Source: Candidatus Nanoarchaeia archaeon
GTDB taxonomy: Archaea; Nanobdellota; Nanobdellia; Woesearchaeales; DATDXC01
Assembly (NCBI GenBank): GCA_035289425.1
Contig: DATDXC010000032.1
Coordinates: 22,550 to 86,549, forward strand
Reading direction: 5' to 3'
DNA: 64,000 nucleotides
Shown here: one piece after another, positions 1 to 64,000 of the stretch
Numbering within the stretch: position 1 is the first letter of the stretch
Layout of the letters: the number at the start of each line of letters is the position of its first letter
Notes under the pieces: model-generated
Seen by the model: the letters and a program-made list of their open reading frames with translations, nothing else
Databases searched by the model: none
Told to the model about the DNA's origin: nothing
Translations under genes and position numbers: made by a program

Positions 1-678
1 GACTGGGACTATATTGAGACTATAATGAGACTATTGTGGGACTATAATAGGACTATGTGTCGTCTATAGATACACTTTATTGGGACTATGTTAGGACTGT
101 CTCAGGATGGTCCTGGAACTATGAACGAAAGGAGGGTCTATGAGATTTGAATGTACCAGAAAACAGCGACCAAGTAAGATTCTGATTTCTTTTCTTGACA
201 TCGTTGGTATATTTTTTATCAAATGATGTTGCATCCAATTCTATACAGTTGAGGGATTGTTGCGGGAGGGACAGATAGATTAAGATATTTTTGCCTAAAA
301 CTAGACTATTATTTTCAATATAGCAATCTAATTATAGATAATTTGAGGTATGTTTTAATTAGTTAAGATTTGCATGATCTACAACATTATTTTCAGTATT
401 GAATCTAATAAAAAATGAGAGTGTTTATTTGATTGTTCTTGATACCTAGGACCGTACATAGATAGATCAATCATATTGAAAATAAATAATAAACATGAAA
501 AGTGAGTGTTTATTCCAGCTGATTTATGATGCTTTAGATTACCTGGAGAGCTTATTCTTCTCAGATATTAGAGTTGTCTATTGTTTTCAGTATTGATAAT
601 AAATAATTCGAGAGTTATTATGAATGAAAAAGTATTTAAGCAAGCCATATTTTTGATGGTTTTGCTAAAAAGTGAGAG

Positions 679-1338
679 TTGATAAGTGACTTTTCAGCTG
701 TTGAAATGAAAGAAATCGGATCTAAATCAGGATTGGCAGTGGTTTTATCGAAGCTCAGTGGTTTTTCCAGCCAAAAAGTGAACCTGGAGCAGTATATGAC
801 TGATTCTGAGATAGCTGCCGCTATAGTGTGGCATTCCTACATGAAAGGGGACATTTCTGGCAGAATCATAGCAGATTTAGGCTCAGGAACAGGCATTCTT
901 GGCATAGGGGCCCTTTTATTAGGGGCAAGCAAGGTTTACTTTGTTGAAAAGGATCCTGATGCAGTTAAAATAGCCAAGGAAAACATGGAATCAATAAAAA
1001 GTGAGTTTTACGTCACTGGTGAAGCTTCATTTATCAATACTGATATCAGCCTATTTAACCAACAAGTGGATGTTATCCTGGAGAATCCGCCTTTTGGAGT
1101 GCAAAATGAGCATTCTGACAGGATTTTTGTCCAGAAAGCTATGCATGTGGCGAATAAGATCTATACCTTACATAAAAGTGAGAGCAAAGCATTCATTGAA
1201 GCAATGTGCAAAGACAATGGATTTATTGTTGAAGAAAAGATTGATGCTCAGTTCCCTTTGAAGGCAAGCTTGCCGTTCCACTCAAAGCGGATGCATCGAT
1301 TTAAGGTTACCTGGTTTGTACTTTCTCGTCGAAAATAG
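679..1338 (+). CDS. class I SAM-dependent methyltransferase (COG2263-like predicted RNA methylase)
   Basis: Contains the GxGxG SAM-binding motif 'DLGSGTGILGIG' and an 'ENPPFG' motif typical of N6-adenine/rRNA methylases. The true start may be an internal Met. Confidence 0.55.
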   Translation: MISDFSAVEMKEIGSKSGLAVVLSKLSGFSSQKVNLEQYMTDSEIAAAIVWHSYMKGDISGRIIADLGSGTGILGIGALLLGASKVYFVEKDPDAVKIAKENMESIKSEFYVTGEASFINTDISLFNQQVDVILENPPFGVQNEHSDRIFVQKAMHVANKIYTLHKSESKAFIEAMCKDNGFIVEEKIDAQFPLKASLPFHSKRMHRFKVTWFVLSRRK

Positions 1339-1384
1339 TTAAGTTTTTAAATGCGCCAGTTTTCCTTATTTAAAAGGTGATTCC

Positions 1385-1660
1385 ATGGAAATTGATATTT
1401 TAGAGGATAAAAAAAATAAGCTCGTCTTTGAGCTGAAAGGGGCTTCTCACACTTTCTGCAACCCGTTGAAGACTGAATTGTGGAATGATGACCATGTCAA
1501 AGTTGCCACCTATTCCATTCGGCATCCGCTGGTAAGCCAGCCAAAGTTCATCATTGAAACAGACGGAGAAGATCCTAAGAAAGTACTTCTGGCAGCGTCC
1601 CAGCGTCTGGAAAAGACCAACGCAAAATTCAAGGAGCTATTCACCAAAGAGATCAAATGA
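1385..1660 (+). CDS. rpoL: DNA-directed RNA polymerase subunit L (Rpb11-like)
   Basis: A 91-aa protein carrying the conserved 'HTFCNPL' and 'RHPL' motifs of archaeal RpoL. Confidence 0.7.
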   Translation: MEIDILEDKKNKLVFELKGASHTFCNPLKTELWNDDHVKVATYSIRHPLVSQPKFIIETDGEDPKKVLLAASQRLEKTNAKFKELFTKEIK

Positions 1661-2250
1661 TCGGTACTGCACAGGCAAAGATTCTTATTGATCTGGCTAG
1701 AGAATCGATACGTGCTGGTTTTTCAAGAAAAAGTCCTAAAGTTTCTGCAACTGTTTCCAAACAATTTTCTGAGCCGAGCGGTGTTTTTGTAACATTGACA
1801 CTTAATGAAGCTCTGAGAGGATGCATTGGCTTCTCAGATGCGCTTTACCCGCTCTATCGTGCAGTCATCGATGCAGCCCAGTCTGCAGCTTTCAAGGATC
1901 CTCGGTTTCCCCCGTTAAGCGAGGAGGAATTTAAGCAGATCACCATAGAAGTATCAATTCTCTCAAAGCCGGTGGTAATTGAAGTCAGGAACCCCGGAGA
2001 TTATTTTCAAAAGATAGTGGTTGGAAGGGATGGTCTTCTGGTCAGGGGGACTTTCTCCAGTGGGCTTCTGCTGCCCCAGGTTGCTGTGGAGCAGAAATGG
2101 AATGCCAAAACATTCCTGGAACAAGCCTGTGTCAAGGCAGGGATGCCTCCTAATGAATACGCCAACTATGATAACTGCAGAGTGTATGCCTTTCAAAGCC
2201 AAGTGTTTTCTGAGCAGAGCCCTTCTGGGCAAATAGTTCAAAAGTTGTAA
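1657..2250 (+). CDS. AMMECR1 domain protein
   Basis: Has the 'LRGCIG' AMMECR1 signature. It overlaps the rpoL stop by 4 nt, suggesting an operon. Confidence 0.7.
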   Translation: MIGTAQAKILIDLARESIRAGFSRKSPKVSATVSKQFSEPSGVFVTLTLNEALRGCIGFSDALYPLYRAVIDAAQSAAFKDPRFPPLSEEEFKQITIEVSILSKPVVIEVRNPGDYFQKIVVGRDGLLVRGTFSSGLLLPQVAVEQKWNAKTFLEQACVKAGMPPNEYANYDNCRVYAFQSQVFSEQSPSGQIVQKL

Positions 2251-2355
2251 TACTATAAAATTTTGGCACTATAGGACTTATTCTTAGTAGAAAGGTATAA
2301 ATATGCCTGGTGCCTACTGTGTAGGATAAGGTATTGCGAGCTAGGTACATTCAAG

Positions 2356-2859
2356 ATGGTGTATATACGAATCAAGAAAATAAAGAAGAAAAGTGGCAAT
2401 TGTTATGAATATGCCTACTTAGTTGAGAACACATGGAAGAAACGGAAGCAAGGAGCACGGCAGAAAGTCAAGGCATTTCTGGGGAGAGTGCATAAGCCAG
2501 TCATAAGCAATGATGTGGATTTTCTACAGCATCATTCTATAATGGATATTAATCAGTATGTTAAGGAGAATGGTTTAGGGAAGATAACCCGGGATTTAAT
2601 TACCTGGGAACTCCACAAACATGATCTTCAGAATGATATCTCTATCGACTTTGAAAACAGAGTGGTAAGGAGATACAAAAATAAGGCTGTTGTCCAGATG
2701 AATGAAGGATTCTTGTGCGACTATACTTTGAAGAAATTGCTTGGATTCAGATTCAAGGATGATGAGAATGCAGGCATAACCCTAGCCAAGGCTTTTGTGG
2801 AAGCCGGCATCAAGATTCCGGAAGAATTGTTCATCAAGGTTTTTGAGAAGATAAGCTAA
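2356..2859 (+). CDS. hypothetical protein
   Basis: A 167-aa ORF with no recognisable motif. Confidence 0.35.
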   Translation: MVYIRIKKIKKKSGNCYEYAYLVENTWKKRKQGARQKVKAFLGRVHKPVISNDVDFLQHHSIMDINQYVKENGLGKITRDLITWELHKHDLQNDISIDFENRVVRRYKNKAVVQMNEGFLCDYTLKKLLGFRFKDDENAGITLAKAFVEAGIKIPEELFIKVFEKIS

Positions 2860-3260
2860 AGCCCCATCCTATCGTCTAGCTTTTCTGCCACTGCCTTAAG
2901 CTTTCTGAAAGACCTGAGCAAGTCTTCTTCTATCTCATCCGTTAATTCGGAAAGATTGTCCACTCTCAATAGGTATCTGTTTCCGTCCCTCAACACTAAA
3001 CCAGAGCCCATTAAAGTATTGATGTGGTGGATGATTGTCCCTCTCGTCAATTTAAGATGGTAGCCCAACTCGTCTGAGGTCAATGGGTGCCTCAGCTTTG
3101 CAGCCTTGAGAAGTTCTATGAAGATCCTAAAACAGGATTTATCCTTGTCCCTCTCGCTAAACAAGCCTAGAGAATGCCCGAACCATTGCAATTCCTGATT
3201 GATGTTTTCTGCGGGCCTTTGTATATTGATGATGGTGATCTTTCTTTTGTAATATCGCAT
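2856..3260 (-). CDS. winged-HTH transcriptional regulator (possible heat-shock regulator, divergent from grpE)
   Basis: Carries a predicted HTH 'LTSDELGYHLKLTRGTIIHHINTLMGSGLV'. It lies immediately upstream of, and divergent from, grpE-dnaK-dnaJ. Confidence 0.45.
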   Translation of the reverse strand: MRYYKRKITIINIQRPAENINQELQWFGHSLGLFSERDKDKSCFRIFIELLKAAKLRHPLTSDELGYHLKLTRGTIIHHINTLMGSGLVLRDGNRYLLRVDNLSELTDEIEEDLLRSFRKLKAVAEKLDDRMGL

Positions 3261-3379
3261 AAATCAATGAAAAGAGCTGAAATATTTAAACTTTTTGATG
3301 AAATGTATATTTCAGGATAGAAATCTTTAAATACTAGTAGATTTTACCATAATTCTGTTGACTTTAAATCAACAATGAA

Positions 3380-3862
3380 ATGGTGGATACAGTGAAGGAA
3401 AACAAAGAACAGAAGAAGAAAGATGACGCAGACGTCAAAATTGCAGAGCTGACTGAGTCTCTCCAAAGATTACAGGCAGAGTTTGAGAATTACAAGAAAT
3501 ATGTGGAAAAGGAAAAGGTAGAATTTACAAGGTACGCCAAAGCAGATATACTGCAGAAACTGCTGCCCCTCTTAGACTCATTTGAGCTATCTCTCCAGCA
3601 TAGGGGGAATAAAGAGGAATTCATCAAGGGAATGGAGATTGTCTATTCCCAATTCCACACCTTATTGGAGAAGGAAGGCCTGAAACCCATCAAAGCAGAA
3701 GGTAAGTTAAATCCCCATCTGCATGAGGTGCTGTTAATGGAACCTTCAGCTAAGGAAGAAGATACCATATTGGCTGAACTGCAAAAAGGATACATGCTTT
3801 ATGATAAGGTTTTACGATATAGCAAGGTGAAAGTAAGCAAAAAGGATGATAAACCTCAGTAA
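3380..3862 (+). CDS. grpE: nucleotide exchange factor GrpE
   Basis: A coiled-coil N-terminus followed by a GrpE-like C-terminal beta domain. Its position upstream of dnaK supports the call. Confidence 0.8.
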   Translation: MVDTVKENKEQKKKDDADVKIAELTESLQRLQAEFENYKKYVEKEKVEFTRYAKADILQKLLPLLDSFELSLQHRGNKEEFIKGMEIVYSQFHTLLEKEGLKPIKAEGKLNPHLHEVLLMEPSAKEEDTILAELQKGYMLYDKVLRYSKVKVSKKDDKPQ

Positions 3863-4361
3863 AGATACACCACTTAAGGATGTGATGAAGTTGGCACATC
3901 CATGTGGCTGTAATGCATGTACCATAGGGTGCAAGCTGGGGAGCGGAATATTAGCGGATGAGGATCTTGCAAAGATCGCCCATTTTTTGGGAAAAACAAA
4001 AGAGGAAACCAAAAAAGAGTTTTTAGAGGAAGTAGAGAGATTCAACACAAAACGGTTCAGGCCTAAGGTGTTAGGCAAGCCGTATGGACAGTGCATCTTT
4101 TTTGATGGAAAAGAATGCAAGATACACGAAGTCAAGCCGTTGGAATGCGAGATTTCAATGGGATGCGAGGAGTATGGCGAGCAGTTAAGCATATGGTTCA
4201 TGCTCAATCATTTTGTGAACAAAAATGACCCTGAATCGATCCGTCAATATGATGCGTATCTGAGGTCAGGAGGCAAGACATTGCCCGGAGGCACGCTTGC
4301 GGATCTGGTGCCAAATGCAGAGCAATTGAAGAAAATCTTGAAATTTGAGATTTTAAGATAA
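3846..4361 (+). CDS. Cys-rich hypothetical protein (YkgJ-like zinc/iron-chelating domain?)
   Basis: Multiple CxxC-like Cys clusters, for example 'HPCGCNACTIGC'. Confidence 0.35.
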   Translation: MINLSKDTPLKDVMKLAHPCGCNACTIGCKLGSGILADEDLAKIAHFLGKTKEETKKEFLEEVERFNTKRFRPKVLGKPYGQCIFFDGKECKIHEVKPLECEISMGCEEYGEQLSIWFMLNHFVNKNDPESIRQYDAYLRSGGKTLPGGTLADLVPNAEQLKKILKFEILR

Positions 4362-4372
4362 AAGGTGAAAAA

Positions 4373-4723
4373 ATGACTGAAAAAAAGATAAATTTTGGGA
4401 TTGAGGATGGAGATGCCTTTTTTGCGCATGAGGTAAGCGTCAATTTCAATCCCACGCAGATGGTATTGGACTTCAAGAGCATTACTCCTCGAGTTGATCC
4501 GCGAAGCAATGAGGGAACAGTGATCCACATCAAGCATAATGTAATATTGCTGGATGTGTACCATGCCAAGAAGTTTTCAGAATTCCTGAATAAGAGGGTT
4601 GCTGATTATGAAAAAGATTTTGGTAAGATTGAAAAGCCGGAATCTGTCAAACAATACGAGAAAAAAAGGAAAAAAGAGGACAAGACCAAGGAGATTGTGA
4701 AAGTCCCTGAATATTTTGGATAA
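4373..4723 (+). CDS. hypothetical protein (DUF3467-like)
   Basis: A 116-aa ORF between grpE and dnaK. Its 'FFAHEVSVNFNPTQMVLDF' pattern resembles DUF3467. Confidence 0.4.
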   Translation: MTEKKINFGIEDGDAFFAHEVSVNFNPTQMVLDFKSITPRVDPRSNEGTVIHIKHNVILLDVYHAKKFSEFLNKRVADYEKDFGKIEKPESVKQYEKKRKKEDKTKEIVKVPEYFG

Positions 4724-4738
4724 ACAAGGTGAGATACT

Positions 4739-6631
4739 ATGGCTGAAAAAACTAAGAAAGAAAAGATAATCGGAATTGATTTAGGAACATCGAATAGCGC
4801 TTGTGCTGTTCTCCAGGCAGGCAAACCTACTATTGTACCCAGCGCAGAAGGCACTTCCCAATATGGGAAGGCATTTCCTTCGGTGGTAGCCATCACCAAA
4901 GATGGCCAGATGCTCGTGGGAGAGCCGGCAAGAAGACAGGCTGTCTCAAACCCCAGAGGAACAATCATGGCTGCCAAAAGAAAGATGGGCACCAGCTTCA
5001 AGTACAAGATAAACGAAAAAGAGTTTACGCCTCAGCAGATCTCTGCCTTTATCCTGCAGAAGATAAAGAAGGACGCAGAGGAATTCATCGGAGAGCCGGT
5101 GAGGAGAGCGGTCATCACTGTTCCTGCCTATTTTGATGATGACCAGAGGCAGGCTACGAAAGATGCCGGAACGATTGCTGGACTGGATGTCGTGAGAATT
5201 GTAAATGAACCAACCGCTGCCTGCCTTGCCTATGGTCTGGACAAAGCAGACAAACAGATGAAGATCCTGGTATTTGACTTTGGCGGCGGTACATTGGATG
5301 TAACGGTCATGGATTTTGGCGACGGCGTATTTGAAGTCAAATCAACCTCAGGAGACACCCAGCTTGGCGGAACTGATATGGATGATACATTGATGAAGCA
5401 CATTGTTGCTGATTTCAAGAAGAAAGAAGGTGTTGATTTAAGCGAAGATGACACTGCTATGCAGCGATTGAGGGAAGCAGCTGAAAAGGCAAAGATCGAA
5501 TTAAGCACAACTGCGGAAACAGACATCAATCTTCCTTTCCTAACCCAAAAGGATGGCACTCCAGTCCATCTTAAGATGACGTTGACAAAGGCAAAGCTTG
5601 AACAGCTGGTAGAGCCATTGATACAGAGATGCAAGAAGCCATTGGAGCAGGCACTTTCAGATGCAAAGTTAAGGCCTTCTGACATCAATAAGATCATCTT
5701 AGTGGGGGGTCCTACGAGGATGCCTATAGCCAGGAAGTTTGTCGAGGATTTTGTTGGCAAGAAGGCAGAAAGAGGGATTGACCCTATGGAATGCGTTGCT
5801 CAAGGTGCTGCTGTCCAGGCTGGTGTCCTGGCTGGTGAGGTAAAAGACATCCTGCTTTTGGATGTTACTCCATTGACTTTGGGTATAGAGACTTTAGGCG
5901 GGGTCAGGACAGAGCTGATTTCAAGGAATACCACTGTCCCCACCAAGAAGAGCCAGATTTTCTCAACAGCCTCAGACAATCAGCCTGCGGTAAATATCAA
6001 TGTGCTTCAGGGAGAAAGGCCGATGGCTGCAGACAACAAATCATTGGGAAGATTTGATCTGATGGGCATACCGCCTGCACCTAAAGGGATACCTCAGATC
6101 GAGGTTACTTTTGACATCGATGCCAATGGAATCTTGCATGTATCTGCCAAGGATTTGGGCACGGGGAAGGAGCAGAAGATACAGATAACTGCTGCCCAGA
6201 AGCTCAGCGAAGATGAGATTGAGAAGATGAAGAAGGATGCTGAGATACATGCAGATGAGGACAAGAAGCGCAAGGAAAAGGCAGACACGCTCAATGAGGC
6301 AGAAGGCATTGTTACCCAGTATGAAAAGACACTCAAGGAATTAGGCGACAAAGTAGACAAGAAGCAGGTAGAACCTATCCAGAGAGACATCGAAAACCTC
6401 AAGGAACTGCTCAAGGACAGGGATAAGAACTATGAGATTATCAAGAAAGCAAAGGATGACCTCATACAGAAATTCCAGAAGGTCTCTGAAGAGCTTTACC
6501 GGAAAGTAGCTGAGGAACAAGCAAAGAAGCAGGGTTCTGACTCTAAGGGATTTTCAAAGAGATCAAACGAAGATGATGAAGATGTAGTAGATGCTGACTA
6601 TGAAGTTCAGGATGACAAGAAGAAAAAATAA
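4739..6631 (+). CDS. dnaK: molecular chaperone DnaK (Hsp70)
   Basis: Carries the '[14 protein letters not shown]', 'DLGGGTLDV' and '[11 protein letters not shown]' Hsp70 signatures across its full length. Confidence 0.95.
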
Positions 6632-6664
6632 AGCTATATAAAGGAACGCCCATTTGGGCTCACG

Positions 6665-7765
6665 ATGGATAAGGACTACTACAAGATCCTTGGGGTTGAT
6701 AAGAATGCAACCAAAGAGGATGTCAAGGCTGCCTACAAGAGGTTAGCAAAGAAGTATCATCCTGATGTCAGCAGCGATGCTGATGCTACTGAAAAGTTCA
6801 AAGAGATCAACGAAGCTGCTGCTGTTTTAGGCGATGATGAGAAAAGAGCCAAGTATGACCAGTTTGGCAGCACCTATGAACAATTCTCTGGTGGCAGAGG
6901 ATTTGATTTCTCTGATTTTGGCGGTTTTTCAGGCATGTTTGATTTTGGAGACATATTTGACCAGTTTTTTGGCTCTGGGGTCAACAGTGGCAGGAGAAGG
7001 AAGGCCAGGCGGGGCGCTGATTTACGGTATGACCTTGAGATTACGCTAGAAGAAGCTGCGGAAGGTGTTAAGAAGACAATTGCTATTCCGCGATTGGAAC
7101 GATGTGATGATTGCAATGGAAGCGGCGCAAAGTCTGATTCTGATATAGTGGATTGTCCTAATTGCAATGGGACTGGCATCATGAGGAAAACACAAAGGAC
7201 TCCTTTTGGTATTTTTTCCACGCAAAGCACCTGCCGGAAATGCCATGGTGAGGGCAGATTTGCGAAAGAGGAATGCAAGAGATGTGATGGTACTGGTGTA
7301 GTAAAGAATACCCGAAAAATCCAGGTTGCAATTCCTGCTGGAGCTGAGGAAGGGACTAACCTCCGGGTTTCTGGAGAAGGAGAAGCTGCTGAGAAAAGCG
7401 GCGAGACTGGGGACCTATTCATCGTAATCCATGTAAAGGAACATGAGTTATTTGAGCGGCAAGGAGATGATATATTTGTCAAGGTTGATATACCCTTTAC
7501 GACAGCTGCTTTAGGAGGAGAAGTTGAGGTGCCTACATTAAGCGGAAAAGCTAAATTAAAGATTGCTGCGGGAACCCAAAGCGGCACTGTCCTTAAGATG
7601 CACGGCTTGGGAATCTCTTACCTGCATGGGGATGGCAAGGGAGATGAATTAGTAAAGGTTGAAGTGGAAGTTCCACGGAAATTAACATCCAAACAGAGGA
7701 AGATTCTGGAGGATTTTGAGAAGGAAAGCAGCAAGAAAGGATTTCTGAAGAGTGTGTTTGAATAG
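6665..7765 (+). CDS. dnaJ: molecular chaperone DnaJ
   Basis: Has a J-domain with the HPD motif ('KYHPDV'), a G/F-rich region, and four CxxCxGxG zinc-finger repeats. Confidence 0.9.
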   Translation: MDKDYYKILGVDKNATKEDVKAAYKRLAKKYHPDVSSDADATEKFKEINEAAAVLGDDEKRAKYDQFGSTYEQFSGGRGFDFSDFGGFSGMFDFGDIFDQFFGSGVNSGRRRKARRGADLRYDLEITLEEAAEGVKKTIAIPRLERCDDCNGSGAKSDSDIVDCPNCNGTGIMRKTQRTPFGIFSTQSTCRKCHGEGRFAKEECKRCDGTGVVKNTRKIQVAIPAGAEEGTNLRVSGEGEAAEKSGETGDLFIVIHVKEHELFERQGDDIFVKVDIPFTTAALGGEVEVPTLSGKAKLKIAAGTQSGTVLKMHGLGISYLHGDGKGDELVKVEVEVPRKLTSKQRKILEDFEKESSKKGFLKSVFE

Positions 7766-7865
7766 TCACCACCTTGTTACTAAAAAAGTTGTAATTGTAT
7801 TATATATATTATTTAACAATAGTATTTAAAAGGATATTATAGATTCTATAGTTTTTAATATATTA

Positions 7866-10070
7866 ATGGGGGTAGATATTATGAAGAAGATATTAGGCTT
7901 AGGGGTATTGTGTGTTTTAATAATAAGTGCTATTGCGGTTAGTGTTTCGGCGGCGAAACCTGCACCAGCTGTTTATGTTATTAATGAAGCAATAAAAACT
8001 TCAGATGATTTAATAGAAAGACCCGGTAATATTGTTTTGAATGATGAGGAGATTGTGTCGTCTGTTTTTGTACGAAACCCCGTCTTGTTGAAGGGCGTTA
8101 GGACATTTGTTGTTTACCGAGGAGAAGGTTTTCAGGGAAATGTAGAATGCACTCTAGATAAAGGAAATAAAAATCTGCCAAAGGATTATAAACGGGAATT
8201 GAAAAGGTTTCAATTGCGTACTGATGGTTGGTTTGATTGTATTTTGCCTATCACAGAGGATATGCACGGTACTCTATCTTTAACATATTACGCTATCAAT
8301 AAGCGGTACGGATGGGGTCAAGACACCGGATTGAGTTTCTTTGCAAACCCTCATCTTGAATTAGGCATCCAAGGAGACCTTAGTTTTGACAATGTACAAG
8401 CAGGCTCTGTTGCATATTCTAATCCAATCCTATTGAATAATAAAGCAGAAACAGGATCCGGAGCAGTGTATGATCTTTATGTTTCTGGTACTGACTTTAC
8501 TGATATCGAAAGCAGAAGTGCAAAATGTCCTGTAGCTAATCATTTGAAGTTAAGTCAGGATTTGAGATATAATTTAGGAGAGGGTGCTGAGTCAGGACAA
8601 ACTTATACTACTGCTTGTGATATTGACAGTTGGATTAATGGTCAAGAGGGAGAAGACAATCATGACCATTTCTGCTATTATGCAGTTAATGGGCCTTATT
8701 TTACTCCAAAGTCTCCAAATAGCGATGCAGAAGGGTATAAACCTATTGTATATGGGACTGAGATCAGCAAGGATTTTAAGAATGATGCAGAGATTCTAAA
8801 CGATGATGGGAATAAGCTTGGTGTTGGCCAGGAGATGGCCTTGACATTTAAATTGGGATTGCCAGAGCCTTGTAGTGGTGATTTTAATGTAGGGCAGATC
8901 AAGTTCTGGGCTGCGCTTGCTGATAATAGAAGTGAGGTAAGTGATGTTGTTATTTCGACTTCAACAACACCTGCAATAATTCCTGATGAACATAAACCTG
9001 AGATATGGAAGTGTGATAGCAGGATTATTGCTGATGATATTGTTTACGAAGGAAGAGGAAATGAACCTCCTGAAAGGATGAACAACTATGCATTTGAAGG
9101 TGAAAAGGTGGTCCTAGATTACTTGGTCTTTGACAGAAATGGGATTGAAGAGATCCAGGATGTATTTGTTACATTCGGATCAAATTTAGGTGCGGGTAAC
9201 GACATCGAGGTTAATTGCGTAGAATCATCTGGTCCAAGTACCATTCCGGTTAGCTGCAATGCACGTATTGGTGAAGAACCTATTACCGAATTTAATAAGG
9301 ACACAATGGCATACGATACATGTGTGCTTACTGTAGAGACTCCTGATTCAATGCATGGTGAGTATTATTCTATTGGTAAGGTTATAAGTGTAGATGGTTA
9401 TACTCAGGAAGAAGATTTAGAATATTACTTCTTTAATCCTGAAGTAAAGCTTGATGTTGAGGGAGACCTATCTTTTGACAACATAATACCTGGCGAAGTA
9501 GCTTACTCTGAGGTTATAACCGTAAAAAATGGCGCGGAGCAAGGTTCTGGAGTCTTGCAGGAAGTGTTCATCAGTGGAACAGATTTCTATGATGCAACAA
9601 ACTCTGGTGCAAGATGTCCTGAATATAACCATCTTAAATTGAGCCAGGATGTGAGAAGTACTACATTGTTAGGACCTGAACTGGAATCCGGACCCTCAAC
9701 AACTACTGTATGCGATATTGAATCATGGATACATGACCCTGTTGAAGTGAGCAAGGATAACCATGATCACTTCTGTTATTATGCAGTAAGTGGAGCATAC
9801 GACACTGCTAACGGAGATGGTGTTGATGATAATGCAGATAATGAAGGGTATAGGCCGATTGTCTATGGCAATGTGTTTACCCGAGATTTTTACAATGATG
9901 CAGAAATCATAAGCAATGATCTTCTAACAATTGGTAGTACCGATTATGATGCAGGCAACGTGTTGCCCCCTGAAGGAAAAATGGACATAAAATTCAAGTT
10001 TGGTGTTCCAGATCCTTGTATGGGAGATTTCTCCACAGGAGAAATATTCTTTTGGGGACAGCCTATTTAA
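7866..10070 (+). CDS. secreted/surface protein with internal tandem domain duplication
   Basis: Has an N-terminal signal/TM segment. Two ~200-aa internal repeats are found at aa ~163-355 and ~525-734. They share the 'GDLSFDN', 'SGTDF', 'ARCP', 'NHLKLSQD' and 'NHDHFCYYAV' motifs. Confidence 0.6.
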   Translation: MGVDIMKKILGLGVLCVLIISAIAVSVSAAKPAPAVYVINEAIKTSDDLIERPGNIVLNDEEIVSSVFVRNPVLLKGVRTFVVYRGEGFQGNVECTLDKGNKNLPKDYKRELKRFQLRTDGWFDCILPITEDMHGTLSLTYYAINKRYGWGQDTGLSFFANPHLELGIQGDLSFDNVQAGSVAYSNPILLNNKAETGSGAVYDLYVSGTDFTDIESRSAKCPVANHLKLSQDLRYNLGEGAESGQTYTTACDIDSWINGQEGEDNHDHFCYYAVNGPYFTPKSPNSDAEGYKPIVYGTEISKDFKNDAEILNDDGNKLGVGQEMALTFKLGLPEPCSGDFNVGQIKFWAALADNRSEVSDVVISTSTTPAIIPDEHKPEIWKCDSRIIADDIVYEGRGNEPPERMNNYAFEGEKVVLDYLVFDRNGIEEIQDVFVTFGSNLGAGNDIEVNCVESSGPSTIPVSCNARIGEEPITEFNKDTMAYDTCVLTVETPDSMHGEYYSIGKVISVDGYTQEEDLEYYFFNPEVKLDVEGDLSFDNIIPGEVAYSEVITVKNGAEQGSGVLQEVFISGTDFYDATNSGARCPEYNHLKLSQDVRSTTLLGPELESGPSTTTVCDIESWIHDPVEVSKDNHDHFCYYAVSGAYDTANGDGVDDNADNEGYRPIVYGNVFTRDFYNDAEIISNDLLTIGSTDYDAGNVLPPEGKMDIKFKFGVPDPCMGDFSTGEIFFWGQPI

Positions 10071-10088
10071 AAATTGGAGGTATGAAAA

Positions 10089-10538
10089 ATGGTAAGTATT
10101 GGAGTAGGATTTGGAAATGTTCAAAGTGGGACAAACGGTATAGGATATCATAATACTAACTTAGGCGGTACACATCGGATTGATATGGTGGGGAGTGTAC
10201 CCTGGTCAAATGTTGCCTCTGTTGCTCGACAACTGGCAGATCAGTATAAGACCCCTATGGGTCCTGATGCCGAGGTTAGAGCTACCATTGTTCCATCCCT
10301 AGGCAGTCTTGAGATACAAGTATATAACAATCCGGATGCAATGACCGTAGTAGATATGGGCAGATTTGAGCAGACAGGTGAACTGGCAGAATCCAGAGCA
10401 GGAATGGCATATAATAATGGTATAAATACTGGAAGAATGCAAGGTGGAGCTGTAAGTGCTGGGCTTTTGCTGGCCATAACAACATTGATACTAAGAGATA
10501 GATACTTCCCAAACCTCAGATTAGGCCGAAAAAGATAA
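10089..10538 (+). CDS. hypothetical protein with C-terminal TM anchor
   Basis: A Gly/Asn-rich 149-aa ORF. Its C-terminal hydrophobic segment is followed by a basic tail ('LLLAITTLILRDRYFPNLRLGRKR'). Confidence 0.4.
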   Translation: MVSIGVGFGNVQSGTNGIGYHNTNLGGTHRIDMVGSVPWSNVASVARQLADQYKTPMGPDAEVRATIVPSLGSLEIQVYNNPDAMTVVDMGRFEQTGELAESRAGMAYNNGINTGRMQGGAVSAGLLLAITTLILRDRYFPNLRLGRKR

Positions 10539-10586
10539 GCCTAATCATTAGAAACCTTAATAAACAAGGTTCCTTTTTCTTATTTT

Positions 10587-10838
10587 ATGCACATCCGTGA
10601 TTTTACCAAAATGAACAAGGAATTACTGCCCAAGACTGATTTTCAATTTAGAGTTCCCCAGCTGAAAAACTTTGATTATGGGTTTGAAGTGGCAAGGGAT
10701 TTTGATTTTCTGAAGCCGCAGATGAATATTATCACTTTCTTTGATCAGGTTAAAGCAGATTGGAGAGAAATCGAAAGATTTGAATTCAAGCATATGGATA
10801 TTGAGAAAACGTTCAATAACCTGATTAGGAAGATCTAG
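10587..10838 (+). CDS. hypothetical protein
   Basis: An 83-aa ORF with no recognisable motif. Confidence 0.3.
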   Translation: MHIRDFTKMNKELLPKTDFQFRVPQLKNFDYGFEVARDFDFLKPQMNIITFFDQVKADWREIERFEFKHMDIEKTFNNLIRKI

Positions 10839-11326
10839 TGCATATCCTTAATCTTTTCTACACCATTTAGTTTGATAATCTCTTCAGCAATTTCTTTCGG
10901 AACCAGATAACGCCAATCCTTATCTTTGATTATTCTCTCCCGTATCTCAGTTGCATTAATATTGGGTATTAGCTCTATTTTTCTCACTTGTATACCTTTT
11001 TCAGCAAACAATTTATCAGTGAAATCATTTCCGGTATACACAATATCAAAGTGAGGCACAATGCTCCGTACATGTTCTACCCAGTTCTGGTCATCGTGGA
11101 TATCGGGAACAGGAACTATAGTATAGGCAGAGATATGATTCGCTTTCAGTGCTGCGGTAATCATATCTTTTCTCTCCATATAGCTGAATGGGTTTTCAGG
11201 GGTGCCTGATTCTTGTGATGAACCGATGGCTATGACCACCTTTTTGCATTCTTTGCGCGCCAACTGTACATCATGAAGGTGTGCCTTGTGGAATGGCTGG
11301 AATCTTCCGATAAAGAGCGCAATCAT
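10835..11326 (-). CDS. nadM: nicotinamide-nucleotide adenylyltransferase (archaeal type)
   Basis: The 'IGRFQPFHKAH' (T/H)xGH motif and its overall length match archaeal NMNAT. Confidence 0.85.
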   Translation of the reverse strand: MIALFIGRFQPFHKAHLHDVQLARKECKKVVIAIGSSQESGTPENPFSYMERKDMITAALKANHISAYTIVPVPDIHDDQNWVEHVRSIVPHFDIVYTGNDFTDKLFAEKGIQVRKIELIPNINATEIRERIIKDKDWRYLVPKEIAEEIIKLNGVEKIKDMH

Positions 11327-12024
11327 TTTATGGTTGGTACTGGTTTTGTTTTATGCCTATTAGCTGCTATAATCTTGAGAATCCGATCACTTTTCTTTCT
11401 TCTTCCCTGCAGCATAGCATCTATGGTTTTATAGGTCTCGCCGATTTCTGACTCATCAGTATGGCCAGGGAACAACTCTGCAGACGGTTCTTTTGTCAGG
11501 AAGTTCTCAGGCAGCCTTAGATAACGGGCCATATTCCTCACCTGAGTCTTGTACAGGCTGCCTATCACCTCAATATCAACAGCGCCATCACCATACTTAG
11601 TAAAGTACCCTAAAGCCATCTCAGTCCTATTCGATGTGCCAATGACCAATGCTTTATGGGAATTGGCGTAGTTGTACAATATGACTGCCCTGATGCGCGC
11701 TTTGGTATTTATGACAGCAGCCTTATTTTGAACCCATGGAAGCTGCTTCATTGGCGTGAGATACTGGTTTATGGGGATTATATGGTATTTTACGTTAAGA
11801 ATCTTGCAGAGATCGATAGCATCTAAGATGTTTGATTTCTTAGTAAGGCCTTTCTGGGGCATCAATAATGCAGTTACATTTTTGCTCCTCAAAGCATCTG
11901 CTGTTAACCTGAGGGACAGCGCAGAATCTATGCCTCCTGACAGGCCTATGACTGCCTTTTTCATTCCTGATTTTAGGAAATAAGCCCTAATTCCGTGCAC
12001 TAATCTAAGATATCTCTTTTCCAC
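11323..12024 (-). CDS. nadE: NH3-dependent NAD+ synthetase
   Basis: Has the 'GLSGGIDSA' PP-loop. It overlaps nadM by 4 nt, suggesting a nadE-nadM operon. Confidence 0.8.
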   Translation of the reverse strand: MEKRYLRLVHGIRAYFLKSGMKKAVIGLSGGIDSALSLRLTADALRSKNVTALLMPQKGLTKKSNILDAIDLCKILNVKYHIIPINQYLTPMKQLPWVQNKAAVINTKARIRAVILYNYANSHKALVIGTSNRTEMALGYFTKYGDGAVDIEVIGSLYKTQVRNMARYLRLPENFLTKEPSAELFPGHTDESEIGETYKTIDAMLQGRRKKSDRILKIIAANRHKTKPVPTIK

Positions 12025-12077
12025 ATAAGATGCAAAAAGAGATATGTTTTTAAAGATTTCCTAAATGATGAAGAGTT

Positions 12078-12344
12078 ATGAATTGCTCTCATTGCAATAA
12101 GGAAGATCGCTGGCTGGAAGTGATAGGCAAGGACTTTATCTGCAAGAAATGCCTCAACAAGAACAAAATTATGGGGCAGGTGTACCGAACCCACATGAAT
12201 ACCTTCCAGTTTCTGATACGAAAAATTAATCCTGCAGATTATGCTGCATTTCTTGCCATAACCAGGCTGCAGGTTGAAAAATTTGCTGACCTTAAGAAAC
12301 AAGGAATATCGCTTAAAACGACCAATGTGGTAGAGTTGAAATAG
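12078..12344 (+). CDS. small zinc-ribbon hypothetical protein
   Basis: Contains 'CSHCN...CKKC' Cys pairs. Confidence 0.3.
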   Translation: MNCSHCNKEDRWLEVIGKDFICKKCLNKNKIMGQVYRTHMNTFQFLIRKINPADYAAFLAITRLQVEKFADLKKQGISLKTTNVVELK

Positions 12345-12375
12345 CTTTTTAAATACGCCTGAATTCTAACAAGGT

Positions 12376-14475
12376 ATGTGTGGCATAGTGGGCATATTTG
12401 GCAAGAAAGACGCTGCTGCTGATATAGTGAGGGGCCTTTCTGTTTTAAAAGAGCGCGGCAGAGATGGGGTCGGTATTTTTAATGACAGGGAGATACATAT
12501 CGGAAAAAAGGTGGAGGATCTTAGGGGCATTTCAGGAAATAATATAATTGCGCACGCACTTCATTCAGTGGTAAGCATAGTGCCACAACCCATCAAGAAA
12601 AAAGGAGTGCTTGTTTCCAACTGCGAGATCTATAATTGGCAGGAATTGAAGGAAAGGTATGGATTGCAGTCGGGGAATGACTCTGAACTTCTGATTGATC
12701 TGATTGAAGCCAAAGGTCTCTTAGAAGCAGTCAAGATCCTTGATGGAGATTATGCATTTGCGTACTGGCACAAAGATGAAATCTATGTTGTAAGAGATAT
12801 AGTGGGAGTAAAACCTGTTTGGTTCTCGCTTGAGAAAGGATTTGCTTTTGCATCCGAAAGGAAGGCATTAGAGCAGATAGGATATGCAAACATAGAGGAG
12901 CTAAATCCACGGACTATTGTGTGTTATAACCTAAAGAAAGGCTCTTTCACCAGGATCAGACGGGAATTTTTCAGGATAGGAAAGATGCGTACAGATAATG
13001 TAATTGAAAAAACAGAGGAATTGTTGCTTGCTGCTGTTAAAAAACGAATCCCAGACAAAAAATTAGGCATCTTATTCTCAGGTGGCATTGATTCTACAAT
13101 GCTGGCATTGCTCTGCAAAAAGCTCGGGAAGGAGTTTATCTGCTATACTGCTGTTCTGGAAGAAAGGGGTATGGGAGATGCCCCGGATTTAGTGTATGCA
13201 AAAAAAGTCGCTGCAGAACTTGGATTCAATCTTAAGATAAAAAAACTAGACCTAAAGGAAACAGAGCAGCTGCTTGCTACAGTCGTGCCCTTGATAGAAG
13301 ATTCTAATGTAGTTAAGGTGGGAGTGGCGCTTCCTTTCTATGCAGCTTGCGAACAAGCCCAGAAAGATGGCATCAAGGTCATGTTTTCTGGATTGGGGAG
13401 TGAAGAGATATTCGCAGGCTATGAACGACACAAAAAATCCCAGGACATCAACAAAGAATGCCTTTCAGGATTGCTCAAGATGTATGAAAGGGATTTGTAC
13501 CGGGATGATGTGGTTACGATGCATAACAATATTGAATTAAGAGTACCTTTCCTTGACAAAGAGCTTATCGCCTATGCATTGTCTATACCCGGCGACATGA
13601 AAATCAGCGGAGATAGAAATAAGATTGTATTACGAGAAATTGCCAAGAGATGCGGCATTCCTGATGAGTATGCTGAACGCAAGAAAAAAGCAGCGCAATA
13701 TGGGAGCAAATTTGACAGAGCTTTAGAAAAGCTTGCACATCGAGCACATGCTTCAAAATCAAGATACTTGCAAAGATTCTACCAACGACCTAACAACCGG
13801 TTGGGTGTTCTCTGGAGCACTGGCAAAGATAGCGCATTAGCTACCTGGATTATGGTAAAGCAAAATTATGAAATCGGCTGTCTGATATCTTTAAAAAGCA
13901 GCAATCCTGATTCTTTTATGTTCCATACGCCCACTATTGACCTCGCACCGTTGCAAGCAGAATCCATGGGTGTTCCACTGGTCATTCAGGAAACGAGGGG
14001 GGAGAAGGAGAAGGAGCTTGCTGATCTTAAGGCAGCAATTCTCAAAGCAAAGAACACCTACCATATCCAAGGCATTGTAACAGGGGCGTTGTATTCTAAC
14101 TATCAAAGGGAGCGGATTGAAAAGATATGTGATTCGTTAGAATTAAAGATTTTTGCTCCATTATGGCATGTGGATCAAGAACAAGAACTGCATACCCTTC
14201 TCACCGAAGGATTTTCAGCCATAATTACGAAAGTAGCTGCTGCAGGACTTAGTGAAAAGTGGCTCGGCAGGGAAATTGATGAAAAAGCTATCTTAGAGCT
14301 AGCGCAACTGCATACAAAATATAGGATCAATGTTGCTGGAGAAGGAGGGGAAACAGAATCTTTGGTGTTGAAATGCCCTCTGTTCTCTAAGAAGCTCAAA
14401 ATTGTGGAAGCAGAAAAGGTCATGGATACCGAGTATAGCGGTTTTCTCCGGATCAAAAAAGCTATTTTAATTTAG
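12376..14475 (+). CDS. asparagine synthase (glutamine-hydrolysing)-like protein fused to a C-terminal DUF71/MJ0570-type (diphthine-ammonia ligase-like) PP-loop domain
   Basis: Has an N-terminal 'MCGIVGIFG' class-II glutamine amidotransferase domain and a central asparagine-synthase domain with an 'SGGIDST' PP-loop. Its C-terminal ~240 aa carry 'LWSTGKDS' and 'GEGGETESL', typical of the DUF71 ATP-binding domain. Confidence 0.7.
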   Translation: MCGIVGIFGKKDAAADIVRGLSVLKERGRDGVGIFNDREIHIGKKVEDLRGISGNNIIAHALHSVVSIVPQPIKKKGVLVSNCEIYNWQELKERYGLQSGNDSELLIDLIEAKGLLEAVKILDGDYAFAYWHKDEIYVVRDIVGVKPVWFSLEKGFAFASERKALEQIGYANIEELNPRTIVCYNLKKGSFTRIRREFFRIGKMRTDNVIEKTEELLLAAVKKRIPDKKLGILFSGGIDSTMLALLCKKLGKEFICYTAVLEERGMGDAPDLVYAKKVAAELGFNLKIKKLDLKETEQLLATVVPLIEDSNVVKVGVALPFYAACEQAQKDGIKVMFSGLGSEEIFAGYERHKKSQDINKECLSGLLKMYERDLYRDDVVTMHNNIELRVPFLDKELIAYALSIPGDMKISGDRNKIVLREIAKRCGIPDEYAERKKKAAQYGSKFDRALEKLAHRAHASKSRYLQRFYQRPNNRLGVLWSTGKDSALATWIMVKQNYEIGCLISLKSSNPDSFMFHTPTIDLAPLQAESMGVPLVIQETRGEKEKELADLKAAILKAKNTYHIQGIVTGALYSNYQRERIEKICDSLELKIFAPLWHVDQEQELHTLLTEGFSAIITKVAAAGLSEKWLGREIDEKAILELAQLHTKYRINVAGEGGETESLVLKCPLFSKKLKIVEAEKVMDTEYSGFLRIKKAILI

Positions 14476-14866
14476 ACGATTTGTATGTGTCTTCTTTGTA
14501 AGGTTTCATGCGATAAATGTGCGGATGTAAGCCCCTTTGCCGCAGCTGCTCCTCCAGATTATAGGTAAATGATTTTTGGTCGTAGCCAAGGCATATGACT
14601 TCCGGATCTGTTTCCTCAACAATCTTGTATTTGTCCCCATCATAGCCAAGCACTGCCTTGTCTACAAAAGGCACCGCGCTCACCTGCTGGAGACGTTGGG
14701 ATTCATCGTATTTAGGTAGTTTGCCTTTTACCTCCCTGATGGTCTGGTCCCTGGCAACCACCACAACTAGGTAGTCTCCCAGTTTCTTTGCCTCCCGCAG
14801 ATAATAAATGTGTCCTGGATGGAGCACATCAAAGCTACCGAAGCAGAGCACTTTTTTCATGAGCAT
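14462..14866 (-). CDS. ribL: FAD synthetase (RibL-type cytidylyltransferase family)
   Basis: 'GSFDVLHPGH' and 'VVVARD', plus its length and layout, match archaeal RibL. Confidence 0.7.
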   Translation of the reverse strand: MLMKKVLCFGSFDVLHPGHIYYLREAKKLGDYLVVVVARDQTIREVKGKLPKYDESQRLQQVSAVPFVDKAVLGYDGDKYKIVEETDPEVICLGYDQKSFTYNLEEQLRQRGLHPHIYRMKPYKEDTYKSSKLK

Positions 14867-14896
14867 AGTAATGTATGAAGATTTATTAATGTTTAG

Positions 14897-15667
14897 CTAA
14901 TATTTCATATTCCAGGTAGCTGTTCCATATTTTTTCCTGCTTAATGTTTCCGCAGCTGCCATCTCATCACCAGTCAAGGAGCTTTTCTGAATATCCATAT
15001 TTAATGCAGTCCTGAACCCATCAGCCATAGCATCCCTTACTTCTGCATAATCTGTTTTTTTGTTCCGCTCTGTTGCTATGGAAGTCATGCGTTTCTTGAC
15101 TTCTTTGGCCATCTGAGTGGAGTAGTTCTTAAATAATGAACAATAAGTATCAATATCTGCCTCAATTAAGATTGCTCCATGCTGCAGCAGCTTTCCCTGA
15201 ATTCGCTTTTGAGCGCTTCCCAGAATCTTTTTTCCATTTACTAGTATCTCATACCACGATGGTTCCTGGAAGCAGACTGCGGACTTATGCCCCTTAGTAA
15301 CTTCCTCATTCATGCGGGGGTCTAACCCAAGATTCTTGAGGCCCTGCAACAAGCCCTTGCTGATAACTTTGTAGGATTCGACAATGGAGGCAGGCATCTG
15401 GGATTCATCAATGATGAAAGAATACGTTATTTCAACATCATGCAGGACTGCATTTCCGCCAGTTACCCTTCTCACAAAATCTATATTGTTGCTTCTGAGA
15501 GCATCAAAATTGAACTGTTCCTTTGACTGGAAGTATCCAATGCTTAAAGCAGCCGGCTTCCATGCATAGAACCTAAGGACAGGCATGCTAGAAGATAAAA
15601 GGGCTTCATCAATTGCCATATTCATAAAAGCATCGTGAATGCCAGTATCTAACAACCTAACTTTCAT
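14897..15667 (-). CDS. lplA: lipoate-protein ligase A
   Basis: Has an LplA catalytic domain with 'KK..GSAQ', conserved Lys in 'GKKILGSAQKR'. The track ORF extends to 15745; the start was trimmed to Met27, giving an 11-nt overlap with lipA. Confidence 0.75.
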   Translation of the reverse strand: MKVRLLDTGIHDAFMNMAIDEALLSSSMPVLRFYAWKPAALSIGYFQSKEQFNFDALRSNNIDFVRRVTGGNAVLHDVEITYSFIIDESQMPASIVESYKVISKGLLQGLKNLGLDPRMNEEVTKGHKSAVCFQEPSWYEILVNGKKILGSAQKRIQGKLLQHGAILIEADIDTYCSLFKNYSTQMAKEVKKRMTSIATERNKKTDYAEVRDAMADGFRTALNMDIQKSSLTGDEMAAAETLSRKKYGTATWNMKY

Positions 15668-16496
15668 GGACTGCATCCTCAGCATGATATGAAGACCGGA
15701 CCAATGGCCCTGATTCGACATGGGAAAATCCCAGCTCATAGCCAATCCTCTTGAATTCGCTGAATTCTTCAGGAGTGTAATATTTTAAGACAGGTGTATG
15801 ATCTTTTGATGGCTGCAGATATTGCCCTAAAGTCAGGATATCCACTTTAGCGAACCTCAATGCCCGCATGGTCTTGATGACTTCTTTGTCAATTTCACCG
15901 AGGCCGAGCATGATGCTTGATTTGGTTGCCTGTTTGGGATTCATCTCTTTTATATTCTTCAGGAACTGAAGGGATTGATTATAGGTATACCCTGGACGCA
16001 TGGTCGGGAATAATCTTTCGACAGTCTCGATATTGTGGGCAAAAACATCTGGTTCAGCTGCTAAAATAGATTTAATGCTGTCTATGTTACCTCTAAAATC
16101 TGGAGTGAGGACCTCAACCTTTGCCTGCGCAATCTTTTTTATGGCAGTTATTGTTTTCTTGAACATACGGGCACCTCCATCTTGGAGGTCATCCCTGGTA
16201 ACAGAGGTTATAACAGCGTATCTAATCCCCATCTCTTTTATGATGTTTGCTACCTTTTCTGGTTCATGAGGGTCTACTTTCAATGGGATGCCATGCTTGA
16301 CATCGCAATAAGGGCAATTCCTAGTGCAATAATCTCCCAATATCAGAAATGTGGCTGTACCTCTGCCCCAGCATTCTGCCAGATTAGGGCACTTGGCCTC
16401 TTCGCAGATTGTGTGAGTTGAACCAGTTACTAAGGATTTAAGCTTTACATACGATCCCCCCAAAGGAATCTTCACTTTAAGCCAGTCTGGTTTCAT
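15657..16496 (-). CDS. lipA: lipoyl synthase
   Basis: Carries the radical-SAM 'CTRNCPYC' cluster and an upstream 'CEEAKCPNLAEC' cluster. Confidence 0.85.
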   Translation of the reverse strand: MKPDWLKVKIPLGGSYVKLKSLVTGSTHTICEEAKCPNLAECWGRGTATFLILGDYCTRNCPYCDVKHGIPLKVDPHEPEKVANIIKEMGIRYAVITSVTRDDLQDGGARMFKKTITAIKKIAQAKVEVLTPDFRGNIDSIKSILAAEPDVFAHNIETVERLFPTMRPGYTYNQSLQFLKNIKEMNPKQATKSSIMLGLGEIDKEVIKTMRALRFAKVDILTLGQYLQPSKDHTPVLKYYTPEEFSEFKRIGYELGFSHVESGPLVRSSYHAEDAVHES

Positions 16497-16543
16497 AGAG
16501 AGGAGGAAAAGGAGAGCTTTTAAAAATATTGTTGTTTGACCTA

Positions 16544-17869
16544 CTATAATTTTCGTATTGCTATGTCTACTGCACTTAAAAGGACATCATAGGTCTGGGA
16601 TATGGGCGGGCAATAGGCCAGTTCCACATTAGATAGTTCATTTAGGGTCATGCCTGCGAGCATGGCAGTAGACACCACATTAATTCTGGCTGCAGCACCC
16701 TGGCCGATTGCCTGGGCTCCCAAAATCTTTCCTGTTTTTTTATCGGCAATTATCTTAACGGTAATTTCTTTGCCATCTGGCATATATTCTGGAAGGGTGC
16801 TCCCTGTGGCCTTTCCAATAACAATCTCAAAATTATTTTGAGCTGCTGCGTGTGTGTTGAAGCCAGTTGACGCCACTTCCATGTCACCAGCAACAGATAC
16901 AAATGTGCCCAGGGTCCCCTTAATAGAAGCATTTCCTCCAGCTGCGTTTGTGCCTGCTACAGTACCCTGCTTATAGGCTGTTGTCGCTAACAAGGAAGGC
17001 ATTTGTTTTTTTGTAATAAGGCTGGGGAGAGTAATGGAGTCTCCTGCTGCATACACTTCGGGAACAGAGGTTTGAAGCTTATCATTCACGATGATTCCTC
17101 CTTTATCTGTAGCCAAGCCTGAATCGCCTGCCAGCTTTATGCATGGCCTTACTCCTGTTGCCATCACTATGATGTCTGCTTTAATCTTTTCAGTTTCTAT
17201 GAAAATTGTTGAACCCTCTATTTTTTCCAATTTCTTTCCAAGCAAAAGGCTGATTCCTTTATCTTTAAGGAAGGATTCGACTTTCTGAGACATATCAGGG
17301 TCTAATGATCGAGGATACACTGCAGGAATCATCTCGATGAGGCAAACATTGAGACCTCTGTTTCTCAGAGCATATGCGATCTCGACCCCAATTGCGCCTG
17401 CACCGATAATAGCAGCAGACTTTGCTTCCTGCACTGCCTTATCGAGCTTTTCAGAATTCTCCAATGTATCAACAGTAAAGATATGGGGGTTGTTCTCCAC
17501 ACCGGGTAAAGGAGGTATAAATGCGTAAGAGCCTACTGCAATAATAACCGTATTATAGGGGATTGAGGAAATCTCCTTTGTCTGGATGTTCTCATAATAC
17601 ACTTGCTTCTCCTCATGTATAATTTTTTTTGCTATACAGCTGCCTATCACCTTAATGCCCATCATACCTGCATTGATGTCATGTTTCAATCCTGCAAAGC
17701 TATGAAGTTTTCTCTCAAGAACGTACGGAAGGCCGCATACATGCAATAAATCGAAGTCCTTCTTATCAATGATGGTTATCTCTGCGGATCTATCTTGTTT
17801 CTTCGCTGCCAAAGCTGCGGCAAATCCTGCAGTACCTAGACCAATAATAACCAGCTTAACCATACCCAT
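16544..17869 (-). CDS. FAD-dependent pyridine nucleotide-disulfide oxidoreductase (NADH oxidase / CoA-disulfide reductase family)
   Basis: Has two Rossmann GxGxxG motifs and a single redox Cys in 'LHVCGLPY'. Lpd enzymes instead use a CxxxxC pair. Confidence 0.7.
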   Translation of the reverse strand: MGMVKLVIIGLGTAGFAAALAAKKQDRSAEITIIDKKDFDLLHVCGLPYVLERKLHSFAGLKHDINAGMMGIKVIGSCIAKKIIHEEKQVYYENIQTKEISSIPYNTVIIAVGSYAFIPPLPGVENNPHIFTVDTLENSEKLDKAVQEAKSAAIIGAGAIGVEIAYALRNRGLNVCLIEMIPAVYPRSLDPDMSQKVESFLKDKGISLLLGKKLEKIEGSTIFIETEKIKADIIVMATGVRPCIKLAGDSGLATDKGGIIVNDKLQTSVPEVYAAGDSITLPSLITKKQMPSLLATTAYKQGTVAGTNAAGGNASIKGTLGTFVSVAGDMEVASTGFNTHAAAQNNFEIVIGKATGSTLPEYMPDGKEITVKIIADKKTGKILGAQAIGQGAAARINVVSTAMLAGMTLNELSNVELAYCPPISQTYDVLLSAVDIAIRKL

Positions 17870-17948
17870 GAGAAAAAAATTGCATCATTTAAAGGTTTCT
17901 GTAGCTAATGGGAATTGCTACATATAACTAGGTCAAAAAAGAAAAAAA

Positions 17949-19283
17949 TTATGTGGTTTCAAAGTACTTTTCGAGTTCCCACGCAGTCACCTGCAACCTG
18001 AATTCATCAAATTCTGCCTTTTTAGCTGCCACATAAATCGGATAGGTGTGTTTGCCCAACGCTTCCTGGATGACCGGATCCTTCTTAAGCTCAAGGATAG
18101 CCTCCCCTAAAGAAGAAGGCAGGGTGTCTATCTTGTAGCTTGCCAGCTTTACATCATCAAATTCATACACATCCTCTTCAACAGGCGCGGGCGGCACCAT
18201 CTTGTGCTTTATGCCGTCAAGTCCCGCCTTTAACATAACCGCAAAGGTTAAGTAAGGATTGCTGCTTGGATCAGGGCATCTCAATTCGCAACGGGTTGCC
18301 TTTTCTCTGCCTGGACTGTAGCGCGGGATCCTTATCAGCGCTGATCTGTTCCTTTGCGCCCAGCAGATGTAAACCGGAGCCTCATACCCGGGAACAAGGC
18401 GTTTGTAAGAGTTGACTGTTGGAGCCACAACCGCAGCCATTGATTTGACATGGTGCAATTGGCCGGCAATGAAGCTTTTCGCCAATGATGTTAACTTGTA
18501 TTTGTCATTTGCATCGTAGAAAGCATTCTGACCATTCTTGTCAAACAGGCTCTGGTGGACGTGCATACCGGAACCGTTCTCTCCATAAATGGGTTTGGGC
18601 ATGAATGTTGCATATAATCCATGTTTTTGCGAAATGCTCTTCACCACATGCTTGAATGTCAGTGCCCTATCAGCCTGTATCAATGCGTTGCCATATTTGA
18701 AATCGATCTCATGCTGACCAGGCGCAACCTCATGGTGGGACATCTCAACTTCCAGGCCCATGGTTTCAATTGCCTTGATGATATCATTCCTGACTTCAAC
18801 TGCCAAATCCATTGGTGAGAAATCAAAGTATCCTGCTTTGTCATGGGTTACCGGGACCAAAGCTCCATTTTCCCGTGGCTTGAACAAGAAGAATTCCAGT
18901 TCGGGGCCCACATTATACTCATAACCTGCATTCTCAGCTTCTTTCATCACTTTCTTTAGTATGAAACGGGGATCACCCTCAAATGGTTCCCCATCGGGCA
19001 TATACACATCACAGATCAGCCGGGCTGTGGACTGTTCCCCGGTCTCCCAAGGAAGAACCGCATACGTCTCCGGATCTGGCTTCAGAAACATGTCTGACTC
19101 TGCAATCCGTGTAAACCCTTCAATGGAGCTTCCGTCGAACCATGTACCTTTATCCAATGACTCGGGCAGCTTCTCAACCGGAATCGTGACAGATTTTATC
19201 GAACCGTGTATGTCGGTAAACTGCAGCTGCACAAATTTAACATTGTCTTGTTTTGATTTTTCCAATACCTGTTTTGCATCCAT
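17949..19283 (-). CDS. glnA: glutamine synthetase
   Basis: Conserved GS catalytic-domain motifs across 444 aa. Confidence 0.9.
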   Translation of the reverse strand: MDAKQVLEKSKQDNVKFVQLQFTDIHGSIKSVTIPVEKLPESLDKGTWFDGSSIEGFTRIAESDMFLKPDPETYAVLPWETGEQSTARLICDVYMPDGEPFEGDPRFILKKVMKEAENAGYEYNVGPELEFFLFKPRENGALVPVTHDKAGYFDFSPMDLAVEVRNDIIKAIETMGLEVEMSHHEVAPGQHEIDFKYGNALIQADRALTFKHVVKSISQKHGLYATFMPKPIYGENGSGMHVHQSLFDKNGQNAFYDANDKYKLTSLAKSFIAGQLHHVKSMAAVVAPTVNSYKRLVPGYEAPVYICWAQRNRSALIRIPRYSPGREKATRCELRCPDPSSNPYLTFAVMLKAGLDGIKHKMVPPAPVEEDVYEFDDVKLASYKIDTLPSSLGEAILELKKDPVIQEALGKHTYPIYVAAKKAEFDEFRLQVTAWELEKYFETT

Positions 19284-19374
19284 CTAAATCACCACCTTAC
19301 TAATTTTATTCGACTGCGAGAGCTCTGTGCTTTTGCCACCCTTGATTTTTTTATTTGATTAAGTGTAAACAAAA

Positions 19375-19779
19375 CTATTTTTTTCCTATTCCTTGCTGTA
19401 GCTCTTTCTTCCTTTTTTCAGAAATGAATTGACTCATACCACCTATAGCATCTGGTCCACGGATTCCGGTCCGAATCCTAATGCATTCTGACAGGGGCAG
19501 TACAAAAATCTTCCCATCTCCCAATTCCTTAGTTCGAGCGCCTTTTATAATGGCATTGATAGTTGGTTCGACAAAATCTTCATTTACTGCTATCTCGACT
19601 CGTATTTTAGGCATCAAGGTAACTTCGTCAGTTGTTGCACGAAGCACTTCAATAAATCCTTTTTGCTCGCCGCAACCTCTGACCCTACTCACTGACATCC
19701 GGGATATATCTGATTTGAATAACTCTTTCTTTACTTCCCTGAAACGTTCTGGCTTGACATAGGCAATAATCAGTTTCAT
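19375..19779 (-). CDS. glnK: nitrogen regulatory protein P-II (GlnK-like)
   Basis: Has 'GDGKIFV' and 'RIRTG' P-II signatures and lies adjacent to amt. Confidence 0.85.
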   Translation of the reverse strand: MKLIIAYVKPERFREVKKELFKSDISRMSVSRVRGCGEQKGFIEVLRATTDEVTLMPKIRVEIAVNEDFVEPTINAIIKGARTKELGDGKIFVLPLSECIRIRTGIRGPDAIGGMSQFISEKRKKELQQGIGKK

Positions 19780-19788
19780 TTTCTCCTC

Positions 19789-21105
19789 TTAAGAAGGGAT
19801 ATCAATATCGGGATAAGCCTCTTCTCCATGCTGTGTTAAGTCTAAACCGAGCACTTCCTCTTTCTTTGTTACACGCAATTTAATAACAAAGTCAATGGCC
19901 TTAAATATGATTATAGTTGCTAAGAATGCATAAGCTGCTGTCGCAATAACTGCGATCAGTTGGATGATGACCAACATTGGATTTCCAGCTATTAGACCGT
20001 TGCCCCCTGCGGCATTAATTGCTATCTCAGCAAATACTCCGGTCAAGATCGCTCCGGTAATGCCGCCAATGCCATGGCAGGCAAACACATCTAATGCGTC
20101 ATCGAGTTTCGTCCTTGTCTTAATAAAAACAACTGCAGTATAACATGCTATACCTGCAATTACCCCAATGATTATTGAGGAGGCCACACTTACGTAGCCT
20201 GAAGCAGGTGTTATCGCAACCAAACCACACACAGCGCCAGTAACTATACCCATACTGCTTGGTTTTTTATTGTGAATCCAACTTACTGCCATCCACGACA
20301 AAGCGGCTGCTGCTGCTGCTGTGTTAGTAACAACGAAGGCTTGTGCCGCCAACCCATTCGCTCCTAACGCAGAGCCTGCGTTAAAACCAAACCAGCCAAA
20401 CCATAGGAACGCTGCTCCAAAAATGGTCATGGTGATGTCGTGCGGCCTTATTTCACTGCCTGCATTCAATTCAACTCGCTTGCCGATCAACAATGCTACT
20501 GCGAGAGCTGAAACGCCGGCAGTAATGTGGACCACAGTTCCACCCGCAAAATCCAACATACCTAAACTGCGAATCCACCCACCTACACCCCACACCCAGT
20601 GTGCTACCGGAGCATACACAAATATTGACCACGCTATGATAAACAGTATGAATGCAGCAAACTTCATTCTGTCTGCAAAAGCACCTATAATCAAAGCTGG
20701 TGTGATGATTGCAAACATTGCCTGAAATATCATAAATGCCAGCGCAGGAATGGTTGAACTATAATTCGGATCAGCTTCCATTCCAACACCTCTAAGGCCA
20801 ACATGGGCAAGATTTCCAAGAAAACCAGACCCATTATCTGGGCCGAAGGCTAAGGTGTAACCAATCAGTACCCATATAATGCTAACGAGGGCAATAATGA
20901 TAAAACTCTGAGTTAAAATGGCAAGCACATTTTTTTTCCGTACCATGCCCCCATAAAAAAAACCTAATGCAGGAGTCATCATCATAACCAAGGCAGCTGA
21001 GAGTAATACCCATGCAGTATCACCTGCGCTTATTTCCGTTTCCGCAGCCACGGTTGGCATTAAAGACACAATGCAAAAAAATAAGATTGATAATTTCGTT
21101 TTCAT
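19789..21105 (-). CDS. amt: ammonium transporter
   Basis: A multi-TM Amt/MEP family protein with a signal peptide. Confidence 0.9.
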   Translation of the reverse strand: MKTKLSILFFCIVSLMPTVAAETEISAGDTAWVLLSAALVMMMTPALGFFYGGMVRKKNVLAILTQSFIIIALVSIIWVLIGYTLAFGPDNGSGFLGNLAHVGLRGVGMEADPNYSSTIPALAFMIFQAMFAIITPALIIGAFADRMKFAAFILFIIAWSIFVYAPVAHWVWGVGGWIRSLGMLDFAGGTVVHITAGVSALAVALLIGKRVELNAGSEIRPHDITMTIFGAAFLWFGWFGFNAGSALGANGLAAQAFVVTNTAAAAAALSWMAVSWIHNKKPSSMGIVTGAVCGLVAITPASGYVSVASSIIIGVIAGIACYTAVVFIKTRTKLDDALDVFACHGIGGITGAILTGVFAEIAINAAGGNGLIAGNPMLVIIQLIAVIATAAYAFLATIIIFKAIDFVIKLRVTKKEEVLGLDLTQHGEEAYPDIDIPS

Positions 21106-21240
21106 AATAAAGAAAGAAAAATAGCACTTTTATATAGTTTTCTTCTATATTACTAAACAATTGTTCTTATTTTTTAGTAAAATTTAAATATTCATCAGTA
21201 TTATTGTACTTTTATAAGTATAAAGTAAACATTTGTAAAA

Positions 21241-21684
21241 ATGAAGGTCGACGATAAAGACAAGAGGATACTCAATGCCCTGCTTAGAAATAGCAAGCTT
21301 TCGTTACGTGAGATTGCAAAAATAGCGGATGTTTCGGTTGCCACGGTCATGAACCGTGTTAACCGATTAGAGAAAGAGGGAATAATCAAGAAATATTCAA
21401 CAATTCTTGATTATGAAAAATTAGGTTTTGATGTCGAAGTTTTGATTGAGATAAGGATATCCAAAGGGAAGCTATTCCATGTGGAAAAGGAGATAGATCA
21501 TCACCCCAATGTTTTTGCAGTCTATGATATCACCGGAGAGTTTGATGCTGCTATTTTAGCCAGATTTCCTGGCAGAAGGCAGATGGATGCTTTTTTGAAG
21601 AAAATCCAGACCTATGATTTTGTTGAACGGACTAATACCCGATTGATCCTGAATACCATAAAGGAAAAACAGATTGAAGTCTAA
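21241..21684 (+). CDS. Lrp/AsnC family transcriptional regulator
   Basis: An N-terminal HTH followed by a RAM domain, divergent from amt. Confidence 0.8.
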   Translation: MKVDDKDKRILNALLRNSKLSLREIAKIADVSVATVMNRVNRLEKEGIIKKYSTILDYEKLGFDVEVLIEIRISKGKLFHVEKEIDHHPNVFAVYDITGEFDAAILARFPGRRQMDAFLKKIQTYDFVERTNTRLILNTIKEKQIEV

Positions 21685-22916
21685 AGATCGGAGATTCGCT
21701 TCTTTACTTCTTTGCCGGTCTTCATATCTTTGATGGTTATATTTCCTGACTTGATCTCATCGGGGCCTACTACTATAACTTTCTTAGCCTTGATTGCATT
21801 AGCATATTTCAGCTGATTTCCAATGTTCCTTTGCATAAGGTCCATTTCAACAACAGAATTAATTCTTAATTTATTGGCTATTGCTATGGCTTTTTCGATT
21901 GACTGCTCATCCACAACGCCAATATAGAACTCGGGTTCCATGCTAATTTGAGGCAGCAAGCCTTTTTCCTGAAGGAATAAGTTCAAGGTTGCATATCCCA
22001 TAGCAAATCCAGTGGCAGGTGTTGGCTGTCCCCCTAATAATTCTATCAGCTGGTCATATCTTCCGCCGCCTGCAAGCGCCCTAAAATTGCTTTTTGCATC
22101 AAATATCTCAAAAACAGTCCCGGAGTAATAAGCCAAACCTCGCGCTGTTGACAGATCAAACCGGGTACATTCTGGAGATGTCAAGCGCATGACAGATTTC
22201 AGTTCTCCTAATCCTTCCTCTGCCAGTTTATTCTTTGGTTTGATTTCGTCCAGTTCCAGTGTGAGAAGATTGTTGATCTTCTTGGGATCAAGGTTAGTTT
22301 TTTTAAGCTCGCTATCAAACGCTTCCGGGGATAATTTTGATCTTTTGTCTATCAGCCGCATTACTTCGGGAATTTTATCTTTACTAACTATATCCAGCAG
22401 CAGTCCTTCCAGCAATTTTCTGTTATTGAGCTTAACTATGAAGTCTTTTTTTGCCAATCCTAATGAGATTAAACAGCCAGTTGCCAGGTTGATGATCTCG
22501 GCGTCTGCTTCTGGTTTGCTGCTGCCGAAAATTTCGCAGCTTGTCTGGTAGAATTCCCTCAATCTTCCTGCCTGGGGCTTTTCGTATCTCCACATGCGAG
22601 AAATATAGAACCATTTCACTGGCTTCGGCAATTCCTTCTGTTTTTCTATGAACATCCTTGCTGCTGGAACCGTGAGATCAAATCTTAATCCAAAACTCTC
22701 GTCGCCTTTCTTTTCAAGATTAAAGATCTGGGAGGTGATCTCTTCACCCTCCTTCTTGGTTAAGAGGTCAAGATTCTCAAAGGCAGGGCTTTCCACCTCC
22801 TTAAAGTTATAATTGATAGCGGTCTTTCTAAGTATATTGAATATTTTTTCCCGTATTTGGAGATCTTCAGGATAGAAATCCTGCGTTCCTTTCGGTTTCT
22901 GGAATGGCATAGCCAT
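21681..22916 (-). CDS. hisS: histidine--tRNA ligase
   Basis: Class II aaRS motifs with a HisRS-specific anticodon-binding C-terminus. Confidence 0.9.
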   Translation of the reverse strand: MAMPFQKPKGTQDFYPEDLQIREKIFNILRKTAINYNFKEVESPAFENLDLLTKKEGEEITSQIFNLEKKGDESFGLRFDLTVPAARMFIEKQKELPKPVKWFYISRMWRYEKPQAGRLREFYQTSCEIFGSSKPEADAEIINLATGCLISLGLAKKDFIVKLNNRKLLEGLLLDIVSKDKIPEVMRLIDKRSKLSPEAFDSELKKTNLDPKKINNLLTLELDEIKPKNKLAEEGLGELKSVMRLTSPECTRFDLSTARGLAYYSGTVFEIFDAKSNFRALAGGGRYDQLIELLGGQPTPATGFAMGYATLNLFLQEKGLLPQISMEPEFYIGVVDEQSIEKAIAIANKLRINSVVEMDLMQRNIGNQLKYANAIKAKKVIVVGPDEIKSGNITIKDMKTGKEVKKRISDL

Positions 22917-22950
22917 GCTTTAGTCTCTTGCTATTTTTAAATGTAGCGAT

Positions 22951-22962
22951 AATTTTTTAAAC
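22951..22962 (+). promoter_or_regulatory. archaeal TATA/BRE-like element upstream of tRNA-Gln
   Basis: 'aattttttaaac' sits ~30 nt upstream of the tRNA 5' end. Confidence 0.45.
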
Positions 22963-22986
22963 AGGGTGGAGTTAATAACAGAACAG

Positions 22987-23059
22987 AGCCCCGTGGTGTA
23001 GCGGTCAATCATTCTGGCTTTTGGAGCCGGAGACGGCGGTTCGAATCCGCCCGGGGCTA
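22987..23059 (+). tRNA. tRNA-Gln (anticodon TTG)
   Basis: Acceptor AGCCCCG/CGGGGCT, anticodon arm CTGGC-TTTTGGA-GCCGG, T-arm GGCGG-TTCGAAT-CCGCC, discriminator A. Confidence 0.85.
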
Positions 23060-23254
23060 TTTAGGCAATTGGTTCCTCGGTTATGAAGTCAATCTCTTAG
23101 ATAAGACCAAAATATAAAACTATTCATGCTAGATCCGCTACACTTTCCATTCGGTACGAATTTTTATTTTCTGAGTTGAAAATATGAAGCGTAGCGTATT
23201 TTCAACGAAAGTTTTATATACTAAATATATAATATTATATATTAACTATATAGC

Positions 23255-23932
23255 ATGAAAGCCTATAAAGATACGGAAAACAAGATAGTGGGGAATTTAT
23301 TAAGGCAGCCACTGATAAGCAAAAGCGTGCATCAGATTGCATTAGATACAAAATTAATGTATGTAACTGTGCATAAAATAATCCCTCTTTTATTGGGAAG
23401 AAGACTGATAAAACTAGAAAAAAAAGGAAATACCAACCTTATCTCCGTAGATTTTGAAAATGCAAAAATCGGGGATTTAAGTTCTGCTATATTGTCTGAG
23501 AAAGATACATTAATGAAGAAATATCCCCCCGTCGCTATTCTAACAAAAGATATTGAAGACGCGTTATCCGGAAAGCTATATATTTTACTTTTATTTGGCT
23601 CTTACGCTAAAGAAATTCCAAGGCAAAGCCTTGTAAGTTTATCAAACTCAAAAGAGTTCGATAAAAAAGAAAAAAAAGACTCGGATGTTGATCTTCTTTT
23701 TATCGTCTCTAACAGAAAAGATATTGAATTTTACAAAGAAAAAATTAATAAAGCTTTGAGGTTATCAACATTAAAAAATGATTTTAACATAGTTACCACA
23801 GATGATTTTGTGGATATGTTAAACCAGAAATACACGGTTGGCAGAGAGGCTTTTGAGCAAGGAATTGTGCTTTTTGGGACAGAGCCTTATTATGCTATGG
23901 TAAGGGGACATGCTACAAAAAGAGGATATTGA
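23255..23932 (+). CDS. nucleotidyltransferase (MNT-type, with N-terminal wHTH)
   Basis: Has the 'LLLFGSYAKE ... DVDLLFIV' minimal NTase motif. It overlaps the next gene by 23 nt. Confidence 0.6.
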   Translation: MKAYKDTENKIVGNLLRQPLISKSVHQIALDTKLMYVTVHKIIPLLLGRRLIKLEKKGNTNLISVDFENAKIGDLSSAILSEKDTLMKKYPPVAILTKDIEDALSGKLYILLLFGSYAKEIPRQSLVSLSNSKEFDKKEKKDSDVDLLFIVSNRKDIEFYKEKINKALRLSTLKNDFNIVTTDDFVDMLNQKYTVGREAFEQGIVLFGTEPYYAMVRGHATKRGY

Positions 23933-24521
23933 AGAAGCAAAGAAGCTCTTTACAGAGTGGGATAACAAGCGTAGGTGGGATACTCCACACCCTGCTTTTT
24001 TGAACCATACAAAGAAAAAGGCGCAAGACTCTTTGAATTTAGCATTGTATCTTTTAGACAAGGTCGAGCAAACAGGAGAGCTTGAAGGTAATGACACAGT
24101 TACTATATGGATTATTGCTGCAAGTTATTACTCAATGTTTTTTGGGGTTGAATATTTATTAGGATTGGATGGAAAAAAGCTTCCGAAAGGAGCAAAAGAC
24201 ACCCACAAAACAATGTATCTTGCTTTTATCTATTACTATATAATAAAAGGATCTGAACTAGAACAGAAAAAGCCTACAGAGATAACAACGAGTAGAATGT
24301 CAAAAGCATTGGCAATATTCAAAGAATTACAAGATGAAACTCTTGAATTGCATAGAATAGAGAAAGGCGCTAAAGACTTGAAAGAACAAAAAGATGAAAG
24401 AAATGCTTTTACTTACCAAATGAACAGGACAGCAAAATTGTCTGAAGCTCAGAACAGCACCATAAAAGCAACAGAATTTAGGGAATTGATTGAAGAGTAC
24501 ATCCTGTCAAAACAGAAATAA
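23910..24521 (+). CDS. HEPN-like partner protein of the nucleotidyltransferase (putative)
   Basis: An alpha-helical 203-aa ORF whose reading frame overlaps that of the NTase gene. Confidence 0.4.
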   Translation: MLQKEDIEEAKKLFTEWDNKRRWDTPHPAFLNHTKKKAQDSLNLALYLLDKVEQTGELEGNDTVTIWIIAASYYSMFFGVEYLLGLDGKKLPKGAKDTHKTMYLAFIYYYIIKGSELEQKKPTEITTSRMSKALAIFKELQDETLELHRIEKGAKDLKEQKDERNAFTYQMNRTAKLSEAQNSTIKATEFRELIEEYILSKQK

Positions 24522-24538
24522 ATGCAAGGTTTTAAACT

Positions 24539-25255
24539 ATGGAAGAAAAAAGCCAAGCAGTTAAGGAATACAAGCAAGCTTTTGATGAATTTTATAAAGA
24601 TAAGCCAGAGCCCAAAGACAAAGAAGAAAGCAAAAAAATGTTGGAAGAGTTCTTTCATTGGTATAATAATGTGAGGAAACAGTCTGATATCGGAAAAACT
24701 CCTGCTGAGATGTACAAGGAAATCTATGGTGTAGGCCCTTCTAAGACAGTAGACCTAGATGAAGGAGTAGAAGAGGGTATTAATGAGGAGGAGATAGAAG
24801 ATTTGAGGGAGTTTTTTGATAGGGAGCTCTGGCCAAAACTAAAGAAGGATTTGAAAGAAGCGACCAAAAAGGAGGCATGTTTCATTAGTTTTTTAGCTGG
24901 AACGGAGATTTCAAATAACATGTTTGAAGAAGAAATGAAACATACTCAGAAAACTTTTGAAAATATGACTCCGGAAGAAATCACAAAGATGATTAAGAAG
25001 GAGGAAAACCCCAAAATGAGAGAAGAAAGTCTTTGGGCAGAAGGCGGATTTATGGAAACATTAGGTCCAATTGATATTAAAGAAAGAATGAAAACATTTC
25101 ACAAAAAGCATGACGAAGATATGAATTATGAATGTAAGAAATGCGGAAAAAAGATTTCGGCCCATAACAAAGATTGGCATGCTTATATGTGTGATGAATG
25201 TTTTAATGAAGAGTGTTATCCTGGAGAGCAGGAAGAAAAAATAAAAACAAAATGA
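24539..25255 (+). CDS. hypothetical protein with C-terminal zinc ribbon
   Basis: A Lys/Glu-rich ORF with C-terminal 'CKKCGKK...CDEC' motifs. Confidence 0.4.
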   Translation: MEEKSQAVKEYKQAFDEFYKDKPEPKDKEESKKMLEEFFHWYNNVRKQSDIGKTPAEMYKEIYGVGPSKTVDLDEGVEEGINEEEIEDLREFFDRELWPKLKKDLKEATKKEACFISFLAGTEISNNMFEEEMKHTQKTFENMTPEEITKMIKKEENPKMREESLWAEGGFMETLGPIDIKERMKTFHKKHDEDMNYECKKCGKKISAHNKDWHAYMCDECFNEECYPGEQEEKIKTK

Positions 25256-25260
25256 GGTGG

Positions 25261-25375
25261 TAAACATGAGTTCGACACCGGGGTTCAAATCCTGGAAAAA
25301 AGCCGAACTGCGTACCACCGACTAAGTGGGCTTGAACGAAGCAAAATCCACGAAGGTGTCGACTGGCTTCTTAGT
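25261..25375. ncRNA. tRNA-like structured element of unresolved identity (possible tRNA fragment or ncRNA)
   Basis: Contains a T-arm-like 'CCGGGGTTCAAATCC' and an 8-bp inverted repeat, TCGACACC...GGTGTCGA, enclosing ~75 nt. No canonical cloverleaf could be built on either strand. Confidence 0.3.
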
Positions 25376-25445
25376 CTGTGGGAACCTGCCAGGAGTTATT
25401 TTCTCAGATATCTTTATTAACTAAATCTCGTGTCTGCATAATGAA

Positions 25446-25521
25446 GGGGTTGTGGTCTAGCTTGGATTATGATACGTGGTTCGGGGCCACGTGGCCGGGA
25501 GTTCAAATCTCCCCAACCCCA
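25446..25521 (+). tRNA. tRNA-Pro (anticodon CGG)
   Basis: Acceptor GGGGTTG/CAACCCC, anticodon arm CGTGG-TTCGGGG-CCACG, T-arm GGGAG-TTCAAAT-CTCCC, discriminator A. The D-arm carries a U13-U22 mismatch. Confidence 0.75.
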
Positions 25522-25559
25522 TCGCAAATTTTTTTAAGGAGCACCTATTTTAAAGACAT

Positions 25560-27818
25560 ATGAAAAGAAAAAAGAAGAAAAGCCTGGCATACAGGCTATC
25601 CAACTTCCTTAAGAGCAATTGGAAGAAAGTACTGGTTGTGAGCATTTTGGTTGTGCTATTGCTCAGCCTGCTCTTTTTTTATGCTGGAATACGGATCAGA
25701 TTTTTCCTCGGAACTGACCTTCTTATAGAGTTAAAACCATCAGACAGAACATACACCATATCGAATAATGAAACACAAGAAGTAACATTTGCATTCTCTA
25801 TCGATACTGATGTTCTTTGTGCAGCAGAGTGCTCCTATGCATTACTTGACCGCAGCCAGGATGTTATGGTAGGCAACGGGACTGTGCTTCTGCAAGACGG
25901 CCGGTCCCATAGCGCTTCCTATGTGCTTGAACCGTATCGCAAGGGGAGCGGCCAAAAGATATACAATTTTGATGTAGTTTGTAAGAATGTCCCTTCGGTT
26001 GTATGCAGGAGCACTCCCCGGCAGAAGTCATCGTTTATCACGCTCAACTATCAGCTTACACCTGCAGAAGCTGCGCTTAAGGCTGAATTAGCTAAGAATC
26101 TAACCAATCAGTTTATGCTCATAAACAATATGAGCGCAGATCTCCAAAGCATCAATATCCTCGATAATCGTTCAGCTGTATCATTCCGAGAAGAATATAC
26201 CAACATGTCACAAAGCCTGCACGAGTTGTTGGTGATGGCAGAGAATATAGCAGGGTTGTGGTCCCAAGAATCATATTATTCAATCCAACAGTACCAAAAA
26301 AGTTTCCTGGTTGTACCGCTTGCCGACAGGGTAAACTTGTTCTATGTTGTTGTAACCCAGTCTATCGCTAAACAAAATGAGCTGGCCTTTCAATTTAACC
26401 TGATCCGGGACAAATTTATAGGGGCTGTTGCCAGTGGAGAGCCATGGATAACTGGGGGAAATGTTTCCCGATTGTTCAATCAATCAATTGCTATATTCAA
26501 AGGCATTGATGAAAATGTTACACTGCAGGGCTACGAAAGCCTCATCTCTCTGGAAGCAGATTTGCAAGCTTTAAATCAAAGCATTCACTCATTTAATACA
26601 ACCTTATATTCAGAACAAAAGGCTACTTTGCTGTATGGGATGAACCTAACCTTGTTAGAGAATAATAAGAAATGTATGGTGACTACTTGCACCATTATTC
26701 CTGATGAGGCGTGTGCTAGCCTCAAGAGAATATTACAGGAGTTTAATGCCACAACCTATCCAGTACAGGTCAATTTCACTTCCAATGAATCTTATTATAT
26801 AGTCGAGAACGGAACAGCACGCATCCTTCCTTCTCTTGAATCTGAGGCGTTTGTCAAAACATTTTGTACTCCCAAAGAGATTACCTTAGAGATACCATAC
26901 CTGCAACAAGCCAGTATCAACAGAAGTTTTGAGCCAGTAATCCAAAATGAACTCACCAGCAATGAACCATTGTGTTGTGTGTATGGACAATGTGCTGCAT
27001 GCTGCACTGATTGCCAGGAGAATGAGAGTCTGTACCCGGTTGTGCTGATCCATGGGCATTCACTTATAAGAGAGACCTCCCCTGAACCAATCTTGGAAGG
27101 CTTCAGCAAAATCCAGTACCAGATGCAGGAGGATGGGTACCTCAATGCCGGAACTATTTTATTTGATTTCAATGAAAGCAACTACAAAAAAGGAGACTGG
27201 GGCCTGGCACATAATCCAGTTGTAGTCAAGGCCAGCTATTATTATGACTACTTTTATTCAGTAGGTGGCTACATCTATATCACCCGGAGCAAGGACAACA
27301 TAGATACATATGCCATACGGCTTAATGACATTGTAAAGCTTCTCCAATACAGAACAGGCAAGCCCAAAGTCAACATAATTGCGCATTCCATGGGCGGCCT
27401 TGTTGCGCGAAGGTACATCCAAATATTTGGAGAAGATTCTGTCAACAAAGTCATACTTATTTCAGTCCCTAATAAGGGTATCGATGATTCAGTATTCAAT
27501 TACTGCAATCTGCTCGGAGAAGCCAGAGAGTGCCAGGACCTCTATAACAGGAGCATCTTCATGAGAAAGTTGAATTCTCCGCTATACGAACCGAAAGAAG
27601 TAAAATACTACACTATCTCAGGAAAAGGATGTGACACCGCAGGAAAGGATGGCGATGGTGTTGTCATATTTGAGAATTCGCTTCTGCCTTATGCTGAAGC
27701 CTATACAATAAATGGCAGCTGCACTGATTTCTTCAAGAAAAACATGCATACTGACCTGCTGAACATAGATATTTATCCAGAGGTTTATGCACAGATCCAA
27801 AAGATCCTGTCTCAGTGA
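25560..27818 (+). CDS. membrane-anchored extracellular protein with C-terminal alpha/beta-hydrolase (lipase-like, GxSxG) domain
   Basis: An N-terminal TM helix, a long Cys-containing ectodomain, and an 'IAHSMGGLVARRY' nucleophile elbow. Confidence 0.6.
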   Translation: MKRKKKKSLAYRLSNFLKSNWKKVLVVSILVVLLLSLLFFYAGIRIRFFLGTDLLIELKPSDRTYTISNNETQEVTFAFSIDTDVLCAAECSYALLDRSQDVMVGNGTVLLQDGRSHSASYVLEPYRKGSGQKIYNFDVVCKNVPSVVCRSTPRQKSSFITLNYQLTPAEAALKAELAKNLTNQFMLINNMSADLQSINILDNRSAVSFREEYTNMSQSLHELLVMAENIAGLWSQESYYSIQQYQKSFLVVPLADRVNLFYVVVTQSIAKQNELAFQFNLIRDKFIGAVASGEPWITGGNVSRLFNQSIAIFKGIDENVTLQGYESLISLEADLQALNQSIHSFNTTLYSEQKATLLYGMNLTLLENNKKCMVTTCTIIPDEACASLKRILQEFNATTYPVQVNFTSNESYYIVENGTARILPSLESEAFVKTFCTPKEITLEIPYLQQASINRSFEPVIQNELTSNEPLCCVYGQCAACCTDCQENESLYPVVLIHGHSLIRETSPEPILEGFSKIQYQMQEDGYLNAGTILFDFNESNYKKGDWGLAHNPVVVKASYYYDYFYSVGGYIYITRSKDNIDTYAIRLNDIVKLLQYRTGKPKVNIIAHSMGGLVARRYIQIFGEDSVNKVILISVPNKGIDDSVFNYCNLLGEARECQDLYNRSIFMRKLNSPLYEPKEVKYYTISGKGCDTAGKDGDGVVIFENSLLPYAEAYTINGSCTDFFKKNMHTDLLNIDIYPEVYAQIQKILSQ

Positions 27819-28412
27819 CTATGCTTTTTCGATTTCCTTTCCCACAAATATCCAGTCATCAAGCCAGTCATCCCTAATCCTTCCTTTTTCCATGTTGAAT
27901 TTCGGCAGATAATTATGCTGCGTCCTGACTGTTTGCGTGATCTTTGCTGTTATGACCTGCCTGATGCAGTCTTCTCCCAGCCGTTCCTTAAAATAAGGGA
28001 TGAGTTTTCCATTGAATTCGTCTACTAGCTTTGATTCTGATCTCGCATCCACAATCATTATGAGTGCAAGATGCCCATCTTTCTCACCTAAATAGGAAAG
28101 GCTCACATACGTAGCTTTGAAACCTCTAAACTTGGAATCGAGGGTCACATTTTTGAAGTATTGCTCATGCGTAATTCCTATCTTAAACTTGATGATGTAC
28201 AATTGCTTTGCGTTGAACATACCAGTTCCGGTTTCGCCTGAATCGAGATTAGTATAATAAGTCAGCAAATTCTTATTTTCAAGATTTTTTCTTTTTCTGT
28301 TTACAGTCATCACTGGAATCCTTGTTCTTTTTGATATCTGGTTGTCAGAAATTCTAGGGTTTCTTATCAGTTCTCTAACAATCTTCTCTTCCTGTTGGTC
28401 CAACTCAATCAT
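27819..28412 (-). CDS. HTH-domain transcriptional regulator
   Basis: Has an N-terminal HTH 'DNQISKRTRIPVMTVNRKRKNLE' followed by a C-terminal ~130-aa domain of unknown function. Confidence 0.5.
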   Translation of the reverse strand: MIELDQQEEKIVRELIRNPRISDNQISKRTRIPVMTVNRKRKNLENKNLLTYYTNLDSGETGTGMFNAKQLYIIKFKIGITHEQYFKNVTLDSKFRGFKATYVSLSYLGEKDGHLALIMIVDARSESKLVDEFNGKLIPYFKERLGEDCIRQVITAKITQTVRTQHNYLPKFNMEKGRIRDDWLDDWIFVGKEIEKA

Positions 28413-28572
28413 TTTATACCACCTTTTTCTTATATAAGTTATATATAAACATGGGTAAATAGCATTAATTGGTAACTATATATAATATTTTCTATTTTTT
28501 AGGTATGTTTATACCATAAATAGGTAGTTAAGTATATAAGTTGATTTAGAGTTCCATGAATGGTGAAAAAGA

Positions 28573-29424
28573 ATGAATTATGATTTATGGGGTCAGCACA
28601 CTGTAGCAGAAGCAAGATATGCTGATGGTGTTGCAGTGCATGTCCGCATTCCAACAAGCGTTGTGATTGCGGGCAGACAACAGTTCGCTATGAAAGACGT
28701 TCTAGAGTTTGAGCCTCATATAGATTTACATAAGGTATCTTACCAGGCTCAAGTATTTAATGGAAGTAAGGGAAATTCCTACATCAATGGTATACCCCTT
28801 GCTCAAGTCGAGCCTTTCTTGTGGTATATTCGAAGACACCCTACAGTTGCAGATACATTTTTGGGAAGAGGTATAGTCCCTTATTCTGGTTTTATGAAGA
28901 ACCACACACTTCCAACTAATGCAGGAAAACAGTGGCTGCATTTAGGGCATGAAAAGTATGGTATTTTTGATGCTGCAACATCCCGAAAAAGTTTTAACTC
29001 TACTCAAGTACACCGGATAGCACTGTATGGTGCATTCCTCAGGGCAGTCAGACACGAATTCCAAGATCGTGATCTTGATGAAGCTCTGCCAGAGGATGTG
29101 AAAGAAGGTGTTAGTAGTGGCCTCTCATTGATCGATGCTGTTGACCGAGAGATTGATGGCCAGTCTTTTTCTATAATAGAATCGTTTACACTCATTGTTG
29201 ACGACATTGATCCGGGATTTGGAGCAAGCCAGCTTAGAGTATGCAAAAACCATGACCAACCAGTATACTGGGCTGACTATCAGGACAGAAAAATGTACCG
29301 CGTTTCTGATCCACAGCATCCACAGGTGCAACAGATAGAGGGAAGACTGGAGAAAGCACGAAATTTGGAGGTCATTGTTGCACAAGAATGTCCTGCGTGT
29401 AATGGAACTGATGTAAAGTTCTAA
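28573..29424 (+). CDS. hypothetical protein (GC-richer than surroundings; C-terminal CPACNG motif)
   Basis: A 283-aa ORF with no recognisable family. Confidence 0.35.
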   Translation: MNYDLWGQHTVAEARYADGVAVHVRIPTSVVIAGRQQFAMKDVLEFEPHIDLHKVSYQAQVFNGSKGNSYINGIPLAQVEPFLWYIRRHPTVADTFLGRGIVPYSGFMKNHTLPTNAGKQWLHLGHEKYGIFDAATSRKSFNSTQVHRIALYGAFLRAVRHEFQDRDLDEALPEDVKEGVSSGLSLIDAVDREIDGQSFSIIESFTLIVDDIDPGFGASQLRVCKNHDQPVYWADYQDRKMYRVSDPQHPQVQQIEGRLEKARNLEVIVAQECPACNGTDVKF

Positions 29425-31244
29425 ACCTTGAGTTTTATGCTCTTCCCTACATGAATTGCATTCAGCAATTGCTTGCCGATAGGATTGTTTTTCTTTATCT
29501 TTATGGAACCGGTAGCACCAGCTTTAGCAGTGAGCAGAAAATCATCTCCGATATAAATATCCACATCCTTATGCTGCATCTTGATGCCCAGATCGAACAA
29601 TAAGGAATTCTTCTTGTTGGTTGTGCTGAAGCTGGCTTCAGAAGAGTTTTTTTTTACTTGAACAGACTGCTCATCCAGTTCCTGCACATCGATGCTCATG
29701 CCAATCCTTTTCTCTATCTGCTCAATCGTCTTGCCTTCTTTACCGATGATCCGCGCGATATCACGTTCCGGAACCTTCACTATGCATTTATTGTCTGAAA
29801 CACACTGCACAACTGCTTTTGAGGTGTAATTCATGAATTCCCTTACTATGCTGTCTTCTGCCAAGCGATGGATGCCAGACTTTGCAACATCTTCCTGCAC
29901 AGGGACCACTACAGTCTGCTCACCATAAGTGTATATTTCATAGAGAAGCTTCTCTGTTTCAAAATCAGTTATGATAACAACAGGCCTGGCGAGGTCTGCT
30001 TCAGTCATTCCAGATGGAACTTTAACTGTCATCCTCAAGCCTAATACCTTGTTTACAAAGCCATCCTTGATGAATACTACGGTATCGACTATTTGTGGGA
30101 TGATGCCCATCTCTACTCTTCCGATGAAGCGCTGGATGGCATCAACAGGATTTGTTCCATGCACAACACCCACCATGCCAACGCCTGCCAGGCGCAAATC
30201 AGCAAATAACTTGAAGTCGTCGGTGTTTCGCATCTCATCGAAAATGGTATAGTCTGGTCTGGATAATAGGAGTATGTCATGGATTTCCTGCACATCACCA
30301 TGGGATATTGAATACTGGGTTATTTCATCAGGAAGAACTAAATCCCGGGGGGCTTCCACGGTCTTGACAATCTTATTCTTCAAGGCATAGAACACTGCCA
30401 ATGCCTGCGCAAAAGTTGATTTTCCATGTCCGGGCGCTCCTGCAATGAGAATCCCTTCAGCCTGGTCAGCTATGCGCTTCAGAAGCTTCTCACTCAATTT
30501 ATAGTCAGCAAGCGTCAGGCTCCGTACCGGCCTTACTGCAGTAATCTCCCAGCCATCGGCAAATGGCGGCTTAGTGATTACTATCCTATATGATCCTAAT
30601 TGGATGATGGTGCTGCCGGGACGTTCGATCTCTATGAAGCCATCCTTCCTCAGCTTTGTATTCTCAATTATTTCCCTGGAGATGTCTTGTATTTCTTCCT
30701 GCTTGAGAACAGTGTTCCGCAAAGCATCAAAACTCCAGTTGCCTGGCATGCCTCTTTTTGCGTACGGCACTACATTCTCCCTCAGATGAACCGACATGGT
30801 AGTCTCATCAAAGAATTTATCTAGGGCTATTTTCTTGGTAATTGACTTAGGTTCAATGTAAATTACTGAGACGCCTCTGGCATCCGCAACTTTCTTCTGG
30901 ACTTTATCAGAGGTCATCAAAGTGGCAGACTCATCATAGGCCAACTGCCGTATCATAGAATCAATCTCTCCCAGAGAGGCATACTTTATTTCTGAGGGTC
31001 TCGGCCTCTGACCTGCAAATTTAAGCTCAAAATCCTTGGCCAACTCCTTAATGCGCTGGATCTCATCAAGCCCCAGATAGCCAATTGCTTTGTTTTCATT
31101 TGCTTGGTGCTCAAGTTCGGCCAGCACTGCTTCATGAATTATCACTTGGGAAACCTGCAATTCTTTTTTCCTGATTTTTGATGAGACAATGCCCTCAATC
31201 AGGACAGAAGTGTCTGGAACCAGCTTTTCGATCTTGTCTGCCAT
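29421..31244 (-). CDS. PilT-family ATPase with N-terminal PIN and C-terminal KH domain (COG1855-like)
   Basis: Has a 'GAPGHGKST' Walker A, an N-terminal PIN-like segment and a C-terminal KH-like 'IIGKEGKTIEQIEKRIG' (GxxG) segment. Confidence 0.75.
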   Translation of the reverse strand: MADKIEKLVPDTSVLIEGIVSSKIRKKELQVSQVIIHEAVLAELEHQANENKAIGYLGLDEIQRIKELAKDFELKFAGQRPRPSEIKYASLGEIDSMIRQLAYDESATLMTSDKVQKKVADARGVSVIYIEPKSITKKIALDKFFDETTMSVHLRENVVPYAKRGMPGNWSFDALRNTVLKQEEIQDISREIIENTKLRKDGFIEIERPGSTIIQLGSYRIVITKPPFADGWEITAVRPVRSLTLADYKLSEKLLKRIADQAEGILIAGAPGHGKSTFAQALAVFYALKNKIVKTVEAPRDLVLPDEITQYSISHGDVQEIHDILLLSRPDYTIFDEMRNTDDFKLFADLRLAGVGMVGVVHGTNPVDAIQRFIGRVEMGIIPQIVDTVVFIKDGFVNKVLGLRMTVKVPSGMTEADLARPVVIITDFETEKLLYEIYTYGEQTVVVPVQEDVAKSGIHRLAEDSIVREFMNYTSKAVVQCVSDNKCIVKVPERDIARIIGKEGKTIEQIEKRIGMSIDVQELDEQSVQVKKNSSEASFSTTNKKNSLLFDLGIKMQHKDVDIYIGDDFLLTAKAGATGSIKIKKNNPIGKQLLNAIHVGKSIKLKV

Positions 31245-31456
31245 GCTAATACATTTTTGAGGCGAGTATAAAAATCTTTTGATGATGCCGGCTCTGTCCC
31301 GAATCTCGCTTCGCTCGGGTTAGCAGCTTCAAACCTTATGCATCCATCGTAGAAAACCGACATTCTCCGGATGAGGCAACCCTCTTGTCAGTTCGCTATT
31401 TGATTCGATTAGGTTTGACTTTAGGCTGCTAACCTTCACTTGGGACAAAGATGATT

Positions 31457-33442
31457 CTATCTAAAAAACCTTAAGATTGCTTTTAGAATGTCATTAAAGA
31501 ATATCTGGATTCTTTGGCCGGCTGATACTTTGTTGAGCGTAATGGTTTGTATTTGTTCCACTGCATACGGCCTGTTGTTCTCATCAAAATATGCAGCCTT
31601 GATTGACAGTTGATTGATGCCGATGCTCAGATCCCTGCCTTGCAGTGTTATCTCAAAGCTCTTGTCAGTATTCAACTGGTCCAGTGTCCAGGTCTTGGTA
31701 AGGCCTTCCTCATCAATGGTTATGGTAACATCATTAGGTGAGGATACCGATTCTTTCCTCAGGATAAATGAAAGAGTGTATTCATCATCAAACTCTACTG
31801 AGTCGGGGAGGCTGACATTCGAAATGACAATCGTTGGCAAATCTGACACATCAACCCGGATGAATTGGGAGGCTAACTTCTCCTCTCCATATACCTCTGC
31901 AAGCAGGTCTTGCTCACCTATTTTTATAGGAGTAAATTCAAAGGCCAGCTCTGATTGCTGGCCGATACCCAGCGTTGCCTTTTGGCAATCTTTTTCTATG
32001 CACACATCGATATCCTTAAGCAGAGAATTTCCAGAATTTCTCATACTGCAGGTAATCACAGCCTGCTCATTCTGATATAAAGAAGAGGGCGACACTTCAC
32101 ATACCATCGCTACATTCGTGGCTGCTGTCGGTTCTTCCTTATCTTCCCGAGCATCCTGCAATGCCTGAATCTCGGACAATGTGTAAAAATAGTCTTTTTG
32201 TGATGACGTGAAGGACGCAATAGTGGATGAATTATCTGCGGAATAGATAACAACCGGGAAGGTATAGAGGTAGTTTTTCTGGAGATTGTCATCCACCTTT
32301 ACGATCCAGAAGATTTTCTTGTCTTCATGAGGCTTAAGCATCACCTGCTGCCGCTCTTCACCAATGATGGAAAGCTCAGGAGGTTTTGACAGGTAGAGCT
32401 CATCAGCAACATAATAAGGCTGGAGATTCCTGACTATTGCCTCTATGAGATTATAGGAACCAAAGGCGATTTTTGTCTTGATAGGTTCCACAATCACCTC
32501 TTGGTTTTTAGGAAGAGTGCCTGAATATTCCTTTACTAAAACATCAAATTTCAATGGGTACGTCAGAATATCCATATCTTTGCCCAGCCATTGGTATCGG
32601 GTAGAGGCCTCTTCTGCATCCATCCCTTCCTTAAGCTTAATGTGGGTTGGATCAATGTATGCAAATTGCCCGTACGTAACATCATAGGGAATCCAGCCAT
32701 AGCCAGGAAAGTATACCTCTGCCCATCCATGCGCTCCCCAATTCTCTGAGAAAAGCTTTGATTCAGTGTAGGCAACTCCTGAAACAAATTTGGCGGGAAT
32801 CCCCAATGCCCGATTCAGGGCTATGAACAAGTTAGTAAGCTCGTCACAGACGCCTTGTCTTGTCTGCAACACCCATGATGATTTCTGCGTCACTTCTGCA
32901 GTCAAGGTACTGAGGTCATATTTTATGTTGTTCTTGGTCCATTGGGCTAACTTAAACACGACTATATTGAGGTCATCTTCACCCTCTGCCAGGTTGTTTG
33001 CCAAAGCAAATATAGCAGGGTTATCAGAATCTATAGTGGTAGAAGGTTGGGTAAACTTTTCAACTTCGGGAGGTGCTTCAAATGGAAATTTTATTTTTTT
33101 TGAGATTCTGATGGGCTCTCCTGAGAGAGTTATATCTGAATCGAGGCTGAATTCTAATGTGCCTGCATCAGGATCAGCCCAGCTAAACAGCGCATAGGTT
33201 GGGTAGAGAACAGCTTGTGGAGAGGAAGTTTTTGAAGTGATGTGCTGTTGGCGGTATTCTACCGGAACCAAAGTGAGATTAATGGTGAGATCTTTGATGG
33301 TTGCAGCATTGCTTTTTGGCACGAGGTCAAGATGAGAGCTGATCTTCAGAGTAAGGTCCACTGATTCGCTGGTATAAGGCCATGAATCTGCCAGAACGGT
33401 AGGTATGCATAACAACAAGAAGAGCAGGTATACTTTTCTCAT
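31457..33442 (-). CDS. secreted transglutaminase-like cysteine protease domain protein
   Basis: Has a signal peptide and a transglutaminase core with Cys 'GVCDELTNLF', 'HGWAEVYFPGYGW' and 'DVTYG'. Confidence 0.75.
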   Translation of the reverse strand: MRKVYLLFLLLCIPTVLADSWPYTSESVDLTLKISSHLDLVPKSNAATIKDLTINLTLVPVEYRQQHITSKTSSPQAVLYPTYALFSWADPDAGTLEFSLDSDITLSGEPIRISKKIKFPFEAPPEVEKFTQPSTTIDSDNPAIFALANNLAEGEDDLNIVVFKLAQWTKNNIKYDLSTLTAEVTQKSSWVLQTRQGVCDELTNLFIALNRALGIPAKFVSGVAYTESKLFSENWGAHGWAEVYFPGYGWIPYDVTYGQFAYIDPTHIKLKEGMDAEEASTRYQWLGKDMDILTYPLKFDVLVKEYSGTLPKNQEVIVEPIKTKIAFGSYNLIEAIVRNLQPYYVADELYLSKPPELSIIGEERQQVMLKPHEDKKIFWIVKVDDNLQKNYLYTFPVVIYSADNSSTIASFTSSQKDYFYTLSEIQALQDAREDKEEPTAATNVAMVCEVSPSSLYQNEQAVITCSMRNSGNSLLKDIDVCIEKDCQKATLGIGQQSELAFEFTPIKIGEQDLLAEVYGEEKLASQFIRVDVSDLPTIVISNVSLPDSVEFDDEYTLSFILRKESVSSPNDVTITIDEEGLTKTWTLDQLNTDKSFEITLQGRDLSIGINQLSIKAAYFDENNRPYAVEQIQTITLNKVSAGQRIQIFFNDILKAILRFFR

Positions 33443-33491
33443 CGACCATTACTTAGCGAGAGGGTATTTAAAGGTTTGGTTGAAAGAAAAA

Positions 33492-33638
33492 CGCCGCGGC
33501 TGAGATTTGAACTCAGATGTCCAGAGGACACAAGATATCTGCGGTACTGGTAGGTTCATAAGAACTTCTGTTCTTAGCAATCATACGCCTCAGATTGTTA
33601 CTTTGAGTTTGCGCAATACCAGATTATGCGACCGCGGC
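33492..33638 (-). tRNA. tRNA gene with canonical acceptor and T arms but a ~85-nt insertion (intron-containing or disrupted); anticodon unresolved
   Basis: Acceptor GCCGCGG/CCGCGGC with a G discriminator, and T-arm CTGAG-TTCAAAT-CTCAG. The D-arm is CGCA...TGCG. The body is ~147 nt, with a possible variable-arm hairpin TGTCC-TCT-GGACA. No clean anticodon stem could be placed. Confidence 0.5.
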
Positions 33639-34282
33639 ATTTGAGGGTACAAACCCTTGTTTGCGGAATAGCTGGTATTTATTTAAATGTTTCGAGTTTT
33701 TAGGTTGAACTTCTGCTACCCATTTATGGAGCATTGTGTTGCCTGCGACGCAAAGCTTTAGAGAATTTCGGTCAGACCAGATGTAGTTTCTGAAGTTCAT
33801 ATCGGTTAGGAGTTCTGATAGGTCCCTAATCATAGCATGTGACACTGATGCAAATTCAACTTTGGGATACCTATGTGGTTGACCGTTGAGGTTATCAAAC
33901 CGCAAGCACCCATCTGTATCAAAATATCCACGCACAAAGGCGAGTCTCTTTGAGAGACCTGCCTCCTTGATATAGGACGGGATAGTGACGGTATCTGTTT
34001 TTCTTCCTGGTTTAAATCCATATTCTTGAAAGAAGGAAGTTATATCTTTCTTAGATGTCTGTATGCAGTAGCAGCCATTCTTACCCCCACTTCTAAACTT
34101 GGGGACTAGTTTTAATTTGAATATTGACTCGAGTAAAGGCACAATATTTTGGTGGTAATACTCTTTTTCAGTAAGGCTCCCCTCAGCTCTCAGACTATGC
34201 TTCGGCTAGTTTTGTACAGAGTACCATCTCCAACATGAGCACCAATTAATTCTGCAATTTTTGGATTTATTGTTATACTCAT
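33624..34282 (-). pseudogene. LAGLIDADG homing endonuclease (double-motif) disrupted by a frameshift, or a sequencing error
   Basis: An N-terminal fragment runs from the ATG at 34282 to a TGA at ~34190 and carries motif 1 'LIGAHVGDGTL'. A C-terminal ORF at 33624..34142 in the -1 frame carries motif 2 'FVRGYFDTDGCL'. The stop codon TAA lies inside the downstream tRNA, at tRNA positions 13-15. Confidence 0.7.
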
Positions 34283-34413
34283 TTAAAATCACTGATTGTT
34301 ATTCTGATGATGCTATGTAATTGATTTGCTATCAGAAATGGAAAATCAAAATTTGGTTGCTGAGCCATTTTCTAAGTGATTTTAAAGGGAAGTAAATAAA
34401 AATAATCAGATTA

Positions 34414-34433
34414 CCAGGTTATGCGACCGCGGC
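34414..34433 (-). repeat. 20-nt direct repeat of the tRNA 5' end (GCCGCGGTCGCATAAcCTGG), distal copy
   Basis: 19 of 20 nt identical to positions 1-20 of the tRNA at 33619-33638. It is followed by a TTTAAA-type promoter-like element at ~34455-34470. Confidence 0.6.
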
Positions 34434-34479
34434 AATTAGGATAAAAGAGTCTAAAAGGCTTATTTAAAGGTTTCGGGAT

Positions 34480-35349
34480 TTAAATGTCAAATAAAATCCT
34501 CACTACATATCCAACCCCGAAGCTCAGTGCAGCGACACCTAAGCTGATGGCTGCCATCTCAAGAAATCTGTTCCTAAAAGAAAGATCTTTTGCAACGGAA
34601 GTATAATAAGTAAAGAACAATATGATAAGTATCGCAAAGGACATGGTATAGGCAAGCGCCACATACAAGTTGGACAGCAGGAGGAAAGGCAAAATCAATA
34701 TTATGACTGTGGCAATGTAGGCAATACCGGTATATAATGCAGCTTTTCCTGGCTGCTTTGAAGATTTCTCTGATTTGGTCGATAGATATTCTGAAGCGGC
34801 CATAGAAAGTGATGCAGAAATTCCGGTTACCAAGCCTGCCATTGCAATCAGAGTGCCGTTCTGAAGTGCCAGGGTAAATCCAGCCAAAGCTCCGGTAAGC
34901 TCAACCAGCGCATCATTCAGTCCTAAGACAATAGATCCCACATATTCCAAGCGCTCTTCATTGAGGATGCCTATGAGTTCCTGTTCGTGCATATCTTCTT
35001 CCTTCTCAATCTTTGCGGCCAGGGGGATGTACTTGGCCAGGTTTTCATAATTAGCCTGTGCAACTTGTTCCCCACGCTCCATCAGCTTCAATCCGAAGGT
35101 AAGGCCAAGCAGCTTTGATATCAAGACATATTTTGCAATCCGAAATCTATTAGGCGCAACTTCCTCCTTGCTTATGGTTCGCCAGAAATTGTAATGGCCA
35201 AGCTCACAGTCTGCAATACCCTCAAGGATCTTCTTATTATGTTGAGAAGGCATTGTCTTAGCAAGATTCCTGTACACATAATACTCAGTAATCTCATTTC
35301 TCTGAGCAGCGAGGATGTCCCTTCTCGCTTTTTTTGGTATACGGAGCAT
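34480..35349 (-). CDS. VIT1/CCC1 family iron/manganese transporter with N-terminal ferritin-like domain
   Basis: The N-terminus has a rubrerythrin-like 'ELGHYNFW' di-iron motif. The C-terminus is a multi-TM VIT1 domain. Confidence 0.75.
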   Translation of the reverse strand: MLRIPKKARRDILAAQRNEITEYYVYRNLAKTMPSQHNKKILEGIADCELGHYNFWRTISKEEVAPNRFRIAKYVLISKLLGLTFGLKLMERGEQVAQANYENLAKYIPLAAKIEKEEDMHEQELIGILNEERLEYVGSIVLGLNDALVELTGALAGFTLALQNGTLIAMAGLVTGISASLSMAASEYLSTKSEKSSKQPGKAALYTGIAYIATVIILILPFLLLSNLYVALAYTMSFAILIILFFTYYTSVAKDLSFRNRFLEMAAISLGVAALSFGVGYVVRILFDI

Positions 35350-35422
35350 AATTCTTCAATGGAGTTCCTTATTTTTTAACTTTGTGGTTTTTTGGGCTCT
35401 GTAGACTTCTTATAGTTACTTT

Positions 35423-35431
35423 TATAAATAA
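35423..35431 (+). promoter_or_regulatory. TATA-like box upstream of tRNA-Met
   Basis: 'ttttataaata' sits ~-30 relative to the tRNA 5' end. Confidence 0.4.
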
Positions 35432-35455
35432 CATGCCTTTTCTTTTACAGTATAC

Positions 35456-35564
35456 AGCGGGGTAGGGCAGTCAGGAGTGCCCGGGGGGCTCATAACGCTC
35501 ACTGTCGAAGCGGCAGTCGCTGTTCGAAACCCCCAGGTCGGTGGTTCAAATCCACTCCCCGCTA
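35456..35564 (+). tRNA. tRNA-Met (anticodon CAT) with ~34-nt intron at the canonical 37/38 position; initiator-like features
   Basis: Acceptor AGCGGGG/CCCCGCT gives an A1:U72 pair. D-arm is GGGC/GCCC. The anticodon stem is GGGGG/CCCCC, split by an intron at ~35495-35528, with loop CTCATAA. T-arm is GGTGG-TTCAAAT-CCACT. A1:U72 and three G:C pairs in the anticodon stem suggest an initiator. Confidence 0.8.
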
Positions 35565-35633
35565 TTTTCCATTCCAATACTTTTTTATTTTCTTCCGTAA
35601 ATCTTATATACTATCAACCACAGAAATCATGAA

Positions 35634-36527
35634 ATGAGACTTTGGAGCATTTTGCTTTTTGCTGCCCTGTTTATAGCAGCATGCAGCCGGACAGAGTGTT
35701 CTCTTGAAAAGAAGAATTACGAATGTTCTGGTTTCTCTATCAATGAAGTTTTGGTTGATAATGTAACCCTCACTGTTTCTGAGATTCGATATCAAAGTGA
35801 AGGCCTTACTATACAGGGCGTGCTTGCAGAACCAAAACAGGGGGGCAAACGTCCTCTATTATTGTATAACCATGGCGGCAAGACCGGGCTTCAAAGCCTG
35901 GATTGGATCAACATGCTGGCCCAGAATGGATATGTGGTCTTAGCTTCTGAATTTAGGGGGGAGGGCGGTTCTGAAGGAGAAATTGAGGTTGTTTTGGGTG
36001 AAACCACTGATGCTTTGAACTTGCTTGAGTGCGGCAAGCAGCTTGATTCTGTTGATGAGTCCTCTCTTGGTGTCATCGGGTTTAGTCATGGTGGTGGCAT
36101 AACGGTACAGGCTATGGAGTTAAGCGATGATTTCAAAGCAGGCGTTGAATTTTGGGGAGCGACTGACATTAAAAAACGGTTCCAGAATATCAAGGACCAG
36201 ACAGATCCGGTGTATCCCTGGGTAGCTGCAGTCGGGAAGCCGCAGGGAGATATCCAGGATGATCTACTGAAACGGTCTGCCATCTATTGTGTTGACACCA
36301 TAACTGCTCCCCTATTGATATTTCATGGAAAACAAGATAGAGTCATGCCCTATGAGTATGGCGAAGATCTTGCTGCAGCTCTTCGGGCAGCAGGCAGGGA
36401 ATATGAATTCGTAACCTATGACTCAATCGGACATGCTTTTGAAAGGCCGGATGGCAGTATTGATGCTGATATTGAAGCAGATGCTATGCAAAAAACTGTC
36501 GCCTGGTTCGATAAGTATTTAAAATAA
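35634..36527 (+). CDS. secreted alpha/beta hydrolase (peptidase S9 / dienelactone hydrolase-like)
   Basis: Has a lipoprotein-like signal, a 'GFSHGGG' nucleophile elbow, and C-terminal Asp/His motifs. Confidence 0.65.
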   Translation: MRLWSILLFAALFIAACSRTECSLEKKNYECSGFSINEVLVDNVTLTVSEIRYQSEGLTIQGVLAEPKQGGKRPLLLYNHGGKTGLQSLDWINMLAQNGYVVLASEFRGEGGSEGEIEVVLGETTDALNLLECGKQLDSVDESSLGVIGFSHGGGITVQAMELSDDFKAGVEFWGATDIKKRFQNIKDQTDPVYPWVAAVGKPQGDIQDDLLKRSAIYCVDTITAPLLIFHGKQDRVMPYEYGEDLAAALRAAGREYEFVTYDSIGHAFERPDGSIDADIEADAMQKTVAWFDKYLK

Positions 36528-36545
36528 GGAAATATCAAATTTTCT

Positions 36546-37214
36546 ATGTTATGCGGCATTGATGAAGCGGGAAGAGGGCCGGTGATTGGTCCCCTGACTA
36601 TAGCAGGGGTGTTAGTTGATGAAAAAGACCTCCCTAAGCTCAAATCACTCGGTGTCAAGGATTCAAAATTATTGACCAGGCAGCAGAGGGAGGACTTATT
36701 TGAAAAAATTAAGAAAACAGTCAACAAGTACAAAATTATCATAGTGCAGCCTGCTGAGATTGATGATGCCGTCAACTCAGATGAACTGAACCTAAATTGG
36801 CTGGAAGCGCATAAGGCAGCTGAAATCATCAATGCCCTGAAACCGGAAAAAACAATCGTCGACAGCCCTTCAAACAACTGTAATGCCTATCGAAGATATC
36901 TGCTGAATCTGCTCCATGATAAGAAAATTGAATTGATATGCATGCATAAAGCTGATGTGAAGCATGTAGAGGTAGGAGCAGCCTCCATACTCGCCAAAGT
37001 GGTCAGAGACAGGGAGATGGATAAAATACAGCAGCAGTATGGGAATTGCGGGCCTGGCTACCCCTCTAATGAGACCACGCAGGAATTCTTGGCTGAAAAT
37101 TGGGAAAAGTTCCCTGAGATTTTCAGGAAGAGCTGGAGCAGCTACCAGAATCATGTAAAAAAGAAACACCAGAAGCAGCTTGGTGATTTTGAGGAGTATG
37201 CTCAGAAGAAATAA
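36546..37214 (+). CDS. rnhB: ribonuclease HII
   Basis: Has the 'GIDEAGRGPVIGPL' active-site motif. Confidence 0.85.
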   Translation: MLCGIDEAGRGPVIGPLTIAGVLVDEKDLPKLKSLGVKDSKLLTRQQREDLFEKIKKTVNKYKIIIVQPAEIDDAVNSDELNLNWLEAHKAAEIINALKPEKTIVDSPSNNCNAYRRYLLNLLHDKKIELICMHKADVKHVEVGAASILAKVVRDREMDKIQQQYGNCGPGYPSNETTQEFLAENWEKFPEIFRKSWSSYQNHVKKKHQKQLGDFEEYAQKK

Positions 37215-37231
37215 CCGGCTGTCATCCCAAG

Positions 37232-40200
37232 TTGTTAGCCATAAACTTTATAAACAAAATTGGCTCAGAAAGTGGGGAAGCGAATATCACAAGAATAAAT
37301 AAGCTGGTCATGCACGGCTTCAAGAGCTTTGCCAAGCATACCGAACTATTATTTGGACCTACTTTTAATGTAGTCCTTGGCCCGAATGGCAGCGGCAAGA
37401 GCAATGTAATGGATGCGCTCTGCTTTGTCCTGGGCAAGACTTCTGCAAAATCACTGCGAGCCGAAAAGAGTGCTAATCTGATCTATAATGGCGGCAAATC
37501 TAAAACTCCGGCTAAACAAGGAGAAGTCAGCATCTATTTTAACAACACTGATAAGACATTTCCGACTGAGGAAGCAGAGGTCAAAATTTCACGGATAGTC
37601 CGGCAGAATGGCCAGAGTATCTACAAGATCAACGACCAAACCAGAACCAGGGAACAGGTTTTGGATTTGCTAAACATCTCCAAAATCGACCCTGATGGAT
37701 ACAACATAATCCTGCAGGGCGATATTGTCCGGTTTGTTGAAATGCCGCCTATTGACCGAAGGCTGATGATAGAAGACATTGCAGGCATATCCATCTATGA
37801 GGACAAGAAGCATAAAGCATTGCTGGAAATGGAGAAGGTCGAGAAAAAACTGAACGATGCAGAGATTGTGCTTTCAGAACGAAAGACCTATCTCCAAGGC
37901 CTGGAGAAAGACAGGGATCAAGCATTGAAATTCAAAAACATGAATGAGAAAATAAGTATGTATAAGGCAAGCCTGCTTAAGATGCATATCGGAAAGAAAG
38001 AAAACGAGAAAAAAGACCTGGCAGATAAGCTTTTACATGCCCAGGATGAATTCCGGAAGATTACGGAAAAAATCCAAAAACTGAGAGCAGACAGCGACCA
38101 GAGGAAGAAGGAAGTAGAATCTCTCATCAAGGAGATTGAAGAAAAGGGTGAAGTTGAGCAGGTCAACCTCAACAAAGAAGTTGAGGCGCTTAAGATTGAA
38201 CTTACCCGCAAGAATTACCGTCTTGAGACAATTACCAATGAGATTACCAAGATTGGCAAGCGAAAAGATGAACTTACCAAGGCACTGAAGGATGTGCATC
38301 AAAGAATTGGCGAGATTTCTGAGGAGAAGGAAAAGCTAAGCAAGCGGCAATCTGGATCTGAAAAGGAACAGCAGGCATTGGGACAGAAAATAGCTGCATT
38401 CAGAAAAAAGAACAATATGGACAATATATCCGATATTGACAAGCAGGTTGAAGACATTGACAAGAGAGGAGAGGAACTGCAGAAAGATATACATACGCTG
38501 AGGGAGCAGCAGCATGCTGCTATTCGGGAAAATGATGCGCTGCAGCATCAGATCAGCACCATAGAATCCCAAATCCAGAAAGTAGCAGAAGTGGAGAAAG
38601 AGCATCAGAAAGAGGTTGCAGAACTTAAAAGAAAACGGGAACAATTTAAGAAAGCAACCTTAGAATTAAACAAACGGCTGAATGATGATTCTTTATTTGC
38701 AGCAAGGATTGGCGCAGAGCAGGAGCGGATTGCGAAGCTGCGGGAGCAGCTGATTGCGCTTGAGGCAAGGGATGCGACCATCAAAGAAGCGTCTTTAGGG
38801 GATATTGCAGTCAAAAAGATATTGTCCTTGAACAAAGCAGGCATCTATGGCACTGTTGCAGAACTTGGAAATGTCAATGCAAAATATGCCCTGGCTCTGG
38901 AGATAGCAGCAGGATCAAGGATAAAGAGCATTGTGGTTGAGAATGACCAGATTGCCGCAGACTGCATCAAATACCTTAAGCAGAATAAGCTGGGGATAGC
39001 CACCTTCCTGCCATTATCCAAGATAAAACCAAATGTGGATGCTTCTGCCAAAGAACTAAAAGATGCTCATGGGTGCCTCGGCATGGCGCTTGACCTGGTG
39101 GAATATGATACAAAATTCAAGAAGGTATTTGAGTATGTGTTCTCCAATACATTGGTTGTCGAGACCATTGATGTTGCCAGAAGGATAGGTATTGGGAAGG
39201 CAAAGATGGTCACCCTTGAGGGTGATGTGGCAGAACTAAGCGGCGTCATGCAGGGCGGCTTCAGGGAAAAAAAGAGGAAAGGGCTGGGGTTCAAGGAAAA
39301 AGAGCTCAGCAAGGATATTAATCAGTATAGGGAACAGATGGCCCAGCTGGAAGAGGGCGTCTCTCAGATGCAAAAAGAGCGCAAGGACAACGAAGAACGG
39401 ATTACTGCACTGCGCCAAGAGAAAGGAAGCCTGGAAGGCGAAATCATCAAGACAGAGAAAAGTCTGCATCTGGAGCCCACTGATTTAGACTTATCAAAGA
39501 ACCAAAAGGAAGAGCTCATCAAGAAACAAAAAGAGATTGAAGGACAAACTAATGAACTCATCACGCACATCTCAAAACTGAATAAGGAATTAGCCCAATT
39601 GAAGACAGACAAGCAAAAGCTGCGGTTCCAGATTGTTCAATTAAGAGATCCAGGACTGTTAGCTGAGATAAGCACCTTTGAAGAGAAACTCCGCAAGATA
39701 TCAGAAGAGAGGATACAGGCGAACGCTGATATCAAGAACATTGAAGCTCAGGTCATCACCATCCATAAGCCTGAAGAGCTGCGCGTCCATGAGATACTGA
39801 GAGAGATAACGAAGGAAGAAGCAGAATTCAATAAGGAACGGGCAGAGCTGGGCAGCTATATCCAAACCAGACAAAAATTGCTGAATGAGAAAGAAGAACA
39901 AGCCAAGATATTCTATTCCAAGTTCAAGGCGTTGTTTGCCCAGCAAGGAAAGCTCAATGAGGAAATCCAGAAAAATGAAAGTGGAATCAATCAACATAAG
40001 GATACCAGCACTCAAATTGAAATTAAGACCAATACACTTACGCTGAAGATAAGCGAGGCACAAGAGGTTCTTGGAGCTTTACAGCAGGAGTTCCAGCAGT
40101 ATGAAGGTGTTGCGCTTGATATGGAGAAAAACGAGGATCAGCTCAAATATGAGATCAGCAAGTTCGAAAAGCTGAAGCAGGAAATCGGCTTTGTCAACAT

Positions 40201-40774
40201 GCGCTCATTAGAGATCTATGATGAAGTTGAGAAAGAGTATAATGGGCTGCTTGAGAAGAAAGAGACGCTTACTGTCGAACGTGCAGATGTAGTTAAGCTC
40301 ATGGAAGAGATCGAGGGAAAGAAGAAAGAACTGTTCCTGAGGCATTTTGAGATCATCAATGAGCATTTCAAGCGGGCGTTTGTGGCATTATCCTCCAAAG
40401 GAGACGCATTCCTGGAACTGGAAGACCCTGACAGTATCTTCGAAGCAGGCGTCAGAATCAAAGTTAAGATAACAGGCACGAAGTTCCTTGATATACGCAG
40501 CCTGAGCGGCGGCGAGAAGACAATGACTGCGTTAGCTTTTATCTTTGCTATACAAGAACATGAGCCGGCAACATTCTATATCCTTGATGAAGTTGATGCT
40601 GCGTTAGACAAACACAATTCAGAGAAATTTGCCAAATTGATTGCCAAATATTCAGAAAAAGCCCAGTACCTCATAATCTCCCATAATGACGGCGTCATAT
40701 CCCAGGCAGAAAACCTCTATGGGATTTCAATGAATGAGCATGGAATCAGTAATGTAGTCAGTTTGAAGATTTGA
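37232..40774 (+). CDS. smc: chromosome segregation protein SMC
   Basis: Walker A 'GPNGSGKSN' at the N-terminus, long coiled coils, a hinge, and a C-terminal signature motif 'LSGGEKT' with Walker B 'ILDEVDAALD'. Confidence 0.9.
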   Translation: MLAINFINKIGSESGEANITRINKLVMHGFKSFAKHTELLFGPTFNVVLGPNGSGKSNVMDALCFVLGKTSAKSLRAEKSANLIYNGGKSKTPAKQGEVSIYFNNTDKTFPTEEAEVKISRIVRQNGQSIYKINDQTRTREQVLDLLNISKIDPDGYNIILQGDIVRFVEMPPIDRRLMIEDIAGISIYEDKKHKALLEMEKVEKKLNDAEIVLSERKTYLQGLEKDRDQALKFKNMNEKISMYKASLLKMHIGKKENEKKDLADKLLHAQDEFRKITEKIQKLRADSDQRKKEVESLIKEIEEKGEVEQVNLNKEVEALKIELTRKNYRLETITNEITKIGKRKDELTKALKDVHQRIGEISEEKEKLSKRQSGSEKEQQALGQKIAAFRKKNNMDNISDIDKQVEDIDKRGEELQKDIHTLREQQHAAIRENDALQHQISTIESQIQKVAEVEKEHQKEVAELKRKREQFKKATLELNKRLNDDSLFAARIGAEQERIAKLREQLIALEARDATIKEASLGDIAVKKILSLNKAGIYGTVAELGNVNAKYALALEIAAGSRIKSIVVENDQIAADCIKYLKQNKLGIATFLPLSKIKPNVDASAKELKDAHGCLGMALDLVEYDTKFKKVFEYVFSNTLVVETIDVARRIGIGKAKMVTLEGDVAELSGVMQGGFREKKRKGLGFKEKELSKDINQYREQMAQLEEGVSQMQKERKDNEERITALRQEKGSLEGEIIKTEKSLHLEPTDLDLSKNQKEELIKKQKEIEGQTNELITHISKLNKELAQLKTDKQKLRFQIVQLRDPGLLAEISTFEEKLRKISEERIQANADIKNIEAQVITIHKPEELRVHEILREITKEEAEFNKERAELGSYIQTRQKLLNEKEEQAKIFYSKFKALFAQQGKLNEEIQKNESGINQHKDTSTQIEIKTNTLTLKISEAQEVLGALQQEFQQYEGVALDMEKNEDQLKYEISKFEKLKQEIGFVNMRSLEIYDEVEKEYNGLLEKKETLTVERADVVKLMEEIEGKKKELFLRHFEIINEHFKRAFVALSSKGDAFLELEDPDSIFEAGVRIKVKITGTKFLDIRSLSGGEKTMTALAFIFAIQEHEPATFYILDEVDAALDKHNSEKFAKLIAKYSEKAQYLIISHNDGVISQAENLYGISMNEHGISNVVSLKI

Positions 40775-41852
40775 AATCTTTAATCAGTTTCTTGTACGCC
40801 TTTTCATGGTTATATCCCATGATCTCCAAAGAATACTTTTTAAGAACCAGGTTCCTGCAATCCTTCCTCATTAATCTAAGCTCTTCCTTGTCTAATGACA
40901 AGAGTGCTTTGGTGATCTCCTTTTCATCGCCTTCTTTTAACAATATTCCTGTCTTACCCGAAGTGATCAGTTCTGGTGTCCCTCCTTTGTTTGTGGCCAT
41001 GACTGGTGTCCCGCAGGCAAGTGACTCTACCGGAACCAGAGAAAAAGCCTCATCCCATCTAGTTGGCAACACAGTCAGGTCAGAATTGGCGTAGTGCTTT
41101 GCTATAGTTTTCTGGTCCTTCACGAATCCTATCCACTTAATGCACTTATCACGCCTCGTCAATCTTTGTAGGGGTTTCTTCAGGTGTCCATCACCTATGA
41201 TGCGCAAAGTAATGTCCATCTGCTTGCTGACTTTTCTGACAGCCCGTATCAGCACATCTATGCCCTTTTCAGGCATTACCTGACCTACAAATATCAGGTT
41301 GATCCCCTTCTTGGTTGGTTTCTTAACAGGTTTTAGTATAGTAGTATTAACTCCCGCATATATCAAAAGAAGCTTTTCCTGGGGAAGTTTGATGCGTGAT
41401 TTGAGCTGGGCTTGCACAAAGCGGCTGATACTATTAATGGCCTGCACTCTGCGCAAGTTTCGTTTGAAGAGACCGAAGTAGTTGAACCAGACTTTATCAA
41501 AAAAGAATCTTTTGGAAGCAACTGCAACATGAAGGGTGACTATGATGGGCACCTGTAACTTCCTAATTTCTCGAAACAGGACGTCCATGGTGCCAGAGGG
41601 CCAATGATAATGGATTATATCGGGCTTAAACTTCTTCAAGGCCTTAACAATTCCCAACGGATGGTAGACAACCGGAGCCAAGCCAAACAAAAGTATGGAT
41701 TTGGCCTGATACAAAGAAGGCACATTCTGCTTCACCCATTTTGACTCTGAGATTAGTAAAACTTTGTGCCCTTTGGAAGTCAGATAATTATAAAGATTGA
41801 GGCAGTATGATCCTATCCCCCTGATTCCAGAGGTGAGGAGGGCGATTCTCAT
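40758..41852 (-). CDS. glycosyltransferase family 4
   Basis: A GT4 fold with the EX7E-like region 'GGTPELI'. Confidence 0.7.
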   Translation of the reverse strand: MRIALLTSGIRGIGSYCLNLYNYLTSKGHKVLLISESKWVKQNVPSLYQAKSILLFGLAPVVYHPLGIVKALKKFKPDIIHYHWPSGTMDVLFREIRKLQVPIIVTLHVAVASKRFFFDKVWFNYFGLFKRNLRRVQAINSISRFVQAQLKSRIKLPQEKLLLIYAGVNTTILKPVKKPTKKGINLIFVGQVMPEKGIDVLIRAVRKVSKQMDITLRIIGDGHLKKPLQRLTRRDKCIKWIGFVKDQKTIAKHYANSDLTVLPTRWDEAFSLVPVESLACGTPVMATNKGGTPELITSGKTGILLKEGDEKEITKALLSLDKEELRLMRKDCRNLVLKKYSLEIMGYNHEKAYKKLIKDFKSSN

Positions 41853-41892
41853 TTTGAGGTATTTTATCCTTTGAACTTAAAAACTTTTCCGA

Positions 41893-43032
41893 TCATTTTC
41901 CTGTAAGGTATTTTTGTGTGGGAATCTCTTTAATGGGTTGTTTCTTAGACAGATGATCATACAAATCCAAAGCATCCAAAACTGCTTGGTCCATATTGAT
42001 GTAACGATAGGTAGCAAGCCTGCCTGCAAAATATACATTCTTGACGTTTTTTGTCAGTGCCAGGTATTTCTTGAAAAGAGCGTGATTTGCCTTGTTGGGA
42101 ACCGGGTAGCAGGGCAGGCCTTTCCACATAGGATACTCAGTACAGGTAACTGTTCTCTTTGTCTTAAGCATGAACAACCTTCGGAAGTCCGTAATCCTTG
42201 TATATTTGACATCATTATCCGGGTAGTTTACCACACAATATTCCTGAAAATCTTTTTTTCTAGTCCTAAAAACAAACTTGATGCATCGATAATCCAGTTT
42301 TCCATAACGATATCCAAAGAACTGGTCAATCTTACCAGTGAAAATGATATTCTTGGCCTTCCATCTTTTTTTAAAGAAATCAGTGTTTAGCTTAACGGTG
42401 ATATTCTGATTCCTAAGCATCTTCCTGAACAAATGAGTAAATCCCCAGGAAGGCATGCCTTGATATCCGTCATTGAAGTAATGGGGATTAGTATCGTATC
42501 GTATGGGTAACCGTTCAAGAACAGATTTGTCCAATTCATCAGGATAATGGTCCCATGCTTTCTTGGTGTAGTTCTTGACGAATGCGTCGAACAGTTCAAC
42601 GCCAAATCGGGAGATAACCACATCCTCAGAATTTCGGATCTTCTTCAATTTCTTAGCCTTAGTGTCCAGGAATGCTTTTAGTTCTACCTCATTCTTGAAA
42701 TCCTTGTTATAGAATAGGTTTACTGTATCCCTGTTTATGGGAACAGGATACAGTTTTCCGCGATAGAACGCCACTACCTTGTGTTTGTAGGGCTTCCAGG
42801 TAGTAAATTTTGATAGGAAGTCGAAAGCTCTCTTGTGGGGAGTATGGAATATATGCGGGCCATATTTCTGGATAAGGACACCGTTCTTGTCTCTGTAATC
42901 GTAGCAATTTCCGCCTATATGGTCCCTTTTGTCTATAAGCAAAACTTTCTTGCCATCGTTCGCCAGGTTATGCGCAAGTGTCAGACCAGTTATACCTGCG
43001 CCTACAATCAGATAGTCATAATCAGTATCCAT
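41893..43032 (-). CDS. glf: UDP-galactopyranose mutase
   Basis: An N-terminal FAD Rossmann 'YDYLIVGAGITG' with an overall UGM-like length and motifs. Confidence 0.8.
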   Translation of the reverse strand: MDTDYDYLIVGAGITGLTLAHNLANDGKKVLLIDKRDHIGGNCYDYRDKNGVLIQKYGPHIFHTPHKRAFDFLSKFTTWKPYKHKVVAFYRGKLYPVPINRDTVNLFYNKDFKNEVELKAFLDTKAKKLKKIRNSEDVVISRFGVELFDAFVKNYTKKAWDHYPDELDKSVLERLPIRYDTNPHYFNDGYQGMPSWGFTHLFRKMLRNQNITVKLNTDFFKKRWKAKNIIFTGKIDQFFGYRYGKLDYRCIKFVFRTRKKDFQEYCVVNYPDNDVKYTRITDFRRLFMLKTKRTVTCTEYPMWKGLPCYPVPNKANHALFKKYLALTKNVKNVYFAGRLATYRYINMDQAVLDALDLYDHLSKKQPIKEIPTQKYLTGK

Positions 43033-44377
43033 TGGATTGTCTTGAAAGGAAAACCTCCTTCATGCAGTTGACATCAGTCGGTTTATGAAAAGCTTTCCAT
43101 CCAAGCTCTTCCGCTGCTTTGCTGGAATTGGCGATTAGCTCTGGAGGATCACCAATTCTTTTCTCCCAATCAATTACAAATAAAGCTTTCTCAGACCCCC
43201 ACTGCTTATCCAATAATTTCAGCTCATACGGTGCATTTGATTTATACTTAACTTTGTATTTCTCGCCTTCGTCCTTCTTATCTAAGTGGATCAACCTGGC
43301 TTCCACCGCTGAAGTAACATACGTTAAGATTTCCATGTTAGAGTATCCGTGACCAAGGGATAAATTAAAAGTACCGACAGCTTGCAGTGCCTTAAGATGG
43401 GCATGCGCTAGGTCCATCACATGGATATAGTCCCTCACACAGGTACCGTCTTCTGTTGGGTAATTAATACCGAATAAAAGCAGGAAATCGCCCTTTCTCA
43501 GTGTGTGTTCTGTATGCTTACCTCGTGCAATACAATCCATAGCCTTCGGAATCAGATGGGTCTCGGGAGTATGGGCCTCCAAAAGTTTTGTGCTCGGGTG
43601 AACTCCCCAGACATTGAAGTACCTCAGGATGCAACAATTCTTACTAAACTTTTTAGAGAAGAACTCAAGACAGATTTCATTAAGCGCCTTAGTCCACCCA
43701 TATACGTTCACCGGCTGCCGCAACCTGGTAAGGGATGAGGGAGAAAGTATATGGTCCCAGAGGTCCTGATTTGACGCAATATTCCGCTTTATGATGTGAA
43801 GTAAATACCTATGAAGAGATTCTCCCTCTTTCCTTCCGCCTTGCGTTTTCGCAGCTGCCAAAGCAGATTCAGTATTGTTAGTAAGAACAGCTTCTTCTGA
43901 GAATCCGCTGTTTACATGCAGTGCTCCATACACTGCAGCAGTGGAAGATTTTACGATTGTAGAAACGCCTGCAGCATAGAGTTCAGGCACAATCCGTATG
44001 AAGGTGATAGAATTGTTCTGTAGATAATCCTCGGGCCTCATCATTGAAGTGCCTGCTTCGATAAAGGCTGCAAAATCTATACATGAGTCAATTTTCCTCT
44101 GTTTGATTATGTCTGCAAGCAGGTACTGTTTTGAATCCTTGATGCTTCTGAAGTGGGTATGCTGCAAATTGCCTGCAAAGAACATGAATTCTTCAGAACC
44201 CAGATGAATGCCTGAAAGCTGCTCTACAGCCTTGAGAGCCCCCCTCCTCCCATTATAGGCAGGGTCATCCACAATATCGATGACTGTCACATGGTGTCCT
44301 TTTTGCAGGAGCAATAAGGTAGTGTGGCAACCTATATAACCAGCTCCACCCAATACTAGTATGTTTCTGCGCTTCAT
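43022..44377 (-). CDS. NAD-dependent epimerase/dehydratase (UDP-glucose 4-epimerase-like, extended)
   Basis: Has an N-terminal Rossmann motif 'VLGGAGYIG'. Confidence 0.6.
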   Translation of the reverse strand: MKRRNILVLGGAGYIGCHTTLLLLQKGHHVTVIDIVDDPAYNGRRGALKAVEQLSGIHLGSEEFMFFAGNLQHTHFRSIKDSKQYLLADIIKQRKIDSCIDFAAFIEAGTSMMRPEDYLQNNSITFIRIVPELYAAGVSTIVKSSTAAVYGALHVNSGFSEEAVLTNNTESALAAAKTQGGRKEGESLHRYLLHIIKRNIASNQDLWDHILSPSSLTRLRQPVNVYGWTKALNEICLEFFSKKFSKNCCILRYFNVWGVHPSTKLLEAHTPETHLIPKAMDCIARGKHTEHTLRKGDFLLLFGINYPTEDGTCVRDYIHVMDLAHAHLKALQAVGTFNLSLGHGYSNMEILTYVTSAVEARLIHLDKKDEGEKYKVKYKSNAPYELKLLDKQWGSEKALFVIDWEKRIGDPPELIANSSKAAEELGWKAFHKPTDVNCMKEVFLSRQSNGY

Positions 44378-45408
44378 ATTGAATCGATAATTCTTTGAAG
44401 TTTTCCCACGAGTTCGGAATTGCCGTATTTTATAAACCTTTTGAGACCCTTTCGGTATTCAGAAAGGTTGGTGATAAACCCCTCAATTGCCGATGAATCC
44501 ACATCAAATACATATGTACCGAACCCTTGTCGTTTAACTTCCATAGCGTTCAAAACCTGCTCGAACTGCCCCCTAATCGGGATGGAGAGTATCGGTTTAT
44601 GCAAGAAGATGGCTTCAGAAATGAGCTGAAAACCACCGTTAGTTATGACTGCTCGGCATGACGCCAAATCTTTTACAAAATCGCCCTCATTGAACTTCTT
44701 AAAGATTATGTTGCCTTCCTTTCCTGACCTTTTGCCATAAAATATATACTGGTGAGGGGTACGCCTTAATGCAGGGATAAGCTTTGAATTGCTTTCAGAT
44801 GTTTGGTATACAAAAATATAAGGACCTGATTTTGATTGAGCAGCCCTGATGCTATTCCTTATGATAGGTGGCAGCACGATGACGTTTTTAGCTCTTGGTT
44901 TTGCCGGAAAAAAAGAGGTTATCACATACTGTTGTGCATTGCTGATTATGAATGACATCACCCATGCAGAAAGCCGGTGGGTTTTCCTGAATTCTTGAGG
45001 GATATGCACAATACATTTAGCGCTTACATGCTGATTATCTAAGGAGATGAGCAGAACTTTAAGGATATACGAAAGGTAGTTTGAAAGAGGTTCAAAATCT
45101 GAGATAATTACTTGGGGGCGGAATCGCAGAATTGCCTTAAGTTTACTTACAAAGGATAATAGGATAAAAGGAAACCTAAAGAGGTTTCTGATAAATGAGG
45201 CAAAAATGTTCACGCTGTTGTTAGTGTACACTAAGTCAAAGTCATGAATTCTCAGAATGTTGCGGTGGAATTTCTTGAGGTGGTCATAACGCCTGCCCCC
45301 TGCCAGGAGCAATACTTCATGCCTCTTTGCTAATTCCGGAACCATTACTTCGGCTCTGGTGGCGTGTCCCATGCCCTCATTTGCTATGCTATAGAGTATG
45401 CGTGTCAT
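44374..45408 (-). CDS. glycosyltransferase (GT1/GT28 MGT-like)
   Basis: The N-terminus 'IANEGMGHATRA' is typical of MurG/MGT-like glycosyltransferases. Confidence 0.55.
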   Translation of the reverse strand: MTRILYSIANEGMGHATRAEVMVPELAKRHEVLLLAGGRRYDHLKKFHRNILRIHDFDLVYTNNSVNIFASFIRNLFRFPFILLSFVSKLKAILRFRPQVIISDFEPLSNYLSYILKVLLISLDNQHVSAKCIVHIPQEFRKTHRLSAWVMSFIISNAQQYVITSFFPAKPRAKNVIVLPPIIRNSIRAAQSKSGPYIFVYQTSESNSKLIPALRRTPHQYIFYGKRSGKEGNIIFKKFNEGDFVKDLASCRAVITNGGFQLISEAIFLHKPILSIPIRGQFEQVLNAMEVKRQGFGTYVFDVDSSAIEGFITNLSEYRKGLKRFIKYGNSELVGKLQRIIDSI

Positions 45409-46031
45409 GATAGCTCTTTGATGGCTTCAAAAACCCGTTTCCGTTCAGATAAGTGAGCTGCGTATATGGGATTTCCAACTTTCATGGTTGCCTTTTTCCC
45501 TTTGTAAGATAAGCCAACTGGGTAGATAGGTAATTTTTTCCTGGTCTCCTTCTTGTAAGCTATGGCAAGTCTTACCACACCATCCTTGAAATCACCAAAT
45601 CTGCCTTTCCTTTCGCTTCTTAGATATGATTCGGGGAAGAACACAATAGCATTACCTTGCTTCAGCAAGAATAAAAGATACGGGAAAAGATCTTTATTTC
45701 TTGCAGGATTCCTTTTGTCTATGGGGATAGCACCAATCCTCAGCATAATCCATTTCATGAAATGAGAGTCTGCAAGAGATTTCTTTGAGTCTGGCGAAGT
45801 TATGTCTGCAATCCAGAATAATTTTCTCCTGATCTGGAAGCCGATAATGTATTGATCTGCGAGCTTTTCATGATGAGATGCTATGAGCAGGGGTCCTTGT
45901 AGGGGGATGGTGCCTGCGCACTTAACTGAATGCACGCCTAATAGAAAAAGGAGTATATGATGAAAAAACCTAAGTACTCCTACGAAAAAAGAGTTATAAT
46001 GGTCAGTAAATCGGTACACGATGGCGCTCAT
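45405..46031 (-). CDS. acyltransferase (PlsC/lysophospholipid acyltransferase-like)
   Basis: Has an HX4D-like 'HHEKLAD' and a 'FPE' motif. Confidence 0.5.
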   Translation of the reverse strand: MSAIVYRFTDHYNSFFVGVLRFFHHILLFLLGVHSVKCAGTIPLQGPLLIASHHEKLADQYIIGFQIRRKLFWIADITSPDSKKSLADSHFMKWIMLRIGAIPIDKRNPARNKDLFPYLLFLLKQGNAIVFFPESYLRSERKGRFGDFKDGVVRLAIAYKKETRKKLPIYPVGLSYKGKKATMKVGNPIYAAHLSERKRVFEAIKELS

Positions 46032-46072
46032 ACAATAGCAATCGATTTCCTGTTATTTAAATCTATGGCGGT

Positions 46073-48349
46073 TTACAGGTATGTACCTAAAAAAGATATG
46101 ATCTCCCTTACCATTCTAGGAAGAGTCTCCCCCTCAAACTTCAGAGCAGGCAGTGTGCTTTCCCTTACCAAAACATGATTTACGTTGGGATATTTGCGGA
46201 TCAGGATTGCCCCGATTTTTCGATAGTGCTCATCCAATTCCTTCATGTTCTTTCCCTGGAGAGGTTTTAGGAACTCATCATTCAACCCATAGAAGAATGC
46301 TTTAGGGATGTCTTTGATGAACCTCTGCCAATAGTGGCTGAAAAAATCAACTGAATGGCTGGCATCGGCAATCGCCTGCTGGAAGTATCTTTGGGTGTTT
46401 GGTATGAGCCAGTCAATCCTCTGAATCTCGTTCTGAAATTCTTGCATAAGTTGATGATCTTCCTTCTGAGAGGCTGATTTCAGCGACCGCAGCAAACCCT
46501 CTTTTCTTCCCTGCAGGTTACTCATGGCAAGAGCATACCTATCTTCTATGCTCTTCTTTTCCCTGCTCGGATTGGTCATTTGACCTGCGATATATTCGAC
46601 AAAATTCAAATAATCAAAGGGATTCTGCACATTATGTAAGTACTCAAAAAAGTCTATAGTGTCTTTGATGATGAGGCCAATATATTGGACTTCGTCTTCT
46701 TTGGCAACATACTCGTATTTGTGTGAGCTCCTCCAATCAGCTATTTTAAGAAGTACGTTCACAGAACAGGTGACGAGCGATGCAAATTTCTTGAAGAAAG
46801 CCTTATCTTTATTGCTGAGATAGTCGACCAATTTTCTTGGCATAGCTGTCTGCAGCCTGCTTGGAGGGGCCATGAGCACTGCCGCATCAATCCATGAACC
46901 GTGAGCAACCCTATTCAACCCTTCCAGAACTAGTTTTTTTAGTTCAGCATATTCTTGAGAGTTCAAAGCTGCTTTGTATCTCATGTCCTTCAGCATGTCA
47001 TCCGTCATCTGCGCGGCATCTAAACATGAACTTATTTCCTGTAACCTCTGGATGAGGTTGGTCATGTGATAATAGAAAGCATCTTCCACTTTTAATGAAT
47101 ACCCGGCCATGGCAAACACTGCTGATCCAGCACCAGTGCTGTGGGCAACAACTGCCACTTTCTTAGTGCCTCGTTTCCTCAAGAATTCAACCGCTTCCTG
47201 GATATACTCTGCGTTTCTGCCATACCGAAATGCCTGGCGATCCTCCCCATGCGCACTCATGTCTATGGTATAAGCGATGTACCCTTCCAGAGCAAGGAGC
47301 CGTGCCAACCCCAGTTGTGTTTCCTTGTTTCCTTGAAAACCGTGCATCAATACAACTCCTTTCTGAGGTATAGGGTTATTTTCAGGAAAGACCAATATGC
47401 CTGGTTGGGAGGTCAGCCTGGTTTCACGGATGCCTGGAAATTCTTTAGCATTTGAGGATCTCAAGTTAGAGATACCATAACTGAGTTGTGTGGCGTATTG
47501 CACCAATCTTTTTGCGTTCACTGCGTCCTGAAAGATGAAGGTATCTGTCCGCAATTTCAGTCTCTTCAGCGCTGCCAACAGGTCGTCCAAATCAGTCACC
47601 TTATTGGCTTGCAGAATGGTCAGAAATGTGATATAATGGGCAATACGGTGAAGATTTCTTGCTTCCTCTATACTGATATTCGTCTCGATGTACAAGAAAT
47701 CGTTTATATCTGTCCGGTACCTCTCTAAAAGCAGGCTCAACCGTCGTGACAGGAGCAATAATGAAGCCGGCCCCGGATTCCGATCCAGTTCTGCTATTAA
47801 CGATTGCAGCTCTGCTTCGAGTGGGTGCTCCTGCATGGAATCGGTCGCCGCAATGCCGGTCTTCTGCTCGATCTTTTTTGCCACTTGCCAACCCTTTCTC
47901 AGCTTTGTAACAATAAAACCTATAGGGGCCTGTTCCCTCGTCAGCCGTCTTTCCCTCCGATATTGAGATTTAAGGGCAGCTATGACATTGCCTTGTATAC
48001 TCTGCGCTATTTTTTCCAGTTGCTCCCTCAATCGAGAATATGAGATTGCCCTGCTTTGGCTCAAGAGATTCTGTATTGACTCGATCTTTTTGTACTCAGC
48101 CCGCTCTGCCTTCCGTTTTGCATCTTCCAACTCAGTCAAGATGAGGTCAATATTTTTGATGTATGTACTAATGAGTGTTCGAAGGTTAGCTACGTCCACA
48201 ACTTTTCTCTTGGCAAATAGTTCTATGTGCTGGGACAGCTGCCAATCCAAACGTTCTTCGGCAAGTTCTCTGCTAAAAAGATCCCGGCTGTCCAAAAGCA
48301 GACCCTGTTCTACTGAGTATTCAGAAGCTAACTCATTCTTAAGAGGCAT
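46073..48349 (-). CDS. large hypothetical protein with central alpha/beta-hydrolase domain
   Basis: Contains an 'AHSTGAGSA' GxSxG motif and 'VVLMHGFQGNKE'. Confidence 0.5.
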   Translation of the reverse strand: MPLKNELASEYSVEQGLLLDSRDLFSRELAEERLDWQLSQHIELFAKRKVVDVANLRTLISTYIKNIDLILTELEDAKRKAERAEYKKIESIQNLLSQSRAISYSRLREQLEKIAQSIQGNVIAALKSQYRRERRLTREQAPIGFIVTKLRKGWQVAKKIEQKTGIAATDSMQEHPLEAELQSLIAELDRNPGPASLLLLSRRLSLLLERYRTDINDFLYIETNISIEEARNLHRIAHYITFLTILQANKVTDLDDLLAALKRLKLRTDTFIFQDAVNAKRLVQYATQLSYGISNLRSSNAKEFPGIRETRLTSQPGILVFPENNPIPQKGVVLMHGFQGNKETQLGLARLLALEGYIAYTIDMSAHGEDRQAFRYGRNAEYIQEAVEFLRKRGTKKVAVVAHSTGAGSAVFAMAGYSLKVEDAFYYHMTNLIQRLQEISSCLDAAQMTDDMLKDMRYKAALNSQEYAELKKLVLEGLNRVAHGSWIDAAVLMAPPSRLQTAMPRKLVDYLSNKDKAFFKKFASLVTCSVNVLLKIADWRSSHKYEYVAKEDEVQYIGLIIKDTIDFFEYLHNVQNPFDYLNFVEYIAGQMTNPSREKKSIEDRYALAMSNLQGRKEGLLRSLKSASQKEDHQLMQEFQNEIQRIDWLIPNTQRYFQQAIADASHSVDFFSHYWQRFIKDIPKAFFYGLNDEFLKPLQGKNMKELDEHYRKIGAILIRKYPNVNHVLVRESTLPALKFEGETLPRMVREIISFLGTYL

Positions 48350-48384
48350 AGAACTGCAATTGAGTATCTGTATATAAAAAGGTT

Positions 48385-48409
48385 ATGCGCCGGCCGGGAT
48401 TCGAACCCG
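48385..48409 (-). repeat. partial duplicate of the tRNA-Gly 3' end (intron-less T-arm plus acceptor 3' strand)
   Basis: In tRNA orientation it reads 'CCGGG-TTCGAAT-CCCGG-CCGGCGC-A'. It is identical to the 3' part of the tRNA-Gly gene at 49209-49229 but lacks that gene's 29-nt T-arm insert. Confidence 0.6.
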
Positions 48410-48461
48410 GATAGCAAGTTTTAAATATTTTCCTTCTTTTTCTAATCCCACTCGTTGTACT

Positions 48462-49241
48462 ATGATTAAAAAAAGACTAAGTCTTTCGGAAAAGAATTAC
48501 ATCAGAGAGATGGTTCAATCCGGCCTCTCGTTGAAGAATATTGCAAACCGCACAGGAAAAAGCAAAACAACTGTTTACTACTACTTTAGAGACATAAGGG
48601 GTAGAACTATCCTGCCCATAACAATAAATGAGGAGAAAAGTGAGCTAGTGGGTGAGTTTTTAGGGATAGTTGCTGGTGATGGCTGCCTGAATAAAACTAA
48701 ACAGCACCATTATAGAGTCTATCTTTTCTTCAATAAGAAGGAGCACGCATATGTCAGAGAGCTGTATACTGCTCTTTTTTATGAGCTTTTCAAGAAGCAG
48801 CCTTCCCTATTTGACCGGAAAGAGAGGGATATATTTATCTTATATTTCTGCTCCAAAGAGATTTATTTTTTTGTCAAGAGGTATCTTACGTGGGATATGA
48901 CTACCAGAAAGAGCCATTCGGTGCACCTAAAATCAAGGAACCACACTACCCGATTTAAGATTGGTTTCTTAAGGGGGCTAATCGATAGTGATGGTTATTT
49001 GTCCAACGACAGAATTGTGTTCAGTACGAGTTCTATGAAATTGGCTGCTGATATTATGCAATTCCTAGATGAATTACATATCAGTTATGGTTTTCACATC
49101 TATAAAGAAAAGAGAGAAAACAGGGTGGATATGCAACACATCACCATCAAGAGAAGAGACCGGAACAAATTTTTGAAGGTCATAAAACCCCGCGAAAGAA
49201 AAAATATATGCGCCGGCCGGGATTCGAATTTCCGGACTTAA
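48462..49241 (+). CDS. LAGLIDADG homing endonuclease (double-motif) with N-terminal HTH
   Basis: Motif 1 'LGIVAGDGCL' and motif 2 'LRGLIDSDGYL', with an N-terminal HTH 'SLKNIANRTGKSKTTVYYYF'. Its last 11 codons are antisense to the 3' end of the tRNA-Gly gene. Confidence 0.8.
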   Translation: MIKKRLSLSEKNYIREMVQSGLSLKNIANRTGKSKTTVYYYFRDIRGRTILPITINEEKSELVGEFLGIVAGDGCLNKTKQHHYRVYLFFNKKEHAYVRELYTALFYELFKKQPSLFDRKERDIFILYFCSKEIYFFVKRYLTWDMTTRKSHSVHLKSRNHTTRFKIGFLRGLIDSDGYLSNDRIVFSTSSMKLAADIMQFLDELHISYGFHIYKEKRENRVDMQHITIKRRDRNKFLKVIKPRERKNICAGRDSNFRT

Positions 49242-49340
49242 GGAGAACCTTAAATCTCCCGGATAAACGGCTTGGAAGGCCATTGTCATTTACGGCAACT
49301 TTTACCCATGTAAAAGCTGTAGCCATTAGACCACCAGCGC
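49209..49340 (-). tRNA. tRNA-Gly (anticodon TCC) with two putative non-canonical introns (D-loop ~34 nt; T-arm 29 nt between positions 53/54)
   Basis: Acceptor GCGCTGG/CCGGCGC with an A discriminator, and anticodon arm ATGGC-CTTCCAA-GCCGT. T-stem 5' CCGGG is separated from TTCGAAT-CCCGG by a 29-nt insert containing a GGAGAACC...TCTCC hairpin. The D-stem GTCT/TGAC is separated by a 34-nt insert. Confidence 0.6.
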
Positions 49341-49366
49341 ATGAAAGCACAGAATTAAAGTTTCGT

Positions 49367-50395
49367 TTATAAATGTTTCCTGATATTTTTTAGGAACTGT
49401 TCAAAATGTTCTTTCTTCACCGATGCGCCACAAGCATACTCATGACCACCTCCGTAGCCCTCCACATCTTTCAGGGCTTCCTGGAGGATAGAAAGCAATG
49501 GTTTTCCATAGCGCAAGCTCATCTTCACTGCATCATTCTTTTGCCTGCCCACAATGATCAGCTTGTCAGGGAATTTGTACATCAGCTCATTGGCCAGATC
49601 TCCGCTAAAGCTGGTCTTGCTCGACGGATAGATGTAACACAATAAGGGATCTTTTTTGACGTGCTTCTCAGCCTCTTTGATAAGTTCTGCATATTCTTTG
49701 TTTACCCGGAGAAATTTCCGGTAGAGGAATGTTCCCTGCGGCGTTGTCTGATCCAGAATTTCTGAAGGTGATTGGATCCGTGTTAGAATCTTATAGCATT
49801 TTTTTATATCTTGGGTGTCTCCTTTCAGGATGAATGCAAATATGCGTGTTAAGGTGCCGAGTTTGGAGTTATGCAGGATAGCTCCTGGATCTTTAGAACC
49901 TATCTTTACCAAGTCAGGGTACTGCTCTTTAAATACGGGCATAAAATCAGGGTAATACCAATCACCAGTGCAGCCGACTGCAGCAATCCACAGATCCTGC
50001 TTGACAACCTGATAACACAAGTAGGTAGCGGGTGTGTTGTCATGCGGCGCCTTGATGCGAGGATTAAATATCTTAAGTCCATGCAGTGGAATTGGCTGGT
50101 GGTGGTCGATCCATACAACAGGCACCTTTACCTTATCGATGAATTCCTGGTCAACCACTGCCAGATCGAGTATAAATATCTTGTCCGGGCTGTATTCTGC
50201 CACCTTCGGAAGGAATTTTTCATCTACCGTGGGAGTAGTGCGCTTTACCACAATCCCGTTGCCCTCCTTTTTATAGCGATAGAAAAGAAGAAATGAACAC
50301 ATGCCATCCGGATCATCATGGAAAAAATAGAGCGGATTCTGGCAATTATCAAGTTCTTCCTTTATTGTTTTGACTTCATCATCAGTTAAAGGCAT
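49367..50395 (-). CDS. DHH-family phosphoesterase (RecJ/NrnA-like)
   Basis: Has 'DPDGMCS' and 'IDHHQP' DHH motifs. Confidence 0.7.
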   Translation of the reverse strand: MPLTDDEVKTIKEELDNCQNPLYFFHDDPDGMCSFLLFYRYKKEGNGIVVKRTTPTVDEKFLPKVAEYSPDKIFILDLAVVDQEFIDKVKVPVVWIDHHQPIPLHGLKIFNPRIKAPHDNTPATYLCYQVVKQDLWIAAVGCTGDWYYPDFMPVFKEQYPDLVKIGSKDPGAILHNSKLGTLTRIFAFILKGDTQDIKKCYKILTRIQSPSEILDQTTPQGTFLYRKFLRVNKEYAELIKEAEKHVKKDPLLCYIYPSSKTSFSGDLANELMYKFPDKLIIVGRQKNDAVKMSLRYGKPLLSILQEALKDVEGYGGGHEYACGASVKKEHFEQFLKNIRKHL

Positions 50396-50450
50396 GAGCT
50401 GGGCAATAGGATGATTATATATAAGGGTTTCTAAAAACGTAAACTATTTA

Positions 50451-51653
50451 ATGATAGAAGAAGTAACTCTTTACATGAACTATAAATTCTCCCGTGAGGT
50501 TAAAATACCTTTTTCTCGTGTTGACCTGAAGGAGGATTTTTTTGGCTCAAGCCCTGCGCCCTTTGTGGGGCATAACTTTTATCCAAACTTATATGTGGGG
50601 ATAATGAGCCCTCCTGAAATCAGAGAGGATGCCTGGCTGTATGATGCACCCCACTACTGGGGCCAGCATGATTTCACCATACCTGAGGTTGTCAATTTCA
50701 GATCTTCGCTGGTAAATTCCCGTTTTCGGATTAACATCAAAGCAACAAACAAATTTCTTGAGATTGGGAAGGAGATTGGAATGGCTTCGCGGCCTGTTGA
50801 TGTGGAGATAAACCTAACAGAAAAACCAAAAATGATGCTGCAGACAGACCGGTACCATGCACCCACCGGCCCCTTAGCCAAACTGAAGAAAGCAAAGATA
50901 ACTGAAAATGCTCATATCGAATATAAGGTGGATAAGGTAGTTTCTGATGCTGACCTGAAAGCACAGGATGCACTGACCTACCTATATAAGAGCGGCTTTG
51001 ATGAGAATTTCTTGACTAGACTAATCAGCATGGGAACGCTTGGCGTACAGACGGGCAGGAAGCTGGTCCCGACCCGATGGGCTATAACTGCAGTTGATGA
51101 TACGCTGGGCAAGCACTTGCGGGAAGAAGTTCTGGATTTCAGCTATGCTGATTACCAAGTATATTTTGGAGGTTATCTGGGCAATTATTATGCCATCCTA
51201 TTATTTTCTGAACCATGGTCTTATGAGTTATTTGAGATGGGAGTTCCCCTCCAGGCAAATCCCTGGAGCAAGCAGGGTAAATTCTGGGCGACTGATTATG
51301 AAAACCATTACGGCAGGAAGGGGTATGCTGCTGAAACTGCAGGGGGGTATTATGCTGCACGCATTGGCGTACTTGAAAAACTGAAGCAGATGAAACGACA
51401 GGCAAGTGTGCTGTGCCTTAGATTTATAAGCAATGAGTATACTATGCCGTTGGGAGTGTGGGTGGTGAGGGAAGCTGTCAGGAAGGCACTCCAATCCAGG
51501 CCATTGGAGTTTGGATCCTGGCAACTGATGGTAGAATATGTACAGAATCTGGCTAAAAAGAAATTTAATGCTGATGTTGTACCTTTGTTTTCGGAGAGCA
51601 TTATGCTCCGCACCATGAGAACACAAGCAAAATTAACGCAGTTTATACGATAA
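50451..51653 (+). CDS. hypothetical protein
   Basis: A 400-aa ORF with no recognisable motif. Confidence 0.35.
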   Translation: MIEEVTLYMNYKFSREVKIPFSRVDLKEDFFGSSPAPFVGHNFYPNLYVGIMSPPEIREDAWLYDAPHYWGQHDFTIPEVVNFRSSLVNSRFRINIKATNKFLEIGKEIGMASRPVDVEINLTEKPKMMLQTDRYHAPTGPLAKLKKAKITENAHIEYKVDKVVSDADLKAQDALTYLYKSGFDENFLTRLISMGTLGVQTGRKLVPTRWAITAVDDTLGKHLREEVLDFSYADYQVYFGGYLGNYYAILLFSEPWSYELFEMGVPLQANPWSKQGKFWATDYENHYGRKGYAAETAGGYYAARIGVLEKLKQMKRQASVLCLRFISNEYTMPLGVWVVREAVRKALQSRPLEFGSWQLMVEYVQNLAKKKFNADVVPLFSESIMLRTMRTQAKLTQFIR

Positions 51654-52396
51654 TGGAATTCCATAAGAATTTAGTTGGACTGCAGAACGCTGTTGCAGTG
51701 GCGAAGAAAAACAAGATAAACCTGTCTAAAGGCCTGGATGATGAGAAATCTGTCTATGATTATGGCGAGAAGCAACGCGTGTATTACCTAAATAATGTAA
51801 GGTCCCACCTCCGGTTGGTCAAGGCCGAAGCCCTCCAGCTACCGCCGTTGATCAAGTTTGATACCTCAAACCAAGAGGCAGTAACTAAGATATTGGAGCT
51901 GATACCAGAACTTGAAAGTACTGAGATTACCAGTCTGGAAAAGACTGTTGCGAAGCTCCTCAGCCTGGTTAAACAACTGAACATGCCAAAGGACATGCAG
52001 CAGAACTTTTCCCTTACTAGAAATATTCCTCTTGAGATTAAAGCCGACATCGGGGCAGATATCGCAGAGCTCAACAAATGCTTCAATACCGAATGCTATC
52101 GGAGCTCTATAATATTATGCGGGAGGATATTGGAAACAGCATTGCACCGTAAATACTTTGAGGCTACCGGCAATGATCTGCTCGAGAAAAGTCCAGGTAT
52201 AGGGTTGGGCAATATCATCGCCAAGCTGAAGGAGCAGAACGTAAGCCTTGATCCGGCACTCTCAAATCAGATACATCTTCTAAATCAAGTCAGGGTGTTC
52301 TCAGTCCATAAGAAGAAAGAAGCGTTCACGCCAACGCAACAGCAGACACATGCTATAATCCTGTACACATTAGATGTGCTGGAGAAGTTATTCTGA
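51653..52396 (+). CDS. hypothetical protein with C-terminal HEPN-like Rx6H motif (Abi/DUF4145-like?)
   Basis: 'RSSIILCGRILETALH' fits the HEPN Rx4-6H pattern. The call is tentative. Confidence 0.35.
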   Translation: MEFHKNLVGLQNAVAVAKKNKINLSKGLDDEKSVYDYGEKQRVYYLNNVRSHLRLVKAEALQLPPLIKFDTSNQEAVTKILELIPELESTEITSLEKTVAKLLSLVKQLNMPKDMQQNFSLTRNIPLEIKADIGADIAELNKCFNTECYRSSIILCGRILETALHRKYFEATGNDLLEKSPGIGLGNIIAKLKEQNVSLDPALSNQIHLLNQVRVFSVHKKKEAFTPTQQQTHAIILYTLDVLEKLF

Positions 52397-53276
52397 TAAG
52401 TCTATTGGTCCATTCTTTAGAAAAAAATTTATAAGTGCCAATAAGTTATCTTATAATATGATAAGTCACCTAAAAAGAGTTATTCCTGAGAGTAGGATTA
52501 AGGAGTTGTTAAGATGGTATTACAGAACGAATCACTATGAAGGATATGTTAGGCACGGAACGGAAGATTATGATAATGTGTCGGTTAGATTCAAAGATAG
52601 GAATCCGGTATTCAGATTTCTGGAAGGGCCGCTTGCATCAATGGAAATAATTTTTGCTGCAGGGACTGAACACGTTCTTCTCGTGCCAGCGGAACTTCCA
52701 GGATACTTCAATAGAAGAATTCCCGACAATGCATTTGTTATCGATGCCGGAGCCTATCCCGGTGATTATACCGTTGCGGCTGCTCAGATGGCAGTCCGGG
52801 GGATGGTCGTCGCTCTGGAGCCCAATCCACTTCACTTAAAGGTATTGCGGCATACCCTGCAGGCTAATCGGGTGGATCATGACGTTTGCGTGCTGCCCTA
52901 TGCCCTATCAAATGTATGCGGAGAAGGTTATTTATTTGAGACTGATGGCGTGGAATCAAAATTGGTCAGTAAGTCAGATCCTGATAAGCGGAACTTGATT
53001 CAAGTAAATACTACCACTGCAGATCACCTGATTAAAACTTACAATCGAGACGAACTACCAGTTTTCGTCAAAATGGATATTGAAGGAGGGGAAATAAGGG
53101 AATTGGAAGGTGCTCAAAACGCGATTAAAAGCGGTGCACATTTCGCAATCGCTTCCTATCATGTTATACGGGGCAGAAGAACCTTTGAACCCCTAAAAAA
53201 GCTTTTTGAGGCATCCGGCTATAGTGTAACTAGCAGAAACCCCGATCACCTAACTTTAATAGCTGAAAGAGCTTAA
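52374..53276 (+). CDS. FkbM-family methyltransferase
   Basis: Has the 'VIDAGAYPGDYT' SAM-binding motif. The true start is probably an internal Met. Confidence 0.55.
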   Translation: MCWRSYSDKSIGPFFRKKFISANKLSYNMISHLKRVIPESRIKELLRWYYRTNHYEGYVRHGTEDYDNVSVRFKDRNPVFRFLEGPLASMEIIFAAGTEHVLLVPAELPGYFNRRIPDNAFVIDAGAYPGDYTVAAAQMAVRGMVVALEPNPLHLKVLRHTLQANRVDHDVCVLPYALSNVCGEGYLFETDGVESKLVSKSDPDKRNLIQVNTTTADHLIKTYNRDELPVFVKMDIEGGEIRELEGAQNAIKSGAHFAIASYHVIRGRRTFEPLKKLFEASGYSVTSRNPDHLTLIAERA

Positions 53277-53278
53277 CT

Positions 53279-53851
53279 CTACTCTGACGGTTTCCACTTG
53301 ATGCTGCATCCTTGGGAATACACAAACCATGGATCTACTTTTTGTCCAGAAAGCATCTTATCCAAGACCAACTGCAGGGTATGCTCCTTGGGCTTGTCAT
53401 CAGGATTCATGGCATCATTAATTCTTCCATGATAGACTAATTTGTGATCCCTATCAAAGACAAAAGGGTCTGGTGTACAGGTAGCGCCATAGGAGCGAGC
53501 AACATCCTGAGATTCATCATAGAAGTAATATGTATAGCCGAACTTCTTAGCCAACTCCTGCATATGCTCAAAACTGTCTTCTTCCACGTAATTGACATCA
53601 TTGGAGCTGATGCATACGACTACAACACCCTTAGGAGCATATTTCTTCTGTATATCTGCAATCTCCTGCATCTTTGGCTTTACATAGGGGCAATGATTGC
53701 ACATGAAGATGATTACTAATGCTTTTCCTTTGAAATCAGTGGGAGAAACTAACTTTCCGTCCACATTTTTTAAGGAGAAATCAGGAGCTTTGCTCCCTTT
53801 TTTTAATGTGTACATATCGGATTGCAACAATGACATGGTATCACCCGGCAT
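53279..53851 (-). CDS. thioredoxin-fold thiol-disulfide oxidoreductase (redoxin/TlpA-like)
   Basis: Has the 'CNHCP' CxxC motif in a thioredoxin-like context. Confidence 0.6.
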
Positions 53852-53877
53852 ATGGAAAGAAGACTGTTTTAAAAATA

Positions 53878-54777
53878 TTATGTTTGTATGGAAGCAAAAA
53901 TATCTTTTAAGTCGTCAGCTGACTCTGCCCTGCTCATCTGGTCTCTTGCAACTGATCCCCCTACCAATCCTTTAGTAAAGGCCTGGGACTGGCGTTTCAT
54001 GACAGCAAAATCAGTGCTGTATTTCTGGCAGTATTTGAGATATTCAAAAAATGCTTTCGTTTTATCATATTTCTTTAATTTTCCTTTCAAATAATCTTTT
54101 ATTTCTGAGAAAATAGTCGGATTTCCAATAGCTCCTCTGGCGACCATGATCGAGTCAACGCCGGTATCAAACATCTTTTGAGCCGAAGGGCCATCAAAAA
54201 TGTCCCCATTGCCCAGAATAGGCACTGAAGCAGTATTTTTTATCTTCCTTATCAATTCATAGTCGACTGGCCGTTCATAGTTTACTGTCCGTGGCCTGCC
54301 ATGTACAGCAATTGCCGCAACACCATTATCCTCGCATACTTTGATGACATCGAGCGCATTCAAGTGTTCTTTGTCCCATCCAATCCTGATTTTTACTGTT
54401 ACCGGAAGGTTTGTCTTTGCAGTCAGGATAGACAACATCTTATCAATTCTTTCAGGATATCTCAATAAGTATGACCCCCGAATACTTTTTACCACATCGG
54501 AATGCGGGCATCCTAGATTTATATCAAAGGCTTTTACTTTGCCTTCGACAGCCTGGGCGCAGGTTGCTAGATCCTTGCCATCGTTGCCCAAGAATTGCGC
54601 TACCACATTCTTTTCATCCACAAAATCAGATAGTTTCCTGTCTCCTGCCAAGAATGCCCTGCTGTCAATCATCTCAGAGTAGGCTATATCAGCACCATAG
54701 TCGGTACAAAGCTTTCTGAAAGCTAGGTTGGTAACTGCCACCATGGGCGCCAGTATGATCTTGTTTTTGTAGTTCAC
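53878..54777 (-). CDS. dus: tRNA-dihydrouridine synthase
   Basis: A TIM-barrel FMN-binding protein with '[14 protein letters not shown]' and the conserved Cys in 'NLGCP'. Confidence 0.8.
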
Positions 54778-54842
54778 CCCCTCTAGAAACAGCCCCCATT
54801 ATAAAAAGTTTTTTATACCCTTATCTCTAAGGCTGAATCGAG

Positions 54843-55445
54843 GTGGTCACTTTGAAAGCATATATTATGGAACTCATAGGGACTATGTTTTTAGTATTAG
54901 CAGTTGGGTTGACCGGCAACCCCATTGCAATAGGAGTCATGCTGATGACCATGGTGTATTTAGGCGGACATATATCTGGAGGGCATTATAATCCTGCAGT
55001 TACTTTGGCTGTTTGGATCAGAGGTAAGCTGCCTTCAAAAGAGGTCGTCCCCTACTGGATATCCCAGATAATGGGGGGATTGATAGCTGGAATCATCATA
55101 TTGTTTGTGGGTAAGTCATTGATCCCGATGCCTAGTGTGGGAATCATGCATGCTGGATTAATTGAGATATTGCTGACATTTGTGATTGCATCAACAGTGC
55201 TCACTACTGCAACATCCAAGGCATTCAAAGACAGCAAGGTGTATGGGCTTGCCATTGGTGCAGCACTGCTCACTGCAGCATTCATTGGGGGAGATATCTC
55301 TGGGGGGGTTTTTAATCCAGCCGTAGCGATTGGACCCCTGGTACTGGCCGGAGCCTATGCAAATATGGCTTTGTATATCATTGCGCCTCTTGTTGGCGGA
55401 GCGCTTGCGGCATATTTGTTCAAATATTTTAACCCGAAAGGGTAA
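54843..55445 (+). CDS. aqpM: aquaporin (MIP family)
   Basis: Two NPA boxes, 'HYNPAVT' and 'FNPAVA'. Confidence 0.85.
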   Translation: MVTLKAYIMELIGTMFLVLAVGLTGNPIAIGVMLMTMVYLGGHISGGHYNPAVTLAVWIRGKLPSKEVVPYWISQIMGGLIAGIIILFVGKSLIPMPSVGIMHAGLIEILLTFVIASTVLTTATSKAFKDSKVYGLAIGAALLTAAFIGGDISGGVFNPAVAIGPLVLAGAYANMALYIIAPLVGGALAAYLFKYFNPKG

Positions 55446-55453
55446 TTTCTCTT

Positions 55454-55843
55454 TTATTTACACCTTTCACAAACCCCTTCCACATCTATCTGGAAGTGGC
55501 AGATGGTGCCTTTTATTTTACTTTTTAGAAAGTCGATTGAATGAATATCTATATGGGATGCCAGTCTGCATTTCTGGCAGACGAAATGACAATGAGACCG
55601 TTCGCTTCTGGAATAGATGGACTTCCTGTCGCAGGTATAAGAATGGAGTTGATGTTTTAAGGTAAGGTCTTTCAGATAGCGGTAGATTGTGGCTATTCCC
55701 ACCTTAGGATCCTGCTTTTTTGCTTTTCTATGGAGGTCTTCAGCAGTAAAAAAAGACTCAAAACTCTTGATCTGCTCCTGCAAAATATTTTTTTGCTTTG
55801 TCTGTCGTGAGGTTTTGGGCATCTTATTGATAATGAAAATCAA
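55454..55843 (-). CDS. Fur-family metal-responsive regulator (Zur-like)
   Basis: Has a wHTH and C-terminal Cys/His motifs 'HCHFVCQKC' and 'CERC'. The true start is possibly Met8 at ~55822. Confidence 0.7.
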   Translation of the reverse strand: MIFIINKMPKTSRQTKQKNILQEQIKSFESFFTAEDLHRKAKKQDPKVGIATIYRYLKDLTLKHQLHSYTCDRKSIYSRSERSHCHFVCQKCRLASHIDIHSIDFLKSKIKGTICHFQIDVEGVCERCK

Positions 55844-55847
55844 TAAG
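55823..55847. promoter_or_regulatory. Fur-box-like palindrome in the Zur-like/ZIP divergent region
   Basis: A perfect 9-bp inverted repeat CTTATTGAT-AATGAAA-ATCAATAAG, immediately followed by a TTTATAAATATA TATA-like box 25 nt upstream of the ZIP gene. Confidence 0.5.
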
Positions 55848-55878
55848 ATTTATAAATATATCTCCCTATCCTATTGGT

Positions 55879-56649
55879 ATGGAAGAAGTCATCACCTTAA
55901 CTCTATTAAGTGTTGTCATTGTTTCCCTCCTTTCTGTAGTAGTTGCGCTTCCATTCCTCATGAAAAAAAAGCTGTCTCAGCATACATTGCTCATTTTATT
56001 AAGCATGTCTGTGGGGGTCCTATTGAGCACGGTATTCCTAGATTTCATGCCAGAGATTGTAGAACATGGGTATTCAATTGCTGTGGGCACCAATATCCTG
56101 CTTGGTTTCCTTATTTTCTTTTTGCTGGAGAAATTCGTGCATTGGCACCACCATAGCAAACAGGAAAAAGACGATGTCCATGGTCATGCATATCATCTGG
56201 CTGCTGTAAACCTGATCGGAGACGGCATCCATAACTTCCTTGATGGGATGGTTATTGCAGGAAGCTATGCGGTTAACATTGTTCTGGGGTTAGCAGCAAC
56301 TATTTCAGTCATTTTTCATGAATTGCCGCAAGAACTCGCTGATATGGGTGTTCTGTTGTATAGCGGACTGTCACGAAGCAAATCCCTCATTTTCAATTTT
56401 ATCTCGGCCATTACTGCAATTATCGGTGCTCTCGTCGGGATTGTCCTTGCCAGTAGCGTTGAGGGCTTTGTTGACTTTGTCGTTCCGTTTTCTGCAGGAG
56501 CTTTCTTATACATCTCAGCTTCAAATGTATTGCCCCAGCTGCATAGGCACTATGATCTGAAGGAATCATTGGTGCATATTGCGGCAATTGTATTCGGTAT
56601 CCTGATTATTGTGGCTGTCACCCTCCTAGGGCCAGGCCATGGTGTATAG
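55879..56649 (+). CDS. zupT: ZIP family metal (zinc) transporter
   Basis: The 'HNFLDG' and 'HELPQELAD' motifs, eight predicted TM helices. Confidence 0.8.
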   Translation: MEEVITLTLLSVVIVSLLSVVVALPFLMKKKLSQHTLLILLSMSVGVLLSTVFLDFMPEIVEHGYSIAVGTNILLGFLIFFLLEKFVHWHHHSKQEKDDVHGHAYHLAAVNLIGDGIHNFLDGMVIAGSYAVNIVLGLAATISVIFHELPQELADMGVLLYSGLSRSKSLIFNFISAITAIIGALVGIVLASSVEGFVDFVVPFSAGAFLYISASNVLPQLHRHYDLKESLVHIAAIVFGILIIVAVTLLGPGHGV

Positions 56650-56688
56650 GAGAAACATTTAAAAAACTCCGATTAATTCTTAGCTAGT

Positions 56689-58452
56689 ATGAAATCAAAA
56701 GAGCTTATCGGGAAGTATATTGAATTTTTTAAGACAAAAAAACATCAGGAAATCCCTAATGCCAGTCTTATCCCTACCAATGATCCCACAGTATTGTTTA
56801 CCACCGCAGGCATGCATCCATTGGTCCCTTATTTATTGGGACAGCCCCATCCTAAGGGCAAACGAATTGTAGATGTGCAGAAATGTATCAGGACAGGAGA
56901 CATAGATGAGGTGGGCGATACTACGCATCATACTTTTTTTGAGATGTTGGGAAATTGGAGCCTGGGCGATTATTTCAAGGAAGAAGCTATCCATTGGTCA
57001 TATGAATTATTGGTCCATGCCCTGAAGATCCCTGCAGAAAGGCTTGCCATAAGCTGTTTTGGGGGAGATAGAGATGCACCAAAGGATGAGGAATCTGCCC
57101 ATATCTGGGAATCATTGGGCATACCCTCAAGCAGGATTGCGTTTTTGCCTAAGAGAGATAATTGGTGGGGTCCTGCAGGCGCCATAGGGCCATGCGGTCC
57201 TGATACTGAGATGTTCTATTGGACTGGTCCAGAACCATTTCCTCAGAAGTTTGATCCTGCCGATAAAAAATGGGTTGAGATATGGAATGATGTGTTCATG
57301 CAATACCATAAACAGAAAGATGGCAGCTACATAGAATTGAAGCAGAAGAATGTGGATACTGGCATGGGTGTTGAAAGGACTTTAGCAGTTCTGAATGCGC
57401 TTAAAGACAATTACCAGACTGATCTGTTTTGGCCAATCATTGAGAAGATTGCTGAGGTATCGGGGAAGAAGTATGAGGGCAATGAGAAAGCATTCAGGGT
57501 TATAGCGGATCATCTTAAGGCAGCGGTCTTCATCTTATCTGATGATAAGGGCGTCAAGCCAAGCAATGTAGAGCATGGGTATGTTCTCCGAAGATTGATC
57601 AGAAGGGCCATCAGATATGGAAGGATGCTCGGTATTACTGCCGCATTTACCGTAAAAGTTGCTTCGGCTGTATTGCCCATCTATCCTGAGTATGAAGAAT
57701 TAAAGAGGAACAAGAAGTTTATTTTTGAAGAGCTTGAAGCTGAAGAAAGAAGGTTTACTGAAACGTTAGAGAAGGGCATGAAGAAATTTAATGCCCTACT
57801 TGCTGAAAGGAAGAAAGTCATTTCAGGGGCTGAGGCTTTCCTGCTTTTCCAAAGTTATGGGTTTCCGATCGAGATGACTACTGAACTTGCAGGAGAGAAT
57901 GGGGTTTCGGTAGATGTTGATGGATTTGAGGCAGAATACAAGAATCACCAGGATTTGAGCAGGACAACTTCTGCCGGTGTGTTTAAATCAGGGCTTGCTG
58001 ATAATTCTGAAGCGACTACAAAGCTACATACCTCTACGCACCTATTGAATGAAGCACTGCGGCAGATAGTGAAGCAGGATATTAGGCAGAAAGGCTCGAA
58101 TATCAATCCTGAAAGGTTACGCTTTGATTTTAATTATGGCGATAAACTAAATGCAGACCAGATATCAAAAGTAGAGAAATGGGTCAATGACCAGATAGCA
58201 AAGGGATTGAAAGTTACCCGAAAAGAGATGCCTTTGAAGGAAGCGCTTAGATCAGGAGTTCAGGCTGAATTTGGGGAAAAGTATCCGGATATTGTCTCAG
58301 TGTACACCATAGGTGATGAACAACATCCAATAAGCCGAGAAATCTGCACTGGGCCGCATGTTAAGAATACTAAGGAGATAGGGCATTTTAAGATTGTGAA
58401 AGAACAGAGTTCTGCTGCCGGCGTGAGAAGGATTAAGGCAGTTATTGAATGA
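56689..58452 (+). CDS. alaS: alanine--tRNA ligase, truncated bacterial-type catalytic core (no C-terminal editing/C-Ala domains)
   Basis: Has an N-terminal bacterial AlaRS core, 'PTNDPTVLFTTAGM', 'HHTFFEMLGNWSLGDYFK' and 'GPCGPDTE', within a protein of only 587 aa. Confidence 0.85.
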   Translation: MKSKELIGKYIEFFKTKKHQEIPNASLIPTNDPTVLFTTAGMHPLVPYLLGQPHPKGKRIVDVQKCIRTGDIDEVGDTTHHTFFEMLGNWSLGDYFKEEAIHWSYELLVHALKIPAERLAISCFGGDRDAPKDEESAHIWESLGIPSSRIAFLPKRDNWWGPAGAIGPCGPDTEMFYWTGPEPFPQKFDPADKKWVEIWNDVFMQYHKQKDGSYIELKQKNVDTGMGVERTLAVLNALKDNYQTDLFWPIIEKIAEVSGKKYEGNEKAFRVIADHLKAAVFILSDDKGVKPSNVEHGYVLRRLIRRAIRYGRMLGITAAFTVKVASAVLPIYPEYEELKRNKKFIFEELEAEERRFTETLEKGMKKFNALLAERKKVISGAEAFLLFQSYGFPIEMTTELAGENGVSVDVDGFEAEYKNHQDLSRTTSAGVFKSGLADNSEATTKLHTSTHLLNEALRQIVKQDIRQKGSNINPERLRFDFNYGDKLNADQISKVEKWVNDQIAKGLKVTRKEMPLKEALRSGVQAEFGEKYPDIVSVYTIGDEQHPISREICTGPHVKNTKEIGHFKIVKEQSSAAGVRRIKAVIE

Positions 58453-58649
58453 GGTCATTGAAAAGTGCTTCGCAGGTTGCCATCAGGCTCCGTGCTCGAT
58501 TTGATTGTCGCTTATTGACATTCCCCGAATGGGACCTCCCCCTTGTCAGTTGGCATAGTTATCTGAGGCACTTCGCATAGGATGGCAACCTTTTCAATAT
58601 CACCTATTGAATGAAAGGTTTAAAAGTGTAACACCATTCTTCTCGGGCT

Positions 58650-59294
58650 ATGAAAAAGCCAGGTATTGAGGAGCTTGCGAATCTAAACCGACTGTATCGA
58701 GGCATGGATGTCCCTGCAATCATAAGACATGCCTATAGTCTTGTCTCTGATGACCCATATCCCCTCAAAGTATTGGCTTTGGAAAGCGGTAAGAGCGGCA
58801 AGGTGCCTGCTGCAGTTATGGAAGCTGGGCTGGCGCATAGGATATCCATAGCTTTCCTTGATGCGGGGGAATATGGTCCTGAAACATATCAGATGGTTGA
58901 CAGATTGCGGTCACAACATACTGTGTTATGGATACGATATGATGGTCTTCCATCTCATTTGAAGGCAGTTGAGGGAAGCGGATATGAACAAAGCAGACAA
59001 CGCAAGGCAATCCTCACGGAGGTCATGTTTAAAGAGCTTCATCCCAGCATAGTGCTTCTGGGAAATATGTATGAGCCTAACAAAGGAAGGACTGATAATG
59101 ATTTCGCCCAGTTTGATGATGCGCATGGAGTTCTGAGGGTCCACCCATTCTGGGGTTATACAAAGGATGCTCTAGAACAGTTTTTGCTTCGCCATAATCT
59201 TCATGCCAACGGAAATCATGTGGAGCCTGCCCGAAGAGAAGGGGAAAGCTGCCCACTTCAGGTAATGAAACCATATATGGGCAGCTATATCTGA
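58650..59294 (+). CDS. hypothetical protein (GC-richer block)
   Basis: A 214-aa ORF with no confident family. Local GC is ~48% against ~40% background. Confidence 0.35.
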   Translation: MKKPGIEELANLNRLYRGMDVPAIIRHAYSLVSDDPYPLKVLALESGKSGKVPAAVMEAGLAHRISIAFLDAGEYGPETYQMVDRLRSQHTVLWIRYDGLPSHLKAVEGSGYEQSRQRKAILTEVMFKELHPSIVLLGNMYEPNKGRTDNDFAQFDDAHGVLRVHPFWGYTKDALEQFLLRHNLHANGNHVEPARREGESCPLQVMKPYMGSYI

Positions 59295-59362
59295 TTTTTT
59301 CTTACTATGTGGTGATTATCAAAGATAAGATTTAAAAATAAATTCTCATTCCAATACTTGAA

Positions 59363-59911
59363 ATGATATCAAATGGGCTCTCGGTGAGGCAGTTAGATAG
59401 AGGGCATGCTGATGAGAGACAGCATGCACTGGAACGACTTGGCTCTACTTATGATAGTCCATCTGTTCACCTCATGGCTATGTATACTGGGGGTTCTCGA
59501 CCGATTGCGGTGTTTCCTCTTCAATTCCTGAATGATGCTGAGAGACCAGATAGATTTAAAGAGCCCGCATTCACGAAAACACATCGTTATATCACTGTGG
59601 GTCCTGTTTTACCTTATAGTGAGCGAGCGGAAATCGGAGTTCGTGTGTGGCAAGGGATAGCAACTTATTTAGGAAAACTGAAAAATAAAGACAGGGTAGA
59701 TGTAGAGGTTGCCCAGCCAAAGTTGGCAGACATACTCAGAGAGTCTGGCTGGATTGACGAACGATGGCAAACCCGGCGTGGACTGCACACCCACCAAGTG
59801 CTACGAGACTATGCGTTACCTTTGGGATTCCGTGAGTTAGGATATTTCATTCCAGAAAGAGATGAATCAGATGATAGCGCTTTACTCAATGATGATTCCC
59901 ATCTAGAATAA
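59363..59911 (+). CDS. hypothetical protein (GC-richer block)
   Basis: A 182-aa ORF of unknown family. Confidence 0.35.
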   Translation: MISNGLSVRQLDRGHADERQHALERLGSTYDSPSVHLMAMYTGGSRPIAVFPLQFLNDAERPDRFKEPAFTKTHRYITVGPVLPYSERAEIGVRVWQGIATYLGKLKNKDRVDVEVAQPKLADILRESGWIDERWQTRRGLHTHQVLRDYALPLGFRELGYFIPERDESDDSALLNDDSHLE

Positions 59912-60199
59912 TCACTTTTTATTTTTATCAAAATACTTTTCGCAGCATTCGTCTGAACAGAAGCGAAGGATTTCATCATCATCGCCTCTCCGTTCTATGA
60001 AATCGTCCTGCAGCGCCTTCCGACATTTGCGGCATTTTGCTTTTTGGCCACTGCCAGAAGCTCCCTCAAGAAAGCCTTCCTCAGCTCCAGATATCTCACC
60101 ATCTTCGACAGCTGCTTCCCTGCCCTCTTCAGAGTATAGATCATCGCTTTCATCAACTGAATCATCAGCATATTCTTCATCATCTGGCATGGACATCAC
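59912..60199 (-). CDS. acidic zinc-ribbon hypothetical protein
   Basis: A Glu/Asp-rich N-terminus followed by 'CRKCRK...CSDEC'. Confidence 0.35.
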   Translation of the reverse strand: MMSMPDDEEYADDSVDESDDLYSEEGREAAVEDGEISGAEEGFLEGASGSGQKAKCRKCRKALQDDFIERRGDDDEILRFCSDECCEKYFDKNKK

Positions 60200-60301
60200 C
60201 TATTTTAAGTTTCTGGGAGTAGTATAAAAGTTTATTGTTTTCTGAGTTGAAAGGATAAGATTTATAAGAAAGAACGCATTCTCTTTGTTCGGTGATACTG
60301 C

Positions 60302-61174
60302 ATGAAAACAAATTTTCTAATGATAATGGTACTATTGTCTATTGGATTGGTTGTCGCTCAACCAGCATTTCAAGCTGCAATAGTAACTAATCCGATTACT
60401 GGAGAGAATAAGAATTCTGTCAGTCTTCCTCCAAAGGCTGTTGAGGTTGCACCAAACCTATACTACCTCGGCGAGGCTGTTGATGAGGGAAGACTGGTTG
60501 AAGGGTATGCTATTGTGCATCCTGCATCAAGACAGGCAAAACCAGGCAGCCAATGTGGGAATGGCGTCTGTGAAGCTGGAGAAAGTGCGAATAAATGCCC
60601 TGCTGATTGCGGTGGAAGCCCCACGAGTTCATGCTATGGGTTCCTTGCAAATGGCGCTAAATGGAAGACTTTGGAACCCTATATGGTTGATCCCACCAAT
60701 ACTGAAGGGTTAAATGACAGTTTTGTTAGATCAAATCTTGCTGCAGATATTGCTAAATGGGAGGCTGCTGCAGGAAGCAACATCATAGGTGATGAGACTA
60801 ATGGGGTTGTGGATGGTGCAGACACTTTAAGCACCGATGGCAAGAATGAGGTATTGTTCGGAAGTGTTGACGGCAACGGAATTGCTGTTACGATAGTATG
60901 GGGTATCTTCAGAGGCCCACCCTCAGGCAGAGAACTTGTTGAATGGGACCAGATATATGACCAGGTTGATTTCGACTGGGGCAATAGTGGAGCAGCAACT
61001 AAGATGGACTTCGAGAACATAGCTACCCATGAGCTTGGACACTCATTTGGGCTGGATGATCTCTATACTACAGAATGCTTTGAAGAAACCATGTATGGGT
61101 ATGGGACTGAGGGTGAAACGAAAAAGAGAACCCTTGAAGCAGGAGACATAGCAGGCATACAAGCCCTCTATTAG
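60302..61174 (+). CDS. secreted zinc metalloprotease (metzincin-like)
   Basis: Signal peptide plus the 'HELGHSFGLDD' HExxHxxGxx motif. Confidence 0.65.
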   Translation: MKTNFLMIMVLLSIGLVVAQPAFQAAIVTNPITGENKNSVSLPPKAVEVAPNLYYLGEAVDEGRLVEGYAIVHPASRQAKPGSQCGNGVCEAGESANKCPADCGGSPTSSCYGFLANGAKWKTLEPYMVDPTNTEGLNDSFVRSNLAADIAKWEAAAGSNIIGDETNGVVDGADTLSTDGKNEVLFGSVDGNGIAVTIVWGIFRGPPSGRELVEWDQIYDQVDFDWGNSGAATKMDFENIATHELGHSFGLDDLYTTECFEETMYGYGTEGETKKRTLEAGDIAGIQALY

Positions 61175-61179
61175 TTTCT

Positions 61180-61713
61180 TTATTTTCTTTTTCTCATTCC
61201 TTCAACTTCTTCTGCCAAAGCCTTAACTTTTTCAGCAACCTTATGGCCTAATTCTTTCTCCCACCTATCCAAGCATTGCTGAAGTGTGATGCGTTTACTA
61301 CCTGCTATAAGATTGTCAGCATGCGTTATTATTTTTTCTTCTTTGGTAATTGGAACATATTCTTTCAATGGGAGATCCAATTTTTGATCGATAATATCCT
61401 GCTTCGAGATTCCTGCTCCCAAATGCCTTTCACAGATAGAAGCGTATTGGGGAATGCCTTCTTTCCTACAAATTTCTGCTCCTACAATACCATGCTGCTG
61501 CACCCTATCTGGCCAGGTATCAAATCTCCCAATGTCATGTAACAAACTGCCTATCCGGATATACTCGATATCTACGCCAGGGATATCCTTGGCAATTTCC
61601 AAAGCAAGCTCCTGGACTGCTTTGACATGTCCTAAGACTCTAGTAAAACTTACTTCATTCCTCGAATGTTTTTTTAACAGCCCAATTGCCTGAGCTTCAG
61701 TAATATCCTGCAT
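61180..61713 (-). CDS. HD-domain phosphohydrolase
   Basis: The 'HDIGR' HD motif. Confidence 0.7.
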   Translation of the reverse strand: MQDITEAQAIGLLKKHSRNEVSFTRVLGHVKAVQELALEIAKDIPGVDIEYIRIGSLLHDIGRFDTWPDRVQQHGIVGAEICRKEGIPQYASICERHLGAGISKQDIIDQKLDLPLKEYVPITKEEKIITHADNLIAGSKRITLQQCLDRWEKELGHKVAEKVKALAEEVEGMRKRK

Positions 61714-61905
61714 TTGATTGATACGAGAATGTTAGATTAAAAAGGTTTTGTTGATAAAGAGGTGAGCCGGTGCCAAAGGCTTCTCTCCGGCTCACGTGAT
61801 GACGGATTGCTCCGTTCCTCACCTCTTTCTCCCTGCGAGGAATAGAAAAGGTCCCCCGAGATTTATTGTGGGGGGTGGTTTGTAAGAAATCGATCGAGGG
61901 GACCT

Positions 61906-62322
61906 TTAAGCGTTTTTCCTGATTTCGTTAGGTAGTTTTCTCAGCTCCTGCAGCCACATGAGGCCAATGCGAATCATCTCCTTGTTGAACTTGTCAGTTA
62001 ACCGGTACGTTTTCTTGTATAAATCGTAGTCAATGATGCCCATACTCTTCATAGGGGTCAATATGCGGTCATAAAATTGCCTTTTGTTGTAGCTTATCTT
62101 CACTTTTTTGCCCCGGTAGGGTGCCTCGTCAATCTGATCAGTGATTATCTTCCCTTCATGAAGCTGAGTGGCAAAAAAGCTCATTTCAGTCTTGGTTATC
62201 TCGCCGCCCTTTTCCTTGATCATAACCACCAGCAGTTTGCCAACGATAATCTGCTGCTTGGTGGCGAAAATCACCTCATATACGTCCTCTGGGAGGTTGT
62301 AACGGTCAAATAAGATAACCAT
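61906..62322 (-). CDS. hypothetical protein
   Basis: A 138-aa ORF. Confidence 0.35.
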   Translation of the reverse strand: MVILFDRYNLPEDVYEVIFATKQQIIVGKLLVVMIKEKGGEITKTEMSFFATQLHEGKIITDQIDEAPYRGKKVKISYNKRQFYDRILTPMKSMGIIDYDLYKKTYRLTDKFNKEMIRIGLMWLQELRKLPNEIRKNA

Positions 62323-62517
62323 GGTAGCCCTCTGCCAAAGCTAGTATATAAATGTTTCTATTTTGTAGATTAGTATAGTAATTTGTATATTAATATAAAT
62401 GTTGGCTGAATGAATTGCGGTAAGATTATGCGGGAATACGCAGGAAAGATTTTCTTTTGCGGCCCGGTAAACCGCCCGATAAAAGTATGGGATTGACTAA
62501 GGGGAGATAGCTACCCA

Positions 62518-64000
62518 CTACTTGAAGAAATTAGCAATCTTCTCTGCATACAATTTAGTAATTTTCACATCATAGTCTGGAGGGAAACATTTGTGGTAAG
62601 TATCCCAGGCGTATCTTTCATCCAGAAATGCAATAATTCCTTTGTCTGTCTCTGACCGGATGCATCTGCCGGCATTCTGCAATACTTTGATTATAGCAGG
62701 ATAGACATAACCATACTCCCACCCTTTCTTGAACTTCTGGTCATAATACTCTATCAGGGATTGTATCTCAAGCGATGGTTTCTCCAAAGGAAGCCCCACA
62801 ACGATGACACCCTTGAGCTCATCTCCGGGTAGATCCACGCCCTCTCCGAAACTTCCCGTAGTCACCGCTAACAGCACAGTGCCTTCGTCCTTGCATGATC
62901 TGAACTCTTCCAGGAGTTTTTGCTTGTCCTCTTTAGAAAGGTTGCGCTTCTCAAGAAGCATGGGCTTTCCTAATTTCTCTTCAAGAAAAGCGAATACATT
63001 GTTTCTCAGCTGGTAGCTGGGAAAGAATACTATAGAGTTTCCAGGAATTTCGTTGGTGATGGTGTTTATTATTGCAGCTATTTTACCAAATTCCTCCTTT
63101 GTCCTTCTTGTATATTTGGTTGTTGTATCAGGTATAATCAAGCTCAACCTGTTGTTCTTCGGAAAGGGGCTCTTGAATGTCTTTTCGATAACATCATTGA
63201 ATCCCAATACATCCTTATACATGAATGTGGGGGTAAGAGTACCGCTCATAAGGATTATTGAATGTGCTTCGTTGATTATTTCCCCTGTTATGAGAGATGG
63301 ATCCAAGCATCTATAGGAGAGTTCTATAATGGCTTCATAGGAGCCTTGTTTTCGGGAAAGTATGCGGGCAAAACCATTGTCCTGGCCTAACCAGGATTCC
63401 AAAAAAATGGCGATGGAAGCCAAGTAACTCTGTTTTTGCTGCTCCCGAATTTCGTCCCCTGCAAAAGTAAGTCTGGTAATTACCTCCTGATAATCTGGAA
63501 CCTTTTCAGAGAATTCTTTCTTAGACAATAATTTTTCTGTCTTAACTTCACCAAGATCCTTAGCTAAATCTTCCAGGAGAGAGAGTAGCTGTTGGAGCAT
63601 ATCCCCCTCTTCAAAAAAACCGAATTTAGCTGCTTCCTTAATAGCCCGCTTGAGCGTCATGTCTGAAAGCCGTGCTGTCATCAGTTCCCTGGCTCGCTTA
63701 GGAAGGTTATGTGCTTCATCAACGATGATAATTGATTTGCTGAGCTCTTTCTCAGTCCGAAGGAAAAATGGGTTTCTGATGCTTTTATTGAAAATATAAT
63801 TGTAATCTGCAATGATGATATTAGCCTGCTTTCCGACCAATGCTGCCATCTCATAGGGGCAGAGCTTTTCCTGTCTGCAGATTTCGATAAGATCTTCAGT
63901 ATGATCAGGGCTTCTCTGCGTGAGTTCCTCCAGCATTCTTGTCGCATCAAGCGTCAGGGCACCATTCTTCTTCTTTGTTCTGGTATAAAATTCGCATGCG
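62518..64000 (-). CDS. XPD/Rad3/DinG-family helicase (C-terminal part; N-terminus beyond window edge)
   Basis: Has the FeS-domain Cys pattern 'CRQEKLCPYE', the DEAH box 'IIVDEAHNLP', and a C-terminal 'VTTGSFGEGVDLPGD'. The reading frame stays open through position 64000. Confidence 0.75.
   Translation of the reverse strand, partial: ACEFYTRTKKKNGALTLDATRMLEELTQRSPDHTEDLIEICRQEKLCPYEMAALVGKQANIIIADYNYIFNKSIRNPFFLRTEKELSKSIIIVDEAHNLPKRARELMTARLSDMTLKRAIKEAAKFGFFEEGDMLQQLLSLLEDLAKDLGEVKTEKLLSKKEFSEKVPDYQEVITRLTFAGDEIREQQKQSYLASIAIFLESWLGQDNGFARILSRKQGSYEAIIELSYRCLDPSLITGEIINEAHSIILMSGTLTPTFMYKDVLGFNDVIEKTFKSPFPKNNRLSLIIPDTTTKYTRRTKEEFGKIAAIINTITNEIPGNSIVFFPSYQLRNNVFAFLEEKLGKPMLLEKRNLSKEDKQKLLEEFRSCKDEGTVLLAVTTGSFGEGVDLPGDELKGVIVVGLPLEKPSLEIQSLIEYYDQKFKKGWEYGYVYPAIIKVLQNAGRCIRSETDKGIIAFLDERYAWDTYHKCFPPDYDVKITKLYAEKIANFFK

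Follow-up and report, generated by a model that had tools for sequence, protein, structure and literature searches.

Fusions of an AsnB-type protein to a DUF71 domain have been known since 2012, when de Crecy-Lagard et al. (Biol Direct 7:32) described them in Methanohalophilus mahii, Methanosalsum zhilinae and Ca. Nanosalinarum; according to their proposal, the class-II glutamine-amidotransferase (GAT-II) domain supplies NH3 to DUF71 as well as to the Asn-synthase domain (PMC3541065). The reviewer Aravind asked at that time which of the PP-loop domains consumes the ammonia (PMC3541065). In the literature searched, no biochemical work on the fusion, nor on MJ1116/MJ1056-type proteins, was found. 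Here we describe a further member of this kind, encoded in a 64-kb stretch of DNA (the window) from a DPANN (Woesearchaeota-like) archaeon. It shares with the 2012 fusions the domain order GAT-II, Asn_synthase PP-loop and DUF71 in one polypeptide as well as the functional proposal, but stems from a Woesearchaeota-like lineage; sequence homology to nanohaloarchaeal fusions is established over the full length. A first-pass annotation of the DNA was not aware of any characterisation of the fusion, but the architecture and the ammonia idea had both been published in 2012 (PMC3541065).

The stand-alone archaeal Dph6 proteins PF0828 (3RJZ, 3RK0 and 3RK1) and PH1257 (2D13) have the PP-loop, the EGGE-x-E188 signature, the predicted EF-2-interface residues and the fold in common with the window protein. 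They differ in that the window domain is the C-terminal third of a 699-residue protein, with STGKDS in place of SGGKDS and Phe in place of Tyr45. Yeast Dph6 bears a pair of RidA-like domains at its C-terminus, for which a role as another source of ammonia was proposed (PMC3541065). E. coli AsnB (1CT9) and human ASNS (6GQ3) resemble the fusion in their two-domain fold, Cys1, the Asn74/Glu76/Asp98 equivalents, the PP-loop and the Ser346/Tyr357/Asp384/Arg387/Lys449 equivalents. The fusion departs from them by Arg49 to Leu, Gly75 to Cys, Glu348 to Leu and Asp351 to Glu exchanges and by the absence of the C-terminal ~90 residues, at an identity of ~25%. Non-asparagine enzymes of the AsnB family (meso-DAP AsnB, beta-lactam synthetase, carbapenam synthetase, TsnB9) likewise have superfamily and fold in common with the fusion and altered active-site residues, and act on a different carboxylate substrate. 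Beta-lactam synthetase and CarA lack the glutaminase nucleophile, whereas the fusion has kept it. The AsnB homologues of B. subtilis and Listeria amidate meso-DAP of peptidoglycan (PMC8554201, PMC5485061).

Gene architecture and the Dph6 domain

The gene is an uninterrupted open reading frame of 699 codons on the + strand, running from the ATG at 12376 to the stop codon at 14473-14475. Its features are as follows:

12376..14475 (stop included), + strand: whole gene, 699-residue fusion of GAT-II, AsnB-like PP-loop and Dph6 domains (open reading frame, domain profiles, 119 other near-full-length homologues)
12379..12960, + strand: class-II (Ntn) glutamine-amidotransferase-type domain, residues 2 to ~195 (Pfam GATase_7/GATase_6; residue mapping to 1CT9 and 6GQ3)
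12559..12561, + strand: Leu62, in place of the Arg that binds the glutamine alpha-carboxylate (Arg49 in E. coli AsnB, Arg48 in human ASNS; alignments)
12988..13776, + strand: AsnB-type synthetase (PP-loop adenylating) domain, residues ~205-467 (Pfam Asn_synthase; Foldseek to 1CT9)
13078..13098, + strand: first PP-loop SGGIDST, residues 235-241 (S235, G236, G237, D239 and S240 invariant)
13387..13407, + strand: SGLGSEE motif, residues 338-344, corresponding to SGEGSDE in the E. coli enzyme and S362-E368 in the human one (alignments)
13777..13797, + strand: short linker from the AsnB-like module to Dph6, residues 468-474, QRPNNRL region (domain boundaries; model pLDDT 87-88 in blocks 461-480)
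13798..14472, + strand: Dph6 (DUF71, diphthine--ammonia ligase) domain, residues 475-699 (PF01902, TIGR03679, PDB matches)
13816..13833, + strand: second PP-loop STGKDS, residues 481-486, S12-G-G-K-D-S17 in PF0828 (alignment)
14338..14361, + strand: GEGGETES, residues 655-662, the Dph6-specific EGGE-x-E188 signature (alignment)

The structure of the 699-residue fusion was modelled with a pLDDT of 91.7 and a pTM of 0.86. Since the linker, ~7-9 residues long, is modelled confidently as well, the prediction suggests a fixed inter-domain arrangement. A Foldseek search of the model against the PDB gave no three-domain precedent and no single glutaminase feeding two PP-loop sites. A chimeric contig, a frameshift or a gene-call error that merged two adjacent genes is a highly improbable origin of this architecture: the reading frame is uninterrupted, the junction is confidently modelled, and more than 160 protein clusters as well as 36 loci from different, independent GTDB species genomes carry the same fusion.

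The profiles, structures and homologues bear out the proposed fusion of an AsnB-like amidotransferase with a DUF71/Dph6-like PP-loop domain. GATase_7, Asn_synthase and Diphthami_syn_2 all match in Pfam, and the motifs lie where the first-pass annotation had placed them (MCGIVG at the N-terminus, SGGIDST at 235-241, STGKDS at 481-486, GEGGE at 655-659). The C-terminus is not an ordinary AsnB C-terminal region, the one outcome that was to count against a fusion, as its 225 residues match the DUF71 structures of P. furiosus PF0828 (3RJZ, E 9e-52) and P. horikoshii PH1257 (2D13, E 7e-51). Diphthami_syn_2 (PF01902) covers residues 477-696 with profile positions 4-217 of 219 (E 2.8e-66, 223.6 bits), and with 276.1 bits TIGR03679 (Dph6_archaeal) lies above its cut-off of 197.3. 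In the model the domain superposes on 3RK1 and 2D13 with a TM score of 0.94 and an rmsd of 1.2-1.4 Å (Foldseek); the identity to the PF0828/PH1257 structures is 36-44%.

Judged by its alignment, the C-terminal domain carries every testable Dph6 signature. The EGGE/D-x-E188 motif separates Dph6 from the B12-salvage DUF71 subfamily, which carries ENGEF/YH188 (PMC3541065). Gly13 of PF0828 is Thr in the window protein, the family consensus being SsGKDS, and His517 aligns with His48 of PF0828. Seven of the eight residues predicted to form the EF-2 interface (set taken from PMC3541065) are identical (S44, E78, Y103, Q104, A149, E183 and E186). The eighth, Tyr45, is Phe in the window protein; Tyr is the family consensus. 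Neither a second Dph6/DUF71 homologue nor a second AsnB homologue was found within the 64-kb window.

Active sites of the AsnB-like half

In the GAT domain (Pfam GATase_7 at residues 71-166, E 1.9e-18), Cys1 is retained as Ntn nucleophile, together with the oxyanion Asn and with the Asp to which the amino group of the substrate binds. The protein starts with MCGIVG, so that Cys1 (codon 12379-12381) directly follows the initiator Met. Mapping to 1CT9 and 6GQ3 equates Asn82-Cys83-Glu84 with N74-G75-E76 of E. coli AsnB and Asp102 with D98. Among 170 fusion sequences, more than 96% conserve the equivalents of Cys1, Arg30, Asn74, Glu76 and Asp98. Cys1 itself is kept in 163 of the 163 fusion sequences with an aligned N-terminus and is under stricter conservation than in unfused relatives, among which at least 6 losses occur. 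Nearly all Dph6-fused relatives (98%, 170/174) retain the GAT domain. Gly75 of E. coli AsnB is replaced by Cys83, at a position where only the backbone NH is needed.

The glutamine site has one marked exchange. Leu62 lies in a conserved family motif H-x-L-H-S (H-A-L-H-S in the window protein), the canonical form being H-x-R, and 165 of 170 fusions have Leu at the Arg49 position. PurF and GlmS also anchor glutamine via an equivalent Arg. In human ASNS, Arg48 has a role in binding the glutamine alpha-carboxylate (PMC6748925). Lys146 of the fusion aligns with human ASNS Arg142, to which PMC11615228 ascribes a role in ammonia transport.

In the synthetase domain, the Pfam Asn_synthase match starts at residue 213 (E 6.1e-50), and Foldseek aligns the model to AsnB/ASNS with TM scores of 0.75-0.79 (0.78-0.79 to 1CT9, target-normalised; rmsd 2.9-3.4 Å). 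The chain is shorter than E. coli AsnB, the last ~90 canonical residues having no counterpart; stand-alone homologues (L037-L039) stop at the same boundary as the AsnB-like domain. The equivalents of AsnB D279, Ser346, Tyr357, Asp384, Arg387 and Lys449 are conserved in the fusions, the catalytic Lys449 (human Lys466) being Lys437. Asp351 is Glu, and Leu340 (13393-13395) occupies the position of the catalytic Glu348 (human Glu364), which known asparagine synthetases conserve and need for their activity.

The two N-terminal domains could be read as a working, atypical-site, glutamine-dependent asparagine synthetase that is merely co-expressed in one chain with an independent, ammonia-dependent Dph6, with no ammonia shared between them. 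The conserved PP-loop and the D279, Y357, D384, R387 and K449 equivalents agree with this reading, and so does TIGR01536 (asn_synth_AEB, the asparagine synthase equivalog), albeit marginally, with 279.4 bits just over the cut-off of 267.1; NF006949 (AsnB) remains far below threshold (214 versus 499). Moreover, stand-alone versions of the module exist, 'AsnB' is among the very few amino-acid biosynthesis genes kept by cultivated nanohaloarchaea (PMC10266531), and other reduced genomes, e.g. that of Cryptosporidium, retain an asparagine synthetase too (PMC12174568). Against it, neither the E364A nor the E364Q variant of human ASNS shows activity, even when given NH4Cl (PMC6748925), Glu is found at this position in 0 of 279 relatives, and the Arg49 equivalent is missing as well. 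Furthermore, the wider clade holds a Methanococcus homologue that UniRef names only a 'putative' asparagine synthetase and Thermococcus 'asparagine synthase-related/DUF7411' proteins, and one would not expect a functionally unlinked fusion to survive in over 160 lineages and to recur as an operon overlapping by 4 nt. We therefore regard two unconnected enzymes as a rather unlikely explanation.

With Leu in place of the essential Glu, the middle domain is unlikely to be a standard asparagine synthetase. The earlier description of this half as AsnB-like is right as to fold and family but not as to the catalytic signature, because Arg49 to Leu62 and Glu348 to Leu340 are both exchanges conserved across the family. 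On the alignments, an AsnB-like half that is non-canonical in lacking the Arg49 and Glu348 equivalents is a new observation of this analysis. The 'asparagine synthase-related / DUF7411' proteins, e.g. of Methanococcus aeolicus (A6UTH5) and of Thermococcus, form part of the wider clade that includes the N-terminal module (34-40% identity). At the Glu348 position they too lack Glu and carry Gln. Unlike the fusions, most of those examined, namely the clusters from M. aeolicus, Thermococcus and Undinarchaeales, keep Arg49 and Gly75; in a Njordarchaeales cluster (P0215), His takes the place of Arg49. The DUF7411-type proteins lack a fused Dph6, and the genes examined in Methanococcus and Thermococcus do not adjoin one.

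Relatives and gene neighbourhoods

More than 160 full-length homologues occur in Woesearchaeota, Nanohaloarchaeota and Micrarchaeota, under the NCBI name diphthine--ammonia ligase. The same domains recur in 119 cluster representatives other than the window protein, which span 96-100% of the query. The nearest relative shares 65% identity with the window protein, and a nanohaloarchaeal fusion (L032) is homologous over the whole length with 45% identity. The cluster names are mostly uninformative on the taxonomy of the more divergent fusions, and several MAG loci bear the database label 'uncultured Methanosarcinales', which is a label only. One relative, P0141, is 1005 aa long, begins with an SMC_N domain ahead of the others and resembles a merged gene call.

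Two sorts of variant bear on the role of the AsnB-like module. Close stand-alone homologues consisting of GAT and AsnSyn domains have no Dph6 within 4-10 kb, hence the module has its own function. Their count is restricted to genes that are complete inside contigs, and some seeming stand-alone representatives are truncated fusions (e.g. the P0123 cluster, which has a 685-aa member). In the second sort the GAT domain is absent: AsnSyn-like domains without it are fused to Dph6 in P0251 and P0255, and at L044 such a gene overlaps the downstream Dph6 gene by 4 nt, an overlapping pair being present in L044/L045. Consequently, the link between the AsnB-like domain and Dph6 is independent of the glutaminase. 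Both observations, the fusion or translational coupling of GAT-less relatives to Dph6 and the stand-alone AsnB-like genes with no Dph6 nearby, are new here.

This persistence would fit a role of the AsnB-like PP-loop domain itself in the diphthamide/EF-2 pathway or in another translation-linked amidation. The domain would adenylate a carboxylate other than that of aspartate, or would be an obligatory Dph6 partner, and the glutaminase would serve it. Synthetase-site residues remain conserved in the GAT-less proteins. The changed residues lie at sites of modelled ASNS contacts, namely those to the aspartate alpha-carboxylate, bridged by a water molecule to Glu364, and to the protonated amino group of inhibitor 1 (PMC6748925). 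Other AsnB homologues amidate different carboxylates, such as meso-DAP (PMC8554201, PMC5485061), or form lactams (1JGT, 1Q15), and the recurrent neighbours are translation and housekeeping genes: a DRG/Obg-like GTPase gene is found at 17 of 43 loci and again beside one GAT-less homologue. On the other hand, many stand-alone homologues are far from any Dph6, the distant Methanococcus and Thermococcus relatives have unrelated neighbours (around these genes in Methanococcus aeolicus and Thermococcus, no dph or EF-2 gene was found), and synteny may reflect lineage history only. Yeast Dph6 alone is reported to be sufficient for amidation, and we know of no extra carboxylate-activating step in archaeal diphthamide synthesis. 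Taken together, it is possible but quite unlikely that the 'AsnB' half is no asparagine synthetase whatsoever but represents an archaeal clade of AsnB-like PP-loop enzymes with a replaced catalytic Glu (and a replaced glutamine-anchoring Arg in the DPANN branch) acting in diphthamide or other EF-2- or translation-linked amidation.

Two further candidates were rejected. The window gene is surrounded by nitrogen genes, namely amt-glnK-glnA at 17949-21105 and an NH3-type nadE at 11323-12024, but this arrangement is found again at just 1 of 43 related loci and is not taken as support. A putative four-Cys metal site (Cys83, 256, 325 and 362), conserved in the close family, is absent from nanohaloarchaeal, micrarchaeal and stand-alone relatives.

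Proposed nitrogen supply to Dph6

The explanation that we favour, at about even chances, takes the gene product to be the organism's diphthine--ammonia ligase (Dph6), a three-domain enzyme that contains a module for its nitrogen supply. After removal of the Met, Cys1 would hydrolyse an amide donor, most likely glutamine. The binding of glutamine must then be unusual, since the canonical Arg anchor is absent. The released ammonia would pass into the interdomain tunnel of the AsnB type. The Dph6 domain would adenylate the diphthine carboxylate on EF-2 and subsequently amidate it to diphthamide with the ammonia supplied in cis. The middle domain may serve as a conduit and ATP-sensing coupler, or may be a second adenylating enzyme for another carboxylate.

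The same ammonia-supply hypothesis was reached independently from other genomes (PMC3541065), which supports a Dph6 with its own nitrogen source. Further support comes from the domain scores, the Dph6 signature, the kept glutaminase residues, Lys146, the confident model with its linker, the GAT domain kept by 98% of the Dph6-fused relatives, and the absence of another Dph6 or AsnB homologue from the 64-kb window. Several points speak against it. The stand-alone modules and the lack of a PDB precedent for one glutaminase serving two PP-loop sites are among them. The use of glutamine is assumed, with Leu replacing the Arg that anchors it in AsnB and human ASNS, and the canonical end-point of the tunnel is altered according to the alignment, where the catalytic Glu of AsnB is Leu. 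Yeast Dph6 has been shown to accept free ammonium, and in archaea Dph6 is typically a protein on its own. The idea of ammonia supply, already put forward in the first-pass annotation, is reasonable, but the link cannot be explained entirely by ammonia channelled from the glutaminase to Dph6, because GAT-less AsnSyn-like domains (P0251, P0255, L044) also stay fused to or overlapping with Dph6.

The window gene itself is an ordinary, already annotated housekeeping gene. Its family touches on a wider question, in that diphthamide on EF-2 is a modification conserved in archaea and eukaryotes and the nitrogen source of its last step was never established in archaea. As the fusion is common in DPANN archaea with minimal genomes, it is a natural object on which to test the 2012 proposal of glutamine-derived ammonia for Dph6. 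Caution is advisable in annotating genomes and reconstructing metabolism: the 'asparagine synthase' reckoned among the few genes for amino-acid biosynthesis in DPANN and nanohaloarchaeal genomes is devoid of residues needed by canonical asparagine synthetases, and asparagine prototrophy should consequently not be inferred from it. If the AsnB-like half takes part in diphthamide synthesis, these lineages would possess a composite enzyme with two PP-loop sites.

Domains and family of the fusion protein

The fusion gene (window 12376-14475, + strand) is a single uninterrupted frame of 699 codons with the N-terminus MCGIVG. Its product contains the following Pfam domains and motifs:

First ~170 residues, GATase_7/GATase_6 (GAT)
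From residue 213, Asn_synthase (AsnSyn), E 6.1e-50
Residues 235-241, SGGIDST
Residues 477-696, Diphthami_syn_2 (DUF71), E 2.8e-66, nearly the full profile
Residues 481-486, STGKDS
Residues 655-659, GEGGE

In NCBIfam, the archaeal Dph6 model TIGR03679 reaches 276 bits (cut-off 197) and the asparagine-synthase equivalog TIGR01536 reaches 279 bits (cut-off 267); the AsnB model NF006949 stays far under its cut-off. The C-terminal third also matches the crystal structures of the DUF71 proteins PF0828 and PH1257 (E about 1e-51). Thus the three-domain fusion and the motifs quoted in the first-pass annotation are borne out, and the C-terminus is not merely the ordinary end of AsnB. The AlphaFold2 model (mean pLDDT 91.7, pTM 0.86) has no low-confidence segments and is confident at the junction of the AsnB-like and Dph6 parts. 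In this model, the part up to about residue 465 aligns structurally with E. coli AsnB (TM 0.79) and human ASNS, and the part from 475 to 699 with PF0828 and PH1257 (TM 0.94). A PDB fold search with this model found no solved structure with all three domains.

The Dph6 signature has been described as EGGE/D-x-E188, that of the B12-salvage subfamily as ENGEF/YH, and S44, Y45, E78, Y103, Q104, A149, E183 and E186 form the predicted EF-2 interface (PMC3541065). Aligned to PF0828, the window protein reads GEGGETES and matches the whole predicted interface except at Tyr45, which is Phe; the family consensus at this position is Tyr. Dph6 membership of the C-terminal domain is well supported.

A word-indexed search found 119 further cluster representatives with 96-100% query coverage, 52-65% identity and an identical Pfam set. 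Many of them are already named 'diphthine--ammonia ligase', from Woesearchaeota or Nanoarchaeota. A nanohaloarchaeal query found another 119 full-length fusions, among them those of the cultivated Ca. Nanohalococcus occultus and Ca. Nanohalovita haloferacivicina. Scanning one genome per GTDB species gave 43 related loci, 36 of them with the full fusion (record titles Woesearchaeota, Nanoarchaeota, Nanohaloarchaea or 'archaeon') and one, from Micrarchaeota, with a fusion broken off at the contig end. Several fusion MAGs are 'uncultured Methanosarcinales' by record label only. The fusion is a real protein of a large family; an artefact is excluded.

The first-pass annotation knew of no characterisation of this fusion. 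The architecture itself was published in 2012 for Methanohalophilus mahii, Methanosalsum zhilinae and Ca. Nanosalinarum (de Crécy-Lagard et al., PMC3541065), and a literature search found no later biochemical work on it. Hence the fusion is known, and the gene is a new member of a published, already annotated family.

Active-site residues of the AsnB-like part

We placed E. coli AsnB in an alignment of 120 family members, built a subfamily profile, matched it to 1CT9 and 6GQ3 and tabulated key columns for 279 relatives (E. coli numbering below). The glutaminase domain keeps Cys1, Arg30, Asn74, Glu76 and Asp98, and the synthetase domain keeps the PP-loop and the equivalents of Asp279, Ser346, Tyr357, Asp384, Arg387 and Lys449. 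Of 170 fusions, 165 have Leu at the Arg49 position (human Arg48), and the Gly75 position is mostly Cys. In human ASNS, Arg48 is part of the conserved glutamine-recognition network (PMC6748925). Glu348 (human Glu364) is replaced by Leu in the window protein, and none of the 279 relatives has Glu there. Glu364 has been described as conserved and required in human ASNS, where E364A, E364Q and D367A abolish activity even when ammonium is supplied (PMC6748925). In more remote clade members the residue here is Gln: a Methanococcus aeolicus 'putative asparagine synthetase' and Thermococcus 'asparagine synthase-related/DUF7411' proteins, both with Arg49 and Gly75 kept, and Njordarchaeales sequences, the representative of which has His at the Arg49 position.

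Judged from these alignments and the model, the AsnB-like module folds like AsnB and retains its adenylation site intact, but it lacks two of the features tested here that define a glutamine-dependent asparagine synthetase. It might still be a genuine, atypical asparagine synthetase, two unrelated activities sharing one chain; we rank this reading second and consider it rather unlikely.

Cys1 is lost in a few unfused relatives and in no fusion with an aligned N-terminus. Relatives starting with MW, MV, MG, MS or MT instead of MC are the unfused P0129, P0186, P0206, P0256 and P0261, and also P0149 and P0182, the last with a Dph6 domain from which the PP-loop part is missing. Relatives without the nucleophile may be degenerate paralogues.

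Genomic surroundings

The fusion gene lies in a housekeeping region, and the window also encodes PINA ATPase, NreA, HisRS and AlaRS. Its neighbours are:

10835-12024 (-), NH3-type NAD synthase and archaeal NMN adenylyltransferase, just upstream, divergent
12078-12344 (+), 88-aa ORF with N-terminal CxxC...CxxC (zinc-ribbon-like), between nadE and the fusion gene
14462-14866 (-), 134-aa cytidylyltransferase-like gene (Pfam CTP_transf_like)
17949-21105 (-), ammonium transporter (amt), P-II (glnK) and glutamine synthetase (glnA), 3.5 kb downstream

The nitrogen-related genes look suggestive, but with only one of the 43 loci repeating it, their adjacency to the fusion is not conserved. A DRG/Obg-like GTPase (MMR_HSR1 + TGS) precedes the fusion in 17 of them (e.g. 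L003:7104-7886) and is convergent with a GAT-less AsnSyn-only homologue at L047:4904-6082. The cytidylyltransferase-like gene, whose product presumably resembles the archaeal FAD synthase RibL, is convergent with the fusion gene, their 3' ends overlapping by 14 nt; in 12 of 43 loci a homologue follows the fusion directly on the same strand, often overlapping. The 88-aa ORF has neither a Pfam match nor a homologue in the related loci.

Further features of the window are:

7866-10070 (+), 734-aa protein, predicted secreted, two similar halves sharing '...DLSFDN...AYS...GTDF...CP..NHLKLSQD...HDHFCYYAV...'
14897-16496 (-), lipoate-protein ligase (LplA-type) and lipoyl synthase ORFs, 89-nt overlap as listed
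35456-35564 (+), third tRNA, 109 nt, found by Rfam and missed by ARAGORN
56689-58452 (+), short 587-aa alanine--tRNA ligase, PRK01584 type, 822 bits over its full length

Lipoate metabolism is unexpected for a reduced DPANN-like genome; the true LplA start probably lies downstream of the listed TTG. The length of the tRNA suggests an intron-containing archaeal tRNA. The C-terminal part of the alanine--tRNA ligase also matches an AlaXM editing-protein model.

Architectures and the proposed ammonia supply to Dph6

A HMMER search of the full set of 1.84 billion representatives, with residues 1-465 as query, yielded 764 clusters below 1e-30. The best 150 of these, the close family from the word-indexed search and nine locus ORFs make up the set of 279.

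Domain architectures in the 279-sequence set
GAT + AsnSyn + Dph6: 170 of 279
GAT + AsnSyn: 70 of 279, including some truncated fusions
AsnSyn only, about 260-310 aa: 28 of 279
AsnSyn + Dph6, without GAT: 4 of 279
GAT part only, left outside the classification: 7 of 279

GAT is thus present in 98% of Dph6 fusions. Two GAT-less fusions, P0251 and P0255, were checked by Pfam and show the domains expected; the P0255 gene lies complete within its contig. The GAT-less gene P0202, on a Woesearchaeota contig, shares a 4-nt overlap with the stand-alone Dph6 gene that follows it (L044, L045). No Dph6 was found within 4-8 kb flanks of the GAT-less genes P0214, P0227 and P0262 or within 4-10 kb flanks of the complete GAT+AsnSyn genes L037-L039 and P0131. 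Synthetase-site residues are still conserved in GAT-less proteins. The middle domain could itself act in diphthamide- or translation-linked amidation, a reading that we rank third and regard as improbable. The database protein P0141 (1005 aa) carries an SMC_N/AAA domain ahead of the whole fusion, most likely two genes joined by a gene-calling error.

In the 2012 model the N-terminal domain provides the amide nitrogen in cis; reviewer L. Aravind noted that it was not clear to which of the PP-loop domains the ammonia goes (PMC3541065). Channelling of glutamine-derived ammonia to Dph6, as suggested in the first-pass annotation, is in part upheld. The retention of GAT, the invariant Cys1 of the fusions and the short, rigid linker of the predicted structure fit the model. 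It is complicated by the absence of the usual glutamine anchor, by a hydrophobic residue at the tunnel exit where the canonical AsnB reaction is completed, and by AsnSyn-like domains tied to Dph6 without a glutaminase. These three supporting and three complicating points determine our ranking. First, at about an even chance, stands a Dph6 that would carry a built-in nitrogen-supply module.

What is new here is that the sequence comparison shows the 'AsnB' half to belong, as a non-canonical member, to an uncharacterised clade of archaeal proteins. The result matters for the annotation of DPANN metabolism and sharpens the question of how ammonia is supplied to Dph6.

Follow-up and report, generated by a model that had tools for sequence, protein, structure and literature searches.

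A wHTH-MNT/HEPN gene pair in a probable tRNA-Gln island remnant of a Candidatus Nanoarchaeia archaeon

Introduction

Among the toxin-antitoxin modules predicted in archaea, MNT-HEPN pairs are the most abundant and, to our knowledge, their mechanism is known for the DUF86/HepT clade only. Described HepT/MntA systems include Shewanella SO_3166/SO_3165 (PDB 5yep), the Aphanizomenon HEPN/MNT pair (7ae2) and a Legionella example (8xdj). A second group of references, the AF0298-like HEPN proteins (UPF0332, related to Pfam PF05168), is represented by PDB 2hsb, 1ufb and 1wol and by the MNT-HEPN complex 9xbd; the literature yielded no paper describing 9xbd/9xbc or UPF0332. AF0298-like proteins retain the arginine of the HEPN motif, have lost its histidine and carry a second conserved histidine between helices 2 and 3, and an alternative HEPN active site has been proposed for this class (PMC3710099). 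HI0073/HI0074 and kanamycin nucleotidyltransferase, which combine a nucleotidyltransferase with a HEPN-like substrate-binding domain and have no wHTH, were lower-ranked matches.

Two kinds of mobile system are also relevant. Archaeal elements that target tRNA genes with a tyrosine recombinase insert at the 3' end of the tRNA and leave a direct repeat at the far border, as seen at the locus described here. Toxin-antitoxin genes are typical cargo of integrons. Archaeal integrons (PMC9668308) resemble our locus and its relatives in that small cassettes with their own promoters form arrays, and that each cassette terminates in an element able to fold into a hairpin.

We analysed 64,000 nucleotides of a Candidatus Nanoarchaeia archaeon contig (hereafter the window). 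As in HepT/MntA systems, its MNT and HEPN genes are adjacent and co-oriented in one operon. Unlike in those systems, the HEPN protein appears to belong to the AF0298-like clade rather than to DUF86, reads R-x4-Y instead of R-x4-H-x-Y, has an extra N-terminal helix and an insertion of ~50 residues within its 203 aa, and is paired with an MNT carrying an N-terminal wHTH. This wHTH also distinguishes the pair from AF0298-like HEPN proteins and 9xbd, than which ORF2 is ~75 residues longer, whereas kanamycin nucleotidyltransferase is a single fused polypeptide and not two ORFs. The interpretation that we favour, with moderate confidence, is that of a tRNA-Gln island remnant carrying a two-gene MNT-HEPN cassette that would act as a type VII-like toxin-antitoxin system. 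The pair is of a common toxin-antitoxin-like type and an ordinary kind of system.

Organization of the locus

The two tRNA genes and the three ORFs all lie where the initial annotation had placed them (ARAGORN, Rfam and the ORF list). The features are as follows.

22987-23059, + strand: tRNA-Gln(UUG) gene (ARAGORN and Rfam)
23032-23063, + strand: attL-side core, the 3' end of tRNA-Gln (element model built from relatives only, E 5e-6)
23212-23220, + strand: TATA-like TTTTATATA, conserved in relatives; putative promoter
23224-23243, + strand: perfect 20-nt palindrome, AATATATAAT followed by ATTATATATT (repeat finder, I1); putative operator
23255-23932, + strand: ORF1, wHTH-MNT, 225 aa (ORF list)
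23910-24521, + strand: ORF2, predicted AF0298-like HEPN-domain protein, 203 aa (ORF list)
24539-25255, + strand: ORF3, modular protein, 238 aa (ORF list)
25238-25414, + strand: conserved right-end element (nhmmer, blastn and alignments A5/A6)
~25378-25401, + strand: attR core, eroded copy of the tRNA-Gln 3' end (18/24 to the core of relatives)
25446-25521: tRNA-Pro(CGG) gene (ARAGORN and Rfam)

The wHTH-nucleotidyltransferase and its partner

ORF1 fuses a wHTH (approximately residues 1-70) to a minimal nucleotidyltransferase. Its designation as a wHTH-nucleotidyltransferase in the initial annotation is borne out by profile matches to Polbeta/NTP_transf_2 and by the GS and DxD motifs, the catalytic residues G115, S116, D144 and D146 being invariant in the homolog alignment; ORF1 scores 21.6 bits with the NCBIfam MntA equivalog model (cutoff 60). 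The spacing GS-x10-DxD occurs in 36 of the 37 aligned homologs, the exception (P0168) having a 4-residue insertion. The window protein reads GS-x27-DxD, owing to a 17-aa insertion between the two motifs, predicted to be a disordered loop (modelled residues 122-139). This insertion is restricted to the window lineage, where it is fixed in 8 contigs; since none of the aligned homologs contains it, ORF1 of the window may be impaired.

The overlap of ORF1 and ORF2, likewise noted at the outset, is real: it spans 23 nt and is kept identically in every relative examined. Upstream, the whole 20-bp palindrome of the putative operator (AATATATAATATTATATATT) ends 12 nt before the ORF1 ATG. The ~45 nt 5' of this ATG are kept in the related loci L005, L007, L009 and L002/L003 and shifted in L001; further upstream the sequence differs between relatives. 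The neighbourhood of the pair is different in each relative, with no conservation of the flanks, and this synteny comparison agrees with the accessory status first proposed for the locus. Across DPANN lineages the pair family shows 60-91% identity, and dN/dS is 0.11-0.20 for ORF1 and 0.07-0.09 for ORF2. ORF1 and ORF2 are one travelling unit, with promoter and palindrome, under purifying selection. Such conservation is unusual for toxin-antitoxin systems, and we count it against our favoured interpretation.

The two chains of the 9xbd complex are the best PDB sequence matches of ORF1 and ORF2, respectively. ORF2 adopts the fold of a HEPN helical bundle, with Y73, Y74, H99, R164, Y169, A180 and F190 invariant. 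The initial assignment of ORF2 to HEPN is therefore right as to fold but not as to the canonical Rx4-6H motif, in place of which there are R-x4-Y and a candidate alternative histidine: the motif position reads R164-N-A-F-T-Y169, and the histidine of R-x4-H-x-Y is absent from ORF2 and from all 29 aligned family members. The R-x4-Y of ORF2 aligns with REESDY of AF0298, and H99, which the ORF2 model places between its helices 64-86 and 98-112, is presumably equivalent to the second histidine of AF0298; model quality is poor at the motif itself (pLDDT ~51-53, residues 151-170). The sequence features thus point to an AF0298-like HEPN protein with an R-x4-Y plus alternative-His arrangement. In the Pfam profile search, window ORF2 gave no match to PF05168, and 8 of 10 distant relatives matched it, mostly below threshold (one at 22.3 bits, cutoff 22). 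The long form of ORF2 is supported by its first 41 residues, which include invariant positions. In public annotation, one ORF2 relative (P0024) is given as a shorter, 162-aa version.

Because the canonical Rx4-6H motif is missing, ORF2 could be non-catalytic. The pair might then form a nucleotidyltransferase divided into two subunits, comparable to kanamycin nucleotidyltransferase or HI0073/HI0074, in which ORF2 would be a substrate- or nucleotide-binding HEPN subunit. Its target would be a small molecule or the 3' end of an RNA and not the partner protein, and no toxin would be involved. We consider this unlikely: the best matches by structure and by sequence are stand-alone HEPN proteins associated with MNTs, together with toxin-antitoxin complexes, and not kanamycin nucleotidyltransferase; H99, R164 and Y169, all invariant, agree with the alternative active site proposed for HEPN (PMC3710099); and a wHTH with a palindromic operator, a location in a tRNA island and, in some cases, tandem MNT-HEPN pairs are what toxin-antitoxin or defence cargo typically shows.

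For a toxin-antitoxin function, which we infer by analogy, the following scheme can be proposed. Translation of ORF2 is probably coupled to that of ORF1 through the 23-nt overlap. ORF2 would be a latent RNA-targeting effector with RNase activity and a putative active site formed by R164 and the alternative histidine H99. ORF1 would restrain it by binding it and transferring NMP onto it, with the invariant Y169 as the obvious candidate acceptor, and the ORF1 wHTH would repress its own promoter through the palindrome that separates the TATA box from the start codon. The cassette could serve to stabilise a mobile element or provide defence by abortive infection. The DPANN family offers a clean, highly conserved AF0298-like example whose partner carries its own DNA-binding domain and a putative operator, and in which both the alternative active site and nucleotide acceptance by Y169 are directly testable.

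ORF3 as separate cargo

In the initial annotation, the three genes formed a single island; all three are present, but ORF3 does not belong to the same unit as the pair. Its N-terminal module (residues 8-65) bears a faint resemblance to the tail at the C-terminus of rve integrases, with weak matches to transposase tails (rve/IS3/IS481/phrog, E 0.003-0.01), its middle part is helical and its C-terminus holds a Cys/His zinc-ribbon module (~168-228), in agreement with the zinc ribbon initially noted from a CxxC...CxxC pattern. ORF3 homologs show module shuffling. In none of the relatives examined does ORF3 stand beside the MNT-HEPN pair, and a different wHTH-NTase precedes it in another tRNA-Gln island. 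ORF3 is separate cargo, outside the MNT-HEPN unit.

Borders and state of the island

The proposal of an island integrated between two tRNA genes holds for tRNA-Gln, into which the segment is inserted, and not for tRNA-Pro, which is an uninvolved neighbour. The 3' end of tRNA-Gln forms one border of the island and a direct repeat of it, eroded in the window, the other. Since the right-end element ends in a tRNA-Gln 3' copy, the island extends from attL in tRNA-Gln to attR at ~25378-25401. A blastn hit for the right-end element led to a relative (L005/L006) whose pair, 90% identical to that of the window, lies at the end of a segment of 4.9 kb. This segment is enclosed by tRNA-Gln(CUG) and a direct repeat (37/38 nt) of the 3' end of that tRNA gene. 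Islands measure 2.3-4.9 kb, with tandem arrangement possible. GC content is 0.32-0.36 in the island and 0.42-0.45 in the flanks; composition alone is weak evidence for an island, because the window has comparable low-GC patches at 20750-21500 and 28000-28750.

Could the pair instead be an ordinary chromosomal module between two tRNAs, with a regulatory or enzymatic role and a resemblance to tRNA-Gln due to local duplication or chance? These additional low-GC patches would fit, as would the identity of the island in all 8 contigs, which come from different samples, and the finding of neither an integrase nor an empty site: no recombinase is encoded by ORF1-3, no integrase was seen in the L005, L015 and L018 islands, and a look-up of the exact HisRS and hydrolase proteins returned no empty tRNA-Gln site, all 8 contigs that share the identical downstream hydrolase gene carrying the island. 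We nevertheless regard this explanation as highly improbable. An nhmmer model of the right-end element built without the window matches it with E 9.5e-21 (model positions 3-152) and, within the 64 kb, hits 25238-25414 and the tRNA-Gln 3' end and nothing else, exactly the two predicted borders; the attR core is the best match in the window outside tRNA-Gln, its score being reached 0 times in 20 shuffles. The near-perfect repeat around the homologous cassette of L005 and the change of neighbourhood in every lineage also speak against it.

The window island is probably a now fixed, decayed remnant of a small integrative element inserted into tRNA-Gln. Against this reading stand the failure to find an integrase or an empty site, the mere 18/24 identity of the attR core and the lack of relatives among IMG/VR viral contigs. 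It differs from archaeal tRNA-targeting elements by the lack of any integrase gene found, whole or split, and by the very small size of the islands; past mobility presumably relied on a tyrosine-type integrase, acting in trans or since lost. A viral origin was rejected, as neither the element pattern nor ORF2 relatives were found in IMG/VR viral contigs. Synteny with L007 through the downstream PGAP1-like hydrolase was also discarded, as only a 40-residue catalytic motif is in common.

The right-end element

A tRNA-like fragment had been reported downstream of ORF3. The fragment is present (25256-25319, with an outer stem of 7 bp, GGTGGTA/TACCACC, and a hairpin resembling a T-arm); rather than being a tRNA remnant, however, it opens a conserved element. 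Neither ARAGORN (default and relaxed) nor an Rfam scan at E<=10 detected a tRNA at 25256-25320, and a tRNA, a tRNA pseudogene or a split tRNA half was rejected on the lack of any detector match and on the greater length of the conserved unit, by ~75 nt. The element is ~150 nt long and has not been described previously. It consists of an A-rich lead-in that overlaps the final codons of ORF3, the hairpin (25255-25320), a TACCACCGAC box and the eroded tRNA-Gln 3' copy; in relatives, it comes after such cassettes and closes with a copy of the 3' end of tRNA-Gln. Among 5 copies, variation is too low for covariation to support an RNA structure (1 compensatory pair in 24). In DPANN genomes, where mobile elements have been little charted, the element provides a sequence handle for finding integrated elements of small size.

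The same element directly follows three different wHTH-NTase/HEPN pairs, an ORF3 cassette and a DUF488 cassette, and in L015 two wHTH-NTase/HEPN cassettes stand in tandem, each with its own copy. It might consequently be read as the recombination site of an integron- or dif-module-like capture system with a recombinase encoded elsewhere, DPANN genomes having small-cassette arrays 3' of tRNA-Gln and the window a one- or two-cassette array. In keeping with this, the inner stem of the hairpin (GTTCGAC/GTTGAAC) resembles, by eye only, the R''/R' boxes of attC, the core is flanked by inverted repeats, and integrons have been reported in Archaea including Nanoarchaeota (PMC9668308). We consider such capture decidedly unlikely. 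Unlike in archaeal integrons, no IntI, attI or other recombinase was seen, the hairpin (~40 nt) is below the attC size range, and a tRNA-derived sequence 3' of the hairpin is conserved: in every copy, ~75 nt are kept up to the tRNA-Gln 3' sequence, which places the crossover in the tRNA-derived core and not in an attC R' box. Furthermore, exact-pattern scans of genome and metagenome collections found only five independent copies, and successive integrations into a regenerated att site also give tandem arrays.

A bolder proposal, which we regard as speculative and rather unlikely, is that the hairpin, the box and the tRNA-Gln-derived core with its inverted repeats would together form a dedicated site at which a trans-acting recombinase shuffles small promoter-bearing cassettes, mostly wHTH-MNT/HEPN, building tandem arrays at Woesearchaeal/DPANN tRNA-Gln loci. 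If true, archaea would have a platform for cassette arrays that differs from integrons; unless the cassette-array reading is correct, current understanding is unchanged.

A short ORF (MSSTPGFESGK...) was considered as the N-terminus of a split SSV-type integrase and rejected, since its frame stops at 48-55 codons even at attP-like junctions. This ORF reads through the att core, and substitutions between its copies are, by eye, mostly non-synonymous.

The nucleotidyltransferase-HEPN locus

The three ORFs, the overlap between the first two and the bordering tRNA genes lie where the initial annotation had placed them (ARAGORN, Rfam and ORF list), and exact protein matches give ORF1 to ORF3 the public locus tags VJH97_02935 to 02945 of a 'Candidatus Nanoarchaeia archaeon' MAG. 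The features are as follows.

22987-23059, tRNA-Gln(UUG) (ARAGORN and Rfam)
23212-23220, TATA-like TTTTATATA, within the conserved ~45 nt upstream of ORF1
23224-23243, perfect 20-nt palindrome, within the same ~45 nt
23255-23932, ORF1, 225 aa, wHTH-nucleotidyltransferase (ORF list)
23910-24521, ORF2, 203 aa, HEPN protein, 23-nt overlap with ORF1 (ORF list)
24539-25255, ORF3, 238 aa, zinc-ribbon protein (ORF list)
25446-25521, tRNA-Pro(CGG) (ARAGORN and Rfam)

The GC content of the three genes (0.32-0.36, against 0.42-0.45 in the flanks) says little about an island, since further low-GC patches occur nearby. One public record of ORF2 (P0024) is annotated as 162 aa, its first 41 residues missing; as both the N-terminus and the 23-nt overlap are conserved, the longer product of 203 aa is favoured. 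A 30-nt direct repeat (25397-25426 versus 23197-23226, 73% identity) holds the TATA-like boxes upstream of ORF1 and tRNA-Pro; it probably reflects promoter architecture common in archaea and is unlikely to be a recombination repeat.

ORF1 and ORF2 resemble the subunits of an MNT-HEPN complex

ORF1 of the window is barely above the threshold of Pfam Polbeta (28.1 bits, cutoff 26.9); this model matches 38/38 aligned family members, and NTP_transf_2 matches 37. G115-S116 and D144-x-D146 are invariant, and in nearly all homologs their spacing is GS-x10-DxD, as in minimal nucleotidyltransferases (MNT) of the MntA type. Among the 38 homologs, only the window lineage carries a 17-aa in-frame insertion, IPRQSLVSLSNSKEFDK (residues 122-138; 23618-23668), which is modelled as a disordered loop (pLDDT <50 at residues 122-139) and is present in 8/8 contigs from different samples, selected as exact matches to the downstream hydrolase. 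As the insertion separates the GS and DxD catalytic motifs, the nucleotidyltransferase of the window may be impaired while the HEPN gene stays intact.

ORF2 itself has no match in Pfam, NCBIfam or PADLOC. Its family profile matches AF0298 (E 7e-4) and the HEPN chain of PDB 9xbd (2e-3), and PF05168 (Pfam HEPN) is touched by 8 of 10 distant relatives, above threshold in one only. The nucleotidyltransferase chain of 9xbd is also the top PDB sequence match of the ORF1 profile (E 1.3e-6), ahead of MntA (5yep_A), HalB and HI0073, and both proteins therefore resemble subunits of one solved MNT-HEPN complex.

The canonical Rx4-6H motif, named in the initial annotation alongside a HEPN fold, is absent; R164-x4-Y169 stands at the equivalent position and aligns with REESDY of AF0298 and RNRSDY of 9xbd, the related entry 9xbc having F in place of the tyrosine. 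Y73, Y74, H99, R164, Y169, A180 and F190 are invariant in 29 sequences, down to 15% identity. The AF0298-like HEPN family has lost the motif His and retained the Arg, and another conserved His, located in an insert between helices 2 and 3, has been proposed as an alternative active site (Anantharaman et al., PMC3710099); ORF2 has the same arrangement. In its AlphaFold model (36 homologs; pLDDT 82.6, pTM 0.80), H99 is located between helices 64-86 and 98-112, and the motif loop is poorly modelled (residues 151-170 at pLDDT about 51-53). H99 is the putative equivalent of this second His.

The pair is a conserved unit in variable surroundings

ORF1 and ORF2 are obligately linked. Every related locus read (L001-L010, from other DPANN genomes) has a 208-243-aa wHTH-nucleotidyltransferase followed by a 203-210-aa HEPN protein with the same 23-nt overlap, and the ~45 nt 5' of the nucleotidyltransferase start codon are conserved across lineages, the sequence further upstream being unrelated. 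Purifying selection acts on both genes (dN/dS 0.11-0.20 for ORF1, 0.07-0.09 for ORF2). The family is small (79 matches at E <1e-3 among 1.84 billion cluster representatives) and confined to DPANN MAGs. The proposal of an accessory locus agrees with the synteny, as the pair is conserved with different flanking genes in each lineage: a THUMP methyltransferase; TYW2 and a DUF433-PIN pair; gyrB, S3Ae and YhcG; Fic and a giant hydrolase; or AsnC and purM.

The pair falls outside the strict HepT/MntA family because ORF2 lacks Rx4-6H and ORF1 scores far below the MntA model cutoff. AF0298-like HEPN proteins paired with an MNT are the class that it matches; its MNT is fused to a wHTH, and its HEPN protein is enlarged. 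By analogy with the HepT/MntA type VII systems (PMC7641770, PMC11586414), the pair would work like an MNT-HEPN toxin-antitoxin module: ORF2 would be a latent RNase with an alternative H99/R164 site, ORF1 would neutralise this RNase by forming a complex with it and by transferring an NMP, for which Y169 is the candidate acceptor, and the wHTH would bind the palindrome and repress the operon. The chief alternative is a split enzyme of the KNTase/HI0073-HI0074 type, in which HEPN would be a non-catalytic subunit.

Further toxin-antitoxin-like pairs lie near the conserved pair (L002 1634-2585 and 7135-7717; L013 2921-4079 and 9532-10618), namely a Polbeta nucleotidyltransferase with a 121-aa partner, DUF433 with PIN, and other NTase/HEPN pairs. 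The small genomes of these relatives appear rich in such modules.

tRNA-Gln islands and the right-end element

The "tRNA-like fragment" of the initial annotation (25256-25320) is indeed a hairpin (outer stem GGTGGTA/TACCACC) with a T-arm-like tip, but no tRNA detector run recognised it. Short-word BLAST against fetched loci found it directly 3' of a 90%-identical pair in L005/L006, where it runs on into GACGGCAGTTCGAATCTGCCCGGGGCTATTT. A complete tRNA-Gln(CUG) lies 4.9 kb upstream, and this sequence repeats its 3' end in direct orientation (37/38 nt). These repeats are a classical attL/attR pair, and the last two genes of the island are the nucleotidyltransferase and HEPN genes.

Pattern scans (exact patterns only in public data) provided the copies beyond L005/L006, five independent ones in total. 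The least expected result is that this right-end element, a stretch of ~150 nt with a hairpin and, at its end, a tRNA-Gln 3' copy (the att core), accompanies several unrelated cassettes, once in tandem. The tandem wHTH-NTase/HEPN pairs of L015 (3181-6052), which differ from each other (203+164 aa and 193+170 aa), are each directly followed by it, with no tRNA-Gln gene within the 6.7 kb examined. In L018 it lies 3' of a DUF488-containing segment, and in L011/L012 a degenerate copy lies 3' of an ORF3 homolog, itself after a 193-aa wHTH-NTase, in an island adjoining an intron-containing tRNA-Gln. It may simply be the attR arm of small integrating elements, all of one family, that target tRNA-Gln; that it is part of a cassette-array platform seems unlikely.

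An nhmmer model of four copies, the window left out, has only two matches in the 64-kb window: 25238-25414 (E 9.5e-21, model positions 3-152, att core included) and the tRNA-Gln 3' end (23032-23063, E 5e-6). The core copy (25378-25401) agrees with that of the relatives at 18/24, a score bettered only by tRNA-Gln itself and reached by 0 of 20 shuffles; the element has extra sequence relative to other copies, with alignment gaps summing to a few tens of nt. No integrase occurs in the window island, and neither an empty site nor a recombinase was found. We conclude that an old insertion into tRNA-Gln, now eroded, spans 23060 to ~25401. The island initially placed between two tRNA genes stands as an integration, but tRNA-Pro and its promoter are merely beyond it.

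ORF3 does not belong to the MNT-HEPN unit; it lies beside the pair in no relative. It is modular, and its two end modules are promiscuous in DPANN proteins (homologs P0257, P0261, P0283, P0293 and P0299). The N-terminal one (~60 residues; FFxWYNxxRKQSDTGKTPAEMY) resembles the rve integrase tail, and four libraries give weak matches to the C-terminal tails of rve, IS3 and IS481 transposases (E 0.003-0.01). The C-terminal Cys/His module (LWxEGxFAETLGP...CKKCxKKISAHNKDWH..CDxCFN) occurs again in other DPANN proteins, joined to a PRiA4_ORF3, SEC-C or YkgJ domain. With its last codons, ORF3 runs into the lead-in of the right-end element, which is conserved.

Other features of the islands and of the window

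A short ORF (MSSTPGFESGKSVEPLTTYHRPQTKADGSSNLPGAI...), preceded by Shine-Dalgarno-like GAGGTGGT, runs through the hairpin and att core. It has 48-55 codons in relatives and is truncated to 19 in the window; it may be a peptide gene or else a by-product of conservation at the DNA level. A split SSV-type integrase is unsupported, as this ORF stops within 48-55 codons even at attP-like junctions. A nearly identical 118-121-aa gene of the 23S_rRNA_IVP family (four-helix bundle), absent from the window island, recurs in the left part of related tRNA-Gln islands, preceded in 2/3 loci (L015, L018) by a small Zn-ribbon gene.

Window 25268-25327; L005 7675-7821; L015 4257-4424 and 5891-6052: short ORF in the element
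L005 3672-4037; L015 2113-2469; L018 3541-3897 (-): 23S_rRNA_IVP-family gene
L015 1937-2116 (59 aa, Zn-ribbon); L018 3894-4073 (59 aa): preceding small ORFs

The tRNA-Gln(CUG) of L011 (about 4168-4283; L012 about 160-290), undetected by ARAGORN, has a ~40-nt intron at a non-canonical position in the T-loop (GGTTCGAAT-intron-CCGCC). A third tRNA gene of the window (35456-35564, + strand; anticodon CAT, intron ~36 nt), likewise missed by ARAGORN, matches Rfam at 45.8 bits (E 9e-9); it was discovered through its T-arm, which agrees with the att core at 17/24.

Follow-up and report, generated by a model that had tools for sequence, protein, structure and literature searches.

Among the islands known from streptococcal ICE/CIME systems, the CIMEs are, like other integrase-less islands, flanked by att sites and devoid of recombination genes, so that they need a recombinase supplied in trans, and they can accrete in tandem at one tRNA gene. 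The locus considered here lies in a 64-kb window, by which we mean the whole stretch of DNA that was analysed (64,000 nt), and it resembles the CIMEs in being a small att-bounded island without recombination genes of its own; it differs from them in that no helper element or recombinase was identified for it.

That integrated elements leave fragments of tRNA genes behind as attR scars is well established for archaea and bacteria (PMC9897764). In the PYG1 island at tRNA-Gln of Pyrococcus yayanosii (PMC9897764), as in the window, a complete tRNA gene is present at one end and a T-arm/acceptor fragment in the same orientation at the other, the DNA in between is foreign and compositionally distinct, and the fragment can mislead tRNA annotation. 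In comparison with scars of this type, the fragment in the window is decayed, without any exact repeat and with its acceptor strand lost, and it is set in remnants of more than one arm; furthermore, the island is only ~2.3 kb long, has no integrase and belongs to a DPANN host. Disruption of a tRNA gene driven by a mobile element was described for tRNA-Thr of Caldiarchaeum subterraneum, in which an insertion of ~1.8 kb beside the tRNA gene has likewise left a displaced tRNA fragment and the resident tRNA carries an extra intron (PMC3293823). The intron is paralleled in one homologous island (L092, described below) and at the tRNA-Gly locus of the window; however, the Caldiarchaeum insertion encodes a recombinase and its displaced piece is a 5′ fragment, and the tRNA-Gln of the window has no intron. 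The split and permuted tRNA genes of Nanoarchaeum, Caldivirga and Thermofilum (PMC3218864, PMC3978253) are similar to our stretch in presenting a stand-alone T-arm piece, in a lineage known for disrupted tRNA genes, but in the stretch the acceptor strand is missing, a partner joined through a bulge-helix-bulge was not seen within the 64-kb window, and a cloverleaf cannot be reconstructed.

With respect to these systems, the stretch 25256-25401 belongs with the known attR-side tRNA-gene fragments, from which it differs in being degenerate and multi-layered and in bordering a very small integrase-less island of a DPANN archaeon. Precisely, we consider it likely that 25256-25401 is the degenerate right border, i.e. 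the attR-side arm with relics of tRNA-Gln att sites, of a foreign integrase-less island of ~2.3 kb located at the 3′ end of tRNA-Gln.

All the features described here for the locus are on the + strand. The island is a low-GC region of three genes (GC 0.30-0.37 across 23100-25300, against 0.40-0.45 on both flanks) that begins at an intact tRNA-Gln(UUG) at 22987-23059, detected by both ARAGORN and Rfam (59.7 bits), which would represent the integration target and the attL end. It is followed by the left arm and promoter region (23060-23254), where GC falls from ~0.43 to 0.30-0.37 and whose proximal part aligns with the left arms of the homologous islands L100 and L092 (e.g. ATTTTCAAC..AAAG). The first cargo gene (23255-23932) encodes a 225-aa nucleotidyltransferase of the Pol-beta/MNT type (Pfam PF18765, E = 2.3e-6) that is not orthologous to the cargo of L100, and the second (23910-24521) encodes a 203-aa protein with no assigned function, no Pfam match, a weak PHROG match and no similarity to the HEPN gene of L100. 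The third gene (24539-25255), the last one before the stretch, encodes a 238-aa protein, helical with a C-terminal zinc ribbon, whose homologues are 67-83% identical; it is the conserved terminal gene of the island family. On the other side of the stretch, the host gene tRNA-Pro(CGG), outside the island, is at 25446-25521 (ARAGORN, and Rfam with 52.7 bits), with a TATA-like sequence TTTATTAA recognised by eye at 25413-25420, ~26 nt upstream, as its putative promoter element. These tRNA-Gln and tRNA-Pro genes were the only ones called by ARAGORN; Rfam added one intron-containing tRNA at 35456-35564.

The AlphaFold2 model of the 238-aa protein is all-helical plus the zinc ribbon, without a recombinase fold. 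Its N-terminal helices show a weak likeness to the end of DDE integrase cores (rve_2, E = 0.008; Foldseek E ~6, not significant). The identification of this protein as a recombinase was unsupported by Pfam, PHROGs, the AlphaFold2 model and Foldseek.

The stretch starts one base past the stop codon of the 238-aa gene. Its first part is a right-arm block (25256-25324) composed of GGTGGTA (25256-25262), a first T-loop-like relic AACATGAGTTCGACACC (25263-25279), a T-arm-like hairpin (25278-25295) and a proximal arm motif TACCACCGACTA (25313-25324), which ends after CCGACTA. The hairpin reads CCGGG-GTTCAAAT-CCTGG and contains the exact T-loop consensus GGTTCAAATCC. The first-pass annotation had described a near-canonical T-arm at this place, and the T-arm-like sequence is indeed there, near-canonical at best: its loop is of 8 nt, and forcing a loop of 7 nt produces a G.G mismatch in the stem. 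Exact matches to GGTTCRAATCC in the 64-kb window are four (the hairpin, tRNA-Gln, tRNA-Met and a tRNA-Gly 3′ fragment), and allowing for at most one mismatch there are 7 against 2.1 expected, a number reached in 0/100 shuffles. Since these matches exceed the shuffle expectation, the tRNA likeness of the hairpin is not due to chance. The hairpin is followed by AAAAAAGC (AAAAAAG...), in which no plausible acceptor strand can be recognised.

The 8-bp stem that had also been annotated is real, with TCGACACC (25272-25279) pairing with GGTGTCGA (25355-25362); it is weak evidence alone, because by an arithmetic estimate roughly 0.1 perfect 8-mer pairings are expected in 115 nt. It links the first-arm relic to the remnant of a second arm and has no counterpart in L100. 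Two further inverted repeats, unmentioned in that annotation, are GGTGGTA/TACCACC (25256-25262 and 25313-25319) and GACTAAG/CTTAGTC (25320-25326 and 25370-25376). Fold stability is unremarkable on both strands, with z = -1.87 on the + strand (7/200 shuffles fold equally well) and z = -1.03 on the - strand.

For the comparison, homologues of the 238-aa protein (67-83% identity) were traced to their contigs, and this provided four independent homologous arms. In L092, L100 (the same locus as L094) and L101 the homologue is the last gene before a right arm and an att repeat; the homologues behind which the arm and exact tRNA 3′-end copies were recognised have 78-83% aa identity. The L101 island, 1.9 kb in length, begins at tRNA-Glu(UUC) and carries a Bro-N protein and the 238-aa homologue as last gene; downstream from the latter there are GAGGTGGTTAACATCGGTTCAAAACATGG..., an inner segment GTCGAGCAAAATCTAACGATTTTGTCGAC and then CACTAACCACCGACCACAAACCAACTG, directly followed by a copy of the tRNA-Glu 3′ end of 31 nt, 100% identical between 1946-1976 (the tRNA-Glu itself) and 3854-3884. 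The motif TAACCAC occurs in L101 in the left arm, in the distal right arm (inverted) and in the proximal right arm. The L100 island lies behind tRNA-Gln(CUG), and its arm GAGGGGGTATAGATGAGTTCGACACCAGAGTTCGAATCCGGGAAAAAG...CTACCTACCACCGACTACAAACCAAAACTG is followed by an exact 28-nt copy of the tRNA-Gln 3′ end, beyond which there are a 150-nt segment and one more copy; in all, four copies of the tRNA-Gln 3′ end are present in this contig. In both L100 and L101 the exact att repeat comes immediately next to the motif TA(A)CCACCGAC(Y)ACAAACCAA..CTG, with tRNA-Gln or tRNA-Glu as target alike. L099 is the same kind of island, flanked in this case by a repeat of ~40 nt that corresponds to the 5′ end of a Xer-like integrase ORF.

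In L092 the 238-aa homologue is followed by TGTGGTTAAATAGGTTTGATATAT and then by AGGTTCGAATCCTGGCAGGGCTA, a run of 23 nt that reproduces exactly positions 51-73 of a bona fide tRNA-Gln in L048; the att fragment GGTTCGAATCCTGG continues here as CAGGGCTA, the acceptor 3′ strand of tRNA-Gln. The tRNA-Gln at the left end of L092, which carries a 40-nt intron in the T-loop, is a chimera of a host 5′ part and an element-derived 3′ part, because its 5′ acceptor strand AGCCCUG would be fully complementary to the displaced CAGGGCU, but needs two G-U pairs to match the resident UGGGGCU. As a separate observation, the window contains at 49209-49340 a tRNA-Gly with two non-canonical introns that was missed by the standard tools. 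At both loci, L092 tRNA-Gln and the tRNA-Gly of the window, a border-rebuilt tRNA has an intron in the T-arm and a displaced fragment has none.

In this island family the direct repeats extend from about tRNA position 47-51 to 2-3 nt beyond the discriminator. The cargo varies among loci (nucleotidyltransferase, HEPN, Bro-N) and is non-orthologous, the terminal gene and the arm are constant, and the host flanks differ. No integrase or recognisable recombinase gene was found with Pfam and PHROGs in the window island or in the four homologous islands. On these sequence comparisons, what the islands of the family share is the last gene, which does not change, the conserved right arm and the directly repeated 3′ end of the target tRNA, whereas their cargo is variable. 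We know of no described counterpart for the conserved end module, i.e. the 238-aa gene with the arm. The more distant members of the 238-aa family, P0012 and P0017, have no adjoining tRNA; similarity of L095 to the stretch was not significant, and DNA-pattern and protein scans of viral contigs gave 0 matches.

The right-arm block of the window (25256-25324) is 84% identical to that of L100, and over the first 32 nt the L101 arm is matched as well, with a score beaten by 1/2000 shuffles. Over the first 45 nt of the arm, identity between the window and L100 is 84%, against 50% at the fourfold-degenerate sites of the adjacent 238-aa gene (n = 38). Because the arm is more conserved than these sites, part of it is likely under some constraint, as a DNA site or as RNA, with a function in the active relatives.

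The hairpin region 25273-25291 matches the variable region, T-stem and T-loop of the window tRNA-Gln at 15/19 positions (11/1000 shuffles), and GGTTCAAATCCTGG|AAAAAAG of the window occupies the site of GGTTCGAATCCTGG|CAGGGCTA in L092 (score beaten by 8/2000 shuffles), so that the hairpin is the positional homologue of the L092 fragment and, putatively, a fossil tRNA-Gln att core. The arm motif TACCACCGACTA stops at 25324, and what L100 and L101 have next, ACAAACCAA..CTG and an exact att repeat, is absent. After this point, 25325-25381 aligns with the L100 segment beyond the att repeat, precisely with the 150-nt stretch between att copies 3 and 4, and would be the remnant of a second, related right arm; within it, AGCAAAATCCACGAAGGTGTCGAC at 25340-25363 is homologous to the L101 inner right arm (score beaten by 3/2000 shuffles). 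The last piece, 25382-25401 (GAACCTGCCAGGAGTTATTT), matches GAATCCGCCCGGGGCTATTT, the 3′ end and trailer of tRNA-Gln at 23043-23062, at 15/20 positions, which is not significant alone (138/1000 shuffles); it is homologous to L100 3174-3200 (GAACCTGCCCGGGGGGGCTATT), which a repeat search grouped with the three other tRNA-Gln 3′-end copies of L100. We consider it as a degenerate copy of the 3′ end of tRNA-Gln with its trailer, and as the probable outer edge of the insert.

These comparisons point to tRNA-Gln, and not to tRNA-Pro, as the source of the T-arm-like motif. The likeness to the T-arm of the downstream tRNA-Pro, on which the first-pass annotation had remarked, holds for the generic T-loop, to which the similarity is confined, and does not hold for tRNA-Pro as a specific source; an att repeat of tRNA-Pro was rejected on this ground.

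Other sources of comparison were less informative. No empty site, i.e. a tRNA-Gln beside a tRNA-Pro without the island, was found; ten more copies of the locus are present in metagenomes, all with 100% identity over 25255-25445, and are therefore uninformative. The window belongs to a Nanoarchaeia/Woesearchaeota-like archaeon: NCBI lists the product of the terminal gene under Candidatus Nanoarchaeia archaeon (locus tag VJH97_02945). Identity of the flanking HisRS to proteins from Nanoarchaeota/Woesearchaeota-type MAGs does not exceed 67%, and a synteny search anchored on it in 80 genomes found no conserved neighbourhood. Homologues of the 752-aa hydrolase reached only 43-45% identity, with no synteny, and a search for simple direct repeats in 20-30 kb of the window gave none that was informative.

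The att remnant, one of the possibilities that had been listed for the region between tRNA-Gln and tRNA-Pro, is favoured because homologous islands keep exact tRNA 3′-end repeats at the same position. At the other end of the window island there is a complete tRNA-Gln in the same orientation, and the intervening DNA is foreign or variable, as indicated by the GC trough, the differing cargo and the differing host flanks; the island encodes no recombinase of its own. The location at tRNA 3′ ends, the direct repeats and the chimeric tRNA of L092 are what site-specific recombination of a tRNA gene with the att site of an element leaves behind, as is documented for many elements of archaea and bacteria (PMC9897764). 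Since no island gene has an integrase domain, the recombinase would be supplied in trans, and it would join the att site of the element to the T-arm/acceptor part of the tRNA gene. As the outcome, the tRNA on the left would be complete, with part of its sequence coming from the element, and on the right a 3′ fragment of the tRNA would remain, displaced. In the window the hairpin would be the displaced tRNA-Gln fragment, with its acceptor strand lost, and behind it there would be the truncated proximal arm TACCACCGACTA, the arm remnant of a second element and the more decayed copy of the tRNA-Gln 3′ end at 25382-25401. Such an arrangement may have been produced by tandem or successive insertions followed by deletions, an order of events that we reconstruct from the present sequence. 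The stems would then be inverted DNA repeats within and between arm segments. The island is at present fixed in place, and its excision by the original sites is no longer possible, because no exact repeat with tRNA-Gln longer than 7 nt survives in the window.

A further-reaching proposal, which we regard as unlikely in its full form, is that these islands constitute an undescribed family of integrase-less tRNA-targeting elements of ~2 kb in Nanoarchaeia/Woesearchaeota, with tRNA-Gln, tRNA-Glu and, in L099, the 5′ end of the Xer-like integrase gene as targets. According to it, the end module (the 238-aa protein and the TACCACC arm) would have a recombination or targeting function of its own, acting as protein-DNA sites or as a structured RNA, and the elements could deliver T-arm introns to the tRNAs that they rebuild, a possibility to which L092 and the tRNA-Gly locus of the window point.

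The arm could instead encode a small structured ncRNA of the mobile element or of the host, formed through a GGUGGUA/UACCACC stem with inner hairpins and acting as a 3′-UTR or regulatory RNA or as a tRNA-like handle. This is in accordance with the conservation of the block right after the stop codon, at least as high as that of the gene (84% vs 50% at fourfold sites), with a matched change in the outer inverted repeat of L101 (GGTGGTTA/TAACCACC in place of GGTGGTA/TACCACC) and with a + strand that folds slightly better than shuffles (z = -1.87). However, the covariance-model search that the first-pass annotation had proposed, run with Rfam on the stretch, gave nothing at the gathering threshold or even at E<=10, save an 11-nt T-loop match to the tmRNA model, and the homologous sequences in L092, L094 and L095 gave nothing at E<=5. 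Nor are the helices kept: in the comparative alignment, which had also been proposed, the arm is 84% identical to L100, as stated above, but the outer stem of L100 (GGGGGTA/TACCACC) contains one G.A mismatch and the T-arm-like stem has two broken pairs, G80-U93 changed to A.G and G82-C91 changed to A.C, and the 8-bp stem lacks its partner. The window, L100 and L092 were aligned to test the T-arm-like and the AGUUCG/CGAACU helices for covariation and none was found, with 75.8% of cells paired against 75.6% in the shuffles, i.e. a score equal to the shuffled mean; in the T-arm-like helix, 4/5 pairs depart by unpaired cells only.

The geometry of the outer repeat also bears on this. Its arms are separated by anything between 50 and ~110 nt, with large indels, and the left arm of L101 also has the same 7-mer in direct orientation, inside a 31-nt stretch that resembles the proximal right arm. 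Because of the direct orientation and the variable spacing, protein-binding sites fit better than an RNA helix, and GGTGGTA/TACCACC may be a pair of such sites on the DNA. We consequently judge an ncRNA, which had been named among the initial possibilities, quite improbable, as it is left without support by Rfam, by covariation and by the helix-breaking substitutions. An RNase P-like or SRP-like second half, suggested by the motifs GUCCAC and GGCUU, was also considered and rejected, without Rfam support in the window or in L094.

The stretch might also be a piece of a disrupted tRNA gene, i.e. a split 3′ half, a circularly permuted gene or a gene with several unusual introns, to be joined or spliced to give a working tRNA, and the permuted or split half had been suggested in the first-pass annotation. 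The exact T-loop consensus of the stretch, the DPANN host, the two non-canonical introns of the window's own tRNA-Gly, missed by standard tools, and the T-loop intron of the L092 tRNA-Gln are all in line with this possibility. A split 3′ half should show a T-arm and then a 7-nt acceptor 3′ strand with the discriminator; in the stretch the T-arm-like stem is instead followed by AAAAAAG, whereas an acceptor strand is present in the tRNA-Gly fragment at 48386-48410 and in the L092 fragment. The sequence before it is the end of the 238-aa coding region, which is conserved, pairing in the T-arm-like stem is disrupted in L100, the Rfam tRNA model gave no match at E<=10, local matches included, and no candidate for a partner 5′ half was seen within the 64-kb window.

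Searches for a hidden tRNA gave the same answer. ARAGORN (default and -i) found no tRNA in the stretch, and ARAGORN and Rfam agree with the first-pass annotation on the absence of a cloverleaf on either strand. After every single deletion in 25150-25445, on both strands, ARAGORN called no tRNA at the near-default -ps95, and at -ps80 all the calls were spurious; a deletion beginning just past the T-arm, with a canonical intron allowed, also gave none. The scan for permutations considered 8190 combinations of 5′/3′ junctions and all the rotations of 25235-25445, on both strands, and yielded 0 tRNAs, the relaxed threshold included. As positive controls, the same deletion scan recovered the L092 tRNA-Gln with its T-loop intron, and manual splicing of the two-intron tRNA-Gly of the window gave a clean cloverleaf. 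The permuted or split half therefore failed the Rfam, deletion, deletion-plus-intron and permutation tests, and we consider any disrupted tRNA gene at this position as extremely improbable and already largely refuted.

Protein coding of the stretch, by read-through of the 238-aa gene past its TGA or by a short ORF of 19 codons from the ATG at 25266, is equally far-fetched and was rejected: 55 further sense codons are open in frame after the TGA and a gene caller predicted in L094, from the corresponding ATG, an ORF of 50 aa, but no protein among 5.8 billion clusters spans the extension, the frame closes after three codons in L101 (CGA GGT GGT TAA), in either frame most of the changes that separate the window from L100 are non-synonymous (1 synonymous vs 5 non-synonymous and 1 vs 3, respectively) and a 7-nt indel puts the shared TACCACCGACTA in different frames in the window and in L100.

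With the degenerate right border of an integrase-less island as the preferred reading, the stretch should be annotated as a tRNA-derived scar, and not as a tRNA, a split-tRNA half or an ncRNA. It marks a family of small integrase-less islands in the little-studied DPANN archaea, some relatives of which have clean att repeats. Standard tRNA finders miss genes in the lineage of the window, and the two cases of T-arm introns, in L092 and at the tRNA-Gly of the window, bear on the origin of archaeal tRNA introns, for which a mobile-element model has been put forward (PMC3293823).

A second tRNA-bounded mini-island is present in the window, at a gene for tRNA-Gly(UCC) that is interrupted by two non-canonical introns (49209-49340, - strand). 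The first intron is 30 nt long (49316-49287) and lies in the D-arm, at position 23/24, and the second is 29 nt long (49257-49229) and lies in the T-arm, at position 53/54. The gene was detected neither by ARAGORN nor by Rfam, the latter even at E<=1, and a clean 73-nt cloverleaf was obtained once it was spliced in silico. At 0.8 kb downstream from this gene there is an intron-less copy of its last 25 nt, corresponding to the T-arm and the acceptor strand (48386-48410, - strand). Between the tRNA and its 3′ copy, on the opposite strand, lies an ORF encoding an HTH and LAGLIDADG homing-endonuclease-like protein (48462-49241, + strand; Pfam E = 8.7e-12). The repeated segment holds an intron in the resident tRNA, and the displaced copy is without it.

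Among the related contigs used for comparison, L092 carries at the left end of its island a chimeric tRNA-Gln(CUG) with a 40-nt T-loop intron (163-275), and at the right end an intron-less 23-nt tRNA-Gln 3′ end (1739-1761), both of which are also found in L091 and L093. The 23-nt fragment of L092 is identical to positions 51-73 of the tRNA-Gln of another contig, L048. An intron-bearing tRNA accompanied by an intron-less displaced 3′ end agrees with the model in which tRNA introns can be introduced by the integration of mobile elements (PMC3293823). A further intron-bearing tRNA of the window, tRNA-Met(CAU) (35456-35564, + strand; intron of ~34 nt adjoining the anticodon), was detected by Rfam, and by ARAGORN only with the intron option.

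Repeated tRNA-Gln sequences were also observed on L048 and L100. On L048 (3846-3920), a second partial copy of the 3′ end (CTGGCAGGACTA) lies ~50 nt downstream from an intact tRNA-Gln(CUG), which suggests the footprint of a former insertion at the same hotspot. On the contig L100, ahead of the island, a 124-nt direct repeat (215-338 and 878-1001, 663 nt apart, 99% identical), each unit of which comprises a complete tRNA-Gln(CUG) and 48 nt of upstream sequence, flanks an ORF of 156 aa that is read from the opposite strand; in total, the tRNA-Gln 3′ end is present on this contig in four copies.

As regards the 238-aa zinc-ribbon protein of the island in the window (24539-25255, + strand), its N-terminal ~65 residues (...FFHWYNNVRKQSDIGKTPAEMY) show a weak similarity to the helices that close DDE integrase/transposase cores at the C-terminal end (Pfam rve_2, E = 0.008); the catalytic residues are missing. 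In other proteins, this region occurs as a fusion to YkgJ, SEC-C and PRiA4_ORF3 domains.

An island of the same family, with a Bro-N gene and a 233-aa homologue of this protein, is found on the contig L099 (227-268 and 1907-2071), flanked by a ~40-nt direct repeat that corresponds to the start of an ORF for a Xer-like tyrosine recombinase. Therefore, the targets of the island family are not limited to tRNA genes.

Follow-up and report, generated by a model that had tools for sequence, protein, structure and literature searches.

The tRNA-Ser(GCU) gene on the minus strand of a 64,000-nt stretch (hereafter the window) of the genome of a Candidatus Nanoarchaeia archaeon, a tiny groundwater archaeon of the DPANN group, probably carries a free-standing LAGLIDADG homing-endonuclease cassette that brought its own replacement tRNA 5′ end, the distal 22-mer being the displaced original end. 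The cassette lies within the 5′ part of the tRNA gene and most likely in neither an intron nor an intein; in the window its endonuclease gene is dead. The initial annotation considered the arrangement not to be textbook, which is fair, yet it is not unique: many DPANN archaea show it, and the gene is one of a large family of endonuclease genes that flank tRNAs.

Results

The locus reads as follows, with the basis of each assignment in brackets.

34461–34475, minus strand: original tRNA promoter, BRE/TATA-like CGAAACCTTTAAATA (sequence)
34412–34433, minus strand: relic, the probable displaced first 22 nt of tRNA-Ser(GCU), GCCGCGGTCGCATAACCTGGTA (repeat and locus comparison)
34283–34411, minus strand: degenerate cassette 5′ region (alignment and motif scans)
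33624–34282, minus strand: LAGLIDADG homing-endonuclease pseudogene, double motif, ~219 codons (Pfam and homologue alignment)
33680–33692, minus strand: TATA-like box inside the ORF, AAACATTTAAATA, encoding K-H-L-N (families D1 and D3)
33492–33638, minus strand: working tRNA-Ser(GCU), class II, 147 nt before and 83 nt after splicing (ARAGORN call after removal of the introns)
33583–33608, minus strand: predicted intron 1, 26 nt, position 29/30 (hand parse and minimum-free-energy fold)
33537–33574, minus strand: predicted intron 2, 38 nt, canonical position 37/38 (ARAGORN after removal of intron 1)
48386–49340: intact mirror-image cassette at the 3′ end of a tRNA-Gly gene, with a 28-nt relic and an intact gene for a 259-aa enzyme at 48462–49241

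The tRNA 5′ end is present twice, as GCCGCGGTCGCATAAcCTGG at 34433–34414 (distal copy) and as GCCGCGGTCGCATAAtCTGG at 33638–33619 (proximal copy). The 20-nt repeat recorded in the initial annotation is thus borne out at 19/20 identical positions, and with its flanks it extends to 24/26 over 34437–34412 and 33642–33617; a match of such quality is expected by chance about 7e-6 times per window. The promoter-like element that had been placed upstream of the distal copy likewise stands, with a TATA box, TTTAAATA, at 34468–34461, 27 nt 5′ of the relic, and a 13-mer of this original tRNA promoter (family D1) is also the promoter of the downstream 661-aa gene. The 16th base of the relic is C, as in the endonuclease-free genes of loci L176 and L136, and the working tRNA copy has T there. 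Alignment shows the cassette 5′ region (34283–34411) to be homologous to the regions upstream of the endonuclease genes at loci L092, L012, L020 and L096; it is devoid of the ~40 nt that hold the CCACTGGACA motif and a TATA box in these four loci, and has kept the ribosome-site/start context GTGATTTTAAATG. No exact copy of CCACTGGACA occurs in the window; the motif thus does not serve generally as a promoter element in this genome. Between the repeats the LAGLIDADG ORF stands alone, with no recombinase, integrase or other element gene.

The acceptor stem and T-arm at 33638–33492 are canonical, as first described, and from nt 1 onwards no part of the tRNA is missing; its discriminator is G73, its anticodon GCT lies at 33578–33576, and a T-run terminator is found at 33491–33487. 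It had also been described as having no placeable anticodon stem and ~85 extra nt, and here the description was wrong: when 26 nt and 38 nt are excised, ARAGORN finds an 83-nt tRNA-Ser(GCU), and the extra sequence comes to 64 nt, since the tRNA is of class II and its variable arm is long. The unspliced gene was missed by ARAGORN and Rfam on the raw window and had to be parsed by hand; once intron 1 had been excised, ARAGORN reported Ser(gct) with a 38-nt intron. Intron 1 can form a canonical hBHBh′ with a central helix GCGC/GCGU, 3-nt bulges (AA|A and AU|G) and an inner helix CUCA/UGAG, and the minimum-free-energy fold holds both helices and the 5′ bulge. The central helix of intron 2 is UUGC/GCAG and its inner helix is weak, which makes it a relaxed BHB. 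One splice rule applied to 22 homologues produced tRNA-Ser(gct) in all 22, and pairs 28:42 and 29:41 of the anticodon stem show compensatory changes, covarying across the intron 1 junction. As far as sequence can tell, both small introns are archaeal BHB introns, with BHB junctions and a canonical tRNA after their removal. The box AAACATTTAAATA in the last part of the ORF, which precedes tRNA nt 1 by 41–48 nt and whose place near −50 is constant among the closest homologues, is a candidate promoter of the working tRNA; nucleotide conservation of the K-H-L-N-K-Y codons exceeds what the protein requires, yet it is no higher than at the catalytic motif.

The ORF runs from an ATG at 34282 to a TAA at 33626–33624, and its assignment as a double-motif LAGLIDADG endonuclease was supported by a Pfam LAGLIDADG_3 match (E 1.4e-8, 35.3 bits versus a cutoff of 22.5) and by the presence of both motifs, LIGAHVGDG and GYFDTDG; the stop codon does fall on nt 13–15 of the tRNA, as had been noted. 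D19 and D124 are invariant across 33 aligned sequences. The best PDB matches are 2DCH, I-HjeMI, I-AniI and I-DmoI, archaeal intron-encoded or intein LAGLIDADG enzymes, with 2DCH the best structural-sequence match. Alignment with 32 homologues confirmed the previously reported 1-nt frameshift, a deletion in a G run at ~34182–34178, and showed that it is not the sole lesion, an in-frame TGA at 34192–34190 falling on a tryptophan (W31) that is near-invariant in the homologues. A second frame is open from 34205 through the TAA at 33626–33624. The window copy has no intact reading frame, most homologues do, and with its stop codon, frameshift and lost promoter it cannot be active; decay, offered earlier as a third reading of the locus, is therefore true of the endonuclease gene and not of the tRNA. 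The NCBI record of the metagenome-assembled genome has no CDS annotated at this position. Exact-protein look-ups with the two flanking genes recovered at least eight contigs, and the dead copy, identical in eight metagenome contigs, was the same in every contig recovered; since the intergenic region is identical in all of them, these contigs are uninformative on variation.

We collected 208 homologues at E ≤ 1e-3, proteins of ~220 aa that are 45–67% identical and in which, where aligned, the catalytic motifs GDG and DTDG are invariant. The ORF lies directly 5′ of tRNA-Ser(GCU), or overlaps it, in 19/19 of the closest genome loci and in all four distinct metagenome loci (L092, L093, L096 and L099), and in many homologues the C-terminus of the product, N-A-[AE]-V-A, is encoded by the 5′ end of the tRNA. 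Among 80 relatives, at least 49 have a tRNA on the same strand that starts within ~130 nt, and further ones have intron-rich or opposite-strand tRNAs. More distant relatives adjoin other tRNAs, the subfamilies tracking particular ones (Ser, Gln, iMet and Leu). Frameshifted copies occur in the window, L019 and L078. The order of genes round the locus is kept between genomes whose endonucleases are only ~60% identical, as would be expected no less from long vertical inheritance than from mobility. These genes are free-standing by the evidence of the window, where the ORF codes for a stand-alone protein and is enclosed by no BHB, and where a permissive Rfam scan of 33300–34700 matched no group I or other family at E ≤ 10, on which ground a group I intron with a homing endonuclease was rejected. 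A search of the full-text literature, the coverage of which is incomplete so that an earlier description is possible, found none of archaeal tRNA-flanking LAGLIDADG genes.

An element-less allele, for which a comparison with related genomes had been suggested, was found at L176. This locus shares with the window its neighbouring genes, namely SMC, RNase HII, a transglutaminase (47% identity) and a PIN/KH protein (77% identity), and shows in order a divergent iMet tRNA, a promoter whose TATA box lies 30 nt 5′ of the tRNA, and an intact tRNA-Ser(GCU); having the same tRNA with neither endonuclease gene nor repeat nor 29/30 intron, it represents an empty site. Presence and absence at a homologous site is also seen between L014 and L119, whose tRNA nt 1–30 are 100% identical, L014 having the gene and a 33-nt intron and L119 neither. 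A metagenome scan with a D-arm pattern returned mostly other tRNA-Ser isoacceptors of marine archaea, and none of its 60 usable loci, eight of them tRNA-Ser(GCU) including the key empty sites, had an endonuclease gene.

A promoter followed by a 5′-fragment relic recurs in L092 (25 nt), L012 (28 nt) and L020 (~21 nt) besides the window (22 nt). In these four loci the relic lies ~150–220 nt 5′ of the ATG and the TATA box ~26–30 nt before relic nt 1. A recognisable relic is present in only 4 of the 27 endonuclease-bearing tRNA-Ser loci, and in L096 decayed sequence occupies its position. L092, which has the closest homologue of the window endonuclease and an intact gene, repeats the C of the relic and the T of the working copy at the 16th base, and its relic is at exactly the place that the intact tRNA takes in the empty-site allele. 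The L012 relic has the D-arm GGCAC..ACTGC and the working copy CGCAT..ATTGC, so that this locus is a chimera. The relics of the window and L092 match their own tRNAs at lineage-specific positions, which requires that they formed recently, arise anew whenever homing takes place or are kept alike by gene conversion, given that a neutral old relic would have decayed; like the rarity of recognisable relics, this weighs against the cassette reading. The second cassette of the window, at tRNA-Gly, mirrors the first: its relic of the tRNA 3′ end crosses the site of the T-loop intron by 8 nt and is intron-less there, the endonuclease-linked copy having the intron, which hints that endonuclease and intron move together. 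Standard tools miss this tRNA-Gly as well as tRNA-Ser(GCU); a brute-force search fixed no borders for its D-region intron, where ARAGORN tolerates many alternatives.

A duplication of the 5′ fragment that had nothing to do with the endonuclease, the leader of tRNA-Ser(GCU) being prone to duplicate by slippage, unequal exchange or a small element and the gene merely lying between the copies, is unlikely. In its favour, L121 has three tandem ~73-nt modules that each start with tRNA nt 1–14 and L119 has one, no endonuclease gene lies between module copies in either, and L026 has extra 5′ fragments 3′ of its ORF, so that some other process may generate partial duplications. The endonuclease-free modules could, however, themselves have been left behind by cleavage or when a cassette was lost. 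The constant place of the relic relative to the homologous cassette 5′ region in four loci and its coincidence in L092 with the intact tRNA of the empty-site allele also tell against this reading, and the chimeric L012 locus and the mirrored cassette at tRNA-Gly tie the duplication to the cassette. Direct repeats of a tRNA end round foreign DNA are also the classic signature of tRNA-targeted integration, and one could see in the locus a mostly deleted virus or plasmid, with the tRNA 5′ end as att, the 22-nt repeats as attL and attR and the endonuclease as the passenger left behind. We regard this as very unlikely: in the window, L092, L012 and L020 alike the repeats enclose just the endonuclease and a ~150–220 nt leader, with no integrase or other element gene, the same gene family adjoins tRNAs without repeats in dozens of genomes, and the repeats measure 13 to 28 nt depending on the locus, with no fixed core.

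The distal fragment might instead be the 5′ exon of a giant ORF-bearing BHB intron, ~795 nt including the endonuclease ORF being spliced out at the D-loop or at position 8/9. The D-loop version, put forward in the initial annotation together with a search for BHB motifs at its junctions, fails in that our BHB scan found no such motif at the boundary. At 8/9, two UGC-CGCG-GUC-GCAU copies can pair into a 3/4-4-3/4 bp bulge-helix-bulge, in register, where the 5′ exon would end at 34426 and the next one begin at 33630; the product would be an identical tRNA, the TAA stop would be restored in a circularised intron, a promoter is well placed for the distal fragment, and the same pairing is possible in L092, where the acceptor is also GCCGCGG. 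This pairing hinges, however, on a CGCG palindrome of this particular acceptor stem and is impossible in L012 and L020 (GCCGAGG) and in L119 and L121; it is unfavourable in energy, at −10.6 kcal/mol versus −20.6 for the best dimer, and competes with the tRNA's own acceptor stem, and with 440 BHB-like candidates in 1 kb many equally good ones arise by chance. As the one in-register candidate of the scan is weak and owes its pairing to a palindrome, and as the proximal tRNA is complete and 23 of the 27 homologous loci have no recognisable distal fragment, we reject this highly improbable reading. Conservation at 45–67% identity, the syntenic position across genomes and the conserved upstream motif could speak for a domesticated LAGLIDADG protein with a host function at the tRNA gene, as regulator or maturase, and not a selfish one. 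That the gene is present or absent at syntenic sites, that whole populations carry pseudogenes beside an intact tRNA, that the catalytic acidic residues are invariant and that different subfamilies flank different tRNAs, on either side, makes domestication extremely improbable.

Discussion

The remaining reading of the initial annotation, an endonuclease element with an att-like repeat, was essentially right, given the empty site at L176 and the recurrence of the repeat, with promoters, in three other loci, except that the repeat probably stems from homing. Homing by double-strand-break repair is likelier than att-site recombination because no recombinase is present. In the homing cassette that we favour, an active copy would cut endonuclease-free tRNA-Ser(GCU) genes around nt 22–30, the cleavage activity of the relatives and its target being putative. 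The 3′ side of the break would then invade a cassette-bearing copy and be extended leftwards over the 29/30 intron, a new 5′ end for the tRNA and the endonuclease gene. The opposite end of the break, with the host promoter and the first 20–28 nt of the tRNA, would be attached upstream, by a non-homologous route or through annealing to the relic that the donor itself has, and the resulting order would be promoter, relic (34433–34412), cassette and complete tRNA. Since the cassette supplies the 5′ end, the tRNA would stay functional; its transcription may start from the TATA box in the last ORF codons or rely on read-through and RNase P cleavage, and the ordinary splicing endonuclease would remove both small BHB introns.

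It is also possible, and we put it forward tentatively, that the endonuclease gene and the neighbouring ORF-less BHB intron home together as a single composite unit. Intron-less tRNA genes would be cut by the free-standing enzyme near the place where the intron inserts; on repair the intron, often together with the endonuclease gene and the replacement tRNA end, would be copied into the cut gene, and its presence would then keep the new host copy from being cut again. Of the endonuclease-linked tRNA-Ser(GCU) genes 23/27 have the 29/30 intron, versus 2/8 of the endonuclease-free ones (Fisher p = 0.003, uncorrected for phylogeny), and the window and L176, like L014 and L119, differ in endonuclease gene and intron together. 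Besides, the relics stop 2–8 nt short of the intron site, and endonuclease-linked tRNA-Gln genes have an intron at 10/11.

Known mobile elements share parts of this picture. F-CphI and its psbA intron are a case of 'trans' or 'collaborative' homing, in which a nearby ORF-less intron that interrupts the target is carried along, a likeness to the companion introns of the cassette. The T-even phages have free-standing homing endonucleases, among them SegB from the T4 tRNA gene cluster, and mobE/I-TevIII is a further case of 'trans' or 'collaborative' homing (PMC2790892 and PMC13096335 for mobE and SegB). Like SegB, mobE/I-TevIII and F-CphI, the cassette has its endonuclease gene outside an intron or intein and beside the presumed target gene, and the spread of those genes by break repair with co-conversion of flanking markers is shared by the model proposed here; degenerate copies are common among the phage free-standing endonucleases, as in the cassette family. 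The phage enzymes are of the GIY-YIG or HNH type, whereas the cassette codes for a putative LAGLIDADG enzyme in a cellular archaeal chromosome, and the companion introns are group I in phages and BHB here. Unlike the phage systems, the window cassette overlaps the tRNA gene and would bring a replacement tRNA end and leave a relic. With I-DmoI, I-PorI and I-Tsp061I it shares the fold, the double-motif architecture, an archaeal host and the association with a stable-RNA gene and BHB introns; their ORFs, however, are contained in BHB introns of rRNA and removed by splicing, whereas the window ORF is outside the tRNA introns and 5′ of a complete tRNA.

The atp6-linked ORF of Allomyces is a mitochondrial mobile endonuclease ORF at a gene end, accompanied by a duplicate of the displaced terminus. 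As in that element, a replacement gene end would spare the host gene and the original end would persist alongside as a relic, with the difference that Allomyces-type elements replace protein-coding 3′ ends, in frame and in organelles, and the cassettes an archaeal tRNA 5′ end, or the 3′ end at the second locus. SSV-type and pNOB8-type integrases belong to tRNA-targeting elements that duplicate part of the tRNA gene as attL and attR. The cassette resembles these in the tRNA-end direct repeats round the insert and in the regenerated tRNA, and differs in having no recombinase, in consisting of a single 0.8-kb endonuclease unit and in its variable repeat length.

Short ORF-less BHB introns occupy many odd positions in archaeal tRNAs, and the cassette arrangement suggests an answer at the DNA level to the question of their origin. 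Free-standing LAGLIDADG genes flanking tRNAs would sometimes bring replacement tRNA ends, with relics marking the site of the break, and they are statistically linked to nearby non-canonical introns; the composite unit, if true, would allow non-canonical BHB introns to pass from one archaeal tRNA gene to another at the level of DNA. DPANN genomes may look tRNA-poor because tRNA genes broken up in such ways are missed by standard tools. The family is a potential source of new LAGLIDADG enzymes, whose predicted natural targets are highly conserved, and it may help to spread small tRNA introns.

The tRNA-Ser(GCU) cassette has a dead endonuclease gene and an intact tRNA

The tRNA-Ser(GCU) locus of the window displays a cassette, best read as a free-standing LAGLIDADG homing-endonuclease gene with a replacement tRNA end, and a distal copy of the tRNA 5' end beyond the endonuclease gene.

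34468-34461, minus: TTTAAATA box, from the sequence
34433-34412, minus: distal tRNA 5' fragment GCCGCGGTCGCATAACCTGGTA, 27 nt past the TTTAAATA box
34282 (start) to 33626-33624 (TAA), minus: LAGLIDADG reading frame, Pfam LAGLIDADG_3 match
33638-33492, minus: tRNA-Ser(GCU) gene, its first 22 nt equal to the distal fragment except for one C/T difference
33608-33583, minus: intron 1 at position 29/30, a textbook helix-bulge-helix-bulge-helix
33574-33537, minus: intron 2 at canonical position 37/38, by hand parse and ARAGORN

The distal fragment matches the tRNA 5' end at 19 of 20 positions (24 of 26 with flanks), a repeat expected by chance about 7e-6 times per window. Alignment with 32 homologues revealed two lesions in the endonuclease gene: a TGA at 34192-34190, replacing the near-invariant Trp of the family motif VWELRG, and the loss of 1 nt from the G run directly past it. 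The frameshift of the initial annotation is real, and the in-frame TGA shows that it is not the sole lesion. The intergenic region carrying this pseudogene is identical across 8 metagenome contigs, and the two genes that flank it have no annotated CDS between them in the NCBI entry for the source MAG (Candidatus Nanoarchaeia). The cassette probably represents the last stage of a homing life cycle, with the endonuclease gene dead in every contig recovered and the tRNA intact. The window also holds three minus-strand copies of a promoter-like 13-mer, AAAC(C/A)TTTAAATA, located before a 661-aa gene (33465-33477), within the endonuclease ORF (33680-33692) and before the distal fragment (34461-34473). 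An initiator tRNA-Met (35456-35564, plus), whose canonical intron is 36 nt long, is divergent from the tRNA-Ser locus, with a VIT1 gene (34480-35349) in between; the divergent pair recurs in the related loci L176, L096 and L092.

ARAGORN and Rfam did not detect the unspliced tRNA-Ser(GCU) gene. Parsing by hand gave an acceptor stem GCCGCGG/CCGCGGC with discriminator G73, a canonical D arm, G26, a long variable arm GUCC-UCU-GGAC, a T arm CUGAG-UUCAAAU-CUCAG and an anticodon arm CAAGA-UUGCUAA-UCUUG interrupted by the two introns; the anticodon stem, previously considered impossible to place, appears once these are spliced. Intron 1 has a central helix GCGC/GCGU, 3-nt bulges and an inner helix CUCA/UGAG, a motif recovered in part by the minimum-free-energy fold. 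With both introns removed, ARAGORN reports an 83-nt tRNA-Ser(GCU), and with intron 1 alone removed a Ser(gct) with a 38-nt canonical intron. The same splice rule yields tRNA-Ser(gct) from all 22 homologous genes, and the anticodon stem changes in a compensatory manner across the intron 1 junction (CAAGA/UCUUG, CAGGA/UCCUG, CGGGA/UCCCG, CUGGA/UCCAG, CGAGA/UCUCG). By the clean parse, the spliced product and these changes, the tRNA is complete and looks functional. A further T-loop intron, ending ...TGAAAGT, occurs in the tRNA-Ser(GCU) genes of L176 (5830-5870), L092, L020, L018 and L119; it is missing from the window and present in L176, which has no endonuclease gene.

A family of endonuclease genes beside tRNA genes

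The repaired window protein retrieved 208 relatives of about 220 aa (45-67% identical); those with a source name are labelled Woesearchaeota, Nanoarchaeota or Nanoarchaeum, and most genes are intact. Both catalytic motifs are invariant in the homologue alignment, and the closest solved structures are LAGLIDADG enzymes of archaeal introns and inteins. Many relatives end in N-A-[AE]-V-A, at times followed by QPGTA, which is the translated tRNA-Ser 5' end. The ORF overlaps tRNA-Ser(GCU) or precedes it by a few to about 90 nt in all 19 of the closest genome loci and all four distinct metagenome loci fetched. Remoter relatives (27-35% identity) likewise adjoin tRNA-Gln, initiator tRNA, tRNA-Leu and others, some of them tail-to-tail with an opposite-strand tRNA, and in at least 49 of 80 loci a same-strand tRNA starts no more than about 130 nt from the end of the ORF. 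Location of the cassette next to a tRNA gene is a family trait. Loci including L012 (2405-2450), L096, L092, L019 and L043 share a conserved element, (CCACTRG)CACTGGACA, situated 50-100 nt ahead of the ATG and followed at 14-17 nt by a TATA-like box; the element precedes at least 28 of the 80 tRNA-flanking genes, spanning subfamilies of different tRNAs. No exact copy was found across the 64-kb window, and the alignment gap of the window cassette falls exactly at its position in the relatives.

A family-profile search of the window located a second cassette (48376-49340), a mirror image of the first, whose ORF is tail-to-tail with a tRNA-Gly(UCC) and overlaps the tRNA 3' end.

48462-49241, plus: intact HTH-plus-LAGLIDADG ORF, 259 aa, by family profile
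49340-49209, minus: tRNA-Gly(UCC) gene, missed by ARAGORN and Rfam
49257-49229, minus: 29-nt T-loop intron of tRNA-Gly
48376-48405 and 49199-49228: direct repeat either side of the ORF

The D region of this tRNA carries an insert of about 30 nt. The outer repeat copy (48386-48413) equals the final 28 nt of the spliced tRNA-Gly and runs 8 nt over the T-loop intron site with the intron missing, which indicates that the presumed displaced original end is intron-less, the endonuclease-linked working copy having the intron.

Empty sites and the origin of the distal fragment

Scanning DNA for a D-arm pattern retrieved tRNA-Ser(GCU) genes that have no endonuclease gene. One of them, in L176, lies in a region syntenic with the window: SMC, RNase HII and the divergent initiator tRNA are shared, as are a PIN/KH protein (77% identity) and a protein with a transglutaminase domain (47%). 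At the matching place a promoter is followed by tRNA-Ser(GCU), and the endonuclease gene, repeat and 29/30 intron are all missing; the element-less allele that the initial annotation proposed to look for therefore exists. The 16th tRNA base is C in L176 and in the distal fragment of the window, and T in its working copy. Similarly, L014 and L119 have upstream genes in common and show 100% identity across tRNA nt 1-30; the endonuclease gene and an intron 1 of 33 nt are present in L014 and absent from L119.

A promoter and tRNA 5' fragment precede the endonuclease gene in three more loci: L092 (25 nt), whose intact gene is the closest homologue, L012 (28 nt) and L020 (about 21 nt). The sequence past the fragment is homologous among these loci and the window (TTTTAAATCAC ... 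GGTGATTTAAAATG), the window being without some 40 nt where the other loci have a TATA box and the conserved motif CCACTGGACA. Measured from the divergent initiator tRNA, the L092 fragment lies at the exact start of the intact tRNA in the empty-site allele; the D-arm type of L012 differs between fragment and working copy, so this locus is chimeric; and in L096 the corresponding stretch is decayed. From these three observations, the most plausible reading of the distal fragment is that it was the gene's original 5' end and has been displaced, the one now in use having come with the cassette. According to the initial annotation, the fragment could instead be exon 1 of a tRNA with a giant endonuclease-bearing intron in the D-loop. 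A bulge-helix-bulge (BHB) scan of the whole kilobase found no pairing between the end of the distal fragment and the proximal copy, and the sole in-register candidate, at position 8/9, results from the ability of UGC-CGCG-GUC-GCAU to pair with another copy of itself. This pairing is impossible where the acceptor stem is GCCGAGG and energetically poor (-10.6 vs -20.6 kcal/mol); no group I core was detectable at the locus either, and we consider a giant intron highly improbable.

Tandem 5' modules also precede tRNA-Ser(GCU); in L119 and L121 the copies are not separated by an endonuclease gene. Some 210 nt upstream of the L121 tRNA-Ser there are three units, roughly 73 nt long, each combining tRNA nt 1-14 with a hairpin, the palindrome GGTCGCGACC and a variable stretch of about 25 nt; a single comparable unit occurs 64 nt upstream in L119. 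In L026 (3120-3330), two extra tRNA 5' fragments lie between ORF and tRNA.

Proposed homing route and link with BHB introns

We infer the cleavage, the cut position and the repair route as follows. An active family enzyme would cut endonuclease-free copies of its own tRNA gene, and repair from a cassette-bearing copy would install the endonuclease gene, the replacement gene end and anything between cut and endonuclease gene, a nearby BHB intron included. The far broken end would stay as a relic, possibly a homology arm in later rounds, and the tRNA would remain usable because the cassette restores its end. A TATA-like box about 45 nt upstream of tRNA-Ser, within the conserved K-H-L-N-K-Y codons, may serve as the tRNA promoter; nucleotide conservation of these codons is high, yet it does not exceed that of the catalytic motif.

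Among tRNA-Ser(GCU) genes, 23 of 27 that are endonuclease-linked have the 29/30 intron, versus 2 of 8 that are endonuclease-free (Fisher p = 0.003, uncorrected for shared ancestry), and gene and intron differ together in two close pairs. Four loci have the gene without the intron (L022, L024, L027, L029) and two the intron without the gene (L105, L136). Relic fragments stop at nt 21-28, slightly short of the 29/30 site. The tRNA-Gln genes linked to an endonuclease gene (L041, L043, L057, L062, L066, L083, L085) have a BHB intron at 10/11, about 20 nt long, whose central helix in L066 is CCGU/GCGG. Neither this intron nor an endonuclease gene accompanies the tRNA-Gln of the window (22987-23059). 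It is conceivable, and we hold it with more doubt than conviction, that the endonuclease and a nearby ORF-less BHB intron form a composite homing unit, an archaeal counterpart of the collaborative homing in which phages pair a free-standing endonuclease with an ORF-less intron.

Mitochondrial endonuclease ORFs bring a duplicate gene end; together with archaeal intron-encoded LAGLIDADG enzymes, tRNA-targeted integrative elements and free-standing phage endonucleases, they are among the closest analogues of the tRNA-flanking cassette. The phage enzymes include SegB, from the tRNA cluster of T4, and mobE, found with the nrdB intron (PMC2790892, PMC13096335). Our full-text literature search found no account of archaeal LAGLIDADG genes that flank tRNAs, and a 2018 survey of archaeal group I introns lists rRNA hosts only. 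Altogether, the window copy is a decayed member, and the interest rests on the family and on a possible route of intron spread.
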